Source: Ruminococcus sp.
GTDB taxonomy: Bacteria > Bacillota > Clostridia > Oscillospirales > Acutalibacteraceae
Direction: 5' to 3'
NCBI GenBank assembly: GCA_045545935.1
Contig: JAZQBV010000005.1
Coordinates: 160,112-224,111, forward strand
DNA length: 64,000 nt
Shown: piece after piece, positions 1 through 64,000 of the stretch
Layout: the number at the start of each line of letters is the position of its first letter
Position numbering within the stretch: the stretch's first letter is position 1
Made by a program: the position numbers and the translations under genes
The notes under the pieces: generated by a model
Told to the model about the DNA's origin: nothing
What the model saw: only the letters and a program-made list of their open reading frames with translations
The model's database searches: none

Positions 1-2881
1 TGCTACTGCTGACCCTCAGTCACAGACTCAAACGGAGGCTTTAGCTACAAAAACTAAACCTACGCAAGCCCCAAAGAACGCATCTAATATGGGCTATGCT
101 AATTATGTAGATTATCTTGAGACTATGTATTATAAGGGCAACCTCGGTGCTACATATACAAAGCAAGAGACTATGTTCAAGCTGTGGTCGCCACTTGCAA
201 GCGATGTCAAGCTCTGTATTTACACCACAGGTACAGATTCTGAGGAAAACGCTCAGATGATATCCAAGACCTCTATGCACTTGGTAGAGCAGTACGGCAC
301 ATGGGTACTCAATTTAAAGGGTGACTATAAAAACAAGTATTACACCTACATAGTTACTGTTAACGGCATAACAAACGAGGTTGTTGACCCTTATGCCAAG
401 GCTGTCGGAGCTAACGGCGACAGAGGTATGATAGTTGACCTTGACTCAACAAACCCAAAGGATTGGGACAAAGACTCATTTGAGCGTGTTGATAGTATCA
501 CAGACGCTGTTATCTGGGAGGTATCTGTCAGAGATTTCTCTGCATCAGCAAGCTCAGGTGTAAGCGAGAAGAATCGTGGCAAATTTTTAGCCTTTACAGA
601 GGAGGGCACAGTAGTTGACTCTGTTGAGGGTGAGCTGTCCACCTGTGTTGACTATCTCAAAGATTTGGGAGTCAACTATGTACAGATTAATCCTTTCTAT
701 GATTTTCATTCAATAGACGAGACCGCCAAGCTTGATTCTCAGTACAACTGGGGTTATGACCCGAAGAACTATAATGTTCCCGAGGGCTCGTATTCATCAG
801 ACCCATATGACGGTAATGTGAGAATTAAAGAGTGCAAACAGATGATTCAGGCATTGCACAAGGCAGGCATCGGCGTCATTATGGATGTAGTTTATAATCA
901 CACATACTTTTCCAAAGAGTCGTGGTTTAATCTTATAGTTCCTGACTATTATTACAGAATCAACGAGTCGGGTGAGTGGTCTAACGGCTCAGGCTGTGGA
1001 AACGATACAGCCTCAGAGCGTATTATGTTCAGAGAGTTTATGAAGAACTCAGTTGTCTACTGGGCAGATGAGTATCACATAGACGGCTTTAGATTTGACC
1101 TTATGGGACTTCACGATGTAGATACTATGAACTACATCAGAGAGAGCCTTGATAAGCTCAAAGACGGCAAGAAGATTCTGATGTACGGTGAAGCGTGGAA
1201 CCTTGATACTTATTGTGACCCTGATGTTATGCTTGCAAATCAGGGCAATATGCATCTTTTGTCTGATAGAATCGCTGCATTCAATGACACTATAAGAGAT
1301 GGTATCAAGGGCAATGTTTTTGAACCTAAGGGCAAGGGCTTTGTCCAAGGTGGCGATGGTCGCTCTAAGGTTAAGTCGGGCATCGAGGGACAGTGCACCT
1401 CAGGCTCGTGGGGGCTTGCTCCTACTCAGTGCATAAACTACGCATCCTGTCACGACAACCTTTCTTTGTACGACAAGCTTGTCACCTCTGTTTATCCTGA
1501 GGAGACCGACTTCAGACTCAGATATGAAGATTTGGTTTCGATGAACAAGCTGTCTGCCGCTATTGTTCTGACTTCACAGGGCACACCGTTTATGATGGCA
1601 GGTGAGGAGATGGCTCGTTCAAAGGACGGCGATGAAAACTCCTACCAGTCACCTGTAGAGCTCAATCAGATAGATTGGAAGAACATCAATCAATACGCAG
1701 ACCTTGTTGATTATTACAAGGGTCTTATCGATATCAGACAGCATGTAGATTTATTCACAGACCCTACTGATGATACAGCAAACTCTATTGCTTATATAGA
1801 TGATGTAGCTGATGGTGTTATAGCATACACCTTAAAAGACGGAGAAAACACTAAGTCAGTAGCTGTTATATTCAATGGCTCAGACAAGGACACTACCGTT
1901 ACCTTGCCATCAGGACTTACTTCCTCTTGGGTTGTTGTTGCTAACGACAAGTGGGCAGGTATCAAGAACTTAGGTGTAGTAGATGATGACAAAATAACCG
2001 TCAAAGCAACATCCTGTGCTATCTTGGTAGATATGGAGAGCTTCCTCTCTTACGATGATATTGACGACAGAGCTACAGTAGTAGTTAATTATAAGGACAA
2101 AGCTACAAACACAGTAGTTTATCAGCAATTACTAAAGGGTGCTGTTGGAGAAAGCTATAGCGTAAAGCATCCGAATTCTCTGTTATATACATATGACATA
2201 ACAAGCGTCAAGGGCTCGCTTGAGGGTGAATTTGATAACAAGTCTAATAACATTACAGTCAATCTCTCAAAGTATGGCGGAGACTTCTCAAGCGTAACAG
2301 TTCGTTTTGTCAACGAGTACGATGAGGATATTGCCGATTCTATCGTTATGACTAATCGTGTCGGTCAGAATTATTGTGTACCTCATATAGCCGGTGTGTA
2401 TGGCTATATGATAGATCTCGAAAATCTCCCGACAAACATCACAGGCAAATACACAAAAGAAGACATAACTGTTACTTTCAAGTATAACAGTATCAGAGTC
2501 TCTGCCGAAGAGCAGGCGGTAGATCCTGAGGCACTCGATAACAAGGTCTGTATTGCAAACATCATATATGTCGGTAGTGACGGCACCGTGCTTGACAAAA
2601 AATCATACATGGGTGACAGGGACACAGAGATTAAGATAGAGTATCTTGAGTTTGACGGATACACCTATGTCTCTGACTCTAACGATATGTATACCTTCTC
2701 GCCGACAGAGACTAATATTATAGTAAATTACGAGAAAAACTCTTACACAACTATAATTGTATTGTCGGTTGTGTTGGCTGTTGTGCTGATTAGCATTTGT
2801 GCGGTTGTTGTGCTCGTATATAAGCGCAAGGGCATCAATGTGTTCAAAAAATCAGACGATGATTTATTTATAGAAGAATAA
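1..2881 (+). CDS. pulA: Type I pullulanase (GH13), membrane-anchored, three MucBP-like repeats; 5' end outside the window
   Basis: YNWGYDP pullulanase motif; catalytic GFRFDLMG, YGEAW and SCHDN motifs; C-terminal hydrophobic helix followed by KRK. The frame is open from base 2 (ATADPQSQTQTEALATKTKPTQAP linker), so the ATG at 89 is internal. Confidence 0.92.
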   Translation, partial: ATADPQSQTQTEALATKTKPTQAPKNASNMGYANYVDYLETMYYKGNLGATYTKQETMFKLWSPLASDVKLCIYTTGTDSEENAQMISKTSMHLVEQYGTWVLNLKGDYKNKYYTYIVTVNGITNEVVDPYAKAVGANGDRGMIVDLDSTNPKDWDKDSFERVDSITDAVIWEVSVRDFSASASSGVSEKNRGKFLAFTEEGTVVDSVEGELSTCVDYLKDLGVNYVQINPFYDFHSIDETAKLDSQYNWGYDPKNYNVPEGSYSSDPYDGNVRIKECKQMIQALHKAGIGVIMDVVYNHTYFSKESWFNLIVPDYYYRINESGEWSNGSGCGNDTASERIMFREFMKNSVVYWADEYHIDGFRFDLMGLHDVDTMNYIRESLDKLKDGKKILMYGEAWNLDTYCDPDVMLANQGNMHLLSDRIAAFNDTIRDGIKGNVFEPKGKGFVQGGDGRSKVKSGIEGQCTSGSWGLAPTQCINYASCHDNLSLYDKLVTSVYPEETDFRLRYEDLVSMNKLSAAIVLTSQGTPFMMAGEEMARSKDGDENSYQSPVELNQIDWKNINQYADLVDYYKGLIDIRQHVDLFTDPTDDTANSIAYIDDVADGVIAYTLKDGENTKSVAVIFNGSDKDTTVTLPSGLTSSWVVVANDKWAGIKNLGVVDDDKITVKATSCAILVDMESFLSYDDIDDRATVVVNYKDKATNTVVYQQLLKGAVGESYSVKHPNSLLYTYDITSVKGSLEGEFDNKSNNITVNLSKYGGDFSSVTVRFVNEYDEDIADSIVMTNRVGQNYCVPHIAGVYGYMIDLENLPTNITGKYTKEDITVTFKYNSIRVSAEEQAVDPEALDNKVCIANIIYVGSDGTVLDKKSYMGDRDTEIKIEYLEFDGYTYVSDSNDMYTFSPTETNIIVNYEKNSYTTIIVLSVVLAVVLISICAVVVLVYKRKGINVFKKSDDDLFIEE

Positions 2882-2905
2882 CCTTTTTCAGAAAAGAGGA
2901 TTTTT

Positions 2906-5900
2906 ATGAAATTTACAAAGAGACTATTCAGCATACTTTTAGTTGCTGTGCTGCTTGCTTCTATTCTGTGCACATCTGTAGCTTCTGCTTTTGCAGCTGA
3001 TACAAAAGCTACTGTCAATGAGTACAGCGAGGCAGCTATGGCGCTTGATGATGAGTACGCATATTCAGGCGAGCTCGGTAGTTTTTACACTCCTGACAGT
3101 ACTGTGTTCAAGGTTTGGGCACCTACTGCTACTAAGGTAGAGCTCAAACTCTACGCTACAGGTAGTGATGACGAGACGGGTGCTGCTGACCTTGGTACCT
3201 TTGCTATGAAGAAGCTGCTTGATGATAAGTCCGAGTTTACCGGTGTGTGGACAACTACAGTAGAGGCTGACTTAAAGAACATTTACTATACATATCGTGT
3301 CACTTCTCCAAAGAGCATCTTAGGCGGAAAGTCTTCAACACGAGAGACTCAGGACATCTATTCCAAGGCTTGTGGTGTCAACAGTAATCGCTCTATGGTT
3401 GTTGACCTTGATTCTACTGACCCTAAGGGTTGGGAGAACGACAAGCACATCTATGTTGATAATCAGTCAGAGGCTATAGTGTGGGAGCTTCAGGTCAAGG
3501 ACTTTTCATATAGCTCAAGCTCTGGTGTAAGCTCAGAAAACCGAGGCAAGTATCTTGCGTTTACTGAGACTGGTACTACTTTGAACAACGAGGGTTCTAT
3601 CTCTACTTGTGTTGATTATCTCAAACAGCTTGGTATCACACACGTACAGATTAACCCGTTCTATGACTTTGGCTCAATAGACGAGTGTGGTGACGACAGT
3701 CAGTTCAACTGGGGCTATGACCCGGTCAACTACGGCGTACCTGAGGGCTCATTCTCGTCAAATCCATATGATGGTAATGTCAGAATCAACGAGTGCAAGC
3801 AGATGATTCAGGCACTCCATAATGCCGGCATCGGTGTTATTATGGACGTTGTTTATAATCACACATATTCTCGTTCATCACCGTTTAACTATATTGTTCC
3901 TGAGTATTACTACAGAATCAAAGCAGACGGCTCGTATTCTAATCAGTCAGGTTGTTCTAACGACACAGCCTCTGAGCGTGCTATGTATCGCAAGTTTATG
4001 CTTGATATGGTTGAGTACTGGACTCAGGAGTATCATATAGACGGTTATCGTTTTGACCTTATGGGTATACACGACTGTGAGACTATGAATCTTATCCGTG
4101 ATATGCTTGACGAAACAGACGAGCGTATTATTATCTACGGCGAGGGCTGGTCAGGCAATACAGCCTTTGACCCGCTTAGCTGTACAGATAGTCCTGTAGT
4201 AGCTTGTATTCAGGGCAATGCCGACAAGGTCTCTGACAGAATAGGCTTTTTCAACGACCAGCTCAGAGATGCCCTAAAGGGTGGTGTTTTTGACGAGGCA
4301 TCATCACCGGGATTCTTGTCGGGTGCTATTTTGTACTCTACAGGTATATCCTATGGTATTCGTGCTAATACATACGGAAAAGGTTGTAATTGGGATGCTA
4401 AGTCTCCTATGCAATGTGTTACATATGCATCCTGTCACGATAATCTATCGTTATACGACAAGTTGGTTGCCATAAACTACGGTGCATCAGCTGACTATCG
4501 TGTGCGTTATTCTGATGTTATAGCTCAGAATAAGTTCTCGAGCGCTATTACTCTGTCATCTCAGGGTATCAACCTGATGCTCGCAGGCGAAGAGATGGGC
4601 AGGTCAAAAGACGGTGACGAAAACTCATACAAGTCTCCTGCAACCCTCAATATGATAGACTGGAATCTTCTGCAGAATAACGCAGATTTGGTCTCATATT
4701 ACAAGGGTATGATAGAGCTCAGAAAGGCTTTCTCTCCATTTACTGCAAGTATTAGTGATGCAAAAGATAATAACTATAATTATTATTTCACATCATCTAT
4801 GGCAACAGGCTCTAATGTTATTATGTACACAGTAGATAATTTCACACAGGGCGAGTGGGACAAGGTCGCTGTACTATTCAATGGCTCTGATGTCGATAGA
4901 AACGCTACATTATCAACTAAGATAGACAAGACTCTGACAGAAGATATGCAGTGGGTTGTTGTTGCTGACTCAAACACAGCAGGAACCGAGAAGCTCTACG
5001 AGACAAGCGGTCTTACATTCAGAGTGCCTGCAAATTCCGCTATCATAGCTGTAGAGAAGAGCACATACGAGGCTAATACAGCAGAGCCTAAGTACTCAAA
5101 GGTTATTGTAAATCATATTTATAGCGAAACAGGCGAAGTCATCAGACAGAACACCCTCCTTGGCAGAGTGGGTGATACATACAGCATTGAGCCTGATTCT
5201 ACAATTCCACTCAAATACGAGCTGTCATCTGTCGAGGGTGATAGCACAGGTGTATTTGCTGAGAATGATATTACTGTAAACTACTATTATGACAGATATA
5301 TCCCGTCATCCTTCCTTGTAGAAAACGGTGATGTTGACGGTGACTCAAAGATTTCTATCCTTGATGCCACAGCTATTCAGCGACATCTTGCAAAGCTTGC
5401 AATACTAAGCGATGAACAGTTAAGCAAAGCTGATTATAACTACGACAGCAAGACTACAATTATCGATGCTACATTTGTGCAGAGATATTTGGCAAAGCTT
5501 GATGTAGCGGTTTGTACTCTTACAGTAAATCACTTAAATAGTGAGAATGATAAGAAAATAGCAAGTCCGTTTACAAAAGAGGTCAGACTTGGTGATGAAT
5601 ATACCACACAGCCACGCTCTAATCCATTCTATGTAGTAGGTGAGTCACCTGCAAATGCGAGCGGTATTGTTAGTGGCAATACAACTGTAGATTACAGATA
5701 TGTTTACACAGCAGATACCGTCAGCGTTCATATCAAGCACAGCGGTGAGCTTACCTTTAATCCGTTCTTGTGGGTTTGGGCAGATAGCGAAGACGGTGCG
5801 CAGTCAGTAGATTGCTTCTCTGCTTGGCCGGGCAAGGAGCTTACCGAATGTGACGAAAACGGCTGGTTTAACGGTACTGTCGACAAGCCTGTCGGTTTTA

Positions 5901-6064
5901 TCTACAACCTTATTGTTAACGATGGCGGTGCTTCTCAGACAACCAACTACGAGGACCTTACAGCAGATGAGATATGGATAGTTATCAACGATGACGAGGT
6001 ATCGGGCTCATCTCCTTGGATATCTATATATTCAGATGCTGACTTAACACAACAGATAGCTTAA
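2906..6064 (+). CDS. pulA: Secreted type I pullulanase: signal peptide, GH13, MucBP-like, dockerin, MucBP-like, CBM26-like
   Basis: Signal peptide MKFTKRLFSILLVAVLL...AFA; FNWGYDP, GYRFDLMG, YGEGW and SCHDN motifs; paired dockerin repeats GDVDGDSKISILDATAIQ and ADYNYDSKTTIIDATFVQ; C-terminal LWVW...AWPG starch-binding-type module. Confidence 0.93.
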   Translation: MKFTKRLFSILLVAVLLASILCTSVASAFAADTKATVNEYSEAAMALDDEYAYSGELGSFYTPDSTVFKVWAPTATKVELKLYATGSDDETGAADLGTFAMKKLLDDKSEFTGVWTTTVEADLKNIYYTYRVTSPKSILGGKSSTRETQDIYSKACGVNSNRSMVVDLDSTDPKGWENDKHIYVDNQSEAIVWELQVKDFSYSSSSGVSSENRGKYLAFTETGTTLNNEGSISTCVDYLKQLGITHVQINPFYDFGSIDECGDDSQFNWGYDPVNYGVPEGSFSSNPYDGNVRINECKQMIQALHNAGIGVIMDVVYNHTYSRSSPFNYIVPEYYYRIKADGSYSNQSGCSNDTASERAMYRKFMLDMVEYWTQEYHIDGYRFDLMGIHDCETMNLIRDMLDETDERIIIYGEGWSGNTAFDPLSCTDSPVVACIQGNADKVSDRIGFFNDQLRDALKGGVFDEASSPGFLSGAILYSTGISYGIRANTYGKGCNWDAKSPMQCVTYASCHDNLSLYDKLVAINYGASADYRVRYSDVIAQNKFSSAITLSSQGINLMLAGEEMGRSKDGDENSYKSPATLNMIDWNLLQNNADLVSYYKGMIELRKAFSPFTASISDAKDNNYNYYFTSSMATGSNVIMYTVDNFTQGEWDKVAVLFNGSDVDRNATLSTKIDKTLTEDMQWVVVADSNTAGTEKLYETSGLTFRVPANSAIIAVEKSTYEANTAEPKYSKVIVNHIYSETGEVIRQNTLLGRVGDTYSIEPDSTIPLKYELSSVEGDSTGVFAENDITVNYYYDRYIPSSFLVENGDVDGDSKISILDATAIQRHLAKLAILSDEQLSKADYNYDSKTTIIDATFVQRYLAKLDVAVCTLTVNHLNSENDKKIASPFTKEVRLGDEYTTQPRSNPFYVVGESPANASGIVSGNTTVDYRYVYTADTVSVHIKHSGELTFNPFLWVWADSEDGAQSVDCFSAWPGKELTECDENGWFNGTVDKPVGFIYNLIVNDGGASQTTNYEDLTADEIWIVINDDEVSGSSPWISIYSDADLTQQIA

Positions 6065-6074
6065 ATATACACAA

Positions 6075-6110
6075 AAACCCCTGAGCAATATTGCTCAGGG
6101 GTTTGTTTTT
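6075..6110. terminator. Bidirectional intrinsic terminator
   Basis: AAACCCCTGAGCAAT/ATTGCTCAGGGGTTT perfect inverted repeat with flanking A and T runs, between convergent genes. Confidence 0.9.
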
Positions 6111-6112
6111 GA

Positions 6113-6670
6113 TTATTTACTTGTAAGCTTTGGTATTTTGTTAAGCGCCTTTAATATTACAAAGCTAAGTGCAACTTCTACTATTGCAAACGGTACGAGC
6201 ACCAGCGCTCTGTAGTATAGAAGCTCTAAGTAGGGGATACCCATAACAGAGCATAGTGCAAGTGTATTGAGCGGTAGTCTGCACAGTATCAGTACTAACG
6301 CAAAGGCACTGACAATTCGTGATATCTTGAGCTCTTTTTCGTACAATACAACACCCAGTATAATTCCCTCAAATATATAGCACAGAGTTATTGTCGGCAT
6401 CAGCGAGAACGCTGTAGGGTTTAATAGTATTATAGCCAGTATATCGCCGACACCCGAAACAATACCTGCGCACACAGGTCCGTACAGATATGCTACTATC
6501 ACTATCGGCAGAAAGGTAAAGCCGATTTTCACAAATGGCAGAAACGACATCGTGAAATTAGAGAACATTCCGAGCACAATCCTGAGTGCAAGCATCATCG
6601 AGCATATACACAGCGGTACAAGTTTCGATAAATTTTGCGAAGATTTTCTGAAAACATCAAAAAAAGACAT
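6113..6670 (-). CDS. folT: ECF transporter S component, folate family
   Basis: 185 aa, about six hydrophobic segments, S-component motif (FLPIVIVAYLYGPVCAGIVSGVGD); THF riboswitch directly upstream. Confidence 0.85.
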   Translation of the reverse strand: MSFFDVFRKSSQNLSKLVPLCICSMMLALRIVLGMFSNFTMSFLPFVKIGFTFLPIVIVAYLYGPVCAGIVSGVGDILAIILLNPTAFSLMPTITLCYIFEGIILGVVLYEKELKISRIVSAFALVLILCRLPLNTLALCSVMGIPYLELLYYRALVLVPFAIVEVALSFVILKALNKIPKLTSK

Positions 6671-6722
6671 AAAAATAACCTCCCTATCTCGTTATCACAT
6701 AGGGAGGTTGTGTCCGTATGCA

Positions 6723-6819
6723 ACAGCGGGATGCAAAGACCGCACCGCAGAGCTTGCTCTTTCGTTTTCTTGGCAACTCCCCGTCCAAGAAACACTTAAC
6801 GCACAGTCTTTTACTCTGT
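6723..6819 (-). ncRNA. THF riboswitch
   Basis: Minus strand reads ACAGAGTA...GCGTTAAGTG...GGGAGTTGCC...AACGAA...GCGGTG...TTGCATCCCGCTGT, matching the THF aptamer consensus; precedes a folate S component. Confidence 0.92.
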
Positions 6820-6829
6820 ATTTTCTAAT

Positions 6830-6857
6830 AGTATATCACATTTTTATGATATGTCAA
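6830..6857 (-). promoter_or_regulatory. SigA promoter of the THF riboswitch-folT unit
   Basis: TTGACA-16-TATACT with extended TG; the -35 overlaps the ribU TGA stop. Confidence 0.75.
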
Positions 6858-7453
6858 TTTTTCGGATGTATTATTTTAGACAGCGGTTTGTATACAAAGG
6901 TTGTGACAGCAGACACAAGTATACCTTTAATTAGGTTAAACGGCGCTACGCAGAATATGCAGAAGGTCAGCGTATTTGTAATAGCAGGTACAATATCCTT
7001 GCCCATCTGAATAATCTGTTCAATAGGCATAAAAGCGGAGTATGCAGGTATCATTACATATGCGTTTACAAATACAGACAGCACTGCCATTATTATTGTA
7101 GATATTGCCATGGCAAATATAGCGTTGCCCTTAGTTTTCTTATACTTGTAGATTATTCCTGCAGGTACTGCAAACGCACAGCCTACTACAAAGTTAGCTA
7201 ACTCTCCGACTCCGCCTGTAGAAGTACCTTTAATTATCAGCTTAATCAGTATTTTAATCGCTTCAATTATCACAGCACTCACAGGGCCTAACGAGAACGA
7301 GCCTATCAGCACAGGTAGCTCTGAGAAGTCAAGCTTATAAAACGGTGGTGCAATAAATGGTAGCGGTATCTCAATGAGCATCAGTACAGCAGACAGAGAC
7401 GCAAGCATTGCTGTCACTACGAGTTTTCTTGTGTTAGTCATTTTGTTGTTCAT
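6854..7453 (-). CDS. ribU: ECF transporter S component, riboflavin (RibU-like)
   Basis: KLDFSELPVLIGSFSLGP and GVGELANF motifs, hydrophobic helices, FMN riboswitch upstream. Start moved to ATG 7453 because the longer ORF runs into the riboswitch leader. Confidence 0.88.
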   Translation of the reverse strand: MNNKMTNTRKLVVTAMLASLSAVLMLIEIPLPFIAPPFYKLDFSELPVLIGSFSLGPVSAVIIEAIKILIKLIIKGTSTGGVGELANFVVGCAFAVPAGIIYKYKKTKGNAIFAMAISTIIMAVLSVFVNAYVMIPAYSAFMPIEQIIQMGKDIVPAITNTLTFCIFCVAPFNLIKGILVSAVTTFVYKPLSKIIHPKN

Positions 7454-7532
7454 ATAATCACCCAAAAAAGTATAACCCCGATGCAAAGTTACATCGGGGT
7501 ATAATGATATATTACAGTATAATGTAGTATAC

Positions 7533-7638
7533 ATCTTCTTTCATCCGGACTATACCGTCGGTTTCGGAATTTCACCGAATCAGCTCTCGCTCGTGGACTA
7601 TACCACCGGTGGGGAGTTTCGCCCCGCCCCGAAGATAT
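7533..7638 (-). ncRNA. FMN riboswitch (RFN element)
   Basis: Minus strand ATCTTCGGGGCGGGGCGAAACTCCCCACCGGTGGTATAGTCCACGA...GATTCGGTGAAATTCCGAAACCGACGGTATAGTCCGGATGAAAGAAGAT; followed by hairpin ACCCCGATG/CATCGGGGT (7476-7500) and a T-run. Confidence 0.96.
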
Positions 7639-7652
7639 TATGTTCTGTGTTT

Positions 7653-7681
7653 TATTGTAGTATTATATGCACGGTTTGTCA
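7653..7681 (-). promoter_or_regulatory. SigA promoter of the FMN riboswitch-ribU unit
   Basis: TTGACA-17-TACAAT; the -35 lies inside the last codons of licD. Confidence 0.7.
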
Positions 7682-8508
7682 AGGTCGAGTGCTACAAGAT
7701 CGTGGTGAGGCACCCGCTTTTCTACAGGAGGTAGCTTCATATAGTCACCAAACGCTATCGACAGATACTCCTTGTATCCTTTCATAACCGGCAGCATAAG
7801 CCCTTCAAATTCAAGGTAAGTCTCTGACTCAAATGCAGATTTTGGATACTTCTTTCTCATATAATATGGACCTGCATACAATTCTGTGCAAAACTCGTGT
7901 TCATCAAAGTCGTACTTTTTGAGCTGCTTTTCAGCAAATTTCCACACCTTAGTTCTGCTCTTGCGACTTTTTACCATTGACAGCATCATACGGCTTATCA
8001 TGGCTCTTAGCTTGCCGTGCTTTTTAGGCACACATTCTGTGACAAACAGCGAGTAGACAAGTGCCCACATATACTGCATATGACGTGCAAATTTTGAGTC
8101 AGGACAGCCATCAATAGGGAAGATATCTGTGACTATGCCGTGTGGTACATCGATGTCTTTTTGGTTTTCTTTGACCATAGTTGCAGACGTGTCAACAAGG
8201 GTTGCAAATGTATTGCCCGTAAACAGCTCACCCTCGTCTGTCTTTAGCATTACAAATCGTGGGTCTTTGACCTGTTCTTTGAACAGCACGAGCATTTTCT
8301 CCCAGTCAGCACGAGGCATAATTATATCTATGTCATCGTCCCACGGTATAAAGCCTTTGTTTCTTACAGCACCAATGACGCATCCGCCAAGCAGATAAAA
8401 CTTAAGCTCGTTTTTCTCACAAAACTCTTTGAAAAACAGCAGAGACTCAAGCTCTTTTAGCTGTAATTTTCTTAGAGTATCGTTATCGATTTTAATAATA
8501 TCAGCCAT
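7663..8508 (-). CDS. licD: LicD-family phosphotransferase
   Basis: GGCVIGAVRNKGFIPWDDDIDI signature and C-terminal YLSIAFGDYM motif. Confidence 0.88.
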   Translation of the reverse strand: MADIIKIDNDTLRKLQLKELESLLFFKEFCEKNELKFYLLGGCVIGAVRNKGFIPWDDDIDIIMPRADWEKMLVLFKEQVKDPRFVMLKTDEGELFTGNTFATLVDTSATMVKENQKDIDVPHGIVTDIFPIDGCPDSKFARHMQYMWALVYSLFVTECVPKKHGKLRAMISRMMLSMVKSRKSRTKVWKFAEKQLKKYDFDEHEFCTELYAGPYYMRKKYPKSAFESETYLEFEGLMLPVMKGYKEYLSIAFGDYMKLPPVEKRVPHHDLVALDLDKPCI

Positions 8509-8511
8509 ATA

Positions 8512-9612
8512 TTACACCAAATTACCTTTTACGGTATTTTTCTTGATAGCATCTTTGACCATCTGTATTCTTCTTTCAGATGTGTCATCGAGATTTTTTC
8601 TCCAAAACGGCATCTTGATAAGACCCACTAATGTGCCTATACCATAGCTAATGTGGAGTATAGGGAAGATGAACGGTAACAATAAAAATTTGATATTAGG
8701 CTTTTTGAGTACCAGACAGCCTACTGTGTTAACAAGGTTGAACATAGTATACATAGCTGTAAGTATAGCAAAGAACACAGGGTTCCACACCACCCACAGT
8801 AGTATGCTCAGCAGTAGGGCGATTACAAACACGAATGGTATAAAGTGAAAGTAATTCAGACACTTAGGACATACACCAACTGTCAGTCCTATCCAGTATC
8901 CGTTGCCGTATTTCTGCTTTATCATTTTGCGCAGAGTGTTTCTGGTGTGCTGAAAAGATATTATTTCTGGACAACAGCAGAATTTGTAGCCTGCCATTCT
9001 CATTCTGTAGTGAAGCTCGTTGTCCTCAGTTCTGCCAAGGTCCTCGTTAAATCCACCGACTTTTTCAAAAACCTCACGCTTGTATGCAGCGTGAAACAGC
9101 GAGTCGTGGTATTCCTTTTGTGCAGGAGCACGTCTGTAGTCGGCAACAGATGAGCCAAACAGCGACTCTTCTGCCGCAAGCAGAGTGAACTTCCACGATG
9201 ACATTCCGTCTGTAGTGTTTGGTCTGCCACCACCTACAATGTCCTCGCCTTCGTTGATGTTAAATACATTTTTTGCCACAAAGTGTCTCGGTATTTTTGA
9301 GTGAGCGTCTACTCTTATGATGATATCACCCGTAGCGTGCAGCAGAGCCTCGTTCCAGGCAGTAGCCTGATTTTTGTTTGTGCTGTCAACTATAACGACA
9401 CGCTCAAAACCATAGTCTGTATTTTTGAATTCTTCCATCATCTTCTTAGTATTATCGGTTGAAGCATTATCAACAAGGATGATTTCGATTTTATCATGAG
9501 GATAGCTCTGTTCAGAAAAATCTCTGAATAGTCCGTTGAGTACGGCTTCTTCGTTGTATGCAATAGTGCATAGCGAAACCCTCAGATCCTCTTGTGTACT
9601 AAAATAATTCAT
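8512..9612 (-). CDS. Glycosyltransferase family 2 with C-terminal membrane helices
   Basis: IAYNEE, VDNAS, RVDAH and RTED GT-A motifs followed by hydrophobic segments. Confidence 0.88.
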   Translation of the reverse strand: MNYFSTQEDLRVSLCTIAYNEEAVLNGLFRDFSEQSYPHDKIEIILVDNASTDNTKKMMEEFKNTDYGFERVVIVDSTNKNQATAWNEALLHATGDIIIRVDAHSKIPRHFVAKNVFNINEGEDIVGGGRPNTTDGMSSWKFTLLAAEESLFGSSVADYRRAPAQKEYHDSLFHAAYKREVFEKVGGFNEDLGRTEDNELHYRMRMAGYKFCCCPEIISFQHTRNTLRKMIKQKYGNGYWIGLTVGVCPKCLNYFHFIPFVFVIALLLSILLWVVWNPVFFAILTAMYTMFNLVNTVGCLVLKKPNIKFLLLPFIFPILHISYGIGTLVGLIKMPFWRKNLDDTSERRIQMVKDAIKKNTVKGNLV

Positions 9613-10381
9613 TTTCTTGTCCGTCCCTTGAGATTTCTAATATCCATTGTCCTGACCTGCACACAGCCTGTGTGTAGTAGGGCAGTATATAAATAACAGG
9701 CAACGCTGTTGTACATAGTGCAAACCATAGAATATATGATGTGTATAGCTTGATAGGAGCACTTTTGTAGTTTGTCATCATATTTTTCGAATTTATAAAG
9801 TAACTTTTTATCTTGTCTTCCTGATTGTTGCAGAACATTATTGTAGCCAAATAGTAGTTTGCGGATAGAGCTACTATTATCAGCAAAGACAACAGCACAA
9901 GAATAATCATTGTTATCAGAAATAATGCGCTGTTCATCGTAGAGTCAAGCAAAAACTCGTTGATAATTACAAGTGCGATTATCGGTATTGATGCAAACAC
10001 CAAAGGCAAAAACAAGCGTACAGCAAACGCAAAGCAAAACAAAAGGCTTTTGCGATATATCCTGCCACTTGAAAAGAAGTAGAACAAATCAGAGAGATCA
10101 TACTTTTGCACATTGTTTGTGTACATTTTTACAAAGCCGAGTATAACAGGACTTGTTAAAAATGTAATTACAACACCAAGTATGATAACACCTGTGAGTG
10201 ATATGCTGTATATTATATCGCCAAGCTTTTGCATATCAAGTACTGTTATCAGCAGATAAAAGATGTTTTCGATAAGCATATAGAAGAACATCAATATAGC
10301 TACAGAGAACACAGCCTTTGCAAGTCCTTTGTCTTTGAGTTGATTTTTTGCTTGTTGCTTTATGATTTTTTCAGCAGTCAT
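9599..10381 (-). CDS. Hypothetical multi-pass membrane protein (possibly DUF975-like)
   Basis: 260 aa with about five hydrophobic segments; overlaps the GT2 start; family guess from overall pattern only. Confidence 0.6.
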   Translation of the reverse strand: MTAEKIIKQQAKNQLKDKGLAKAVFSVAILMFFYMLIENIFYLLITVLDMQKLGDIIYSISLTGVIILGVVITFLTSPVILGFVKMYTNNVQKYDLSDLFYFFSSGRIYRKSLLFCFAFAVRLFLPLVFASIPIIALVIINEFLLDSTMNSALFLITMIILVLLSLLIIVALSANYYLATIMFCNNQEDKIKSYFINSKNMMTNYKSAPIKLYTSYILWFALCTTALPVIYILPYYTQAVCRSGQWILEISRDGQENELF

Positions 10382-10403
10382 AAATTGATAGACCTTTCAC
10401 AGC

Positions 10404-11762
10404 TTAGTCGGCAGTATACATTCTGTACATAGCTTCAAGACAAATCTGAGCGTGCTTGAAGAATTTTTCAACATTGATGCACTCGTTAGCGTTGTGGATG
10501 TTTGATACTTCGCCCTTGAACACAGGTCCAAAAGCAACACCCTTGCCACCTAAAACTCTTGCATATGTACCACCGCCTGTAGAGTACAGGTCAGGCTTTT
10601 CGTTCATTATATCTTCGTATGATGCAGACAGTAGCTTGATTATCTCGCTGTCTTCGCTTAAGTTAAGCGGAGGTGAGTGCTTGAGCACTTTGACATGTAG
10701 ATTTTCGTTAGATGCTGCACGCTTTACAAGCTCAAGTACATTGTCACCGTTAATTGTAGCAGGGTAGCGGATATCGAGTGTACAGGTTGCATAGCCCTCG
10801 TCAATGTGTACTGTGCCGACATTAACGGACAGAGCACCTGATGCCGAGTCTCTCATCTTAAGTCCCATCTTGATACCTGTTGTATCAAGTCCTATACACG
10901 ATTCGATAAATGAGCAAATACTGCCAAGAGAAGGTAGAGAGAAGTTTGATGTGAGCAAGTCAATGAGAGCTACTGCGGCATTGTGACCGTTTTCGGGCTC
11001 GCATGCGTGAGCGGCTTTGCCACGGCTTAGCACCATCATACCGTCTATTGTATAGTAAAATTCAAAGTTTCCTTTTTTAGCATCAGCAAGTCTAAGTAGC
11101 TGATGGTCTTCGTTCTCTGTACAGTCAAGCAGAGCATACGCCGTGTCGGGTACAGCGTTTACAGCCTTACCAGAGTGTAGCTGAGTCAGAGTAGTGCCTG
11201 TGTGAGTGTCTGCGTATAGTTCAAGCTGAAGTATACCTTTCTCGCTTTTACAGATGCCGTATCTGCTATCAGGAGTGAACGACATATCAGGTATAGGCTC
11301 GTTCTCAAAGTAAACCTCCATGTCTTTCATAGTTGTTTCTTCGCAGGTGCCGTAAATCGCACGCAGAGTGTTTTTGCCGACAACACCGTTATCTTTGAGC
11401 GCCTTGAGGCAGTATAGGTTGATAAGTGCGGCACCCTTATCGTCAGCAATACCTCTGCCGTACATATATCCATCGCCGACAGATAACTCAAACGGCAGCG
11501 AGTTCCAGTTGTTACCCTCCGGTACTGTGTCAAGGTGAGATAGCACACCACAGAGCTTGCCACCATCACCAAGCTGTGCGTGACCGGCAAGACCCTCATA
11601 TGATTTTGTCTCAAGACCAAAGCTCTCGGCCTTGTTTAGCATCCACTCAAGAGCCTGTGTGCAGCCGTCTTGAAAACCTGATATCGACTGGATTGCAATC
11701 AGCTCAGATAAGTCAGATATAATATCCTCTTTATATTCTAAAATTTTCTCGCCAAAACTCAT
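10404..11762 (-). CDS. M20 family Mn/Zn dipeptidase (PepV/Sapep-like)
   Basis: SHLDTV, GRGIADDKG, CEET and IHNANE metal-binding motifs; start chosen from GGAGG spacing. Confidence 0.88.
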   Translation of the reverse strand: MSFGEKILEYKEDIISDLSELIAIQSISGFQDGCTQALEWMLNKAESFGLETKSYEGLAGHAQLGDGGKLCGVLSHLDTVPEGNNWNSLPFELSVGDGYMYGRGIADDKGAALINLYCLKALKDNGVVGKNTLRAIYGTCEETTMKDMEVYFENEPIPDMSFTPDSRYGICKSEKGILQLELYADTHTGTTLTQLHSGKAVNAVPDTAYALLDCTENEDHQLLRLADAKKGNFEFYYTIDGMMVLSRGKAAHACEPENGHNAAVALIDLLTSNFSLPSLGSICSFIESCIGLDTTGIKMGLKMRDSASGALSVNVGTVHIDEGYATCTLDIRYPATINGDNVLELVKRAASNENLHVKVLKHSPPLNLSEDSEIIKLLSASYEDIMNEKPDLYSTGGGTYARVLGGKGVAFGPVFKGEVSNIHNANECINVEKFFKHAQICLEAMYRMYTAD

Positions 11763-11811
11763 ACATGGCACCTCCGATATAGTATAAGTTAAGAAGCATT
11801 GCTTCAGAGTA

Positions 11812-14301
11812 TTACTTTTTTATTCTGTAGATTTTTCTGTATTTTTTCTCAGCCATAAAGCCTTTTGAAATTACAAGATATATAGCAAAGGCTAAAAATC
11901 CTATACAGCTTATTATAATACCCGTTTTAAGTCCGGGTGTTGTGTATACAAACTCTATCTCGCTTGTGCTGTGGGCATCAACTTTTACAGCCATAAAGCC
12001 TATGTTGACTTTTTCTATTTCAACCTTTTGTCCGTTTACAAAAGCCTCGAAGCCTTCATCATACGGTACAGAGAAGAACAGTAGATTGTCGTCACCTTTG
12101 TTTTCACAGGTAGCTCTGAATCCGTTTTTTGTGTATTCAAAGCTACTGCACGAGGTAGACGCTCTGTTTTCGCAGTCGCTGTAGTAGTCGTTATATTTAT
12201 ATGAGTAAGTGCTTGTTTTGCTTTCAAAGTTTTTGTAAATTGGATATACGAGGTTTTGCAGATTGTCCTCTGTATAGTCAGCATTAAGTCCGATGTACAT
12301 ACCGTTTGTATATCCTGTTATGTCACAGTACTTTTTCATCTGGTCCTGACTTAGCACCATAGCTTTCATCAGTACAAGGTGTTTTACTTCGTCAGACAGA
12401 TTGTTGTATTCTTCTTTACAGATGAAGTCGTCATACATAAAGCCCATCGGCACGTAGTACTCATTTTCGTATATATCAAAGCCGTTTTGGGTGTCGATAT
12501 ATTTGTATCCGGGCATCTTGGTGTTCTTAAAGTCAAGCTCTTGAGAGAAGTCATCGCCGTCACTCGCACAGTCAAACAGATATTTGACAGAGAGCAGACC
12601 CCTGACCCCGTAGTACTCGCACTCAGGTCGGGATGCAACGTCTCTCACACTGCCTATACTGTTGTAGAAGTCCATAGTCGATGCAGGTACAATGCTGTGG
12701 AACGCCTGAATATTCGGGATTTGCCAGAACATACCGATGTTATCCATCGAGTTGTAAAAGTCAGATCTTACATCATCTATGTCGGAAATCGTTATATCTT
12801 CGCCAAAGTTGAGTGCGTGCTTTATAGTGAATTCATCGCTCTCATCGGCTTCTGATTTGCCCGTAAAGAGTATATACTCGCTGTAGCCGATTATAACTAC
12901 ACATAGAGAGATAGCAGTAAGTCTTACAAAAAGCTCTTTTTTGTTTTTGGCGTATTTAATAATTAAAAAGCCAAGTACAAGAGATACAAGTGAAATGCCT
13001 ACATATATCCAAAATCTGTCAGGAAACTGTTCGAGTCCTACTCTGTACACTGTGGTGTCGCCGATGTCATAGGTTTTTCTTGGCATCAGACCAACTGATA
13101 CAGTTAGAATAATCGTGAAGAAAGCACACCATTTGTAAGCTCTGACATAGTCTGTCTGTGTTATGTTATCAAGTGATATCACCGTACATAGTATGAATAT
13201 CAACTCGAGCATATAGAACCAACGAGCATAGTAGCAGTCGTTAAACGCCTGATACATAGAGTTCAGTATCGGCACAAATGCCATGACAAGCAGTATTACA
13301 GTAAGACGCTTAAGCCATGATTTGCTGTGAGATATCAGATATCCTATCACAAAGGTGACAGAGAACATCGGAACCCATAGCGCTATAGATGCCCAGTTAG
13401 AGTTAGAGTCAGGTGTGAAGTTTGCCCTCGCAGGTATATCAGGAGGGAAGAACATGCTCTCTATAATATGAAGATATCGTTGTGGTGTATCGTACAGCAG
13501 AGCGTCATATCCTACCAAAAAGTCGTTTAACCTGCTGTTTGAGATAATACCGCCAAGCGATGGTATCAGCACACAACACGCCATACAGACACCGACTATG
13601 CACTCAAACGCCATCAGCAAAAAGTGATTAAAGCTTATCTTGAAAGACTTCGATGAGAAAAGTCTGACAAAAAAGTATATAGCCACAAAAACAACCTGAC
13701 CAAAGAAAAAGTAGTAGTTCAGCACACAAGCGCCAAAGACAGCAAGCGCTAATACACCTTTTCTCTTTGTATATATGAATTCATCCACCGCAGACAGTAG
13801 TAGCGGAAAGATGATCATAGCCTCATGAAAGTGAAAGAAAAACACATTGTACAGCGAAAAGCCTGAGAATGCATACATCAGTCCACCAAGGACAGCATAT
13901 CGCTTGTCGCTTACATATCTTCTCAGATACACATAACCGCTGAGTGTACAAAACGCAAGCTTGAGTATCAGTAGCGGTCCCATCAGATAGGGGACAACAG
14001 CGGTATCAAATAACAGAGTAATAAGAAAGAAAGGGCTTGTCAGTACATAAAAGGTATAACTGCCTACAAAGTTAGCGCCCAAATCGGTTATGTGACTCCA
14101 GCTTGTGTTACCGCTTAGTATGCTGTCGTGAGCGAGTGTGTAAAACGGTATTTGCTGTACATTGAAGTCACCATAATACAGAAAGTACCCCTGTCCCTTA
14201 ATAATAACAGGCAAAACTACAGCAAGTGCTACGAGTAGTCCGTACAAAAAAGCACGCAATGCATAATTTTTACTTTTTTGATGGTGATTTTTTAGCGTCA
14301 C
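11812..14301 (-). CDS. YfhO-family GT-C membrane glycosyltransferase
   Basis: 829 aa; GDFNVQQIPFY N-terminal motif, many TM helices, large external loop, C-terminal FFSVPYDEGF...VNG...GFMAV domain. Confidence 0.85.
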   Translation of the reverse strand: MTLKNHHQKSKNYALRAFLYGLLVALAVVLPVIIKGQGYFLYYGDFNVQQIPFYTLAHDSILSGNTSWSHITDLGANFVGSYTFYVLTSPFFLITLLFDTAVVPYLMGPLLILKLAFCTLSGYVYLRRYVSDKRYAVLGGLMYAFSGFSLYNVFFFHFHEAMIIFPLLLSAVDEFIYTKRKGVLALAVFGACVLNYYFFFGQVVFVAIYFFVRLFSSKSFKISFNHFLLMAFECIVGVCMACCVLIPSLGGIISNSRLNDFLVGYDALLYDTPQRYLHIIESMFFPPDIPARANFTPDSNSNWASIALWVPMFSVTFVIGYLISHSKSWLKRLTVILLVMAFVPILNSMYQAFNDCYYARWFYMLELIFILCTVISLDNITQTDYVRAYKWCAFFTIILTVSVGLMPRKTYDIGDTTVYRVGLEQFPDRFWIYVGISLVSLVLGFLIIKYAKNKKELFVRLTAISLCVVIIGYSEYILFTGKSEADESDEFTIKHALNFGEDITISDIDDVRSDFYNSMDNIGMFWQIPNIQAFHSIVPASTMDFYNSIGSVRDVASRPECEYYGVRGLLSVKYLFDCASDGDDFSQELDFKNTKMPGYKYIDTQNGFDIYENEYYVPMGFMYDDFICKEEYNNLSDEVKHLVLMKAMVLSQDQMKKYCDITGYTNGMYIGLNADYTEDNLQNLVYPIYKNFESKTSTYSYKYNDYYSDCENRASTSCSSFEYTKNGFRATCENKGDDNLLFFSVPYDEGFEAFVNGQKVEIEKVNIGFMAVKVDAHSTSEIEFVYTTPGLKTGIIISCIGFLAFAIYLVISKGFMAEKKYRKIYRIKK

Positions 14302-14456
14302 TGTGCCTGCTCCTTGTTATTTTAAAAATAGGTCTTTCAAAGTTCTTTATAATATGTTATATTATAACTAATATAGTATATCATATAAATTATCAAATTG
14401 CACTATAAATTTTTACATTATTATTGTATTTTTAATCTTTTTATTTGGAGGATATT

Positions 14457-15038
14457 ATGAATAGTCATTTTTTTGCAGTTATGTCAAGAATGAAGTACAT
14501 AAATCGCTGGGGACTGATGAACAATACAAAGACCGAGAATATCTGTGAGCACAGCCTGTGCGTTGCTATGCTCAGCCATGCGTTAGTACTTATCAGTAAC
14601 AAGCGCTTTTCTACTTCTCTAAATGCTGAACACGCTGCCGTGCTCGCTATGTATCACGATGCGTCTGAGATTATCACAGGCGATATGCCTACTCCTATCA
14701 AATACTATAATCCCAAGATATCAGAGGCTTACAAGCAGGTTGAGCATATAGCTGAGGAGAAGTTAGTGTCCATGCTACCTGATTATCTTACTGACAGCTT
14801 CAGTGGTTTGTTGACTATAACTGAACAAGATAGCGAGTATATCCCGTATATCAAAGCGGCAGATAAACTATCGGCACTTATCAAGTGCATAGAAGAAGAG
14901 AAGATGGGCAACAAGGAATTTTCAAAGGCATATAATTCTATAGAACAGGCGCTTGTTGATATGCACCTACCGGCTCTTGATGTATTTATGAGCGAGTTTT
15001 TGCCGTCTTATTGGTTAACTCTTGACGAGCAGGACTGA
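14457..15038 (+). CDS. yfbR: 5'-deoxynucleotidase (YfbR-like HD hydrolase)
   Basis: RMKYINRWGLM...ENICEHS, YHDASEIITGDMPTPIKY, ADKLSA; GGAGG RBS before ATG 14457. Confidence 0.88.
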   Translation: MNSHFFAVMSRMKYINRWGLMNNTKTENICEHSLCVAMLSHALVLISNKRFSTSLNAEHAAVLAMYHDASEIITGDMPTPIKYYNPKISEAYKQVEHIAEEKLVSMLPDYLTDSFSGLLTITEQDSEYIPYIKAADKLSALIKCIEEEKMGNKEFSKAYNSIEQALVDMHLPALDVFMSEFLPSYWLTLDEQD

Positions 15039-15230
15039 TTTTGATAGTTATTAATCACAATATATACGCTGAATTTTGATGATTTTCACAACAACTTGTG
15101 AATTTTTCATGAAATTTGGCGTATTTTTCTTTGTTAGAAAATAAAACCATTTAAAAGATGTATAATATAGTAGATTTATTATGTATAATTATGTTTATAC
15201 AATTTACTCAGGCGGAAAGGGCGGTATGGT

Positions 15231-16376
15231 ATGGCAAATCACGATAACGATTTTGTTGATATTAATTCCTCAAGCCAAGTTAATAATGTCTACAAGAAGA
15301 AAAACTCAAAGGGCAGAATCACCCGAACCGTATCACTTGTATTGTCAATAATTATGTTGTTGAGTGGTACCGGCTTGGTTGCATATTATTCTGTGCTTGA
15401 TAGTTTTAATTATCAGGAGATAGACCCTCAGACACCTACTGAGAGCGTGCAAAAACCTGATGATACTCAGATAGACGATTCACTCATTACCGATGACAGC
15501 GTGCTCAATATTCTGCTATTCGGACAGGATGCACACGGTAGCGGAGAGTCTGACCCATATGGTCGAAGCGATACCATCATATTGCTCTCTCTTGATACAA
15601 AGCATCAGAAAATCAAGATGACTTCTTTTCAGCGTGATACCTATGTTACTGTACCGGGCTATGGCGATGGCAAGTTAAACTCTGCATTCAGCTTAGGCGG
15701 AGTACCACTGTCTGTCGAGATGATTCAAGCCAACTTTGGTATACAGGTTGACAAGTACGCTTGTGTTGACTTTGATTCTTTCAGAGCTATTATCGAGGCT
15801 TTGGGCGGTATTGATATGGAGCTCTCACTTGAAGAGTGCGAGTATATCAATGCGCAGATAGACGTTAACAATCAGGAGAAGGTTACAGATTTTGTCGAAT
15901 ATGACCCATATGAAGAGACACAGATAGTTCACCTAAACGGCTATCAGGCTTTGTGGTATGCTCGTAACCGTGGTGCTGATGCACTCGGTGGTGTATCTGA
16001 TTACAGCTTCTCGGGCGATGACTGGGACAGAACCGAGCGTCAGCGTAAGCTGTTGTCTACTATCATGACAACACTCAAAGAAGAGGCATCACTCACCGAT
16101 ATTGTAGAGATAGTAAATGCTGTAGGTCCACTTGTTACAACTAACCTCAAGAAGAGCGACATTACCTTCCTTGTATCAAAGTCACTCACATTTTTGAGTT
16201 ACGACATTCAGCAGTTGTCTGTTCCTACAGAAGGTACCTGGCAGTACGCTAAAACTGACGATTTGCAGTCTGTTATTCTTATCACAGACTGGGATAAGGC
16301 TCGATATGACCTTGCATCCTTTATTTATGAGGAGTCTGTAGTAGGCTCTACACTTCCTGAGACTACTCAGTATTAA
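15231..16376 (+). CDS. LCP (LytR-CpsA-Psr) family phosphotransferase
   Basis: N-terminal TM helix; GRSDTIILL, SFQRDTYV, KLNSAF and DWDRTERQR motifs. Confidence 0.92.
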   Translation: MANHDNDFVDINSSSQVNNVYKKKNSKGRITRTVSLVLSIIMLLSGTGLVAYYSVLDSFNYQEIDPQTPTESVQKPDDTQIDDSLITDDSVLNILLFGQDAHGSGESDPYGRSDTIILLSLDTKHQKIKMTSFQRDTYVTVPGYGDGKLNSAFSLGGVPLSVEMIQANFGIQVDKYACVDFDSFRAIIEALGGIDMELSLEECEYINAQIDVNNQEKVTDFVEYDPYEETQIVHLNGYQALWYARNRGADALGGVSDYSFSGDDWDRTERQRKLLSTIMTTLKEEASLTDIVEIVNAVGPLVTTNLKKSDITFLVSKSLTFLSYDIQQLSVPTEGTWQYAKTDDLQSVILITDWDKARYDLASFIYEESVVGSTLPETTQY

Positions 16377-16388
16377 TGCTATATAAAC

Positions 16389-16420
16389 AAAACCGCTGTG
16401 ATTTCACAGCGGTTTTTCTT
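16389..16420. terminator. Bidirectional intrinsic terminator
   Basis: AAAACCGCTGTG/CACAGCGGTTTT inverted repeat between convergent genes. Confidence 0.85.
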
Positions 16421-16427
16421 TTGCTTA

Positions 16428-18059
16428 TTATATTATTTTTTCGAAGCGTCTTAGCTTTTTGCCGTCTCTTTCAATAATCTCATTGAACATATCATATGGT
16501 CTGACCCATATTTCTTTGTCACCGTACAGAGCTCTGTAGATTACCATATTCTCCTGAGTCTCGCTGTTTTTTGCAAAGCCCAGCACTTCGTATTCGTTGC
16601 CTTTAAAGTGTCTGTATCTGCCAAGAGTTATCTCTTCGGATTTTAGCTCTGTTGCTGTGATTTCTCGCTTTTCTATCGGCTTTTTTTCAGTTCTTTCACA
16701 ACTAAAATCAATTTCAAAACTACCGTCATTTGCAACAAGTATCATAGCACTTTTGGGCATCACATCAATGCTTATATAGCCGTTGCAGTTGTACTTTTTG
16801 TTTGAGTTTAGCACATCTGTCAGTACACCGCAGAACTTACTGTCAAAGCCGATGCTTTTTGTATCGTTGCTTTGATTCAGTAGCACAAAGACCGTCTGCT
16901 CGTCACTTCTTAGCGAGTAGCATAGCTGTTCGAGCTGGATGTTCTCATTAGTGTATTTGCCATACTGTAGAGCGTGCAGAGAGTGCTTTAGTTTTGAGAG
17001 CTTTGTAATGTGTTCAAGAAGCTCGTAGTTTGGGTTGTCTATACTGTCAAGGTTAAGCTGTGGACGCAGGTCATAGTCACAGCTTTTTGTTCTTGTGCCT
17101 TTTATTCCGAATTCACTTCCGTAGTAAATAGACGGAGCTCCCGGCATAGTGAACATCAGCGTGTATGTGTTTTTGAGCAGGGCTTCATCATTTAACAGGC
17201 TTGCAACTCTATTGACATCGTGGTTGTCAACAAAGTTGTACATGTAGATGTTCTTATAAATTCCGTATGGACCAACCTGTCTTTCCATTGAGTGAGCAAA
17301 CTCAAAGTAGTTGTGGTCATTGTGGCACGAGTACAGAGCCTTGAATACCTCGTAGTTTGTTACAGAGTCAAGCGTCTCGTTGTTTGCCCATCTGTTGTAG
17401 TCGCCATTGGTTATCTCACCATATAGCCAAAAATCAGGCTTTTTGTCCTTGCATATTCTTTTGAGCTTTTTGAAGAACTCGAGGTCTACACAGTCGGCAG
17501 CATCGAGCCTGAGTCCATCAATATCAAACTCATCTATCCAGAATTTCACAGCATCAAGCAGGTGATTTGTTACATCTTCGTTTTGGAGATTGAGCTTTAC
17601 AAGGTCATAGTGACCTGCCCATCCCTCGTATGAGAAGTTGTCGCCCTTGGGACTTTGGCGGTCAAATCTTATGTTGTGAAACCAACCGCAATATTTTGAT
17701 GCAGAGCCGTTTTTCTGCACATCAGTAAACGCAAAAAACTCTCTGCCAACATGGTTGAATACACCGTCAAGCAATACTCTGATGCCATTTTTGTGCAGGG
17801 TGTCACAGATTTTTCTGAACGATTCGTTATCGCCCAGTCGGCAGTCGATTTTGTAGTAATCTATAGTGTCATAGCCATGGCGTGAGCTTTCAAAAACAGG
17901 GTTGAAAACTACAGCGTTTATACCGAGCTTTTTGAAGTGCTCTATAAAGTCATACATCTTGTCGAGCCTGTAGGTCTGTTTTCTGTCGTTTTCTTTAGGC
18001 GCACCACAAAACCCAAGAGGGTATATGTTGTAGAATACAGTGTTGTTAATCCAATTCAT
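16428..18059 (-). CDS. Cytoplasmic GH13 alpha-amylase/neopullulanase-like enzyme with C-terminal DUF1653 domain
   Basis: HGYDTIDY, DGVFNH, GLRLDAAD, YGEI and VDNHD motifs; C-terminus GRYRHFKGNEYEVLGFAKNSET...WVRPYDMF is typical of DUF1653; AAGGAG RBS before ATG 18059. Confidence 0.88.
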   Translation of the reverse strand: MNWINNTVFYNIYPLGFCGAPKENDRKQTYRLDKMYDFIEHFKKLGINAVVFNPVFESSRHGYDTIDYYKIDCRLGDNESFRKICDTLHKNGIRVLLDGVFNHVGREFFAFTDVQKNGSASKYCGWFHNIRFDRQSPKGDNFSYEGWAGHYDLVKLNLQNEDVTNHLLDAVKFWIDEFDIDGLRLDAADCVDLEFFKKLKRICKDKKPDFWLYGEITNGDYNRWANNETLDSVTNYEVFKALYSCHNDHNYFEFAHSMERQVGPYGIYKNIYMYNFVDNHDVNRVASLLNDEALLKNTYTLMFTMPGAPSIYYGSEFGIKGTRTKSCDYDLRPQLNLDSIDNPNYELLEHITKLSKLKHSLHALQYGKYTNENIQLEQLCYSLRSDEQTVFVLLNQSNDTKSIGFDSKFCGVLTDVLNSNKKYNCNGYISIDVMPKSAMILVANDGSFEIDFSCERTEKKPIEKREITATELKSEEITLGRYRHFKGNEYEVLGFAKNSETQENMVIYRALYGDKEIWVRPYDMFNEIIERDGKKLRRFEKII

Positions 18060-18178
18060 AATATTCTCCTTTTCATTGTTTAAGTATACTGATTTTTGTT
18101 TTTGTGTCAAATTAAAGTGTTGAATAATTTGTATATATGTGATACAATGACTGTAAATTTTTATGGTCGAGGCGTATT

Positions 18179-18631
18179 ATGAGAAACTCTAACAAAGCTA
18201 ATACTTACATTGAGCCAAAAGGAGAGAAAGCTCTGCGTATATTTGTAGCTATATTATATTTTATACAGACCTTGTTTACTACCTTTCCTTTTATGAGAGG
18301 TGATGATGGCACAGGTACTATCAAAGAGCTGACAGCTTTTGAGTTAGCTATACAGCCTGAGGGTTATGCTACAACACAGGAGGTAAAGATAGCACTTGTC
18401 TTTGCTTTGCTTATATTGTTGCCTGTTGTATGTTTTTTCTTTTATATTCTTGATAAATCGAACATCAAGGGTATGGTGAGCTTTGCAACTTGTGTAATCA
18501 ACGTAGCCGTCATTACATTTACAGTAGGAGGAGCTATCGCTATAGGTGCGGTGCTGACATTACTTTTTTATGTTTTGATTATGTTTTTGACTGTACAGGG
18601 TATGCTTGTTCACGCAAAAAATACAATGTGA
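18179..18631 (+). CDS. Hypothetical membrane protein (4 TM)
   Basis: 150 aa ORF with four hydrophobic segments; own promoter-like TTGAAT-17-TACAAT and a downstream hairpin. Confidence 0.7.
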   Translation: MRNSNKANTYIEPKGEKALRIFVAILYFIQTLFTTFPFMRGDDGTGTIKELTAFELAIQPEGYATTQEVKIALVFALLILLPVVCFFFYILDKSNIKGMVSFATCVINVAVITFTVGGAIAIGAVLTLLFYVLIMFLTVQGMLVHAKNTM

Positions 18632-18710
18632 TACATCATTAAGGCGTCCTTTTGGGGCGCTTTTTTTGCATAAAAACAGCGTTTTATTCATACATTTAAT
18701 CGGTGATTAT

Positions 18711-19064
18711 ATGAGAAAGCTCATCTGTTTTGTTGTGATAATTATAGTGGCTTTTACACTTTGCTCTTGTGCACCTGTTATTAACGATTGCGCTCAAGAG
18801 CTTATCAACAGTAGCTATGGCACAACATTTGATAACGGAAACTCTCTGTCGCTTTCTTTTTCTAAATACAACGCAACAATGAAAATAAAGTCAGAGGATA
18901 ACACCGTCACACTACACGGCTTGTGCGAAATTTCTGACGGTATTTTTGTCATACACGACACAAAAACTCTCTCAAGCTACGGTTTTGAATACATAGTATA
19001 TTCTGATAGTGTAGACATCACTTATGCAGATAGCACAATTAATCTCAAGAAAAAAGCAGATTAA
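18711..19064 (+). CDS. Hypothetical lipoprotein
   Basis: MRKLICFVVIIIVAFTLCSC signal peptide with lipobox-like Cys. Confidence 0.65.
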   Translation: MRKLICFVVIIIVAFTLCSCAPVINDCAQELINSSYGTTFDNGNSLSLSFSKYNATMKIKSEDNTVTLHGLCEISDGIFVIHDTKTLSSYGFEYIVYSDSVDITYADSTINLKKKAD

Positions 19065-19096
19065 CTATATTTTGTGTTGTTTTTCTTTTGTACTTG

Positions 19097-19125
19097 TTGA
19101 CAAATACAAGATGTTACTGTATCAT
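19097..19125 (+). promoter_or_regulatory. SigA promoter of the ZTP riboswitch-pflBA unit
   Basis: TTGACA-17-TATCAT about 10 nt before the aptamer. Confidence 0.7.
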
Positions 19126-19135
19126 AATCGTAGAA

Positions 19136-19208
19136 GCTGACACAACTGACGGTTTTCGCAGAGCACTGCGGGGGAGTGTTAGCGCACATATAGCCGACCG
19201 TCTGGGCA
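19136..19208 (+). ncRNA. ZMP/ZTP (pfl) riboswitch
   Basis: GCTGACACAACTGACGG...GGGGAGTGTTAGC...GCCGACCGTCTGGGCA matches the pfl motif; directly upstream of pflB. Confidence 0.92.
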
Positions 19209-19242
19209 ATTCAGTTTTCTAAAAATTGAATTGTCCTTTTTT
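19204..19242 (+). terminator. Riboswitch-controlled terminator of the ZTP leader
   Basis: GGGCAATTCAG/TTGAATTGTCC stem plus T-run; the left arm overlaps the aptamer 3' end. Confidence 0.8.
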
Positions 19243-19263
19243 GTTTGTAAGGAGGTATATATT

Positions 19264-21489
19264 ATGAAACACGATAATTGGAATGGTTTTAAGGGCACAC
19301 TCTGGCAAGAGGAGATTAATGTCCGTGATTTTATACAGAGCAATTATACCGAATACACAGGTGATGATACCTTCTTAGAATCAGCTACAGAGCGTACTAA
19401 GGATATTATGAGCAAGGTTGAGTCGCTTTTTACACTCGAGCGCCAGTATGGTGGTGTGCTCGATATCGATACATCTACCGTTTCATCGCTGACAAGCTAC
19501 TCACCCGGATATATTGACAAGGATAACGAGTTGATTGTCGGTATGCAGACTAATCGCCCATTAAAGCGTGGTGTAAACCCATTTGGTGGTATCCGTATGG
19601 CTCGTCAGGCGTGCAAGGCGTATGGTTATGAGCTCAGCGACAAGATAGAGGACGAGTTTCGTTATCGCACTACTCACAATGACGGTGTATTCAGAGCTTA
19701 TACGGACGAGATGCGTGCCGCAAGGAAATGTCACGTTATCACAGGTTTGCCTGATGCATACGGCAGAGGCCGTATTATCGGCGATTATCGCCGTGTAGCG
19801 TTGTATGGTGTTGACAGACTTATACAAGAGAAAAAGAAGGACAAATCTGCGCTGTCTTACGGCTCTCTCAGCGATGACGAGATTCGCCTGTACGAAGAGA
19901 TTTTCAAGCAGATCAGCTTTCTTGAATATATGAAAGAGATGGCACAGATGTATGGCTACGACATCAGTCAGCCGGCCAAGGATGCGAAGGAGGCTATCCA
20001 GTGGACTTACTTTGCTTATCTTGCTGCTATTAAGGAGCAAAACGGCGCTGCTATGTCACTTGGCAGAGTCAGCACTTTCTTTGATATTTACATCGAGCGT
20101 GATATTAAAGAAGGTGTGCTAAGTGAAGCACAGGCTCAGGAGCTTGTTGATGACTTTGTTATCAAACTTAGAATTGCCAGACACCTGCGTACACCTGAGT
20201 ATAACGAGCTCTTTGGCGGTGACCCTATGTGGATCACAGAGGCTTTGGGCGGTGTGTCAGAGGACGGCAGAAGTTTAGTCACAAAGTGCACCTACAGAAT
20301 GCTCAATACTCTGTATACCTTAGGCTCTTCGCCTGAGCCTAATCTGACTGTTCTGTGGTCAGAGGCTCTACCTGAGAACTTCAAGCGTTTCTGTGCCAAA
20401 GTGTCCAAGGATACCGACTCTATTCAGTACGAAAACGATGATGTTATGCGTCCTATCTATGGTGATGATTATGCCATAGCCTGCTGTGTATCTGCGATGA
20501 AACTCGGCAAACAGATGCAGTTCTTTGGCGCAAGATGCAACCTTGCAAAGCTCTTACTTATTGCAATAAACGGCGGTTATGACACCACAAGTAAGATGCA
20601 CATAGGACCACAGCTTGATGTGCTCGATAACTTAGATTATGACTTGGTACAGGAGCGTTTTGGTATCTATATTGAGTGGTTGTCTAACCTCTATGTAAAC
20701 ACTATGAATGTCATCCATTATATGCACGATAAGTATGCATACGAAAAGACTCAGATGGCGCTACACGATACTTCGGTAGAGCGTTTTATGGCATTTGGTA
20801 TAGCAGGTTTGTCTGTTGTTGCAGATTCGCTGAGTGCTATCAAGTACGCATCAGTATCACCAATAAAAGACTCAGACGGGTTTATAGTTGACTTTGATAC
20901 TGTAGGCGAGTTCCCAATGTACGGTAACGATGACGACAGAGTAGATCTTATCGCAAAAGACCTTGCGCACAAGGTTATTGTAGAACTCAGAAAGACTCCG
21001 ACTTATCGCAACGCTATCCATACTTTGTCAGTACTCACTATCACATCTAACGTTATGTATGGCAAGAACACAGGTGCAACTCCTGACGGCAGAGAAGCAG
21101 GTGCACCATTTGCACCCGGTGCTAACCCTATGCACAATCGTGAGCATAACGGTGCTCTGGCATCACTCAATTCAGTTGCCAAGATTTCCTACGATGATTG
21201 CCGTGACGGTATATCCAACACCTTCTCTATCACTCCTGATGCATTAGGCAGAAGCGATGAAGAGCGTGTGACAAACCTCGTATCTGTGCTTGACGGATAT
21301 TTCAAGAAAGGCGCACATCACATCAATGTAAACGTGCTCAACCGTGAGACTCTGATTAAAGCATACGAGGATCCATCAGCATATCCTAACCTGACTATCA
21401 GAGTATCAGGCTACGCTGTCAACTTCCACAAGCTCTCAAGAGAGCAGCAGCGTGAGGTTATCAGCCGTACCTTCCATATGGCATTATGA
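19264..21489 (+). CDS. pflB: Pyruvate formate-lyase (formate C-acetyltransferase)
   Basis: IACCVS active-site Cys pair and [10 protein letters not shown] glycyl-radical motif; AAGGAGG RBS before ATG 19264. Confidence 0.97.
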
Positions 21490-22208
21490 GTAGAGAGATA
21501 ACAGGTCAGGTCCATTCTTTTATGAGTTTAGGCACTGTCGATGGACCCGGCGTGCGTTTTGTAGTTTTTATGCAGGGGTGTAACCTCAGGTGTAAGTGTT
21601 GTCATAACCCTGACACATGGGATATGAGTGGTGGCACTTTATATACTGCAGAAGATGTAGTTAATAAGGTGCTAAGATACAAAGAGTACTTTGGTACAAC
21701 GGGTGGTATCACCGTGTCTGGTGGTGAGCCGTTGTTGCAGGCTGAGTTTGTTGCAGAGGTTTTCTCTTTGTGTCATAAACACGGCATCAACACCTGCCTT
21801 GATACATCAGGTTGTATTCTCAGCGATAAGGTTAAGCTTTTACTCGAGGTTACCGATAGAGTTTTACTTGACATAAAGTACACAAACGATGAGCAGTATG
21901 TTGATAATGTCGGCTGTCATCTGTCGCCCGTGCTCGATTTTTTAGCCTATCTTGATGAGCACAATATCAGCACAACCATAAGACAGGTTATCATCCCGAC
22001 TGTAAATGATAGCGAGAGCTCTATACTCGCTTTAAATTTTATTGCAGACAGTCACAAATGTGTAGATGGGGTAGAGCTTTTGCCGTTTAAAAAACTGTGT
22101 CAGCACAAGTACGATTCCTTAGGCGTTGAGTTTCCTTTTGCTCACATCAACGAGCCCGACTCACAGCTTATGGATAGCTTGTATGGATTTATTAATAAAA
22201 CACAGTAA
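21486..22208 (+). CDS. pflA: Pyruvate formate-lyase activating enzyme
   Basis: [30 protein letters not shown] radical-SAM CxxxCxxC motif; overlaps the pflB stop. Confidence 0.96.
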
Positions 22209-22234
22209 ATAACTCAAAAAACAATCATTATTAT

Positions 22235-22270
22235 AACAGCGGACTTGTGCTTTAAGTTCGCTGTTTTTTT
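22235..22270 (+). terminator. Intrinsic terminator after pflA
   Basis: AACAGCGGACTT/AAGTTCGCTGTT stem plus T-run. Confidence 0.85.
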
Positions 22271-22359
22271 GTGCATTTTTATTGATATTATAGATATTAT
22301 ATGATATAATAAAACTTAATTATGGGATAATAGGTATTTTTTCAGAGAGGAGCACGGCG

Positions 22360-22866
22360 ATGATAGTCTTAGGCATAGATCCCGGATATGCAATTATCGG
22401 CTGGGGAGTTATTGATTACAAGGGTAACACCTACCGTCCTATAGCCTTTGGAGCTATCACTACCGATGCCGGCACAGACTTTAACAGACGACTTGAGATT
22501 ATCTACGATGAGATGGTAGATATTCTGTCAAAATGCAAGCCTGACGCCTTAGCTATCGAGAAGCTGTACTTCACTACTAACGTAACTACCGCTATAGCAG
22601 TAGCTCAGGCGAGAGGAGTTATCCTCTTAGCAGCACAGAAGGCAGGAGTCAAGGTCTATGAGTATACACCGCTTCAGGTCAAGACCGCTGTCACAGGCTA
22701 CGGCAAGGCTAAGAAACCGCAGGTTATGGAGATGACTCGCAGGCTCCTGCATTTAAAGAATGTCCCTAAACCTGACGATACAGCAGATGCGCTCGCTATT
22801 GCGATTTGTCACACCCATGCGGCAGGCTCACCACTTCGACAGATTTTGATAGATAAAGGAAGATGA
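22360..22866 (+). CDS. ruvC: Holliday junction resolvase
   Basis: LGIDPG, AIEKLYF and DDTADALAIA motifs. Confidence 0.97.
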   Translation: MIVLGIDPGYAIIGWGVIDYKGNTYRPIAFGAITTDAGTDFNRRLEIIYDEMVDILSKCKPDALAIEKLYFTTNVTTAIAVAQARGVILLAAQKAGVKVYEYTPLQVKTAVTGYGKAKKPQVMEMTRRLLHLKNVPKPDDTADALAIAICHTHAAGSPLRQILIDKGR

Positions 22867-22870
22867 CATT

Positions 22871-23464
22871 ATGATATATTCAGTCAAAGGTACACTTATC
22901 CACAATGAGTTAGGCTTTGCAGTTGTAGAGTGTGGTGGCATCGGGTACAAAGTTCAGACTACCGTTACTACCCAGAGAGAGCTCAAACTCAACTCTACTG
23001 TCACGCTTTTTACTCATATGAACGTCAGAGAAGATGCAGTTGAGCTCTTCGGCTTTTACTCACGAGCTGAGCTTTCTTCGTTTAAGATGCTCATATCTAT
23101 TTCTGGTGTAGGACCAAAGGTAGCTCTTGCTATATTGTCAGAGTTATCTACAGAGCAGATAGCACTTGCTGTGTCAGCAGGTGACTATAAGACTCTGACC
23201 CGTGCATCAGGAGTAGGACCTAAACTTGCTCAGCGAATCGTCCTTGAGCTCAAAGATAAGATCAAGGGCATATCAACCCAAGGGGCAGAGGGTGTAGTAA
23301 CTCAGGGCAGTGTGATTGTCGATACAGGTAACATCCCCAAGGCTGTACAGGCGTTGGCTGTGCTTGGCTACAGTGCGGCAGATGTCACTCCTGTGCTTTC
23401 TCGTCTTGACAGTTCTTTATCTGTAGAAGAGCTTATTTCTGCAACACTCAGACAGATGGGCTGA
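22871..23464 (+). CDS. ruvA: Holliday junction DNA-binding subunit
   Basis: GGIGYKV, ISGVGPK and GVGPKLAQRIVLELKDK motifs. Confidence 0.97.
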   Translation: MIYSVKGTLIHNELGFAVVECGGIGYKVQTTVTTQRELKLNSTVTLFTHMNVREDAVELFGFYSRAELSSFKMLISISGVGPKVALAILSELSTEQIALAVSAGDYKTLTRASGVGPKLAQRIVLELKDKIKGISTQGAEGVVTQGSVIVDTGNIPKAVQALAVLGYSAADVTPVLSRLDSSLSVEELISATLRQMG

Positions 23465-23503
23465 TAGGTTGTTTTTTCACTTTCTTACGAGAGGATTTTA
23501 TAT

Positions 23504-24571
23504 ATGGAATTTAATGATTTTGAAATGGATTTCGAGGATCGCTTGGTTGATACCTCAGAGATTCCTGCCGATGCACTCGAGGGCGATAACCCGTTAAGAC
23601 CAAAGACCTTGTCTGAGTATGTCGGTCAGGATAAGGCTAAGGAAAACCTGAAGGTTTTTATCGAAGCTGCAAAAAACAGAAAAGAAGCACTCGACCACGT
23701 TTTGCTTTATGGCCCACCGGGACTTGGTAAGACCACTCTTGCAGGTATTATTGCTAACGAATTAGGTGTCAATATCCGCATCACTTCAGGTCCTGCTATC
23801 GAGAAACCCGGCGATTTGGCAGCCTTGCTTACTAACTTGAATCCCGGCGATGTGCTTTTTATAGATGAGATTCATCGCTTGTCCCGTGCGGTTGAGGAGA
23901 TTTTGTATCCGTCTATGGAGGACTTTGCTATTGATATCATTACAGGCAAAGGTCAGATGGCGGCATCCTACCACTTGCCACTGCCAAAGTTTACTTTGGT
24001 TGGTGCAACTACCCGTGCCGGACAGCTCACAGCACCTCTTCGAGACAGATTCGGTGTTATATTAAGACTTGAGATGTACACCCCACGTGAGCTTGCAGAT
24101 ATTATCAAGCGTAGCGCAGGCATACTCGATATAGCTATCGATGATGACGGTGCACTCGAGCTTGCATCTCGTAGCCGAGGCACACCTCGTATAGCAAACA
24201 GACTCTTAAAACGAGTCAGAGATTTCTCAGAGGTTATGTCTGATGGTGTGATTACGTGCGATGTAGCACGCACAGCACTCGACAGACTCGAGATAGACGA
24301 GCTTGGTCTTGACCAAAACGACAGACGAATGCTCGATACTATGATCAAGTACTATCGTGGTGGTCCTGTAGGACTCGAGACCTTAGCTGCTGCTATTGGC
24401 GAGGAGGCAGTTACTATAGAGGATGTCTACGAGCCGTATCTTATGCAGATAGGATTTTTGAGCCGCACACCTCGTGGCAGATGTGTCACAGCAGCCGCAT
24501 ACGAGCACTTGGGCTACGATGTTCCATCAGCCACAGTTTCTGCTCAGGGCAGTCTATTTGATAATCAGTAA
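23504..24571 (+). CDS. ruvB: Holliday junction branch-migration helicase
   Basis: [29 protein letters not shown] and [12 protein letters not shown] motifs. Confidence 0.98.
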
Positions 24572-24605
24572 ACAATTAGTCAATATAAATTAAAGGAGAA
24601 TTATT

Positions 24606-25955
24606 ATGGGAAGATTATTTGGTACAGACGGCGCCAGAGGCGTTGCAAATACAGAACTTACTTGTGAGCTCGCTATGAACATAGGCAAAGCTGCAGCTAT
24701 GGTGCTTATCAGCGATGAAGTAGAGCAGCCTACATTTTTGATTGGTAAGGACACACGACTCTCAGGCGATATGCTCGAGGGTGCGCTTATTGCAGGTCTG
24801 TGCTCAGTAGGCGCAAATGTCAAGCTTTTAGGTGTTGTACCTACTCCTGCAGTTGCTTATCTTGTAGGCAAGTATGGCGCAGATGCAGGTATTATGATTT
24901 CTGCATCTCACAACCCTTATGAATTCAACGGCATCAAGATTTTCAGCGGTGAGGGCTACAAGCTTCCTGACGATTTAGAGGAGAGTATCGAGAGCATCAT
25001 TCTTGATAACACAAAGCCTTACGCTATGCCTGACCATAACCACATCGGTACAGTAGAGGTTATCGATAACGCTGCTGATGACTATATTGACCACGTTGTA
25101 TCTACTATAGACTATGACCTTAAGGGTATGAATATAGCACTCGATTGCTCCAACGGTTCAGCTTCTCGTACAGCAGAGAAATTGTTTACCCGCTTAGGTG
25201 CTAATGTTCATATGCTGTTCGATAAGCCTGACGGTATCAATATTAACACCAACTGCGGTTCTACTCATATGGAGACTTTGATGCAGTATGTAAAGGACAA
25301 CAAGCTTGACGCAGGTCTTGCCTTCGACGGTGATGCAGATAGATGCTTAGCTGTTGATAACAACGGCGATTTAGTAGACGGCGACTACATCATAGCTATT
25401 TGTGCTGCCGACCTGAAGAGTCAGGGCAAATTAAAGAAAAATGCAGTTGTAGGCACTATTATGACTAATATGGGCTTTAACAGATTCTGCGAGGACAACG
25501 GTATGAACTTCATCTCTACTGCTGTAGGTGACAGATATGTCCTCGAGGCAATGCTCAGAGAAGGCTACAACATCGGTGGCGAGCAGTCAGGTCACGTTAT
25601 CTATCTTGACTATGCAACTACAGGTGACGGACAGCTCACAGGTGCACATCTTCTGAGCCTTATCAACAGAAGAAACGCCAAGCTCTCATCTATCGCTACC
25701 CTTATGCAGAGATATCCACAGATTCTCGTTAATGTCAAGATTACTAACGAGGGCAAGGTCAGATTCTATACTGACAAGGAAATCAAAGCTAATATGAAGC
25801 GTATCACAGAGCTACTCGGCAACCGTGGTCGTATCGTAGTGCGTGTATCAGGCACTGAGCCACTCGTGCGTGTAATGCTCGAGGGCGAGGATTACGCAGA
25901 AATCGAGAAGTTAGCACACGAGATGGCAGACATCATCAAGGAGAGACTTTCATAA
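24606..25955 (+). CDS. glmM: Phosphoglucosamine mutase
   Basis: LFGTDG, ISASHNP, DGDADR and GGEQSGH motifs. Confidence 0.97.
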   Translation: MGRLFGTDGARGVANTELTCELAMNIGKAAAMVLISDEVEQPTFLIGKDTRLSGDMLEGALIAGLCSVGANVKLLGVVPTPAVAYLVGKYGADAGIMISASHNPYEFNGIKIFSGEGYKLPDDLEESIESIILDNTKPYAMPDHNHIGTVEVIDNAADDYIDHVVSTIDYDLKGMNIALDCSNGSASRTAEKLFTRLGANVHMLFDKPDGININTNCGSTHMETLMQYVKDNKLDAGLAFDGDADRCLAVDNNGDLVDGDYIIAICAADLKSQGKLKKNAVVGTIMTNMGFNRFCEDNGMNFISTAVGDRYVLEAMLREGYNIGGEQSGHVIYLDYATTGDGQLTGAHLLSLINRRNAKLSSIATLMQRYPQILVNVKITNEGKVRFYTDKEIKANMKRITELLGNRGRIVVRVSGTEPLVRVMLEGEDYAEIEKLAHEMADIIKERLS

Positions 25956-26818
25956 TGCGAGTATCTGATAGCTGGGTTGATTACGAGCTTATAGATGCAA
26001 GTAGTGGCGAGCGACTTGAGCGCTGGGGAGATATCATCCTCATTCGTCCCGACCCACAGATTATATGGAATACAAAGCGTACCAACCCGCTGTGGAGACA
26101 GGCACACGCCAAGTATCATCGCTCTAACTCAGGCGGTGGACAATGGCAGGTCTTCAAGAAGATTCCACAGCAGTGGTCGCTAAAATACAGAGACCTTACA
26201 TTTAACGTCAAGCCTATGGGGTTCAAGCACACAGGTATCTTTCCTGAGCAGGCTGTCAATTGGGATTTTGCATCGGATATCATCCGCAACGCAGACAGAC
26301 AGCTCAATGTGCTCAACCTCTTTGGTTACACAGGCTGTGCTACCTTGGCTTGTCTTAATGCAGGTGCCAAGGTTTGCCACGTTGATGCCTCAAAAGGTAT
26401 GGTACAGTGGGCTAAGGAGAACTGTGCATCCTCTAATCTTTCTGACAGACCTGTTAGATGGCTTGTTGATGATTGTATGAAGTTTGTAGCTCGTGAACAG
26501 CGCAGAGGCAACACATATGACGGCATTATTATGGACCCTCCGTCTTACGGTCGTGGACCTGGCGGTGAGGTGTGGAAGTTAGAGGAACAGCTTTATTCTT
26601 TTTTAGAATTATGTTTGCCTATACTTTCCGAAGATGCCCGTTTCTTTATTCTTAATTCTTATACTACAGGACTACCTGCTTCTGTTATGGAGTATATGTT
26701 GTCCGTTACTATTGCACGCAGATTTGGCGGCAAGGTCACATCCTCAGAGATTGGCTTGCCTGTCACAGATTCTAATTTGATTTTACCGTGCGGAAGCACA
26801 GCAATCTGGACTAAATAA
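25955..26818 (+). CDS. Class I SAM-dependent methyltransferase (RlmI/RlmK-like catalytic domain)
   Basis: VLNLFGYTG, HVDASK and IMDPPSYG motifs. Confidence 0.85.
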   Translation: MRVSDSWVDYELIDASSGERLERWGDIILIRPDPQIIWNTKRTNPLWRQAHAKYHRSNSGGGQWQVFKKIPQQWSLKYRDLTFNVKPMGFKHTGIFPEQAVNWDFASDIIRNADRQLNVLNLFGYTGCATLACLNAGAKVCHVDASKGMVQWAKENCASSNLSDRPVRWLVDDCMKFVAREQRRGNTYDGIIMDPPSYGRGPGGEVWKLEEQLYSFLELCLPILSEDARFFILNSYTTGLPASVMEYMLSVTIARRFGGKVTSSEIGLPVTDSNLILPCGSTAIWTK

Positions 26819-26830
26819 TCAGGTAATTTT

Positions 26831-27679
26831 ATGGAGTTTATCACAGCACAAAATTTAACATTTAGTTATGATAGTGAAGAACAATCGAATATTTCTGACA
26901 GAGAAGTCCTGTCTGATGTCTCTTTTAGTATCAGAGAGGGCGAGTTTGTCGCTTTGCTTGGTCACAACGGCTGTGGTAAATCTACTGTTGCCAAACACCT
27001 AAACGCTATGCTCTTGCCATGTGGTGGCAAGGTCTATGTAGACTCTGTAGACACAGCAGATGACGGCGAAGATTTTCTTGTCAGACGCAATGTAGGTCTT
27101 GTGCTTCAGAATCCCGACAACCAGCTTGTTGCAAGTATTGTCGAGGAGGATGTCGCTTTTGGCCCAGAGAATTTAGGCGTTGAGCCGTCTGAAATTCGTA
27201 CTCGTGTCGATAATGCACTCAAGGCTGTCGATATGTACGAGTACAGACACAAGCCACCGCACAAACTCTCAGGCGGACAGAAACAGCGTGTTGCTATAGC
27301 AGGCATCATAGCTATGCAGCCTAAGTGCATCGTTCTTGATGAGCCTACCGCTATGCTCGACCCAAAGGGCAGAGAAGAGGTTATGCACACTATCAAGAAG
27401 CTGAACAAAGACAAGGGCATCACCGTTGTACTTATTACTCATTATATGGACGAGGCTGTTGATGCTGACAGAGTCATCGTTATGGATGACGGCAAGGTCT
27501 TGACAGAGGGCACACCATACGAAGTATTCTCTCAGGTTGAGCTCTTAAAGCGTCACAGACTCGATGTGCCACAGGTCACAGAGCTTTTTTACAAGCTTCG
27601 TGCTTGCGGTGTTGATATAAAAGAACTTTGTCTGCATTCAGACGAATGTGTAGACAAGCTACTGGAGGTGCTTTCATGA
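26831..27679 (+). CDS. ecfA1: ECF transporter ATPase A1
   Basis: [27 protein letters not shown] and LDEPT motifs. Confidence 0.95.
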
Positions 27680-28539
27680 GCTTACTGAAGGTAGAAAATT
27701 TATCCTGCATTTATTCAAAGTTCACTCCGTTTGAGCAACACGCAGTCAAAGATGTAACATTTGAGATACAGCAGGGCGATTTTGTCGGACTTATCGGCCA
27801 CACAGGTAGTGGCAAATCTACTCTTGTGCAGATGCTCAACGGACTCATAAAGCCAACCTCAGGCGCAGTTTACATTGACTCAGAGGATATCTGGTCAAAG
27901 CCTAAAGAGATACGAAAACTCAGATTCAAAGTAGGTCTTGTTTTTCAGTATCCTGAGTATCAGTTGTTTGAAGAAACCGTATACAAAGACATTGCTTTTG
28001 GCCCTACAAATATGGGGCTTTCTCAGCAAGAGATTAATAGCAGAGTTCTTAGTGCCGCAAAATTTGTAGGTCTGTCACAAGAGCTCTTGTACAAGTCTCC
28101 GTTTGACCTGTCCGGTGGCGAAAAACGCAGATGTGCTATAGCAGGCGTTATCGCTATGGACCCCGATATTCTGATTCTTGACGAACCTACAGCAGGTCTT
28201 GATCCTGTTGGCAGAAATGTCTTGCTATCACAGATTTCTCAGTATCAGAAGCAGCGAAACAATACCGTTATCCTCGTGTCACATTCTATGGAGGATGTTG
28301 CCAGAGTGACAAACAAGGTACTTGTTATGAACAAAGGCGAGGTTGTTATGTATGACGATACCGCCACAGTGTTTGCACATTCTGATATGTTGACAGATAT
28401 AGGACTGCGAGTACCGCAGATAACCAAGGTCACAGAAGCCTTGCGCAAACAAGGCATAAACCTCTCTGCAGGTATTCTCACAGTAGACAAAGCTGTAGAA
28501 GAGATTACTGAACTTCTCAAGAAGGAGGGCAGACTCTGA
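27676..28539 (+). CDS. ecfA2: ECF transporter ATPase A2
   Basis: [17 protein letters not shown] and LSGGEKRR motifs; GGAGG RBS before ATG 27676. Confidence 0.95.
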
Positions 28540-29351
28540 TGCGTGATGTAGCTTTCGGACAGTATTATCCCTCAAACGGTGTCTTGCATAGACTTGACCC
28601 CAGAGCGAAGATACTGATTATGATTATTATGTTGGTGCTTACCTTTTGCACCCTCAATTATTTTTCACTATTACTATTGATTTTATCGGTATTTGCTATA
28701 GTCTTGCTTAGCAAAGTACCTGTCAGAATGTATTTCAAGAGCCTTAAGATGATTATTTTTATCATCATACTCACATCGCTTTTAAACCTGTTTTACGGCA
28801 CAGGTGAGCCTGTGTTTGAGTGGGGCTTTATAAGTATTACCTTAGCAGGTATCAATAATGCTGTGTTTATTGCAGTTCGAATTATCTGTCTTATACTCAT
28901 CAGCTCGGCACTCACATTCACCACTTCGCCGACAGATTTGACAGACGCACTCGAACGCCTGATGAAACCTCTGTCTGTTTTTCACATCAAGGTTCACGAG
29001 ATAGCTATGATGATGACCATAGCGCTTAGATTCGTACCTTTACTGCTCGAAGAAACAGACAAGATTATGTCAGCGCAGAAGGCGCGTGGTGCTGATATGG
29101 AGTCAGGCAACCTCGCACAGCGTATCAGAGCTCTCATTCCTGTGCTTATACCGCTGTTTGTGTCTGCTTTCAGACGTGCCTACGATTTGGCTGTTGCTAT
29201 GGAGTGTAGATGCTACCGTGGCGGAGAGGGCAGAACAAGAATGAAGCGCCTGACGTTTTGCAGACGTGATTATATCAGTTTTGTTTTAGTAATTTTACTT
29301 GTTGTAGGAGTTATCTTATGCAATGTGCTTCTGCCTCACACAGTGAGATGA
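28539..29351 (+). CDS. ecfT: ECF transporter transmembrane component T
   Basis: LDPRAK, ALRFVP, QKARG and AMECRCY motifs. Confidence 0.95.
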   Translation: MRDVAFGQYYPSNGVLHRLDPRAKILIMIIMLVLTFCTLNYFSLLLLILSVFAIVLLSKVPVRMYFKSLKMIIFIIILTSLLNLFYGTGEPVFEWGFISITLAGINNAVFIAVRIICLILISSALTFTTSPTDLTDALERLMKPLSVFHIKVHEIAMMMTIALRFVPLLLEETDKIMSAQKARGADMESGNLAQRIRALIPVLIPLFVSAFRRAYDLAVAMECRCYRGGEGRTRMKRLTFCRRDYISFVLVILLVVGVILCNVLLPHTVR

Positions 29352-30085
29352 GAAACCTCAAAATTACAATTTCATATGATGGCAAGGACCTCCACGGCTG
29401 GCAGATTCAGAAGAATGCGATTACTGTTCAACAGCATTTTCAGCAGGCGTTAGCCTCTGTTATCGGTGATGTTCCCGATATCAAGGGATGCAGTCGTACC
29501 GACACAGGTGTGCATGCAAATAAGTATGTTATCAGTATGAAGCTGAGTCACAGCATTACTGCCCAGAGACTCAAAGCTGCACTTAATCGTTTTTTGCCAA
29601 AGAATATAGTCGTGCTCGATATCAAAGAGGTAGATATGGATTTTCATGCTCGATATTCCTGCAAGGGCAAGCGTTATGTCTACAAAATTCTCAATTCCGA
29701 AGTCAGAGACCCTTTTTCAGAGGGTTATGCTATGCACTATAGATACGATATCGATGTACCTATGCTTAATAAGGCAGCACAAGCTTATGTAGGCACACAC
29801 GATTTCACATCTTTTTGCACACTTGATAAGCGAGACAGGGGAGACTTTACCCGTACTGTAGAGAGCTTTGAGGTTAGACGTGACGGCAAGTTTATATATA
29901 TGACCGTACAGGCTGACGGCTTTCTGTATAATATGGTGCGCATAATGGTTGGCACCTTGCTGAAAATTCAGCAGGGCAAGCTACAGCCTGACAGTATCCC
30001 TTATATTTTAGAACAAAAAGACCGCAAATTCGCAGGACCTACGGCACCTGCGTGCGGATTGTATCTTGATGAAGTTTTTTATTAA
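29348..30085 (+). CDS. truA: tRNA pseudouridine(38-40) synthase
   Basis: SYDG...GWQ, SRTDTGVHA, FHARYS and GFLYNMVRI motifs. Confidence 0.96.
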   Translation: MRNLKITISYDGKDLHGWQIQKNAITVQQHFQQALASVIGDVPDIKGCSRTDTGVHANKYVISMKLSHSITAQRLKAALNRFLPKNIVVLDIKEVDMDFHARYSCKGKRYVYKILNSEVRDPFSEGYAMHYRYDIDVPMLNKAAQAYVGTHDFTSFCTLDKRDRGDFTRTVESFEVRRDGKFIYMTVQADGFLYNMVRIMVGTLLKIQQGKLQPDSIPYILEQKDRKFAGPTAPACGLYLDEVFY

Positions 30086-30099
30086 TTAACAGGTGAGTT

Positions 30100-31668
30100 A
30101 TGAAACAAAAAGGTAGACGTTTTGTACAGGACGATTCAAAAAAGAATATTAAAGAAAAGCGTGAGCCTAAACCTAAGAAGAGAAATCGTTCAGACTACGG
30201 TGACGATTTTAGTTTAGGTGCTGAGGATAACGCTAAGCATCCTGTCGCTAAGGTTGATAAGAAGGTAACAAAAGCCCCAAAATTCTCCAAAAAAGCTGAT
30301 AATAAAGCTGAGAAAAAAGCAGATAGTGTATCTAAATCAAAGCGTGAAAAACGCAAAATTGTCAAGCAGAGTAAAAAAACTATATCAAAACCAAAGAAAG
30401 CCTCTGACAAAGATTTAGATATTCCAAAAGCTTTTAATAAAAAAACAGATCGCAAAGTCTTAAGCTACGAGGATCTACCACTTGATGACAGCACACGTGC
30501 ACGATTTGGCAGAGTTCAGTCAACTTTTAGAATGAACCGAAAGAGCATCGTGCTCAGTACTATTATCATTGTACTGCTTGTTTTATGTGTTCTTATGTTT
30601 GCTAATCGTGACAAGCTGAGCTTTAGTAATATCAAAAACTGGTTTGAATACGGCGTGCTTAATATGCAAAGCGAAGAGCAGTTTCCTATCAATATAGGTG
30701 ATTCTGTCATAAGCGATGGCAACTTCACTCGTATAGATGGCAATCTTGCGTTTGTTTCAGATACACAGTTTGTCACAGTCAACAGCTACGGACGACATAT
30801 CTACAACGCATCACAGAGCTTTTCTAACCCTGTGCTTGTTACATCATCAGACAGCGATTTGTCCATCTTGTATAACTTAGGTGGCACAGGCTTTGAGATT
30901 AACAGCCTTGATGAGAATATCTTCAAGGGCGATGCAGAGGATAACATCTTTGTTGCAGACATCGCAAAGGACGGCACCTACGCAATAGTAACCCAAAAGG
31001 ACGGATATTTGAGCAAACTCTATGTTTACTCAGCCGACAACAAGCAGATTTTTGCTTACTCCTTTGCAGATTACTATATAACCTCAGTTTCTATTAACGA
31101 GAGCGGCAAGACCTGTGCACTCTCCGGCATATCCGGCCACGATGGCAACGAGATGTCAGCTATCTATGTTCTTGATTTCACCAAGGATGAGCCTGTATTG
31201 TTTGAGGAGTTTGAAAACAATATCATTTACTATATCAAGTATCTCAACAAGAACCACCTTTGTGCTATCGGAAAAACTGCAACCTATACAGTAAACACAC
31301 GCTCAAAGGCAGTAACTGTCAGCGAGTATGATGGCAAAACTTTGACAGCGTTTACCGTAAATAGCGACACTAACACTTTTGCGATATCCCTGTCCCGTAG
31401 TGCTGACGGCAGAATGTGCGATATACTCAATTTCTCACAAAACGGCACACTGAAATCGACTGTTAACACTGAGCTCAAGGTCAAATCTCTGTCTACTTAC
31501 AAGAACCGCATAGCAGTATTAAGTGACAACACAGCATATCTGTTCAGCAAAGATGGTGTTATGCTATCCGACAAAGAGGCAGGACTTGACCCTCACAGCA
31601 TTGTTTTGTATTCAAAGAACGATGCGTACGTGCTCTCTGTTGGCGAGATTACACAGCTTGATCTGTAA
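30100..31668 (+). CDS. Membrane-anchored beta-repeat protein (DUF5711-like) with Lys-rich N-terminus
   Basis: About 140 aa Lys-rich N-terminus, one TM helix, then repeated short beta-strand units. Confidence 0.6.
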   Translation: MKQKGRRFVQDDSKKNIKEKREPKPKKRNRSDYGDDFSLGAEDNAKHPVAKVDKKVTKAPKFSKKADNKAEKKADSVSKSKREKRKIVKQSKKTISKPKKASDKDLDIPKAFNKKTDRKVLSYEDLPLDDSTRARFGRVQSTFRMNRKSIVLSTIIIVLLVLCVLMFANRDKLSFSNIKNWFEYGVLNMQSEEQFPINIGDSVISDGNFTRIDGNLAFVSDTQFVTVNSYGRHIYNASQSFSNPVLVTSSDSDLSILYNLGGTGFEINSLDENIFKGDAEDNIFVADIAKDGTYAIVTQKDGYLSKLYVYSADNKQIFAYSFADYYITSVSINESGKTCALSGISGHDGNEMSAIYVLDFTKDEPVLFEEFENNIIYYIKYLNKNHLCAIGKTATYTVNTRSKAVTVSEYDGKTLTAFTVNSDTNTFAISLSRSADGRMCDILNFSQNGTLKSTVNTELKVKSLSTYKNRIAVLSDNTAYLFSKDGVMLSDKEAGLDPHSIVLYSKNDAYVLSVGEITQLDL

Positions 31669-31676
31669 GGTGTCTT

Positions 31677-32363
31677 ATGATTCTTGATGTAATTGTTATT
31701 TTAACTTTTATAGTATTTCTAATCATCGGTTTGAGACTCGGTGCTATCAGAATGTTCAGCGGATTTTTGCTGTCTTTTATTGCTTTTTTCATAGCATCTG
31801 CATTAGGTGACACACTGTCAACTTTGCTGTATGATAACTATCTGCACAGCAGTATAATCACCGCTGTTAGCTCTCAGGTATCCTCCGTAACAGGCGGTAT
31901 CGATGTTTCATCTACAGTAGAGTCCCTGCCGCTTGTGGCACAGCTTGCACTCAAGCTCTCAGATGTAGATATCACAACATCACTTGACAGCACACTCAGC
32001 AGTGCACCGCTTGCGCTCGCTAATGCAGTTAGTGATGCTCTAAAACCGACTGTCATAGCCTTGCTGTCGTTTGTTCTTACTATACTTTTGTATATTATTA
32101 TTTTCTTTTTACTGCGTACAATAGGCATCAGATTACTCAGAAGAGTCTTTTCTCTTCCTATTTTAAAACAGCTCAATTCACTACTCGGAGCGATATGTGG
32201 TGGCTTGTGTGCTTTGCTTGCAGTCACTATATTTGCTTTTTTACTTTCTATTATCACTCCGTATGTTGACAGTATGCCTGTTGTTTTTTCAGAGTCAACA
32301 ATTTACAATTCATACATATTTTACTACTTTTATAGTGGTAATATATTTAGTGCAATTATATAA
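31677..32363 (+). CDS. CvpA (colicin V production) family membrane protein
   Basis: MILDVIVILTFIVFLIIGLRLGAIR start and LNSLLGAICG motif. Confidence 0.75.
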   Translation: MILDVIVILTFIVFLIIGLRLGAIRMFSGFLLSFIAFFIASALGDTLSTLLYDNYLHSSIITAVSSQVSSVTGGIDVSSTVESLPLVAQLALKLSDVDITTSLDSTLSSAPLALANAVSDALKPTVIALLSFVLTILLYIIIFFLLRTIGIRLLRRVFSLPILKQLNSLLGAICGGLCALLAVTIFAFLLSIITPYVDSMPVVFSESTIYNSYIFYYFYSGNIFSAII

Positions 32364-32384
32364 AATTCAAAGGATAGATTTAAA

Positions 32385-33074
32385 ATGTCCAAACAACAAA
32401 AAACTAAAAAAACACCTGTTCCACTCAAAGGCGAGTCTCAGGCAAGCAACCGTGCGTTTACTATTCCTAACATAATTTGTCTTGTGCGTATACTGCTCAT
32501 TACTCCGTTTGTGGAGTTTTTCCTTGATGGACAGTACGAGTATGCAGCCTTGGTGATAATCATTTCAGGCCTTTCAGATTGCCTCGATGGCTTTATAGCA
32601 CGCAAGTTTAATCAGGAGTCAGAGCTTGGCAAGATTCTTGACCCCCTCGCTGACAAGCTCACAGTTTTGGCAGTAGGTATCTGCCTTGCTATTATCCAGC
32701 CGTTGTTTTTACCTATTATGGTTATTCTGCTTATCAAAGATTTATTTATGCTTATCGGTAGCTCCAAGGTTATCAAAAAGGGCATCTTAGTCCCAAAATC
32801 CAAGTGGTACGGCAAGCTCGGCACGGTCATGTTTTATGTAAGCGTTGCATTTATTGTATTTAACGAGATTATGCAAAACAGCGATGACCCTCTTGTGTAT
32901 ATACCTGAGAAGGTCGGCCTTATTATCTCTATGGTTATGCTGTGTATCACAGCAGCAGTTATGATTTTTGCATTTGTTATGTATACTTTTATGTTCAAAG
33001 AGATTATGACTCAGGCAAAAGATATGGAGAACGAAGAAATCAGCGCTGCTGTTACCAACGCAGACGACCAATAA
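32385..33074 (+). CDS. pgsA: CDP-alcohol phosphatidyltransferase (PgsA-like)
   Basis: TIPNI and SDCLDGFIARKFNQESELGKILDPLADK signature. Confidence 0.88.
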   Translation: MSKQQKTKKTPVPLKGESQASNRAFTIPNIICLVRILLITPFVEFFLDGQYEYAALVIIISGLSDCLDGFIARKFNQESELGKILDPLADKLTVLAVGICLAIIQPLFLPIMVILLIKDLFMLIGSSKVIKKGILVPKSKWYGKLGTVMFYVSVAFIVFNEIMQNSDDPLVYIPEKVGLIISMVMLCITAAVMIFAFVMYTFMFKEIMTQAKDMENEEISAAVTNADDQ

Positions 33075-33119
33075 GTTAGTAAGTTTTCGTATACACGATT
33101 TATATAAAGGAGAAGATAT

Positions 33120-35438
33120 ATGATTTGTTCCAAATGTGGAAAGCGCCCTGCTGTAGTGTTTGTATCAACAAACAACGCAGACGATAAACCAAAGGGCTAC
33201 TGTCTTGTTTGTGCTAAAGACCTTGGCATCAAACCCGTAGAGGACCTTATGAACAAGATGGGCATCACACCTGACCAGTTAGATGCTGTACAGGAGCAGA
33301 TGGATTCTATTATGGAGAGTGGCGATATGAACTCCCTCATTGAGTCTATGGGTATGGGAGATATGGCACAGCAGTTGTCGGTTGACGACTCTGACCCTGA
33401 TGATTCTTTTTCTGTGGGTGGCGCACCGAGCTTTCCTAATATTTTCAATATGTTTTCACAGAATAAGCCTGCAGATTCTAAAGCTTCTTCAGGCGACAAA
33501 AATTCTAAAAAAGAAAAAAAGCAAAAGAATCGCAAGCATATAAGCCTCTATTGCTATGACCTCACCAAGAAGGCAAGAGAGGGCAAGACTGACAGAGTTA
33601 TCGGCAGAGACAAGGAGATAGAGCGTATTATTCAGATTTTATCTCGCCGTTCAAAAAACAACCCTTGCTTAATAGGCGAGCCTGGTGTAGGTAAGACAGC
33701 AATAGCCGAGGGCTTAGCATTGCGTATTGCTACAGGTAATGTCCCACAACGTCTCAAAAACAAAGAAATTCAGCTTTTGGACCTTACTGCCTTGATTGCA
33801 GGAACACAGTTCAGAGGTCAGTTTGAGAGTCGTATCAAAGGTCTTACTCAAGAGGTAAAGGAAGCTGGAAACATCATCTTGTTTATTGACGAAGTCCACA
33901 ACCTTGTCGGTACAGGTGATGCAGAGGGCACAATGAACGCCGCAAACATCTTGAAGCCTGCGTTGTCACGTGGTGAGATTCAGGTCATTGGTGCTACTAC
34001 CTTCAATGAATACAGAAAGTATATTGAAAAAGACTCAGCGCTTGAAAGACGTTTTCAGCCTGTCAAGATCAACGAGCCGTCAATTCTTGATTCCATAGAG
34101 ATTATCTCTGGTGTTCGAGAGTATTACGAGAATCACCATAGAGTCAGGGTTTCTGACGACATAGTCAGAAAAGCAGTTGTTTTTTCAGAGCGATATATAT
34201 CAGACCGATTCTTGCCTGATAAAGCTATAGACCTGCTCGATGAATCCTGCGCTTGTGCAGCACTGCGTAACAAAGAGCTCGAAAACTACGAGAGATTAGT
34301 TGACGACAAAAAGACTCTCGAAATAACTCGTGACCAATTAAGCGCCGAAGAAGAGATAGATTACGAGACTCTGCTTACTGTAAAGAGCGAACTCACAAAG
34401 GTTGAGAATCAGCTCTCAGAAATATCAGAAGACTCCCTCACAGCACAGGTCACAGAGGAAGATTTGGCTAAGGTTATCGAGCTTTGGACAGGTATTCCAT
34501 CAAGCAGAATTCGAGAGAACGAGCTTGCAAAACTCGCAGATATAGATACTAAACTCAAACAGAAGATTATAGGTCAGGACGAGGCTGTAGATGCGTTGTC
34601 GTCAGCTATCCGCCGTTCTCGTGTACAGATTTCACCACGTAGACGCCCTGCATCTTTCATTTTTGTCGGACCTACAGGTGTCGGCAAGACAGAGCTTGTC
34701 AAGGTGCTGTCACAGGAGCTATTTGATACTCCGGAGACACTCATCAGACTTGATATGTCTGAGTTTATGGAGAAGCACTCTGTCTCAAAAATCATCGGTT
34801 CACCTCCAGGCTATGTCGGATATGACGAGGCAGGTCAGGTTACAGAGAAGGTCAGACGCAGACCATACTCTGTTTTATTGTTTGACGAGATAGAGAAGGC
34901 TCATCCTGATGTCCTCAATATCCTGTTGCAGATTTTAGACGAGGGCAAGCTCACAGATGCGCACGGCAGGTCTGTTGATTTTACGAACACAGTTATTGTT
35001 ATGACATCAAACGCCGGCTCAGATAAGCGTGAAAACGCCTTAGGTTTTGCAAAGAGCGAGGAGGACGCTGAGCGTGAAAAGGTTATGAAAGCCTTGTCAG
35101 AGTTTTTGCGTCCTGAGTTCATAGCTCGTGTTGACGAGGTTATATCGTTCAAATCTCTGTCAAAAGATAATTTCATAGCTATAGCTGACCTTATGCTCTC
35201 AGAGTATATACCTACTTTAGCTGAAAAAGGCATCGAGTTCAGATACGACCAAAAAGCCTGTGAGTATCTTGCATCAAAGTCCTGTAGTGGCAAGAGTGGT
35301 GCTCGTGATTTGCGCAACCTCATTCGCAAAGAGGTCGAGGATATCATTACAAACAAGATGATAGAGGCAGGCACAGCGTCTATTGCGGCTATCAGCGTCT
35401 CAGCATCTGATACACGGCTCATAGTTGATTCTATTTAA
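33120..35438 (+). CDS. Clp/Hsp100 ATPase with N-terminal C4 zinc finger (ClpE-like)
   Basis: CSKC...CLVC N-terminus; two AAA modules ([16 protein letters not shown]), IDEVH and RLDMSEFME motifs. Confidence 0.92.
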
Positions 35439-35444
35439 TATACC

Positions 35445-35477
35445 AAAAGCGGTCATAGCTTTAATGACCGCTTTTTT
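35445..35477 (+). terminator. Intrinsic terminator after the clp gene
   Basis: AAAAGCGGTCAT/ATGACCGCTTTT stem plus T-run. Confidence 0.85.
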
Positions 35478-35486
35478 ATATATTTA

Positions 35487-35516
35487 ACCGCTTACGTTTT
35501 CTAAACGACCGAATAC
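35487..35516 (+). promoter_or_regulatory. LytTR-type direct-repeat operator
   Basis: ACCGCTTAC-N12-ACCGAATAC, the 9-12-9 geometry known for LytTR sites, just upstream of the LytTR gene. Confidence 0.7.
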
Positions 35517-35577
35517 TTATTTTTTATTGATATACCATACGCTTTTAGTTAATATAAGCTTGCAAGGAGGAAGCACC

Positions 35578-36012
35578 ATGAAATTTACACTCAATATTGA
35601 CAAGACTTTAGATGAAGAGGTGATTGTCAATGCACACGAAAAAACACCCCTGATAGAGCAGATAGAGCGTCTTGTAATTAATGATACTTTCGAGCTTATC
35701 GGCTACAAGAGTGATAAGACAGCATCAATTCTTGATTTTGCAGATATCAACTGCTTTGTTGTCAGTGATAATAAGGTGTATGCCTATACGGCTGACGACA
35801 AATATATCATCAAGCTAAGACTCTATCAGTTGATGGACAAAGTTCCGCACAGCTTCATCAAGGTCAACCAATCGTGTATTGGCAACATCAGACAAATCTC
35901 TCGTTTTGACGCATCGCTTGCAGGCTCATTATTAGTAAAATTCAAGTGTGGATATACAGATTGTGTATCCAGACGACAACTAAAAGAATTTAAAGAAAGG
36001 TTTGGTATTTAA
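35578..36012 (+). CDS. Stand-alone LytTR-domain transcriptional regulator
   Basis: LRLYQL...SFIKVNQSCIGNI...VSRR LytTR domain, no receiver domain; AAGGAGG RBS before ATG 35578. Confidence 0.88.
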   Translation: MKFTLNIDKTLDEEVIVNAHEKTPLIEQIERLVINDTFELIGYKSDKTASILDFADINCFVVSDNKVYAYTADDKYIIKLRLYQLMDKVPHSFIKVNQSCIGNIRQISRFDASLAGSLLVKFKCGYTDCVSRRQLKEFKERFGI

Positions 36013-36013
36013 T

Positions 36014-36433
36014 ATGAATAAGTATTTCAAAGAGTTTTTACATCGTGGTCTGATGTTTTCAGGCTTCGGACCAATCATTGCCGGTATTATCTATTTCATC
36101 GTTTCAAGGACTGTTGAGGGTGGCATTACTTTAACAGCAGCACAGGTTTTAATTGCGATAGTATCTACCTATCTGCTTGCTTTTATTCACGCAGGAGTAT
36201 CTGTGTTTAATCAGATGTATCATTGGCCACTACTAAAGTCAGTTGCGTGTCATTTTGCTTGCCTGTATTTAGCGTATGCACTTTGCTATATCGTCAATTC
36301 ATGGATTCCGTTTGTGCCACAGGTTTTATTGATATTCACAGCAATTTTTGTGGCTATTTACCTTGTTATTTGGCTCATAGTTTTTATAGTTATCAAAGCC
36401 ACATCAAAAAATCTAAACAAAAAGATTTCATAA
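36014..36433 (+). CDS. DUF3021-family membrane protein (LytTR-system partner)
   Basis: Four hydrophobic segments; FLHRGLMFSGFGPII, WPLLKSVACHF and IYLVIWL patterns; starts 1 nt after the LytTR stop. Confidence 0.78.
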   Translation: MNKYFKEFLHRGLMFSGFGPIIAGIIYFIVSRTVEGGITLTAAQVLIAIVSTYLLAFIHAGVSVFNQMYHWPLLKSVACHFACLYLAYALCYIVNSWIPFVPQVLLIFTAIFVAIYLVIWLIVFIVIKATSKNLNKKIS

Positions 36434-36467
36434 CAACAGAGGGTGCTACTTGTGTAGCACCCTCTGT

Positions 36468-37151
36468 TTATGTTGTTAGCTCTCTCAGCCTTTTTTTGTC
36501 AAGTATCTTCACACCGCGTCTTGACAGCTCCACAATACCTTCATTCTCAAAGTATTTGAGCATTCTCGACACTACTTCACGTGCAGAGCCCATATATTTT
36601 GCTATAAGGCTGTGTGTCAGCATTACTGTGTCTGTGTCGATTCTTGTTATCTCATCAAGCAAGAATATCGCAAGTCTTTTGTCCATACTCATAAATAATA
36701 TCTGTTGCATTATCCACATCATATTAGTAAAGTTTTCGAGTGTACTCTCAAGAGCGTACATTTTTGCGTCAATATATTTGTTGTTTATATACTCAAACGC
36801 CTCATCATTTATGTAGTAACAGCTCGAGTCTTCTTCAACATCGACAAAAATATCAAAGGTGATAGGGTCATTTATATATGACGAAGATAGAATGCAGATG
36901 TCGTCTTTATGAATTCTCATCAGCGTCAATTCTTTACATTCTTCTGACATTATGTACACTCTCAGCGAACCGCTGTTTAGCAGAATAACTCCGCCGTTAT
37001 CGCTACCGTCATATACAGTGGTACCTTTTCTTAGCTTTTTTTCAGACGAGTTTTTGTAGATGTATTCTTTGTCATAATCGGACAGCTCCTCCCAGAACGG
37101 AAAGTGCTCTGCACATTTAATTGTGAAAGTGTCTTTGTTCATAGTTTTCAC
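36468..37151 (-). CDS. Crp/Fnr-family transcriptional regulator
   Basis: N-terminal cNMP-type beta-roll, KRLAIFLL linker, HTH THSLIAKYMGSAREVVSRMLKYF. Confidence 0.92.
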   Translation of the reverse strand: MKTMNKDTFTIKCAEHFPFWEELSDYDKEYIYKNSSEKKLRKGTTVYDGSDNGGVILLNSGSLRVYIMSEECKELTLMRIHKDDICILSSSYINDPITFDIFVDVEEDSSCYYINDEAFEYINNKYIDAKMYALESTLENFTNMMWIMQQILFMSMDKRLAIFLLDEITRIDTDTVMLTHSLIAKYMGSAREVVSRMLKYFENEGIVELSRRGVKILDKKRLRELTT

Positions 37152-37164
37152 CTTTTGTATTTAT

Positions 37165-37180
37165 TGTGACCATAGTCACA
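37165..37180. promoter_or_regulatory. Crp/Fnr binding site
   Basis: Perfect TGTGA-CCATAG-TCACA, 14 nt upstream of the Crp/Fnr gene start. Confidence 0.85.
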
Positions 37181-37283
37181 GAAATAGTATAGAAAATAAT
37201 GTAGTATATCAACAAGATAATAATATATCTTTTGTACTTAAAACATAGTATCGACTATAAAATATACTAAAGGAGGCATTACT

Positions 37284-37667
37284 ATGGCAAACCACGAAAG
37301 CTTACCATTATTGTTACTTGACAACAGTTCTATGATTTCTGTAATCAACGAGGGCGAATTCAAATGCTCAAATATGACATTTGAAGATGCAAAGATGTTG
37401 CTCGAGATTTTTGACGAGAAAGAGTATCTCAAGTGCTTTTCAGACCCGGCTATCGAGTCTGTTATGTTTGAACAGCTCGAGATTGAGAAGCGTAGCTTCG
37501 AGTACAAGCACATCCGTAATATGAGAGTCGGTCAGCAGGCTATAGTATTCAAGCTTTACAGAACTCCTTCATTGTCAAACCCGATTATTTTAGCAGATGA
37601 CGGGGTAGAGGCTAAGAAAATCCAGAACGTCTATGCTTATTGCCAGCACCTCATTCGTGTCAAATAA
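37284..37667 (+). CDS. Small hypothetical protein, possible DUF1874 (STIV B116/YddF/AcrIII-1)-like fold
   Basis: Strong AAAGGAGG RBS and own terminator; motifs NS...GEF, T-FEDAK-LL, GQQAIVFKLY and terminal HLIRV recall DUF1874. The ORF is secure; the family call is tentative. Confidence 0.55.
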   Translation: MANHESLPLLLLDNSSMISVINEGEFKCSNMTFEDAKMLLEIFDEKEYLKCFSDPAIESVMFEQLEIEKRSFEYKHIRNMRVGQQAIVFKLYRTPSLSNPIILADDGVEAKKIQNVYAYCQHLIRVK

Positions 37668-37686
37668 TATAATCATTGTAGCACAA

Positions 37687-37720
37687 AACCCGCAGCACAC
37701 ACAAGTGTTGCGGGTTATTT
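37687..37720 (+). terminator. Intrinsic terminator after the 37284 gene
   Basis: AACCCGCAGCAC/GTGTTGCGGGTT stem followed by ATTT. Confidence 0.75.
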
Positions 37721-37781
37721 ATTTACAAACAAGTTGTTTGTCTATCTTTTGTGTTAATTTGTTTGCTACAAATTTTTATCA

Positions 37782-38029
37782 CCTTCGATTCCCAATCTGC
37801 AAACAAAAAACGACACCAGATAAGGTGCCGTTTTGTTGGAGCAGATGATGTATGCTTACAATGAATTTTATATAATTCTCGTCTTATGTCATTGTTGCAC
37901 ATAAAAGTTCATCTGCGCTCTCCCTAAAAACGCTCCACAGGAGAGTTATATTAACGGTCGCCTTCGATTCCCAATCTGCAAACAAAAAACGACACCCGAT
38001 AAGGTGCCGTTTTGTTGGAGCAGATGATG
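37782..38029. repeat. 69-bp direct repeat pair (37782-37850 and 37961-38029) containing the tRNA-Gly 3' end and its terminator
   Basis: CCTTCGATTCCCAATCTGCAAACAAAAAACGACACC(A/C)GATAAGGTGCCGTTTTGTTGGAGCAGATGATG occurs twice with one mismatch. Confidence 0.95.
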
Positions 38030-38089
38030 GGAATCGAACCCACACGATCAGCTTGGAAGGCTGAAGTTCTACCACTAAACTACATCTGC
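38016..38089 (-). tRNA. tRNA-Gly (TCC)
   Basis: GCAGATG...CAGCC-TTCCAAG-CTG...GGTTCGATTCC...CATCTGCTCCA cloverleaf; promoter TTGACA-17-TAAAAT at 38160-38132. Confidence 0.97.
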
Positions 38090-38163
38090 ATATTGCAGGG
38101 ACAAGACCCTGCCTTTTTTATTGCAAGTGATATTTTAGCACAAACAAAAGTGTTTGTCAAACA

Positions 38164-38556
38164 TTATTGAATATTATTACCTATCCTGTAAATCTCCTGA
38201 TTATCTATATCTATCTCAGGAATAATTACTGGTTTTATACCACAGTTTGCGGTAATAGTAGTAATGATAGCCTTGACATACGGGAACAGTGATTTGAATG
38301 TCTGAGTGTGTATCTGCTCTTTCTTTTCGCCTTCTTTGTAACTAAAGATGCCAACAGCAACAACGTGAATTTTAAATTTATCAGGGTTGTTAGAATCTGC
38401 AACCTCTATATCAAACTCACCTTTGCACATATTGTTATTAGCATATTGTACGTTATAACTGTATTTGTTTGAAAGTTTAATCTGTGTGCCGTTCTCAAGT
38501 GTTGCGACAAATTCTATTTTATCTACCTTATATCCCTGCAAAGAAACTATAGCCAT
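38164..38556 (-). CDS. SecB-like chaperone
   Basis: 130 aa with C-terminal LFPYVKAIITTITANCGIKPVIIPEID, the SecB-family consensus. Confidence 0.8.
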   Translation of the reverse strand: MAIVSLQGYKVDKIEFVATLENGTQIKLSNKYSYNVQYANNNMCKGEFDIEVADSNNPDKFKIHVVAVGIFSYKEGEKKEQIHTQTFKSLFPYVKAIITTITANCGIKPVIIPEIDIDNQEIYRIGNNIQ

Positions 38557-38677
38557 AAATATATCTCCTTTAATATTTTATTCAATTATAACACATATTA
38601 TTGATATTATAAAGCTTTATTTTTGATATTGTTAATATTGACATAAAGAGAAAATATGGTATACTAAACAATGTTGT

Positions 38678-38753
38678 TGGGAAGTAGCCAAGCGGTAAGG
38701 CAACGGACTTTGACTCCGTCATTTCGTGGGTTCGAACCCCGCCTTCCCAGCCA
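38678..38753 (+). tRNA. tRNA-Gln (TTG)
   Basis: TGGGAAG...ACGGA-CTTTGAC-TCCGT...GGTTCGAACC...CTTCCCAGCCA; promoter TTGACA-16-TATACT at 38638-38665. Confidence 0.97.
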
Positions 38754-38936
38754 GAAACAAGGCACTCTTTTGAGTGCCTTGTTTTTTTATTTGGGGTGTG
38801 GGTTCGAAGCCGAGAGGGCATAGGCGCAATATATTAAACAAATTAACAAAAAATTCTTATCTTATGTGTAAATATATGCTATAATTATGTTGCAGATAGT
38901 CTTATTGACTAATGTTTAATTTGAGGAGTGAGAGTT

Positions 38937-39620
38937 ATGAAAAAATCAACAAAAATTTTATGGGGCATTGTTTTGATTCTCTTGGGTGTAATTTTGGCGC
39001 TAAAGAGTCTTAATATTATGGATATTAATATATTCTTTGACGGCTGGTGGACTCTGATTATCATCATTCCGAGTCTTATAGGAATATTTACAGACAGCAA
39101 CAAGATGCCGTCAATTATCAGCTTTCTTGTTGGTGTAGTTTTGCTTTTGTGTTGTTTAGATATACTTGCATTTGACCTTATATTTAAGCTCGTAGTTCCT
39201 GCTATTGTTGTAATTGTCGGACTCAAGCTTATTTTTGGTACATTCAAGTCAGCCAAGGCGTCAAAGATTATTGAAGAAAACGCACAGTCTAATGTTAACA
39301 GCACTCAGACCTGTGCAACTTTCTCAGGTCAGGATGTAAATTACAGCGGTCATGAGTTCTACGGCACTAATCTTGATGCTATCTTTGGAGGTGTCAATTG
39401 CGACCTTCGCTCTGCTATTATACCAAAAGATTGTGTAATCAAAGTGAGCGCAATATTCGGTGGCATTGATATTTTCCTGCCTGACAATGTTAATGTAAAG
39501 GTCAACTCTAATTCTTTCTTTGGCGGTATTTCTAACAAGAGACACACAAACTCAGCATCAAACTCAGTTACAGTCTATGTTGAGGGTATGTGTCTGTTTG
39601 GAGGAGTTGATATCAAATGA
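38937..39620 (+). CDS. LiaF/DUF2154-like cell-envelope stress membrane protein
   Basis: Four N-terminal TM helices (GWWTLIIIIP) and C-terminal AIFGGVNCDLR, SAIFGGIDI and LFGGVDIK repeats. Confidence 0.8.
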   Translation: MKKSTKILWGIVLILLGVILALKSLNIMDINIFFDGWWTLIIIIPSLIGIFTDSNKMPSIISFLVGVVLLLCCLDILAFDLIFKLVVPAIVVIVGLKLIFGTFKSAKASKIIEENAQSNVNSTQTCATFSGQDVNYSGHEFYGTNLDAIFGGVNCDLRSAIIPKDCVIKVSAIFGGIDIFLPDNVNVKVNSNSFFGGISNKRHTNSASNSVTVYVEGMCLFGGVDIK

Positions 39621-40432
39621 CAGAGCTTCAGAAGATTATCAAATACATTGCACTTACACTTGCTATATGCTTAATTGTAGGTATATTCACTTCAATTTTC
39701 AGCGCTTTCTCTGTGTTTACATACATCTTTGACAACAATACTCAGACGGCGTCTGTAGAGCCAAGTGACACTCAGACTTTTTCTGATATACATGAGCTTG
39801 ATGTAGAACTGTCAAACTACGAGTTTATTATAGAGACCGGAGACACTCTGTCACTTAGTTACGATAGTAGAAATAAAAAAGTCAGAGTAGATGGAAATAA
39901 GCTAATCATTACCGAAAAGAACAAGCCGTTTTCTTTTAAACAGGAAGGCTATACTGTAGTACTTACTGTACCAAAGGACTATTTCTTTACTGAAGTTTCT
40001 ATAGAAATGGGAGCAGGACAGCTCGTAATAGAAGAGCTTAGCACCAATTTGCTTTCTCTTGAGCTTGGTGCAGGTGATGTAGATATCAGAAATCTCACCG
40101 CTATCTCATCAGTAGATATTGATGGTGGAGCAGGTGAGCTGTCAGTAACAAATTCTGAGATTACAGGGCTTGATTTGGATATGGGTGTCGGCTCGCTCGC
40201 ACTTGATTCAAAACTCATCGACAATAGCACCATAGACCTCGGTGTAGGGGACAGCAACCTGATTTTGAGAGGTACTGCTGATGACTATAGATTTGATATA
40301 ACTAAAGGTCTCGGTGAGATTACCATAGACGGAGAGAAGTACAGTTCTTTTAGTAATAACACTATTTCGGGTGAATCAAATTTTGTTGAGCTTAATTGTG
40401 GCATAGGTAATGTTAATATCGATTTTAAATAG
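39617..40432 (+). CDS. DUF4097-like beta-strand repeat membrane-anchored protein
   Basis: N-terminal TM helix then repeated MGAG/LGAG/GGAG/MGVG/LGVG beta units. Confidence 0.75.
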   Translation: MTELQKIIKYIALTLAICLIVGIFTSIFSAFSVFTYIFDNNTQTASVEPSDTQTFSDIHELDVELSNYEFIIETGDTLSLSYDSRNKKVRVDGNKLIITEKNKPFSFKQEGYTVVLTVPKDYFFTEVSIEMGAGQLVIEELSTNLLSLELGAGDVDIRNLTAISSVDIDGGAGELSVTNSEITGLDLDMGVGSLALDSKLIDNSTIDLGVGDSNLILRGTADDYRFDITKGLGEITIDGEKYSSFSNNTISGESNFVELNCGIGNVNIDFK

Positions 40433-40444
40433 TAAAAAAAATAC

Positions 40445-40480
40445 AAGCCATATCAGCGCTTAGCTGATATGGCTTTTTGT
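40445..40480. terminator. Bidirectional terminator
   Basis: AAGCCATATCAGC/GCTGATATGGCTT inverted repeat between convergent genes. Confidence 0.85.
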
Positions 40481-40481
40481 T

Positions 40482-40826
40482 TTAGTGCAATATGTAGTTT
40501 AGTCCCATTATCAGATACAATGGTCCAAGACAATACACCATGAACATTTCTTTGTGAGGTACCTTCTTCTTAAAACAGTCTGTCAGCAACAATAGTTCGA
40601 GCAAATATGCAACAGCACCGCAAAAGTACGCAATAGCTTTTAGTATATGATACACGCTATCCAAAAAGAACGAGCCAATGAAGAGTATCGCAGCAGCACC
40701 AATGAGTAAATTGCGTACATACAATATTACATAGGCGATTCTTGGGTGTGTGCCGTTAGTTAGTTCGTCAGCATCGGGTGTAGTTACATCAACAGTATGT
40801 TTAAATTGCTCAAATATCTTCGACAT
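40482..40826 (-). CDS. Hypothetical small membrane protein (3 TM)
   Basis: 114 aa ORF with hydrophobic segments; AGGAG RBS upstream. Confidence 0.65.
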   Translation of the reverse strand: MSKIFEQFKHTVDVTTPDADELTNGTHPRIAYVILYVRNLLIGAAAILFIGSFFLDSVYHILKAIAYFCGAVAYLLELLLLTDCFKKKVPHKEMFMVYCLGPLYLIMGLNYILH

Positions 40827-40927
40827 GGGTCATCTCCTAAAAAATGTTTTTTACATATTACTATATAAGCAAAAGCATGTCAATATATAGCAAACAAAAA
40901 ACCACTCAGTTTTCCCTGAGTGGTTTA

Positions 40928-41003
40928 TGGTGACCCATCGGAGATTCGAACTCCGGACACCTTGATTAAAAGTCAAGTGCTCTGCCAACTGAGCTAATGA
41001 GTC
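40928..41003 (-). tRNA. tRNA-Lys (TTT)
   Basis: GACTCAT...CTTGA-CTTTTAA-TCAAG...GTTCGAATC...ATGGGTCACCA. Confidence 0.97.
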
Positions 41004-41006
41004 AAG

Positions 41007-41084
41007 TGGGGTGGATAATCGGATTCGAACCGATGGTCTCCAGTGCCACAAACTGGCGCTTTAACCAACTAAGCTATACCCACC
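41007..41084 (-). tRNA. tRNA-His (GTG)
   Basis: Encoded G-1, CCAGT-TTGTGGC-ACTGG anticodon arm, C73 discriminator and CCA. Confidence 0.97.
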
Positions 41085-41087
41085 ATA

Positions 41088-41164
41088 TGGCGCGCTGAAA
41101 GGGACTCGAACCCCTGACCTACTGCTTAGAAGGCAGTTGCTCTATCCAGCTGAGCTATCAGCGC
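41088..41164 (-). tRNA. tRNA-Arg (TCT)
   Basis: GCGCTGA...ACTGC-CTTCTAA-GCAGT...TCAGCGCGCCA. Confidence 0.97.
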
Positions 41165-41204
41165 ATTTCATATGCATGACCAAATAAATTCAGTCAGCCT
41201 TACT

Positions 41205-41233
41205 ATTATATAGTAACTGACATCGTTTGTCAA
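41205..41233 (-). promoter_or_regulatory. SigA promoter of the Arg-His-Lys tRNA operon
   Basis: Perfect TTGACA-17-TATAAT. Confidence 0.85.
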
Positions 41234-41276
41234 TAGTACAAATAGTCTGTAAAATAAAAGATTTTTGAGTTTTAAT

Positions 41277-41897
41277 TTATGATTTTTGTCGTTTTATTAC
41301 CTTTAGTCTCGAGAATTCCTCTCGTTCTTTTTCATCGAGAGCATCTGTAATGAATTTGACTTCGCTATCAAATTTCGGAATCATAATGTTCTTGAGCGCA
41401 TTTGCACGCTTTTGAGTTTTTTTGATAGAGTCGGCAAGTCTGTACACGCTGTTCTCGATTTCAGCAAGCTCTACTGTAAGCTCTTTTACATTTAAAAATC
41501 TCATCTTAGCTTCATCAAGTGCTGAGCTTGTAGATGTAAGTCCATACGATAGCACGTTGTTTTCGACCTTATCTATAGTCAAAATCGGTATCTCTACACC
41601 CATAACACTCCTGTAGTCGAGCTTTATCGATTTATCTACAGGTGTGCTCTGAGATATTTCTTCGCAGTAGCCGAGCGTGATGTTTGCATTCTGAAGTGCA
41701 GAATACGCCATTTCAAATGCTAAATCAATTTTGCTTTGTATTGCGTTCGCTCTGTCAATGAGCATCATCATCTCTCGGATGAGTATATTGCGCTTTCTGT
41801 CAAGTAGCTCAAAGCCTACTTTTGCAAGCTCAAGTGACTTCTTGGTGCTCATTAAGTTGCCTTTTGTAGGTACTACAGATAGTGCCATATAACTCAT
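41277..41897 (-). CDS. ntpD: V/A-type ATPase subunit D
   Basis: PTKGNLM, LLDRKR, KTQKRANAL and EREEFSRLK motifs. Confidence 0.95.
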   Translation of the reverse strand: MSYMALSVVPTKGNLMSTKKSLELAKVGFELLDRKRNILIREMMMLIDRANAIQSKIDLAFEMAYSALQNANITLGYCEEISQSTPVDKSIKLDYRSVMGVEIPILTIDKVENNVLSYGLTSTSSALDEAKMRFLNVKELTVELAEIENSVYRLADSIKKTQKRANALKNIMIPKFDSEVKFITDALDEKEREEFSRLKVIKRQKS

Positions 41898-41909
41898 CCT
41901 TTCTTAATA

Positions 41910-43289
41910 TTATTCAAGTTCTTTGTAGTATTTTTCGAGTGTCTTGTCATCCACTCTGTCAAGCTCGCTCTTTGGTAGGGTGGACAGCAACCTCCATCCC
42001 AAATCAAGGCTTTGCTCGATAGTTCTGTTTTCATTGTTGCCTTGATTCACAAAGGCACTCTCAAATTTTCTACCGAACTCAATGTATTTTTTGTCGATAG
42101 GAGAGAGCTCCTCTTCGCCGATAACAGACGCAAGACTTCGAGCATCTATTACCTTAGCATATGAAGCAAAGAGCTGGTTAGAACACGCCGAGTGATCCTC
42201 TCTTGTGTACCCTTCACCAATACCGTCTTTCATCAGTCGTGACAGAGACGGCAGTACATTGACAGGTGGGTAGATACCCTGACTCTGCAGAGTGCGGTCA
42301 AGCACTATCTGACCCTCTGTTATATATCCTGTCAGGTCAGGTACAGGGTGGGTGATATCGTCATTTGGCATAGTCAGTATCGGTATCTGAGTTACAGAGC
42401 CTTTGGAGCCTTTTATCATACCTGCTCTTTCGTATATAGATGCAAGGTCAGAGTACAGATATCCCGGATATCCCTTTCTGCCCGGAATTTCGCCCTTTGA
42501 AGAGCTGAACTCTCTGAGCGCCTCAGCGTAGGATGTCATATCTGTCATAATAACGAGTATGTGCATATCAAGCTCAAACGCAAGATATTCAGCTACGGTG
42601 AGAGCACACTTTGGCGTCAGCATTCTCTCGATAATCGGGTCGTTAGAAAGATTCAAGAGCATTACAACCCTTGACATTACACCGCTTTCTTCAAAGCTTT
42701 TCTTAAAGTACTGAGCAACGTCATTTTGCACACCCATAGCCGCAAAGACAATGCCGAAGTTGCTGCTCTCTGCACCGCTGAGCTTTGCCTGTCTGACTAT
42801 CTGCACAGCAAGCTCGTTGTGTTTCATACCTGAGCCTGAGAATATCGGTAGCTTCTGACCTCTTATCAGAGTCATCAGCGTGTCTATAGTTGATATACCA
42901 GTGTTGATGTAGTTCTTTGGGTAGATTCGTGACACAGGGTTTATCGCTGTGCCGTTGATGTTCCTCTTTTGCTGTGGATATATTTCTCCCAAGTTGTCTA
43001 TCGGCTTGCCTGCACCGTTTAAAACTCTGCCCATAATCTCAGGCGAGAGTGGCATCTCCATAGGCTTGCCTGTCAGTCGTGTTCGTGTGTTTTTTAGACT
43101 GAGTCCTCTTGTGCCCTCAAAAACCTGCACAACGATTCTGTCGCCATCAATTTGTACAACTCTACCTTGTCTTGTGGTGCCGTTCTCAAGCTTAATATCA
43201 ACAATTTCTTCGTAGGAAACGCCCTTGACCGAGTCAATAACTATCAAAGGTCCGTTAATCTCTTTGACGCCGACATAATTGATAATCAT
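41910..43289 (-). CDS. ntpB: V/A-type ATPase subunit B
   Basis: [25 protein letters not shown] and [15 protein letters not shown] motifs; GGAGG RBS before ATG 43289. Confidence 0.96.
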
Positions 43290-43302
43290 AGCATTTCCTC
43301 CT

Positions 43303-45054
43303 TTACTTAATTGATGCAAACTTTGAGTCGATTTCCTCAATGATAGAGTCAAACATATCGAGCCTGTCGTTAGGAATATCGTACTTCATTTTGGTCAGTT
43401 TATCGAACAGACCAAGCTCTGTGACCTTAGAGATAGGAATAGCCGCATTGACAAGATGCTTGGCCTTGTCGTAGAGATGCAGTATAACCTTCATCATCAG
43501 CTTCTGCTTTTGTAGTGGTACATAGGTGTCCTCTTTGTGAAAAGCGTTCTGCTGTAGAAAACCTACTCGGATAACTCTTGCTGTTTCGATAACAAGCTTT
43601 TGGTCATCAGGCAGTACATCCGAGCCGATGAGCTTTACTATCTCCATCAGTCTGCTTTCTTCTGAGAGAAGGGCAGATATCCTGTTTCTGTATTTTATGA
43701 AATCTTCGCCGTAGTTTTTCTCAAACCACGGGTCAAGGTCTGTGAAGTATTCGCTGTAGCTGTTTGTCCAGTTTATAGCAGGGTAGTGGCGAGAGTACGC
43801 AAGACTCTTATCAAGCGCCCAAAAACATCTTGTAAAACGTTTTGTGTTCTGTGTTACAGGTTCAGAGAAGTCTGAGCCCTGAGGTGATACAGCACCGATT
43901 ATAGTTACTGAGCCTTCACCACATCCAAGTGTCATTGCTCTGCATCCACGCTCATAAAACTCAGATAGCCTTGACGGCAGATATGCAGGAAAGCCCTCTT
44001 CCGCAGGCATTTCTTCAAGTCTGCCGGAGATTTCTCTGAGTGCCTCTGCCCATCTTGATGTAGAGTCAGCCATAATAGCAACAGAATATCCCATATCTCT
44101 GTAGTATTCAGCAAGCGTGATACCTGTGTAGATAGATGCCTCACGAGCCGCAACAGGCATGTTAGATGTATTAGCTATGAGCGAAGTTCTGTCTGTCATC
44201 GGTCTGTCAGATTTTGGGTCGATAAGCTCAGAGAATTCTGTGAGCACCTGACTCATCTCGTTGCCACGCTCACCACAGCCGACATAAATGATGATGTCAG
44301 CATCGCACCACTTGGCTATCTGGTGCTGAGTCATGGTTTTGCCTGTGCCAAAGCCTCCCGGGATAGCGGCAGTACCGCCCTTAGAAACAGGGAACAGGGT
44401 GTCAATTACACGCTGACCTGTTATCAGCGGAACAGATGCCTCAAGTCGTTCTTTTACAGGACGTGGAGTTCTGATAGGCCATTTCTGACACAAACTAAGG
44501 TTGTGAATTTCTCCTTTTGAGTCTTTGAGCCTGATTATAGTATCGTGAATTTTATATTTACCATTGGCAGATACATCGATTACCTCACCGCAAAGCGCAG
44601 GGGGTACCATCACCTTGTGTGTGATAATCTGAGTTTCAGGCACAGTTGCGTATACCATACCACCGTCAAGGTGGTCGCCGACCTTTGCGGTTACTGTGAC
44701 ATACCATAGCTTTTCGGTATCAAGTGCAGATACAGCACTACCTCGGCTGATAAAAGCACCCTCAAGCTCCTCGATTTTTTGCAGAGGTCGCTCGATTCCA
44801 TCAAAAATATTATCAAGTATTCCCGGTCCGAGCAGTACGTTCATTGGAGCTTTAGTGCCTTCTACAGGGTCGCCTTTTTTCAGTCCGGTTGTGTCCTCAT
44901 ATACCTGTATTGTTGTGAATTTTTCGTTGACACCAATAATCTCGCCGACAAGCCTTTCTTTGCCGACATAGACCATCTCCATCATCGAGAATTCAGTTGC
45001 GTTTTTAACGGTTACGACAGGGCCGTTAATACCATATATACAGTTGCCCATCAT
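43303..45054 (-). CDS. ntpA: V/A-type ATPase subunit A
   Basis: [10 protein letters not shown]-loop, CGERGNEM and [12 protein letters not shown] motifs. Confidence 0.97.
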
Positions 45055-45644
45055 AACACCACCTTAAGTCCTGAGCTCTCAACAAAATATGCCCTTTGGT
45101 CATATAGTTTTGAGTCAAGTGTTTCGTCTATAAGTATGCTTTCTGTTTCGCACAGCGCAGTGAGTCCGCCGATTTCGATATTACCGTCAAATTCTACTTT
45201 GCACTCAGGATAGATGTCTTTTATAGTGTCAACAATATCGCTGTCAGCTTCTCTGACTTTGAGCACGCACTCTTTGTGGTCAAGAGTATCTGCGACTTTC
45301 TTAACACTTGATTTCAGACTTTCTTTATATGCATCTGTCTTAGTGTATTCAACAATCTTTTCTTTAGCGTCTTTGAACACTTGCTCAACTATACTGTTTC
45401 GTTTTTCAAACAGCTGTTTCTTTGACTGTTGCTCACGCATAGCAATATCGCTGACTATCTGAGTTCTTCTTACACTGTATTCTTTTTGAAACAGGGCATA
45501 GGCGTCTTTTAGTCCCTCTTGAGTAGCTTTTTCTATTTCCTGTTTCTTGAATTCTTCGACCTCAAGCATAATCTCATCACGCTGTTGCTGAGCGTATTTA
45601 TTGATAGCCGTCAAAAAACTGCTTGTTTTGTTTGTTTCGTTCAT
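45051..45644 (-). CDS. ntpE: V/A-type ATPase subunit E
   Basis: Coiled-coil N-terminus, IGGL...ILIDETLD C-terminus; operon position. Confidence 0.85.
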   Translation of the reverse strand: MNETNKTSSFLTAINKYAQQQRDEIMLEVEEFKKQEIEKATQEGLKDAYALFQKEYSVRRTQIVSDIAMREQQSKKQLFEKRNSIVEQVFKDAKEKIVEYTKTDAYKESLKSSVKKVADTLDHKECVLKVREADSDIVDTIKDIYPECKVEFDGNIEIGGLTALCETESILIDETLDSKLYDQRAYFVESSGLKVVL

Positions 45645-45680
45645 ATATTTACCTTCTTATTTGAAAAAGATAATGTCTGG

Positions 45681-45989
45681 TTACATTTTCACTCCGATAG
45701 CATCCTGAACATATCGTGTAATACTATCCTTGGTGCGTCCTTGTCCGTGTCTGTCAGGTATTTCTATGATAAGAGGCTTTTTGTAGTTGAGCTTAATATC
45801 ATAAATCTTGTCGTGACATTTTTTCATCAAGGTTTCTGTCATCAGTACAACTGCTATATCATCATCGCTGATAGCCCTGTCAAGAGCTTCTTCGATGTGC
45901 TTTTCAGAGTGTACTACTTCACCCTCAATTCCTGCGAGTCGCATTCCCATCAGAGTGTCAACATTATCGCTGATAAGATACATTTTCAT
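45681..45989 (-). CDS. V/A-type ATPase subunit F
   Basis: DTLMGMRLAGIEG and PLIIEIPD motifs. Confidence 0.92.
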   Translation of the reverse strand: MKMYLISDNVDTLMGMRLAGIEGEVVHSEKHIEEALDRAISDDDIAVVLMTETLMKKCHDKIYDIKLNYKKPLIIEIPDRHGQGRTKDSITRYVQDAIGVKM

Positions 45990-46006
45990 TATATTTGTCC
46001 TTTGAA

Positions 46007-46429
46007 TTACAGTGAAGAAATAATCATGATTGAGATGAGCATACCATACAGTGCACAGCCCTCACCCAAAGCAACAAAAATGATAGATTTACCAAAGTTC
46101 TTAGGGTCCTCGCTTGTAGCACCGATAGCAGCAGGAGCAGAGCCACCTACAGCGATACCGCCACCAATGCAAGAAAGACCAGTTGACAGTCCTGCAGCTA
46201 TATAGCCCCAACCTGTAGCGGTAGATGCAGCCTGAGTAGCTGTATTGACATCAGCGGCATTTGCAACGATAGGGCACAAAAGACAAAAAGCAAAAACACC
46301 ACAGAATGACGCTATCTGAGTCAGTACGGTTCTCTTAGCGCTTTTGCCTTTTTCAAATGCTCTGATAGACAGAATAACTGATACTGCCAAAAAAGCAGCA
46401 GGAATAAAAAACAATAGATATTCTAACAT
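46007..46429 (-). CDS. ntpK: V/A-type ATPase rotor subunit K/c
   Basis: Gly-rich helix GLSCIGGGIAVG and carboxylate helix VALGEGCALYG; GGAGG RBS before ATG 46429. Confidence 0.92.
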   Translation of the reverse strand: MLEYLLFFIPAAFLAVSVILSIRAFEKGKSAKRTVLTQIASFCGVFAFCLLCPIVANAADVNTATQAASTATGWGYIAAGLSTGLSCIGGGIAVGGSAPAAIGATSEDPKNFGKSIIFVALGEGCALYGMLISIMIISSL

Positions 46430-46447
46430 AATAAAACCCTCCAAAAA

Positions 46448-48397
46448 TTAGTTTTCTTTACTTTGATTATTAATTCTGACAGGCTTGTATTCTCTGCCGT
46501 CACCAATGTAAAATCTGCTGAACATCTCATAGTACTCAAGTCTTAATACCTGAATACCTACGAGCAACGCTTCGAGTGCCGCAACGATTAGGTTGCCTAT
46601 AACTACCGTTATCCAGTAGCCTGTGCCCGAGAACATCGATGCAAGCACAAACACAACCTGCATCATACCGGCGTGTACAAGCACAAATGCACCCACACGT
46701 AAAAAGCTCATAGTATTAGTTACATAAGACAGACATACCTCGAACAGTTCGAAAAAGTTATCCACAATAAACGAGCCGATTTTCTTTGGCATAAAGTCTT
46801 TCTTTCCTTCTATCGCTTCTGACAGCGGTTCTCGCAAGAACACGAGTATCAGCGGAATAACAATGAGAAACAGTACATACGCCCAGTTCATGATTTTGAT
46901 ACCAAGTATCATAGAGCACACAAGTCCCGTAACAAGGGAAGTGTAGAACAAAAGTCCACATATTCCGTTTACACCGAATATTGCATTGCCTATATCTCTG
47001 CGTTTAAAGGACGAGTAGATGTTTAGTCCCATAGCCACTATCAACAGCATAACACCAATGCCTACTGCCGAGTATATTATGGTCATAGTCCAGTGTGACT
47101 CCATAACTTCAATTGGCTTCTCGTTCATATTGAATAGTTTCTGATACATAGGGTCGAGCACGTGTTCAAAGCCGAACACCGAGCCAAACACAAAGCCAAA
47201 TATTGTAGAAGATATTGAGCAAGGTATCAGTAGTCTGCCTAACTCCATATTCATTTTTTTGTACATAAACATCGCTGCGATAAAGAGTATCACACCATGG
47301 CCAACATCGCCAAACATAATACCAAAAAGCAGAGAGTAGGTGAATGCGATAAAACCTGACGGGTCTATTTCGCCATAATTAGGTGTACCATACATCTGTG
47401 TGTAGTACTCAAATGGCTTTGCAAAGAAGTTGTTCTTAAACTTAACAGGTGGTTTGTGCTTAATTTCATCTTTTGCATCACTTACATTTACATCGATGCT
47501 CTCAATGCTCTCAAGTGCTTTTGTTAGTTTTTCTTCGTCTTCTGCAGGAACCCACCCGGCAAGAACAAAGTTTTTGTGATATCTGTATGCGTGGTTCTTG
47601 ATAGAATTAAATGCAGATAGTTCACTAAGCTTTGAGTACACCTTGAGCATTTTGTCTTTGTTTTCTTCACAAAAAGCGGTGATTTTCTTATTGATGTCAG
47701 AAACCTTCTTCTCAAGCTCTTTTATTGAGTTTTCTTCGTGAGTTATGAAGTCTACAGGAGTACCCTTGTATCCTGCAACCTCACAATGCTCAAAGTAAAG
47801 TGCAGAGAAGATGCTGTCTATTTCGTCAGCCTGGTCTACTGGTGCGGTGTATACTCCCCAGTAATATCTGTCATCATTAGTACACGGAAAGAACTGTACA
47901 AACGGGTTATCGTGATAAGCTGACAGTTTGTTGAAGCTATCCTTAGGTAGTCTGCCAAAATTAGCCTTAACAAACTCGCATTGCTCTATTTTTTCCATCT
48001 CAAGCTCAAGCCCGATGAAGTGTCTGCTGTTTTCGATTTTTCTCTTACTGCTTTCGATTTCTCTTGTTGCATTTTCTTTTTCTGCTATCGCAGTACCAAG
48101 CTCGTTGCTGATTTCTTCAACATAGCTGTAGAGCTCGTTTGTATCTACATCTTCATAGTCCTCACAGCTTATATGCTCAGGCTCTATATTGGCCTGAGTT
48201 AGTATCTTTTTGAGAGAACTCAGAGAGTTGTTGTAGTCGTTTTTTGCAATAACAGGGAAGAACTTCTCTGTTTCAGAGAAAAACAGCGTTGCGTCATCAG
48301 GGTGAAAAACCTGAGACTGACCGAGTGTTGTGACAACTTCATCAAGATGCTTCATTAAGCCGATTATTGATAGAAATTTCATTTTTGATAAAGCCAA
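46448..48397 (-). CDS. ntpI: V/A-type ATPase subunit I/a
   Basis: GEIDP, FGIMFGDVGHG, NTMSFLRVGAF and LRLEYYEMFSRFY motifs. Confidence 0.95.
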   Translation of the reverse strand: MALSKMKFLSIIGLMKHLDEVVTTLGQSQVFHPDDATLFFSETEKFFPVIAKNDYNNSLSSLKKILTQANIEPEHISCEDYEDVDTNELYSYVEEISNELGTAIAEKENATREIESSKRKIENSRHFIGLELEMEKIEQCEFVKANFGRLPKDSFNKLSAYHDNPFVQFFPCTNDDRYYWGVYTAPVDQADEIDSIFSALYFEHCEVAGYKGTPVDFITHEENSIKELEKKVSDINKKITAFCEENKDKMLKVYSKLSELSAFNSIKNHAYRYHKNFVLAGWVPAEDEEKLTKALESIESIDVNVSDAKDEIKHKPPVKFKNNFFAKPFEYYTQMYGTPNYGEIDPSGFIAFTYSLLFGIMFGDVGHGVILFIAAMFMYKKMNMELGRLLIPCSISSTIFGFVFGSVFGFEHVLDPMYQKLFNMNEKPIEVMESHWTMTIIYSAVGIGVMLLIVAMGLNIYSSFKRRDIGNAIFGVNGICGLLFYTSLVTGLVCSMILGIKIMNWAYVLFLIVIPLILVFLREPLSEAIEGKKDFMPKKIGSFIVDNFFELFEVCLSYVTNTMSFLRVGAFVLVHAGMMQVVFVLASMFSGTGYWITVVIGNLIVAALEALLVGIQVLRLEYYEMFSRFYIGDGREYKPVRINNQSKEN

Positions 48398-48429
48398 GTA
48401 ATCACCTCTTTTGTATATATAGGTAGATG

Positions 48430-49470
48430 TTAGTTGTAAATCAACAGGTCCAAGATATACTCTGCAGAGCAGTTGTATCTTACGCCTTCAATTATCGTGA
48501 TTATATTTTGCAGCTCTGTCTCGCTGACATACATATATGAGAGCAATACTACTGCAGGCGACTGAGAGAAGTACAGCTTTTTTCTGCACATATTGTATCT
48601 GCCCTCGATGGCAAGATGTTCTTCTTTTTCGATACTCATATTGTGCAGACGCTTGCCTGCAGGTGTGGTTATCATAATATTGAATACATCATCAATATCA
48701 TTTGCATTGCACATCTTGTCTATGGCGTCCTTTCTCAATGTGCCAAATGGTATGAGATGTTCCTTTATCTGCTTAGCAGATAGCGAGTAGTACTTCTTTA
48801 GTCTGAGAATTCGAGACAGATTATTGAAGTCATTTATATAGTCAAACAGCTCAATTAGCATCTGTCGCTCTTTTTTTGATTTTCTTTTAGATATTGCTGT
48901 GTAAAGCTCAGTCTGTGCATATATTCTCAGCGCATCTTCAGCGCTTGCAATATCTATCCCTTTGTCGCTTGTAGGTCTGAATTTTTCAAGGATTTTGTGG
49001 TATTCACCCTTGTTGAGTGTGTTGAGAAATTCATCAAAGCTTCTGCATCTTGACAGCTTTACAAGGTCAATATCCGTGTGCTTATTAAAGTAAGAGGGCA
49101 GAGCGTAGATATATTCTTCTACCTTAGAGCAATTCAGCAGCAGCATAAAATGCACAAGCTGAGATATCTCGTATTGCCTGATAATAAATTCCGAGAAAGG
49201 TGAGCCGTCACTCATTTCATATCTGCACAGCGAGTCAAAGTCATAGAACAGCTTTTGTCTGAGCATTGTCTCGATCTGGCCGCGGTGAACATTGTCTTGT
49301 TGAAGCTTGTTGAGTGTTTGCGAGTAGTGTGTCTGATTTTTCAGGTAGTTAACTACAGCATCGACACTCTGGCATTTTGATAGCGCTTTATAGTCTTTGT
49401 TTGTCAAACGTCTGCCGTATTTACTTCTTGCTTTAGTAATCACCGCAGAGGACGAGTTGATAAGCGACAT
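48430..49470 (-). CDS. ntpC: V/A-type ATPase subunit C (V0 d-like)
   Basis: KARSKYGRRL N-terminus and ELQNIITIIEGVRY C-terminus. Confidence 0.88.
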   Translation of the reverse strand: MSLINSSSAVITKARSKYGRRLTNKDYKALSKCQSVDAVVNYLKNQTHYSQTLNKLQQDNVHRGQIETMLRQKLFYDFDSLCRYEMSDGSPFSEFIIRQYEISQLVHFMLLLNCSKVEEYIYALPSYFNKHTDIDLVKLSRCRSFDEFLNTLNKGEYHKILEKFRPTSDKGIDIASAEDALRIYAQTELYTAISKRKSKKERQMLIELFDYINDFNNLSRILRLKKYYSLSAKQIKEHLIPFGTLRKDAIDKMCNANDIDDVFNIMITTPAGKRLHNMSIEKEEHLAIEGRYNMCRKKLYFSQSPAVVLLSYMYVSETELQNIITIIEGVRYNCSAEYILDLLIYN

Positions 49471-49501
49471 ATGTTCACCTCCTTAATGTTTTTAGCAGAG
49501 C

Positions 49502-49810
49502 TTAGCCTATAGTGCGTTTGACTATATCATCAACCCACTTTGAGTGGTTTTCTTTGTCCTGCTTTTCGAGCTGTCTCAAAGCTTCTTCTTGTTTTTCTTT
49601 TGTTTCACACCATTTGTTCTCGGCGTTTTGTTTGTCTATTTCGAGATTTTTTTCTATTCTGATTCTCGCTCTTTGTACAAAGTCATCGTGGATTTTCTGC
49701 TTACTTTCAAGAATTTCTTTTTCAGCAGCCAATTTGTCTTTTATAGCTTTTTCCTTGATAAGTCGGGCTTCTTCATCCATTTTGATGATTTTCTTGAGCA
49801 TCTCTTGCAC
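49502..49810 (-). CDS. V/A-type ATPase peripheral stalk subunit G/H
   Basis: 102 aa coiled coil starting LKKIIKMDEEA; first gene of the ATPase run. Confidence 0.72.
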   Translation of the reverse strand: MQEMLKKIIKMDEEARLIKEKAIKDKLAAEKEILESKQKIHDDFVQRARIRIEKNLEIDKQNAENKWCETKEKQEEALRQLEKQDKENHSKWVDDIVKRTIG

Positions 49811-49849
49811 AGAGCATCGCCTCCGAAAAAAGATTTGTATATTTAGTAG

Positions 49850-51208
49850 TTAGTTTTTGAGTGCTTGTAGCGGAGCAGGAATTCTACCGCCTCTTTCAAT
49901 AAATACAGATGGGTCGCCATATCGTACAGGCATTACTGGTCCATACCCGAGCAGACCGCCAAAGTTTAGTTCATCTCCTGCTTTGAGTCCGATAGCAGGG
50001 ATAATTCGCACAGCAGTAGTCTTTGTATTAACCATACCGATGGCAGCCTCGTCTGCAATAATAGCAGATATAGTCTGAGGGGTTATATCTCCCGGTACCA
50101 TTATCATATCAAGACCTACCGAGCACACAGCAGTCATAGCCTCAAGCTTGGTTATATCGAGTGCGCCTGTTTGTGCTGCATGAATCATACCGGCATCCTC
50201 ACTCACAGGGATAAAAGCGCCTGATAGTCCGCCAACATGAGAAGACGCCATAACGCCACCTTTTTTGACAGCATCGTTGAGTAGTGCAAGTGCTGCAGTA
50301 GTACCGTGACATCCACAGACCTCAAGTCCCATTTCTTCGAGTATATATGCAACGCTGTCGCCAACCGCAGGGGTAGGGGCAAGGCTTAAGTCAACAATGC
50401 CAAATGGTACAGATAAGCGTTTGGATGCTTCTTGTGCTACGAGCTGTCCCATTCTTGTTATTTTGAATGCGGTTTTCTTGACAGTATCAGCAACACCAGT
50501 AATATCAAGTCCCTTAGATTTAGCGAGAGCGGCTCTGACAACACCCGGACCTGATACACCAACATTGATTACGCAGTCTGCTTCACCGACACCATGAAAA
50601 GCACCCGCCATAAATGGATTATCCTGCACAGCATTACAGAATACTACAAGCTTTGCAGCGCCTATACACTGTCTGTCTGCAGTTAATTTAGCACTTTCTT
50701 TTACTATTTTGCCCATCATTTTGACAGCATCCATATTGATGCCGGCTTTTGTTGAGCCTATGTTTACAGATGAGCAGACTTTTTCTGTGATGCTTAGCGC
50801 CTCAGGTATACTCTCAATAAGCGCATAGTCACCTGACGCAAAGCCTTTTTCAACAAGCGCTGAGTAACCACCGATGAAGTTGACACCGAGAGTATCTGCG
50901 GCCTTGTCCAAAGTTTTTGCAAACTTTGTGATTTTCTGAGTCTGACACACGGACGCAAGCATAGCGATAGGGGTGACAGCTATTCGTTTGTTGATAATCG
51001 GTATACCGTATTCATTTGATATATCGTCTGCTGTTTTGACAAGGTCCTTTGCGTAACGGCATATCTTGTCATACACCTTGTCGCATGCCTTGTCTATATC
51101 TGAATCAATGCAGTCAAGCAACGAAATCCCCATTGTGACAGTACGCACATCAAGGTTTTCGTTGTCTATCATATTTATGGTTTCAAGTATATCTTTTGTT
51201 TCTATCAT
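49850..51208 (-). CDS. DUF711/UPF0210 (PFL-family) protein
   Basis: [36 protein letters not shown] and [13 protein letters not shown] motifs. Confidence 0.92.
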
Positions 51209-51225
51209 AGTTTATCTCCAAAAAA

Positions 51226-51495
51226 TCAGATTTTGTGCATACTGTTAAAGATGTCCTCATGCATAACGTGAATTTTAAGTCCCATGTCTTCACCGAGCTT
51301 GTCGAGCTTCTCCGATAGCTTAGCAAATGGGATTTTTGATTCCTTGATGTCAGCGAGCATTATCATTGCGAACAAATCTTTCATAACATTTTGAGTCACT
51401 TCAATGATGTTAACCCCTTCTTCTGCACAAGCAGTAGATACTTTCGCAAGTATTCCCACAGTGTCTTTTCCTATAACAGTAATTACAGCGTTCAT
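51226..51495 (-). CDS. ACT-domain protein UPF0237
   Basis: AVITVIGKDTVGI...IFNSMHKI; GGAGG RBS before ATG 51495; habitual partner of DUF711. Confidence 0.92.
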   Translation of the reverse strand: MNAVITVIGKDTVGILAKVSTACAEEGVNIIEVTQNVMKDLFAMIMLADIKESKIPFAKLSEKLDKLGEDMGLKIHVMHEDIFNSMHKI

Positions 51496-51687
51496 TATAT
51501 TTCCTCCAATACATATATATGTAATAATTATACTACTGTATATATTAAAAGTAAAGCTAACAATATACAAATATTGTCATTATATTAGCAAAGTTTTTGA
51601 TGATTTTTTGGCACAAAAAAAGAAAAAGACAACCGTGTCAGTTGCCTTTTTTCTTATATTGAAAATTATTATAAACTCAAGGTTTTA

Positions 51688-52560
51688 TCATAGAGTTTTT
51701 GCAAGCTCGATTATGTATTCTCTAAGTCCGTCTTTAACCTGCTCGTGCTCAAGACCAACCTCGATTGCAGCCTTCATAACGCCTAATTTGTTGCCCATAT
51801 CATAGCGCTTGCCTGAGTACTCCACAGCGGTCATACCGCAGGTAGTAGCGAGCTGTTTCATAGCGTCTGTCAGCTGAATTTCACCACCGGCACCCGGCTG
51901 AGTTTTTTCAAGGATATCAAAAATCTCAGCAGGTAGCACACATCTGCCTTGTACAGAGTATAGTGACATAACTTCCTCTTCTGTCTGTGGCTTTTCTATC
52001 ATATCGGTACACTTGTACACGTTATCGTGGAGATTTTCCACCATAAGTGAGCTGTACTTGTGTATATCTTCTTTGTTGACCTTTTTGATTCCGAGCACAC
52101 CTTTGCCGTGCTCACCATATGCATCAATAAGCTCCTTAGTAGCAGGTACATCGCCAACTATAACATCATCGCCAAACAGTACAGCAAAAGGCTCGTCACC
52201 GACAAAATTTTTAGCTTTGAGCACAGCGTGACCAAGTCCCTTTGTGTCTATCTGTCTTATATATGTGATGTTTGCAAGATTGTGGATGTTCTCGATACTC
52301 TCAAGCAAATCTGTTTTGTTGCCTTTTTTTAGGTGTTCCTCAAGCATAGGTGTACGGTCAAAGTGGTCCTCAATAACACCTTTGCCACGGTTTGTGATAA
52401 TCAGAATATCGGTAATACCTGAGTTTACTGCTTCTTCAACAATGAACTGAATTGCAGGCTTGTCTACAATAGGTATCATTTCTTTTGGCATGGCTTTTGT
52501 TGCAGGCAACACTCTTGTTCCAAGTCCTGCAGCAGGTATAACAGCTTTAGTAATTTTCAT
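51688..52560 (-). CDS. galU: UTP-glucose-1-phosphate uridylyltransferase
   Basis: KAVIPAAGLGTRVLPATKAMPKEM, KGLGHA, IEKP and GEIQLTDA motifs. Confidence 0.96.
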   Translation of the reverse strand: MKITKAVIPAAGLGTRVLPATKAMPKEMIPIVDKPAIQFIVEEAVNSGITDILIITNRGKGVIEDHFDRTPMLEEHLKKGNKTDLLESIENIHNLANITYIRQIDTKGLGHAVLKAKNFVGDEPFAVLFGDDVIVGDVPATKELIDAYGEHGKGVLGIKKVNKEDIHKYSSLMVENLHDNVYKCTDMIEKPQTEEEVMSLYSVQGRCVLPAEIFDILEKTQPGAGGEIQLTDAMKQLATTCGMTAVEYSGKRYDMGNKLGVMKAAIEVGLEHEQVKDGLREYIIELAKTL

Positions 52561-52574
52561 AACAAAGTCCTCCG

Positions 52575-53555
52575 TTACATAAAGTACAAGGGTACATATT
52601 GAATCAGCATATATGTGACAAGTAGCGAGATAGCGAGTTTTACGTTAACTCCGCCTTTTGATTTGAGTTCCTCATCGATTTTGTTTTCGTCAGAATTGTT
52701 GCTTTTGATTTTGACTATTGATTTTTTGCAGTGATTAAAGTACATCCTGTTGGTGCATGCACCAATAACTATTCTCATAACAAGGTAAACAAAGGATAGT
52801 GCAAAATATAAAAAGAATACAATAAGCTCACCCGATGTAAGATTAGCCATAGCCTGCTCATAGGTGTCAAGCTGATACATCTGTGCTGCTTCCAACAAAT
52901 CTGTATATACAGGATTGCTTATAATCAAATAGTTTAGAAACGAGCTGAGTATCAGTATAGCGGCTTGTAATATTGTAATGAATGTACCGATTTTGTACAT
53001 TTTTCTGAACAAAAGGTATCCGCCACCAAAAATCGCAGCTGCAAAATTAAACCGTGATTTAGCATAATTTTTTATGTTGTAAAAGATAACCAAAAAGTAC
53101 GGAGTGCTGTTTTTTACATATTTTGCGAGCTCTCCCGCAGTCACACCGTCACCCATATCATCATCTTTTGTAAAGCCTGCCATTGGGTCGTAAACAGTAA
53201 ATGGTGATGGCTCGAGCATTTGTCTCTTCTGTGGGGTCGGGGTGTGGGGAGTGACTTGCTCGTTTTTAATAGGGTGGTTGCATACTTTGCATATCAATGC
53301 GTCTTTTTCGTTGACAGAGCCACACCTATTGCACACAATACTGTCGCTGTCGTGATTTGTATCTGTATCGTTTTTATTTGTGATGTCCTGTCTGTAATCA
53401 TAGTTTTCTATATGCTTGTGCAGGTTAATACACTTGCCATTTGATTCATAACACTCTCTATGTGACGGAGTGCCACATTCAGGGCAGACAACTATGTCGT
53501 CACCCTTTTTGAACACTTCATTACACACAGGGCAATTATATCCGGTATAGTCCAT
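52575..53555 (-). CDS. RING-like/zinc-ribbon membrane protein (DUF2628-like C-terminus)
   Basis: CPVC...CPECGTPSHRECY...C and CNRC...CKVC, then FNFAAAIFGGGYLLFRKMY and several TM helices. Confidence 0.75.
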   Translation of the reverse strand: MDYTGYNCPVCNEVFKKGDDIVVCPECGTPSHRECYESNGKCINLHKHIENYDYRQDITNKNDTDTNHDSDSIVCNRCGSVNEKDALICKVCNHPIKNEQVTPHTPTPQKRQMLEPSPFTVYDPMAGFTKDDDMGDGVTAGELAKYVKNSTPYFLVIFYNIKNYAKSRFNFAAAIFGGGYLLFRKMYKIGTFITILQAAILILSSFLNYLIISNPVYTDLLEAAQMYQLDTYEQAMANLTSGELIVFFLYFALSFVYLVMRIVIGACTNRMYFNHCKKSIVKIKSNNSDENKIDEELKSKGGVNVKLAISLLVTYMLIQYVPLYFM

Positions 53556-53694
53556 ATGATGCTCCTAAGCGTATTTTCTGTATTATTATACCAAATATCA
53601 TTAAAAACTGCAACATATTTATTATTTCATAACTTTACAATTTTGAGATGTTGCGTTATAATTACTCTGATAAATTATTTAATGAGGTAATATA

Positions 53695-54813
53695 ATGCTG
53701 CAATTTGATGAACTCAGACTATCCCTTGAGGCGATTCGTCCTCAGATAGATGACCTAAGATCCGCCTTAGGACTTGACGCTATGAAAAGCGAGATTGAAC
53801 AGCTCGAAAACCGTGCCGCAGAGCCTGGTTTTTGGGATGATATGGATAATTCTCAGAAAATTCTCCAGCGTACAAGTAACTTAAAAGCTAAGGTAGAACA
53901 ATACGAAAAACTCGATATGCGTTACGATGACGCTATGACTCTCATAGAGCTTGCTAACGAAGAGGAGGATATATCTCTTTTAGACGATGCAACTGCTGAG
54001 TTCGAGACTATCAAGTCAGAGCTTGAGAAACAGCGTCTGTCTACATTGCTCACAGGTGAGTATGACCAGAACAACGCTATTCTTACATTTCACGCAGGTT
54101 CAGGCGGTACCGAGGCTCAGGATTGGGCACAGATGCTGTATCGTATGTATACCCGTTGGGCTGCAGCTCACGGTTTTAATGTCAAGGAGGTAGACTATCT
54201 TGACGGTGACGAGGCAGGACTCAAGAGTGCAGTACTGCTTATTGAGGGCGAGAACGCATACGGCTACTTAAAGAGCGAGGCAGGTGTACACAGACTTGTG
54301 CGTGTATCACCGTTTGACTCAGCAGGCAGACGCCACACAAGCTTCTCATCACTTGAGGTTATGCCTGAGATTAACGATGACATCAAGGTTGAGATTCCAC
54401 CTGAGGAGATCAAGATGGATGTTTACAGAGCAAGTGGTGCAGGTGGCCAGAAGGTCAACAAAACCTCTTCTGCTGTCCGTCTTACTCATATCCCTACAGG
54501 TATCGTTGTTGCGTGTCAGGTAGAGCGTAGCCAGTATCAGAACCGTGATGTAGCTATGAAGATGCTCGTTTCAAAATTGATGGAGATAAAAGAGCGAGAG
54601 CACCTCGACAAGATAGAGGATATCAAGGGCGTTCAAAAGGAGATTACCTGGGGTAGCCAGATTCGTTCCTATGTATTTATGCCATATACACTTGTCAAAG
54701 ACCACAGAACAAGCTTTGAGACAGGTAACATCAACGCTGTTATGGATGGCGACCTTGATGGTTTTATCAACGCTTACTTAAAGAGCCTGAGCTTAGGAGA
54801 ATTGCAGGATTAA
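53695..54813 (+). CDS. prfB: Peptide chain release factor 2 (no programmed frameshift)
   Basis: GTEAQDW, GVHRLVRVSPF (SPF anticodon mimic), ASGAGGQKVN; continuous ORF; promoter TTTACA-17-TATAAT at 53634-53662. Confidence 0.97.
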   Translation: MLQFDELRLSLEAIRPQIDDLRSALGLDAMKSEIEQLENRAAEPGFWDDMDNSQKILQRTSNLKAKVEQYEKLDMRYDDAMTLIELANEEEDISLLDDATAEFETIKSELEKQRLSTLLTGEYDQNNAILTFHAGSGGTEAQDWAQMLYRMYTRWAAAHGFNVKEVDYLDGDEAGLKSAVLLIEGENAYGYLKSEAGVHRLVRVSPFDSAGRRHTSFSSLEVMPEINDDIKVEIPPEEIKMDVYRASGAGGQKVNKTSSAVRLTHIPTGIVVACQVERSQYQNRDVAMKMLVSKLMEIKEREHLDKIEDIKGVQKEITWGSQIRSYVFMPYTLVKDHRTSFETGNINAVMDGDLDGFINAYLKSLSLGELQD

Positions 54814-54826
54814 TCAGGAGGATTCT

Positions 54827-56038
54827 ATGAAATATTTAGTTATGCTGTGTGACGGTATGGCTGATTTGCCATATCCGGCGCTATCAGATAAAACACCTAT
54901 GCAGTGTGCCAACAAACCTTGTATGGATAGCCTGGCACAAAATGCAGAGATAGGCTTACTTAGAACTGTTCAAGACGGTATGAAACCCGGCTCAGATGTA
55001 GCCAACCTTGCGGTGCTGGGATACGATGCTTTTAAGTGCTACACAGGTCGTTCACCTCTCGAGGCAGCGAGTATCGGTATCGACTTAAAGCCTACAGATG
55101 TCACTTTCAGATGCAACCTTGTCACCTTGTCAGATGAGGCAGAGTATAGTGACAAAACTATGGTCGATTACTGTGCTGATGATATTTCTACCCAAGAGGC
55201 TAAGGAGCTTATTGAGTATGTACAGGAGCATTTGGGTAACGAGCAGTTTGCTTACTATCCAGGTGTGTCCTACAGACATTGTCTTGTGTGGGACAATGCA
55301 GTTGTTGAGAATATGAGCTTCACACCGCCTCACGATATAACGGGCAGACCTATCAAAGACTATATCCCACAGGGCGAGAACACTGCACTTCTCTATGATA
55401 TGATGAAGAAAAGCTACGATTTGCTCAAGGACCACCCTGTTAATTTAGAGAGACAAAAGCGTGGCAAACGCCCTGCTAACTCTATATGGCTATGGGGCGA
55501 GGGTACCAAGCCTATACTCGATAACTTCTATGATGTATACGGCAAGAAAGGCTCGGTTATCTCAGCGGTTGATTTGCTCAAAGGCATCGCTATCTGTGCA
55601 GGCATGCGCAGTATTGATGTTGATGGTGCTACAGGCTATATAGACACAAACTTTGAGGGCAAGTGTAACGCCGCTATTGATGAATTCAAAAACGGAGCAG
55701 ATATGGTCTACATCCATGTGGAAGCACCTGATGAGTGCGGACATAGAGGAGAGGCTGAGAACAAAGTCAGAGCTATCGAGCTTATTGACGAAAAAATTCT
55801 TTGTCCTGTAGTTGAGTTTCTGCGTACATACGATGATTTTGCTGTGCTTGTCTGTCCTGACCATCCTACACCGCTTTGCATCAAGACCCATTCGTCAGAC
55901 CCTGTTCCTTATATGCTGTATAGCTCAAAGGAGCACACAAACAGTGGTGTAAATACTTTCACAGAAGAAACAGCAAAAGCTTCAGGTAATTATATTGAAC
56001 AAGGCTTCACTATTATGGAACGCTTATTATCAAAATAA
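54827..56038 (+). CDS. apgM: Cofactor-independent phosphoglycerate mutase (ApgM type)
   Basis: CDGMAD, PGSDVANL, HVEAPDECGH and DHPTP motifs. Confidence 0.9.
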   Translation: MKYLVMLCDGMADLPYPALSDKTPMQCANKPCMDSLAQNAEIGLLRTVQDGMKPGSDVANLAVLGYDAFKCYTGRSPLEAASIGIDLKPTDVTFRCNLVTLSDEAEYSDKTMVDYCADDISTQEAKELIEYVQEHLGNEQFAYYPGVSYRHCLVWDNAVVENMSFTPPHDITGRPIKDYIPQGENTALLYDMMKKSYDLLKDHPVNLERQKRGKRPANSIWLWGEGTKPILDNFYDVYGKKGSVISAVDLLKGIAICAGMRSIDVDGATGYIDTNFEGKCNAAIDEFKNGADMVYIHVEAPDECGHRGEAENKVRAIELIDEKILCPVVEFLRTYDDFAVLVCPDHPTPLCIKTHSSDPVPYMLYSSKEHTNSGVNTFTEETAKASGNYIEQGFTIMERLLSK

Positions 56039-56053
56039 TTCTAAATTAGAAAC

Positions 56054-56095
56054 AAAAAACACCGTCTGCACAACTACAGACGGTGTTGATTTTTT
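56054..56095. terminator. Bidirectional terminator
   Basis: AACACCGTCTG/CAGACGGTGTT inverted repeat between convergent genes. Confidence 0.85.
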
Positions 56096-56110
56096 ATTCT
56101 TTACATATTT

Positions 56111-56359
56111 TCAGCTTTCGAGCGCTTCCTTTAGAGCTATAGACAATTGGTCAGGACACGATGTGCCTCTGCCACCGCAGTCGATACCGCTTAGCTTTTT
56201 TATGGCATCATTTGCGTCCATTCCTATCACAAGTCGGCATATACCCTGAGTATTTCCATGGCAACCGCCCATAAACTTGCAGTCCTTTATAATGTCATCT
56301 TCAAGCTCGATTTCTATCATTCTTGAGCATACCGAGCGTGGAATATATCTGTATTTCAT
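56111..56359 (-). CDS. TSCPD-domain small protein (TIGR03905-like)
   Basis: VCSR...GGCHGNTQG...GIDCGGRGTSCPDQL motif. Confidence 0.9.
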   Translation of the reverse strand: MKYRYIPRSVCSRMIEIELEDDIIKDCKFMGGCHGNTQGICRLVIGMDANDAIKKLSGIDCGGRGTSCPDQLSIALKEALES

Positions 56360-56528
56360 ATTATACCTCCAAAGTTTGTGTCTAAATTATATGAAAATAA
56401 GTCGATTTAGTCAACTAATTAATTTTTTCTAAATTTCTTTTAAGTAAAGTACAGCCATTCAAAGTATGATAAAATAACAGATACATCTACAAAAACAGGT
56501 CAGGTTTTACAAAATTTGGGAGGCTAAT

Positions 56529-57533
56529 ATGTCATACAAAATTAACTTAGGCGAGTGGGGCTCTGTGTTCGCAGTACCATCTGCGCTTGTTGACAATCAT
56601 ATAAAATTAGCATCAGAATCAGCGCTTAAGGTTTTGTTGTACATATTGCGAAACAGCGATGCCGACAACACTCTCGACAGCATCTCAAAGGCTATCGGTG
56701 TACACAGCAGCGAAGTGGCTAACGCCGTGCAGTTCTGGCTTGAGCGTGGGCTTATCATGTCTGGTGATAATATGCTGTTAGAGCCAAGTAGCAATAAGCA
56801 AGCTCAAACTGTTACTACAGATACAGCCGAAAAGACCCGGCCTGAATCCAAAAAGCCTCGCAATATTTCTCGTGTCCAAAGACCCGATGCTTCCTTTGTT
56901 GCACAGCGTCTGCAAGATGACGAGATGTTAAGACACTTTATAGATGACGTACAGTTTATGCTCGCAAAGCCATTATCAAACAGCGACTTGTCCACCTTGG
57001 TTATGTTGCACGAAACAGACGGCTTGCCATACGAAGTGCTCTCTATGCTCATCAACTATTGCGTTTCCATAGGCAAGAATAATATGAGATTTATCGAGCG
57101 TATGGGCATCCAGTGGGCGAGCGAGGGCATTGACACCATAGCCTATGCCGAACAGAAGATAGAACTGCTCACCCGTAGCAATGGTGCGTGGGATAAAGTT
57201 TCACGACTTTTCGGACTCAAAAATGTCGGCAATCCTACCAAAACTCAGCTTGAGCTTTCAGACACTTGGGTCAACAAGTTTAAATTTTCAGATGATATGC
57301 TACTGCAAGCGTATGACCGCTGTGTTGATACCAAGGGTGAGTATAATATTAAGTACATTAACGCTATTTTGCAGAAATGGTACAACGCATCTGTATTTAA
57401 CTTAGACGATTTGACAGCTCTTGACTCAAAGGGTGCTCCTAAAAAGCAAGCAGCTAAACAAAATGACACAAGCAAACGCAAGGCTTCTTATGATATAAAC
57501 GACTTCAAAAACAAATCTTTGTTTGATGATTAA
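56529..57533 (+). CDS. DnaD/DnaB-domain replication protein
   Basis: N-terminal winged helix and two DnaD domains (RFIERMGIQWASEGI; IKYINAILQKW). Confidence 0.88.
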   Translation: MSYKINLGEWGSVFAVPSALVDNHIKLASESALKVLLYILRNSDADNTLDSISKAIGVHSSEVANAVQFWLERGLIMSGDNMLLEPSSNKQAQTVTTDTAEKTRPESKKPRNISRVQRPDASFVAQRLQDDEMLRHFIDDVQFMLAKPLSNSDLSTLVMLHETDGLPYEVLSMLINYCVSIGKNNMRFIERMGIQWASEGIDTIAYAEQKIELLTRSNGAWDKVSRLFGLKNVGNPTKTQLELSDTWVNKFKFSDDMLLQAYDRCVDTKGEYNIKYINAILQKWYNASVFNLDDLTALDSKGAPKKQAAKQNDTSKRKASYDINDFKNKSLFDD

Positions 57534-57544
57534 CAGGTGGTTAT

Positions 57545-58531
57545 ATGGCTTATTCACAACACATATACGATTTAGCTAATTCTACTATGCGCAAGCGCAG
57601 AGCCGATGCTCTGAGCTTGGCTGAACAGCGCAAAAACACATTCTTTTTACAATTTCCACGCTTAGCAGAAATCGAGTCAGAGCTCAATTCTATCGGTATC
57701 GCAACTGCTCGTGCGGTGCTATCTGGAGAAGATGTTGTTTTACAGCTTAATTCTTTGAAAGAAAAAAGTTGCACTCTGCAAAAAGAGTTTGCCGAGATTT
57801 TAACATCAAACGGATACCCTGCAAACCACTTAGAGCCTAAGTTTACCTGTGATATCTGTTGTGATAAGGGAGTAGTAGAGCGTGATAACATGACACTTAC
57901 ATGCTCTTGTTTTAAGAAACTGTTGTCCGATACAGCCTGCGATGAGCTCAACAAGATTTCACCTTTATCTTTATCTACCTTTGACAGCTTTGATTTGTCA
58001 TATTATAGCGATAGCTTGGACGAAAACGGCAAGAATCCATACAAACGTATGCTCAAAATCTACAACTACTGTCAGAACTACGCAGAAACTTTTTCGAAAA
58101 ATAGCCGAGGTTTGTTTATGAGTGGTGGTACAGGTCTTGGCAAAACTCATCTTAGTCTTGCTATTGCTAACGAGGTTATCAAAAAAGGCTTTTCTGTTGT
58201 TTATGTGTCAGTACCCGATATTCTCTCAAAACTCGAGCGAGAGCATTTCTCTTACGAAAAGAGTAGAGAAGACGAGATTATGCAGTCACTTTTAAAGTGT
58301 GACCTGCTCATCCTCGATGACTTGGGTACAGAATTTATCACACAGTTTGCATCAACTACAATTTACAATATTTTCAATAGTCGTGTTACGGCTAATCGCC
58401 CGGTTATTATCAATACTAACCTTGCTGACACTGAACTTGAGAAGATTTACTCAGAGCGTTTTCTGTCTCGAGTCATGGGTTCGTGTGACCAGCTTGATTT
58501 TATTGGCAAAGATATACGAGCACGACTTTAA
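57545..58531 (+). CDS. DnaI/DnaC-like helicase loader ATPase
   Basis: CDIC...CSC zinc site, GGTGLGKTHL, LLILDDLGTE and IINTNL motifs. Confidence 0.9.
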   Translation: MAYSQHIYDLANSTMRKRRADALSLAEQRKNTFFLQFPRLAEIESELNSIGIATARAVLSGEDVVLQLNSLKEKSCTLQKEFAEILTSNGYPANHLEPKFTCDICCDKGVVERDNMTLTCSCFKKLLSDTACDELNKISPLSLSTFDSFDLSYYSDSLDENGKNPYKRMLKIYNYCQNYAETFSKNSRGLFMSGGTGLGKTHLSLAIANEVIKKGFSVVYVSVPDILSKLEREHFSYEKSREDEIMQSLLKCDLLILDDLGTEFITQFASTTIYNIFNSRVTANRPVIINTNLADTELEKIYSERFLSRVMGSCDQLDFIGKDIRARL

Positions 58532-58550
58532 TAAAATTTTAAATTAGCAC

Positions 58551-58578
58551 TTGACATCTTCATTTTTTTGGATATAAT
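58551..58578 (+). promoter_or_regulatory. SigA promoter of tRNA-Gln(CTG)
   Basis: TTGACA-16-TATAAT. Confidence 0.8.
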
Positions 58579-58591
58579 AGTTAGTGCGCAT

Positions 58592-58665
58592 TGCGGAATT
58601 GTGTAAGGGTAGCACAGCAGACTCTGACTCTGTATGTCTGGGTTCGAATCCTAGTTCCGCAGCCA
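58592..58665 (+). tRNA. tRNA-Gln (CTG)
   Basis: TGCGGAA...GCAGA-CTCTGAC-TCTGT...GGTTCGAATCC...TTCCGCAGCCA. Confidence 0.96.
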
Positions 58666-58716
58666 TATTGCCTCGAATTTTCATTGATTCGAGGCTGTTT
58701 TTTTAAAAATATTTAT

Positions 58717-58753
58717 CGGGGTGTAGCGCAGTTTGGTTCAAGCTTCGTTCGGG
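58717..58753 (+). pseudogene. Degenerate 5' half of tRNA-Pro
   Basis: CGGGGTGTAGCGCAGTTTGGT (21 nt identical to the intact tRNA-Pro) plus GCTTCGTTCGGG, with no 3' half. Confidence 0.85.
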
Positions 58754-58827
58754 CTTATCAACGCTTATCCTTGATGAACATTTCAGACGGCGCAGATATA
58801 TTTTTTTAGTATTTATCAATTTAATAT

Positions 58828-58904
58828 CGGGGTGTAGCGCAGTTTGGTAGCGCGCTTCGTTCGGGACGAAGAAGTCGTGGGTTCGAAACCCGTCACCCCG
58901 ACCA
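58828..58904 (+). tRNA. tRNA-Pro (CGG)
   Basis: CGGGGTG...CTTCG-TTCGGGA-CGAAG...GGTTCGAAACC...CACCCCGACCA. Confidence 0.97.
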
Positions 58905-58907
58905 AAA

Positions 58908-59787
58908 AAAGGACACAGTTATCTGTGTCCTTTTTTGCTTTTATGAAGGAATAGTATTTTTAGCGAGATTGAGAATAATGCTTTTCTAATTTACAATAGA
59001 ACTATACAGCGATGACGGTTACTAAATACATGCAACTATATAAATAGTAAATATTTACCGAAAGTATTGCGTAATCGCTTTCTTTGTGATAAAATGTTTT
59101 TGTGGTAAACTTCAGCGTCTTCACTATAATAAAGTGCATTATACTTTGCCGATAACGCAAACTTTGTTTTTGTACTTTTTATGTGTGGATATATTGCAAC
59201 GTTTATGGTTATTGTTTTTTTTGTTTGATAGCTTTAAACGTACACTTAAATTTTATAGTCGTTAAATGAAGGGAGAATTTTAAATGGGATTAATGGACAA
59301 AATAGGAAGTAATTTTGTACAAGGGTTGATGGGTAATCTTACCGAGGTAACACCCGAAAGTTTAATGCAGAATTATGGTATGTATTTAATGAGTGGTGAA
59401 ACTATACAGACAGGTTTTGTTTTGATTAGAGATATTGTTATTTTCACTGATAAGAGAATTATTGATATTGATAAACAAGGTGCAACTGGTCAAAAAGCAA
59501 GGGTTAGTTCTATATACCTTGATTCGATTATTAATGTATCAGCAGAAACAGCTGGATTTGGTTTAGATGATTGTGAACTTGATATCCAGTATATTGTATC
59601 TCCGTTTTATAGAGCTACTGGCGGAGTATCTGTATCTTCAAGAAAATTTGAATTTCCAAAGAAATATCAGATACAGGGTATATATAAATGGCTTCAGGAA
59701 GTAGCGTATAATAATCATTTAAATATTAATAATTAATTTATTATCTAAGATTATTTAATTAAAGGACACAGTTATCTGTGTCCTTTT
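58908..59787 (+). repeat. 27-bp direct repeat (58908-58934 and 59761-59787), a duplicated terminator flanking an islet
   Basis: AAAGGACACAGTTATCTGTGTCCTTTT is identical at both positions. Confidence 0.93.
59284..59736 (+). CDS. Bacterial PH-domain protein (bPH_1/YvbH-like)
   Basis: LMSGETIQTGFVLIRDIVIFTDKRIIDIDKQGATGQK...SAETAG motif; GAAGGGAG RBS. Confidence 0.85.
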   Translation: MGLMDKIGSNFVQGLMGNLTEVTPESLMQNYGMYLMSGETIQTGFVLIRDIVIFTDKRIIDIDKQGATGQKARVSSIYLDSIINVSAETAGFGLDDCELDIQYIVSPFYRATGGVSVSSRKFEFPKKYQIQGIYKWLQEVAYNNHLNINN

Positions 59788-59850
59788 CTTTTTCATTATT
59801 TACAATTTATTAACTTGCATACTTTGTTGTGATATGTTAATATTAGCTTA

Positions 59851-59934
59851 ATGGGGGAGTAGCAAGCGCAATAGCGTAGCAAGTCAACAACCTCGACCTT
59901 AATGGTCTGGCTTGTTTTAAATTGCGAGACCCAT
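59851..59934 (+). ncRNA. yybP-ykoY manganese riboswitch
   Basis: ATGGG/CCCAT P1, GGGGAGTAGC, AAGTCAACAA and GCGAGACC consensus elements; upstream of a P-type ATPase. Confidence 0.88.
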
Positions 59935-59976
59935 GTGTGCATATGCTATACATGGGATCATTATATAGTTTTTGAT

Positions 59977-60009
59977 ACCGGGTATGTATATGACATACTC
60001 GGTTTTTTT
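59977..60009 (+). terminator. Leader terminator of the Mn riboswitch
   Basis: ACCGGGTATGT/ACATACTCGGT stem plus T-run just before the GGAGG RBS. Confidence 0.8.
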
Positions 60010-60022
60010 ATTGGAGGTTATT

Positions 60023-62623
60023 ATGACAGGATTAAACAAACAACAGGTTATAGAGAGCAGAGAAAAGTACGGCTCAAACAAGCTGCCCGAGCCAAAACTA
60101 AAGCGCTGGTACAATTTTGCACTTGATGCTCTTAGTGAGAATATTACGAAAATTCTGATATTCATAGCAGTGGTTCAGCTTGTTCTTGCTTTTTTAGGAG
60201 TTATGGAGTTTTTCGAGCCTATTATGATTATCTTTTTGCTTTGTATAATCACAGCTATTGCTATACGCACAGGACTCTCAGTTCAGAAGTCATCCACAGA
60301 GCTCAGACGAAAGTCGAGCGAGCGATACTGTGACGTGATAAGAGACGGTGAGCTCGTTACAATCAACAAAGACGACATAGTGGTCGGCGACATTGTATGC
60401 GTACAGCTTGGTCGTGAGATTTTTGCAGACGGTTACATTATTGAGGGTAAAATCACAGTCAATAACGCAGCCATAAACGGCGAGACAGTAGAGTGCAAAA
60501 AGTCACCAATAGAGAACTATATTCATCAAAAAACCACCTCGACCGATGCCTATACTAATCAGAATTGTCTTTTCTCAGGTACTACGGTTATGTCTGGCGA
60601 GGGCAAGATGATAGTCACAGATGTCGGTGTCAATACCGTCAACGGCGACACATTAGTCAAAACTCAGACTTTAGAAGCACCAAAGACAGCTCTTGATATA
60701 GCGCTCGATAAGCTTAGCTCATTTATTTCCAAGTGGGGCACTCTTGCGGCTGTAATTACTTTTATTGTACTGACATTTTCAGGTGTTGCAGAGCTCGGCT
60801 TTTCTCAGTATTTTTCTGGTAATATACTCAATATTATTCAGAGAATTGCCTCTAATTTCTCTATAGCTCTCACTATTGTCGTTGCTGCTGTGCCCGAGGG
60901 CTTGCCACTTATCGTCAAGCTTGTCACAAAGCAGAACGTCAAGACTATGGAGCGTTCTAATATATTAGCAAAAAACCCCGGCAAAATCCCCGAGCTTGCA
61001 TATGTCAACCTTGTTTGTACTGACAAGACAGGTACCCTGACCACAGGCGTTATGTCACCCAAGAAGATAGTCGATGCCTCAGGTGTTAGTATAGACTCGG
61101 ATTCAAAACTATTCAGCGTAATCAAAGATAATATTGTACTCAATAATAGTGCGTCATTTGATACTCAGAACAATATCACAGGCGGTAATTCAATAGACAG
61201 AGCTGTTTTGTCGTTAGTCACAGTAGATGAGTATAATTCAATTGTTAAGTCAAACACCCAGCTTGATAAGCAGGTGTTCAGTAGCGTCAATAAGTATTCT
61301 GCTTTTTCAACAACTGGTGGCATCACCTATTACAAGGGTGCACCTGAGAAAATCATAGCATCTTGTACAGAATATATGACTCAGGACGGTGTGGTCGATA
61401 GCTTTGACCCGAGAGTGCTTGAGGATAAAATCAGGGAGTTTAATTCTAACTCTATACGTTGTATTGCCTTGTCTGTTTCAAAGAGTCCACTTGTTGAGAA
61501 CGAGATGCCTACCGATATGACTTTCTTAGGGGTTATCGGCGTAGTTGACCCTGTCAGAGAAGAGGTGCCCCTTGCTGTCAAACAGGCACATGATGCGGGT
61601 ATACAGGTTATCGAGATTACAGGCGACTGTATTGAGACCGCAATTGCCGTTGCTAAGGAGTGCGGTATCTACGAGGATGGAGATGTAGCGCTGACAAATA
61701 ATCAGTTTGAGTTACTGTCAGACGAAGAGGTTATCGAGCTTATTCCAAAGCTTAGAGTAATATCCCGCTGTTCACCTAATACAAAGCTCAGGCTCATCAC
61801 TCTTGCTCAGAGTATCGGTATGTCAGTAGCTATGACAGGCGATGGTGTCAATGACTCACCTGCACTCAAAAAAGCCGATGTCGGCTTTGGTATGCAGACA
61901 GGTAGCGATGTCTGCAAAGAAGCATCAGATGTCATTTTAACAGACGATAACTTTGCCTCTGTTGTCAAAGGTATCAAGCTCGGCAGAACCTTTATGCATA
62001 ACATAATGATGTTCTTGGAGTTTCAGTTGCCTATTAACATTTCATTGCTTTTGTTGTCAATGATTTATCCGATATTTATGGTAGGCTCTATCCTTGCATC
62101 AGTACAGATACTTATTATCAATATTGTAATGGATTCGCTCAATTCTTTGTCCTTTGGTTCAGAACCACCCAAGGATGAGTATATGTCCGAAAAACCTATC
62201 AAAAAAGGCACAGGGTTGTTCGTTCGTGGTGCAAAGTCAAAGATTGCCGTCAGCACCATAGCTTTTATCTGTGCTTATGCAATACTAATCTGTACACCAA
62301 TGTATAATCTTTTCACAACAGAAGAAGCAAAGCTTACTGCACGCTTTGCTCTGATATGCTTTATGGCAGTTCTGAACGGTTTTAATATTCGAACAGACAG
62401 CCTCAACCTTTTCAAAGGCTTGTCAAAGAACAAGTTGTTTGTAAGAATAGCACTTTCAATATTTGTCGGAGTCATTCTTGTTTGCACCTTTACAGGACCG
62501 TTGTGCAGTGTAACACCATTAAATTTCTTGCAGTGGGTTAGTGTGTTCTTGCTTGCATTTGTTGTTATTGTTTTCGACCTTGTACGCAAGCTTATCTTGC
62601 ATTACAGAAAGGCTGAACAATAA
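60023..62623 (+). CDS. P-type II ATPase (PMCA/YoaB-like), probable Mn2+/Ca2+ exporter
   Basis: INGE, VPEGLP, DKTGTLT, KGAPE, ITGD and TGDGVNDSPAL motifs; GGAGG RBS before ATG 60023. Confidence 0.93.
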   Translation: MTGLNKQQVIESREKYGSNKLPEPKLKRWYNFALDALSENITKILIFIAVVQLVLAFLGVMEFFEPIMIIFLLCIITAIAIRTGLSVQKSSTELRRKSSERYCDVIRDGELVTINKDDIVVGDIVCVQLGREIFADGYIIEGKITVNNAAINGETVECKKSPIENYIHQKTTSTDAYTNQNCLFSGTTVMSGEGKMIVTDVGVNTVNGDTLVKTQTLEAPKTALDIALDKLSSFISKWGTLAAVITFIVLTFSGVAELGFSQYFSGNILNIIQRIASNFSIALTIVVAAVPEGLPLIVKLVTKQNVKTMERSNILAKNPGKIPELAYVNLVCTDKTGTLTTGVMSPKKIVDASGVSIDSDSKLFSVIKDNIVLNNSASFDTQNNITGGNSIDRAVLSLVTVDEYNSIVKSNTQLDKQVFSSVNKYSAFSTTGGITYYKGAPEKIIASCTEYMTQDGVVDSFDPRVLEDKIREFNSNSIRCIALSVSKSPLVENEMPTDMTFLGVIGVVDPVREEVPLAVKQAHDAGIQVIEITGDCIETAIAVAKECGIYEDGDVALTNNQFELLSDEEVIELIPKLRVISRCSPNTKLRLITLAQSIGMSVAMTGDGVNDSPALKKADVGFGMQTGSDVCKEASDVILTDDNFASVVKGIKLGRTFMHNIMMFLEFQLPINISLLLLSMIYPIFMVGSILASVQILIINIVMDSLNSLSFGSEPPKDEYMSEKPIKKGTGLFVRGAKSKIAVSTIAFICAYAILICTPMYNLFTTEEAKLTARFALICFMAVLNGFNIRTDSLNLFKGLSKNKLFVRIALSIFVGVILVCTFTGPLCSVTPLNFLQWVSVFLLAFVVIVFDLVRKLILHYRKAEQ

Positions 62624-62656
62624 AAAACCTACAATAAAGTAAAATATCATCAATTT

Positions 62657-62692
62657 TCAGCTGTGGTTTATAATAATCACAGCTGATTTTTT
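62657..62692 (+). terminator. Intrinsic terminator after the P-type ATPase
   Basis: TCAGCTGTGGTT/AATCACAGCTGA stem plus T-run. Confidence 0.82.
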
Positions 62693-62773
62693 ATTATTTA
62701 TTTTGACTTTTAAGAAATATAGTATTATACTAAAAACGATAGTATTAATGAATCTGAACTTTTGGAGATAGAT

Positions 62774-63553
62774 ATGCCAATAAATAATATTAATTATCGT
62801 TATCCTTACAAATCACACAAAAAGAGGAAAAATCACAACAACAAACTGATTGTTGTACTTGTTTGTATGCTGCTTGTGATTAATATAGTCATTTTTGGTG
62901 CATTGTATTTGTTTAAGTGGCGCAACAATGCCGTAGATACAAGTAATACTGTAACTAACTCTAATGGCATAGTTACATCGTTTAGGATAAGTTCATTTCC
63001 TATGCTATCGCAGGGTGAAGAAATGCCAAGTGGCTGTGAAATTACTTCTTTGACTATGACTCTAAACTATTACGATATCCCTGCTGACAAGTTCGACCTT
63101 GCAGATAATTACCTCAAAAAAGGCGAAGTAGGTACTGTCGATTTTAAAGAAGCTTTTGTTGGAGACCCGAGAGATGCTTCGTCATATGGTTGTTATGCTC
63201 CGGTAATTGTTGATACAGCTAACAATTATCTTAAGACAAATAATTTTAATATGACCGCAAAAGACTTAACTGGTACAGAGTTTGATTCTTTGATGACTTA
63301 TGTCAACAACAATACTCCCGTAATCGTTTGGGGCACAAGAGATTGTAAAGCACCAAAGTATACTACAACATGGAACATTGATGGAGAGGACCTTACGTGG
63401 ATACATCCTGAGCACTGTATGGTACTTATAGGATATGATGAACAGTATGTATGGGTAGCTGACCCTATCTATGGTTATGAAGTAGCTTATGACAGAGCTG
63501 ATTTTAAAGACAGATACGATTTTCTTGGCAAGCAAGCTGTGATTATTCAGTAG
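62774..63553 (+). CDS. Membrane-anchored C39-like cysteine peptidase
   Basis: One TM helix; SGCEITSL (Cys), PEHCMVLIGYD (His) and VADP (Asp) triad. Confidence 0.85.
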   Translation: MPINNINYRYPYKSHKKRKNHNNKLIVVLVCMLLVINIVIFGALYLFKWRNNAVDTSNTVTNSNGIVTSFRISSFPMLSQGEEMPSGCEITSLTMTLNYYDIPADKFDLADNYLKKGEVGTVDFKEAFVGDPRDASSYGCYAPVIVDTANNYLKTNNFNMTAKDLTGTEFDSLMTYVNNNTPVIVWGTRDCKAPKYTTTWNIDGEDLTWIHPEHCMVLIGYDEQYVWVADPIYGYEVAYDRADFKDRYDFLGKQAVIIQ

Positions 63554-63620
63554 CTTTGTATGCTGCTTTTGTGAGGTTGCACCGTTTTCTCAAAATTAAC
63601 CTGTAAAATAATCTATAATT

Positions 63621-63655
63621 TCACGGCGAAAGGCTTTCTTTCGCCGTGATTTTTT
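63621..63655 (+). terminator. Intrinsic terminator after the C39 gene
   Basis: TCACGGCGAAAG/CTTTCGCCGTGA stem plus T-run. Confidence 0.88.
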
Positions 63656-63757
63656 GCGATTTTATATATAAGTATTATATATAATTGTGTATTTTATATA
63701 CTTATATTTGAGTTTTTTAGATAATTCAATGTAAAATGTCAAAAATATTCTATTTGC

Positions 63758-63786
63758 TTGACTTTAGCGACTCAAAGTGCTAAAAT
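63758..63786 (+). promoter_or_regulatory. SigA promoter of the T-box leader
   Basis: TTGACT-17-TAAAAT with extended TG. Confidence 0.8.
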
Positions 63787-63800
63787 GATTAAAATTTCAA

Positions 63801-64000
63801 AAAGCTATGACGAAGACGGTCTGGGTTGTATCTTTTCAGAGAGTCGGTGTTTGGTGCAAACCGATAAGACGTGACCTGTGTACCTCTCACTTCTGAGCTG
63901 AATACCTGAGACTTTGGTTTAGGGTATTTCGTGGATGCTACGTTAGTGCATAGGGATTGTTTGATTCCGAAGAGTGGCGAGTTATTATTCGCAATTTGAG
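63801..64000 (+). ncRNA. T-box leader, Leu specifier (CUC), truncated by the window end
   Basis: GCTATGA GA-motif, CAGAGA AG-box, GGTGCAA loop, CTC-A-CTTC-TGAG specifier geometry (CTC at 63886-63888), stem II; the window ends at AATTTGAG where the T-box consensus begins. Confidence 0.88.

Follow-up and report, generated by a model that had tools for sequence, protein, structure and literature searches.

A predicted Crp/Fnr-type operator between a regulator gene and a divergent DUF1874-fold gene in a Ruminococcus genome

Genes and signals at the locus

The window, by which we mean the whole 64-kb stretch of a Ruminococcus sp. contig that was analyzed, contains a gene for a Crp/Fnr-family regulator and, divergent from it, a gene starting at 37284 for a DUF1874-like protein. 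The features that we assigned in and around this gene pair are given below, with the evidence for each in brackets.

36435..36468, strand not assigned: hairpin terminator of 15 pairs, common to the regulator gene and a convergent DUF3021 gene (hairpin scan)
36468..37142, minus strand: Crp/Fnr-family regulator, 224 aa, start ATG 37142 (domain scores, 3DV8 match, orthologue N-termini)
37148..37152, minus strand: Shine-Dalgarno GGTGA of the regulator (sequence; a CAT...TCACC block is conserved in the intergenic alignment)
37165..37180, strand not assigned: operator TGTGACCATAGTCACA, of the form TGTGA-N6-TCACA, which equals TGTGAC-N4-GTCACA (sequence and conservation across loci)
37179..37184, plus strand: degenerate -35 CAGAAA, with 3/6 matches to TTGACA, 17 nt before the -10 (conserved in related promoters)
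37184..37212, minus strand: candidate regulator promoter, TTGATA (37212-37207), 17-nt spacer and TACTAT (37189-37184) (consensus scan only, weak)
37202..37207, plus strand: predicted -10 hexamer TAGTAT of the DUF1874-like gene (conserved box-to-(-10) distance)
37272..37276, plus strand: Shine-Dalgarno GGAGG of the DUF1874-like gene, 7 nt before the ATG (sequence; conserved in alignments)
37284..37667, plus strand: DUF1874 / STIV B116-fold protein, 127 aa (fold search of an AlphaFold2 model)
37687..37716, plus strand: terminator-like hairpin after the DUF1874-like gene (hairpin scan)

Given the hairpin at 37687..37716, the DUF1874-like gene would be monocistronic. The regulator start had been placed in the sequence-only reading at 14 nt from the operator box, counting from GTG 37151, and this has to be corrected, since this GTG is itself part of the Shine-Dalgarno sequence and the N-termini of the orthologues align to ATG 37142 (MNKDTF...). 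Here, the edge of the box is 22 nt from the ATG, with ~12 nt between it and the Shine-Dalgarno sequence. For the regulator's own promoter, the intergenic alignment with relatives showed no -35/-10 pair that is clearly conserved, and the candidate from the consensus scan would begin transcription inside the box, near 37177. Since the box is in or over the regulator leader, negative autoregulation is to be expected from the geometry; a dimer bound there, on or downstream of any regulator promoter, would probably lower the regulator's own expression.

Operator and promoter geometry

The perfect TGTGA-N6-TCACA that had been noticed at 37165-37180 is indeed present, with TGTGACCATAGTCACA being read from the DNA at these positions, and we found it to be the only zero-mismatch copy in both the 64-kb window and the 1,705,735-bp genome, for which ~2 would be expected from base composition. 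The box sits in a 141-bp gap that has the genome's sole solid Crp/Fnr gene on one side and the divergent 37284 gene on the other, and the chance of a random site falling in this gap is, by our arithmetic, ~2e-4. In a scan of the genome's non-coding DNA, the best two sites were the 37165 box and one in the promoter of a desulfoferrodoxin-ferritin-thioredoxin operon. Among the natural copies of the repeat, the half-sites do not vary but the loop does, its spacing being N5 or N6 (N5 in most copies), and such variation is unusual for Crp/Fnr dimers. Judged from its sequence and its conservation, the box is a genuine Crp/Fnr-type operator, and it very likely binds the only regulator of this type that the genome encodes, being positioned so as to activate the DUF1874-fold neighbor.

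The TAGTAT hexamer at 37202-37207 was likewise confirmed, and begins 21 nt past the end of the box, which puts the predicted transcription start at ~37214 and the box centre at -41.5. More conspicuously, this distance is kept in 28 related promoters, which represent three kinds of target (DUF1874-like, thioredoxin and desulfoferrodoxin) from several lineages: the half-site GTCACAGAAA is 20-22 nt before a TAnnnT -10 hexamer in all of them, and exactly 21 nt in 24. In fact, the succession of GTCACA-GAAA and then TAnnnT at 21 nt (20-22) is alike in the three kinds of promoter. The GAAA (37181-37184) comes directly after the box in nearly every related promoter (GAAT occurs once), and its side faces the target gene in 19/19 box-carrying DUF1874-like loci. 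Moreover, the weak -35 is overlapped by the box, which is a trait of class II promoters, and CAGAAA is kept in nearly all 28. The earlier reading of a class II position is thus supported by comparison. A regulator dimer on TGTGAC-N3/4-GTCACA would be placed at -41/-41.5 of the promoter, whose -10 (TAGTAT) is good and whose -35 (CAGAAA) is degenerate, and, going by the conserved geometry, would activate the DUF1874-like gene by a class II mechanism. There are further -10-like hexamers in this AT-rich region, for instance TATAAA/TAAAAT at 37257-37264, and so a second, box-independent promoter is possible.

Sites that cover a -35 region can act in repression as well, and it might be supposed that the regulator represses both divergent genes, with the box occluding the -35 of constitutive promoters, also those of thioredoxin and desulfoferrodoxin, until a signal brings relief. 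A site spanning -34 to -49 would be compatible with such occlusion, the -10 hexamers are fairly good, and stress genes of Firmicutes are often derepressed, as with PerR and Rex. However, the -35 is uniformly degenerate (caGAaA) in 28/28 promoters and the distance to the -10, which is precisely that of the class II position, varies by no more than 1 nt, while a degenerate -35 and a fixed -10 distance are typical of activator-dependent rather than repressed promoters. Moreover, in the relative G013, which has the same synteny, regulator, box and promoter have all been lost together, with no now-constitutive promoter retained. We therefore regard dual repression as improbable, though it deserves more weight than the other alternatives discussed below, and class II activation remains our preferred reading of the geometry.

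The inverted repeat could alternatively belong to an RNA hairpin or cis-regulatory RNA instead of being protein-binding DNA, as a 6-bp stem with a loop of 3-4 nt is possible if it is transcribed in the regulator leader, and a 'DUF1874 motif' RNA has been published (Weinberg et al. 2017, PMC5737381). That motif, a multistem, integron-attC-like element of consecutive intergenic regions (PMC5737381), is unrelated to the box and was rejected as its identity; an Rfam scan of 36900-37800 returned nothing below E 0.4, with matches at chance level only. Invariant half-sites around a variable loop are the opposite of compensatory stem changes. Moreover, the same -10 distance is found at the thioredoxin and desulfoferrodoxin promoters without a divergent gene, where the repeat hence lies upstream of the transcript. 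We give hardly any credence to an RNA element here.

The regulator and its redox targets

A PF13545 profile search of the genome gave one solid Crp/Fnr hit, namely the window regulator, whose helix-turn-helix domain scored 55.3 bits against PF13545 (HTH_Crp_2, cut-off 27) and 31.3 bits against PF00325 (Crp, cut-off 21). An N-terminal cNMP-binding-like barrel was found as well, with a PF00027 score of 24.4 bits, just below the cut-off of 27.5, and a full-length match to 3DV8 (E 3.5e-47, residues 12-222). The latter, a Crp/Fnr regulator of Eubacterium rectale and the closest solved relative, shares the helix motif REV[VI][ST]R and the motifs DCTG and MCLLSASC, but retains a cysteine set that is partly lost in the window clade; it is a structural-genomics entry without an assigned function, ligand or DNA site. 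In an alignment to CRP, the recognition helix SAREVVSR lies along SRETVGR, which bears out that REVVSR keeps the R-E-x-x-x-R contacts of CRP. Moreover, the recognition helix GSAREVVSRMLKYF is near-identical among close orthologues, which fits one common DNA specificity.

The likeness to Escherichia coli CRP extends to its class II promoters (e.g., galP1, with TGTGA-N6-TCACA at -41.5), as the window box has the same half-site and the same N6, with the site replacing a poor -35 at the predicted -41.5 equivalent. In contrast, the sensor domain lacks the cAMP-binding motif, as had been proposed: equivalents of FIGE and RSA are absent from the CRP alignment, the cAMP contacts of CRP proper (G71, E72, R82 and S83) were not found in the regulator, and the score against the CRP equivalog NF008732 is 31.1 bits, far from the 266-bit cut-off. 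The subfamily also differs from CRP in that its sites are mostly N5 and its regulon is tiny and directed at oxidative stress, not carbon metabolism. Nor is the regulator FNR proper, with Cys10 being the sole cysteine in the N-terminal 60 residues and NF008365 scoring 19.9 bits against a cut-off of 228. In the NCBIfam scan, the only matches of the regulator were to CRP, FNR and FixK, all far below threshold.

Elsewhere, orthologues of the regulator adjoin thioredoxin and CoA-disulfide reductase genes, with the same box upstream of thioredoxin, and the regulator genes of the subfamily are often beside a CoA-disulfide reductase-rhodanese gene. The recurrent targets of the subfamily are thioredoxin, desulfoferrodoxin (superoxide reductase) and ferritin. 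A second box in the same genome, an N5 copy at C14:125010 (TGTGATTAAGTCACAGAA, 20 nt before TATAAT), lies upstream of the desulfoferrodoxin-ferritin-thioredoxin operon. In the regulator tree, the window clade is sister (97/97) to the thioredoxin-linked regulators L117-L120 and is nested in a 96/98 clade with the remaining thioredoxin-linked regulators, to which family the window protein is 55-62% identical. By these sequence relationships, the regulator is a member of a thioredoxin-linked Crp/Fnr subfamily of Oscillospirales, and is very likely part of an oxidative-stress regulon found in anaerobes of the gut and rumen, rather than of a cyclic-nucleotide/ring-nuclease switch. In our literature search, no Crp/Fnr protein was found that had been described as activating thioredoxin or superoxide reductase genes in Clostridia.

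The signal is probably a redox one, and would most likely be oxidant or thiol stress sensed via cysteines, rather than a cyclic nucleotide as in CRP. FLP of Lactobacillus casei and Lactococcus lactis, whose site (CCTGA-N4-TCAGG) differs from the box, is likewise a Firmicute Crp/Fnr protein without the iron-sulfur N-terminus of FNR and with a link to oxidative stress. As stated in a passage of PMC7162690 (citing Gostick 1998, Scott 2000), FLP gains DNA binding on forming an intramolecular disulfide. By analogy, the redox regulon suggests a cysteine switch of this type, although the cysteine positions differ from those of FLP and the window clade keeps only two of the conserved subfamily cysteines. 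The subfamily set consists of ECSG, DxCxLS and SASC, with SECY in closer members; here, the window regulator keeps only the DxCxLS (C83) and SECY (C109) cysteines, while DNGG stands in place of ECSG and SSSY in place of SASC, so that two conserved ones are lost. Together with the long stem branch of the clade (0.53), this loss suggests that the window-clade regulator may not sense, or even act, in the way its thioredoxin-linked orthologues do.

The distribution of the box follows that of the regulator. Among 61 relatives, the strict pattern gave 12 hits as compared with 1 control hit, with 9/12 coming from the seven genomes that have both the regulator and the pattern, and a strict box is present in 10/61 relatives, mostly regulator carriers. 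The strict-pattern hits in G018 (contig C59), G019, G025 and G056 were set aside as apparently coding DNA or chance overlaps with -10-like sequences. In four box-less genomes, the regulator is absent from 4/4. This distribution bears on Rex, the NADH/NAD+-sensing repressor, as another possible binder: its sites (like TTGTGAA-N4-TTCACAA) have a consensus that contains TGTGA-N6-TCACA, and a homologue is encoded at C5:140393-140539 of the same genome. However, Rex is present in 53/61 relatives, including G013 and many box-less genomes, while the box tracks the Crp/Fnr regulator. Moreover, the box has C/G (TGTGAC...GTCACA) where Rex sites have A/T, and most natural copies are N5. Rex was rejected on its phyletic distribution, and we consider it highly improbable as the protein that binds this palindrome.

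The DUF1874-fold protein and its place in the regulon

By sequence, the 37284 protein matches PF08960 with E 6.8e-4 and 20.2 bits, which is under the 26-bit cut-off, and the same profile is weakly matched by 10/22 of its relatives. It has no NCBIfam, PHROG or PADLOC hits, and PDB searches with the single sequence and with a profile gave no meaningful hit. A search with Foldseek using the AlphaFold2 model (mean pLDDT 77) proved more telling, as the top 16 PDB hits were all DUF1874 proteins with probability 0.99-1.00. The matches to 8Y7F/8Y7G, 2J85, 2X4I, 2J6B and 6SCF had TM-scores of 0.5-0.6 and probability 1.00, and Csx1-Crn2, B116 and AcrIII-1 are among the top hits. As modelled, the protein has the DUF1874/AcrIII-1 fold (PF08960), which is also that of the AcrIII-1/Crn2 ring nucleases and STIV B116.

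For the proposal of a ring-nuclease-like output, the fold has thus stood up, while the catalytic residue and the expected cellular context have not. There is no invariant or near-invariant histidine column in alignments of 23 and 22 DUF1874-like relatives, and the near-invariant cysteines of the family are two, C51 and C120. In a weak hhalign alignment (E 0.56), Ser53 is opposite the histidine of the IGHAD stretch of phage THSA-485A AcrIII-1, which we take to be the catalytic one. In AcrIII-1, by contrast, the catalytic His47 (SIRV1 gp29) is absolutely conserved and essential (bioRxiv 10.1101/778746). Moreover, Cas10 (Csm1/Cmr2; TIGR02578, TIGR02577) gave no match in the genome, the completeness of which is 100%. 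A setting for cA4 signalling, be it a type III CRISPR system or a virus, was not found here, and the gene is chromosomal and predicted to be co-regulated with thioredoxin and superoxide-reductase genes.

Most DUF1874-like genes are without the box and without the regulator as a neighbor. The box (N5 or N6) is found at 19/78 DUF1874-like loci, and the regulator is the divergent neighbor at 15/80, pairs of this kind being spread over two distinct clades of the regulator tree. When neighbors were clustered for the 80 loci, just two recurred, namely the regulator (15/80) and an ABC transporter specific to one lineage, and the regulator is the sole recurrent neighbor that is not confined to one lineage; distant DUF1874-like homologues had no recurring partner on their short contigs. 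The conservation of the adjacency is limited to two sub-lineages. Six loci retain the box upstream of the DUF1874-like gene without an adjacent regulator gene, which speaks for the box acting on the DUF1874-like gene as well as on the regulator. In five of these six, the box is directly behind a hairpin with a terminal T run, and 4/6 of such genomes encode the regulator elsewhere, beside thioredoxin and with a box of its own.

These data bear on the idea of a self-contained two-gene switch, in which a ligand of cyclic-nucleotide type would control cyclic-oligonucleotide degradation by a ring nuclease. The cNMP-like barrel of the regulator, the AcrIII-1/Crn2 fold of its partner and the recurrence of the divergent pair at 15/80 loci are all in keeping with it. 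However, the cAMP contacts are absent from the regulator, the conserved targets of its orthologues are thioredoxin and superoxide reductase, and a second target operon exists in the same genome. On the output side, the DUF1874-like family is without a conserved histidine, with Ser53 at its place in the weak alignment, and the genome encodes no Csm1/Cmr2 and has no PADLOC hits. We consider such a ligand-and-nuclease module very unlikely, and the self-contained switch was not upheld, as the regulator subfamily also serves thioredoxin and superoxide-reductase promoters (including that at C14:125010) and most loci lack both the box (present at 19/78) and the regulator as neighbor (present at 15/80). 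Instead, it seems likely to us, on comparative sequence grounds, that the operator of the sole Crp/Fnr regulator combines class II activation and autorepression, under a redox signal, with a DUF1874-like gene that was recruited to it. This gene would be a lineage-specific recruit to the redox regulon.

To our knowledge, little has been learned, apart from PerR, Rex and sigma-B, about how oxygen or thiol stress is sensed by strictly anaerobic Firmicutes of the gut and rumen, and we know of the DUF1874 fold so far only from viral anti-CRISPR proteins and CRISPR ring nucleases. Here, the mechanism of class II activation and probable autorepression is a textbook one, and the new part is the regulon member: the locus adds one predicted operator-promoter pair to a small Crp/Fnr-type regulon of thioredoxin, superoxide reductase and ferritin, and a DUF1874-fold protein appears to be wired into this regulon in some lineages. 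Tentatively, and with more doubt than confidence in the whole, we propose that a histidine-less DUF1874 branch with near-invariant C51 and C120 might act in the redox regulon of strictly anaerobic Clostridia from gut and rumen as a stress effector and not as a cyclic-oligoadenylate nuclease. Its control would fall to a copy of the thioredoxin regulator that was relocated and evolves fast, has lost the greater part of the sensor cysteines and binds operators of 15 bp as well as 16 bp. The natural N5 and N6 operators and the loss of two cysteines offer ready comparisons for the signal and for the tolerance of half-site spacing.

The box and the adjacent regulator

The box, read from the window as TGTGACCATAGTCACA, is a perfect TGTGA-N6-TCACA palindrome, just as the sequence-only reading had it (N6 or N5 being the gap between half-sites). 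The features discussed here are as follows.

37165-37180: the box, within the 141-bp gap between the regulator gene (36468-37142, minus strand) and the divergent 127-codon DUF1874-like gene (37284-37667, plus strand)
37202-37207: -10 hexamer predicted from the conserved box-to-hexamer distance; transcription would begin near 37214, placing the box's dyad centre at -41.5
37212-37184, minus strand: candidate regulator promoter TTGATA-17-TACTAT from a consensus scan; its start would be inside the box

At up to one mismatch, the pattern occurs nine times in the window versus 3.7 expected, with 37165-37180 as the sole perfect copy. In fact, the whole assembly (1,705,735 bp) contains the perfect form once only, where base composition predicts about two. 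In a genome search with PF13545, the regulator was the one solid Crp/Fnr member, the other match (22.9 bits) being under the cut-off. That the sole perfect palindrome adjoins the sole regulator of the corresponding family is not chance.

The regulator most likely begins at ATG 37142, because AAGGTGA precedes this codon at a proper distance and the N-termini of orthologues align there, while GTG 37151, from which a box-to-start distance of 14 nt had originally been counted, falls within the ribosome-binding site; the distance from box edge to start codon is therefore 22 nt. Its domains are HTH_Crp_2 (55.3 bits) and Crp (31.3 bits), together with a cNMP-binding barrel that remains sub-threshold (24.4 bits, cut-off 27.5), and it scores far under the cut-offs of the NCBIfam models for CRP, FNR, FixK, and other named members. 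Among solved structures its closest relative is 3DV8 (E 3.5e-47), a Crp/Fnr protein from Eubacterium rectale that carries no annotation. No experimental work on the regulator turned up in our literature searches. In an alignment with E. coli CRP, SAREVVSR matches SRETVGR and thus retains R-E-x-x-x-R, and nothing corresponds to the FIGE...RSA cAMP contacts; both earlier claims, a CRP-like recognition helix and a sensor domain lacking the cAMP-binding motif, are borne out.

Promoter geometry and the box in relatives

Evidence for the role of the box comes from its spacing in 28 promoters. These belong to DUF1874-like genes, whether or not the regulator is adjacent, to a second DUF1874-like clade, to thioredoxin (seven genomes), and to desulfoferrodoxin (two). 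Here, the last box base is followed after exactly 21 nt by TAnnnT in 24 promoters and after 20 or 22 nt in the remaining four, the hexamers being TAGTAT, TAAAAT, TAATAT, TATTAT, TACATT, TATATT, TATACT, and TATAAT. By our own estimate, the chance of TAnnnT falling at a single fixed offset is ~0.04 in DNA of like composition, and this arrangement is common to at least six independent promoter classes. Moreover, GAAA follows the box in all promoters except one (GAAT, at the window genome's own desulfoferrodoxin site), and together with the final two bases of the box it makes a degenerate -35 (caGAaA) 17 nt from the -10. This conserved distance backs the -10, start, and box position that had been predicted from the window alone, and gives strong comparative support to the box as a putative class II activator site.

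We also compared 80 genome loci encoding a DUF1874-like relative, with 78 upstream regions scorable. The regulator is the divergent neighbour at 15 loci, and the box, at up to one mismatch in its 16 specified positions, is found in 19 upstream regions, always with its GAAA side facing the DUF1874-like gene; the other scorable regions resemble control DNA. Six loci retain the box without an adjacent regulator gene. At five of these it lies directly behind a hairpin ending in a T run, apparently the terminator of the upstream gene, and at the sixth the contig ends 4 nt short of the box. Four of these six genomes encode the regulator elsewhere, and none is encoded in four box-less genomes. Likewise, a relative's genome (G013) with the same LytTR-DUF3021-[ ]-DUF1874-like-ABC synteny has no regulator, box, or any strict-pattern site genome-wide. 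Together, the retained boxes and the regulator-less genomes argue that the box serves the promoter of the DUF1874-like gene and that its presence tracks that of the regulator.

As for the surroundings, the genes directly upstream (35527-36433) are a pair encoding a LytTR protein that lacks a receiver (PF04397) and a membrane protein of the DUF3021 family (PF11457). Synteny of the DUF3021 gene with the regulator/DUF1874-like pair is shared by G018, G024, and G013, and extends to the LytTR gene where the locus compared reaches that far. At the G013 locus (L004 / L027, locus positions 1431-1495), the regulator gene, box, and promoter are missing, and only a 63-nt gap separates the DUF3021 and DUF1874-like genes. 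In close relatives (L002-L004), an ABC-transporter ATPase/permease gene comes after the DUF1874-like gene; the window has tRNA-Gly (38016-38089) and repeats of terminator-like sequence in its place (37700-38100), pointing to a rearrangement at this locus. Further along, the minus strand (38164-38556) encodes a protein of 130 aa that scores 27.4 bits against SecB (PF02556), narrowly above the 26-bit cut-off; to our knowledge, SecB is not expected in a Firmicute.

The DUF1874-like protein and the wider regulon

The product of 37284-37667 matches PF08960 (STIV_B116-like, formerly DUF1874) weakly (E 6.8e-4), as do 10 of its 22 relatives. With the AlphaFold2 model (mean pLDDT 77), the top 16 PDB fold matches are all DUF1874 structures (Foldseek probability 1.00, TM-score 0.5-0.6), including Csx1-Crn2, STIV B116, SIRV1 ORF114a, AFV3-109, and AcrIII-1. 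The family is compact, amounting to 660 matches when clustered at 90% and to 87 clusters at 50%, and C51 and C120 are among its near-invariant residues. In a weak profile alignment, Ser53 is opposite the His in the IGHAD stretch of AcrIII-1 from phage THSA-485A, a His that we take to be the catalytic residue. Alignments of relatives revealed no conserved histidine in the family, in contrast to AcrIII-1, which depends on an absolutely conserved His47 (bioRxiv 10.1101/778746). A genome search found neither Csm1 nor Cmr2 encoded.

Orthologues of the regulator (54-62% identity) from other genomes of Ruminococcus and Acutalibacteraceae are convergent with a thioredoxin gene, and five of nine such orthologues are also divergent from a CoA-disulfide reductase-rhodanese gene across a gap of ~35 bp. 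At L013, L014, L015, and L016, the two start codons are only ~35 bp apart, and so each gene's promoter must lie inside the other's coding region; at these loci the gene of a Cys-rich membrane protein extends into the operator of thioredoxin, its C-terminal codons (…KNVTLSQK) encoding the box. TGTGAC-N3-[GA]TCACAGAAA precedes seven of the nine thioredoxin genes, with no perfect box upstream at L015 and L017. In the window's own genome, the second-best non-coding site, and the only other good one, is TGTGATTAAGTCACAGAA (contig position C14:125010), situated 20 nt before TATAAT and ahead of a desulfoferrodoxin-ferritin-thioredoxin operon (C14:125010-126390, outside the window); in another relative (G054), a box is likewise upstream of desulfoferrodoxin. 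Across 61 relatives, the strict pattern gave 12 matches versus one for a reversed control, nine of the 12 falling in seven regulator-bearing genomes. Rex could read a similar palindrome, though its presence in 53 of the 61 relatives, box-less ones included, does not explain the box distribution.

The regulator belongs to a small regulon for oxidative stress and has been relocated, and the DUF1874-fold protein without the nuclease histidine is a lineage-specific recruit to that regulon; the closed cyclic-nucleotide and ring-nuclease module envisaged in the sequence-only reading is unsupported. Regulatory systems of this general kind are already well known. What is new is this member of the family, the recruitment of a DUF1874-fold target, the loss of sensor cysteines, and the variation in operator spacing.

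Probable autoregulation, sensing, and operator spacing

In the window's clade, the box is 5-12 nt from the regulator's ribosome-binding site, which means that the start of the regulator transcript must be in or beyond the box. From this geometry, negative autoregulation is a reasonable inference; in the intergenic alignment, the TTGATA and TACTAT elements are not clearly conserved in relatives. Class II activation of the divergent gene with probable autorepression is the best-supported reading of the box, and we consider it likely. Autoregulation is not a family trait, since in a second DUF1874-adjacent clade the box is more than 100 nt from the regulator start, and at thioredoxin-linked loci there is none upstream of the regulator.

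The window's DUF1874-adjacent regulators group together in a maximum-likelihood tree as a single clade with 100/100 support; its stem is long (0.53 changes per site), and its sister group (97/97) consists of thioredoxin-linked regulators whose genomes carry a boxed, non-adjacent DUF1874-like gene. Another DUF1874-adjacent clade is placed elsewhere, and therefore the pairing arose twice or was repeatedly lost. The subfamily's conserved cysteines are in ECSG, DxCxLS, and SASC, plus SECY in closer members; in the window's clade, those of ECSG (now DNGG) and SASC (now SSSY), at about residues 50 and 90, are lost, and C83 and C109 are kept. The long stem and the two lost cysteines suggest that sensing in this clade may have changed or decayed. 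Our best guess from the regulon's makeup is that the signal would be oxidant or thiol stress sensed through cysteines. For such sensing, the nearest described precedent is the Lactobacillus casei protein FLP, in which disulfide formation confers DNA binding (PMC7162690).

The recognition helix is nearly unchanged across close orthologues, and hence one protein should read both the N6 site of the window and the N5 site on contig C14. Switching between these operator spacings is unusual for the Crp/Fnr family. Natural operators alternate between N5 (15-bp; L026, L029-L038) and N6 (16-bp; L025, L028, L043, L048, L053, L055, and L063, like the window) several times within one regulator subfamily. 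It is the distal half-site that shifts, by 1 bp, while the promoter-proximal one keeps its distance to the -10. N6 is seen only in regulator/DUF1874-like intergenic regions, and the thioredoxin and desulfoferrodoxin sites are all N5.
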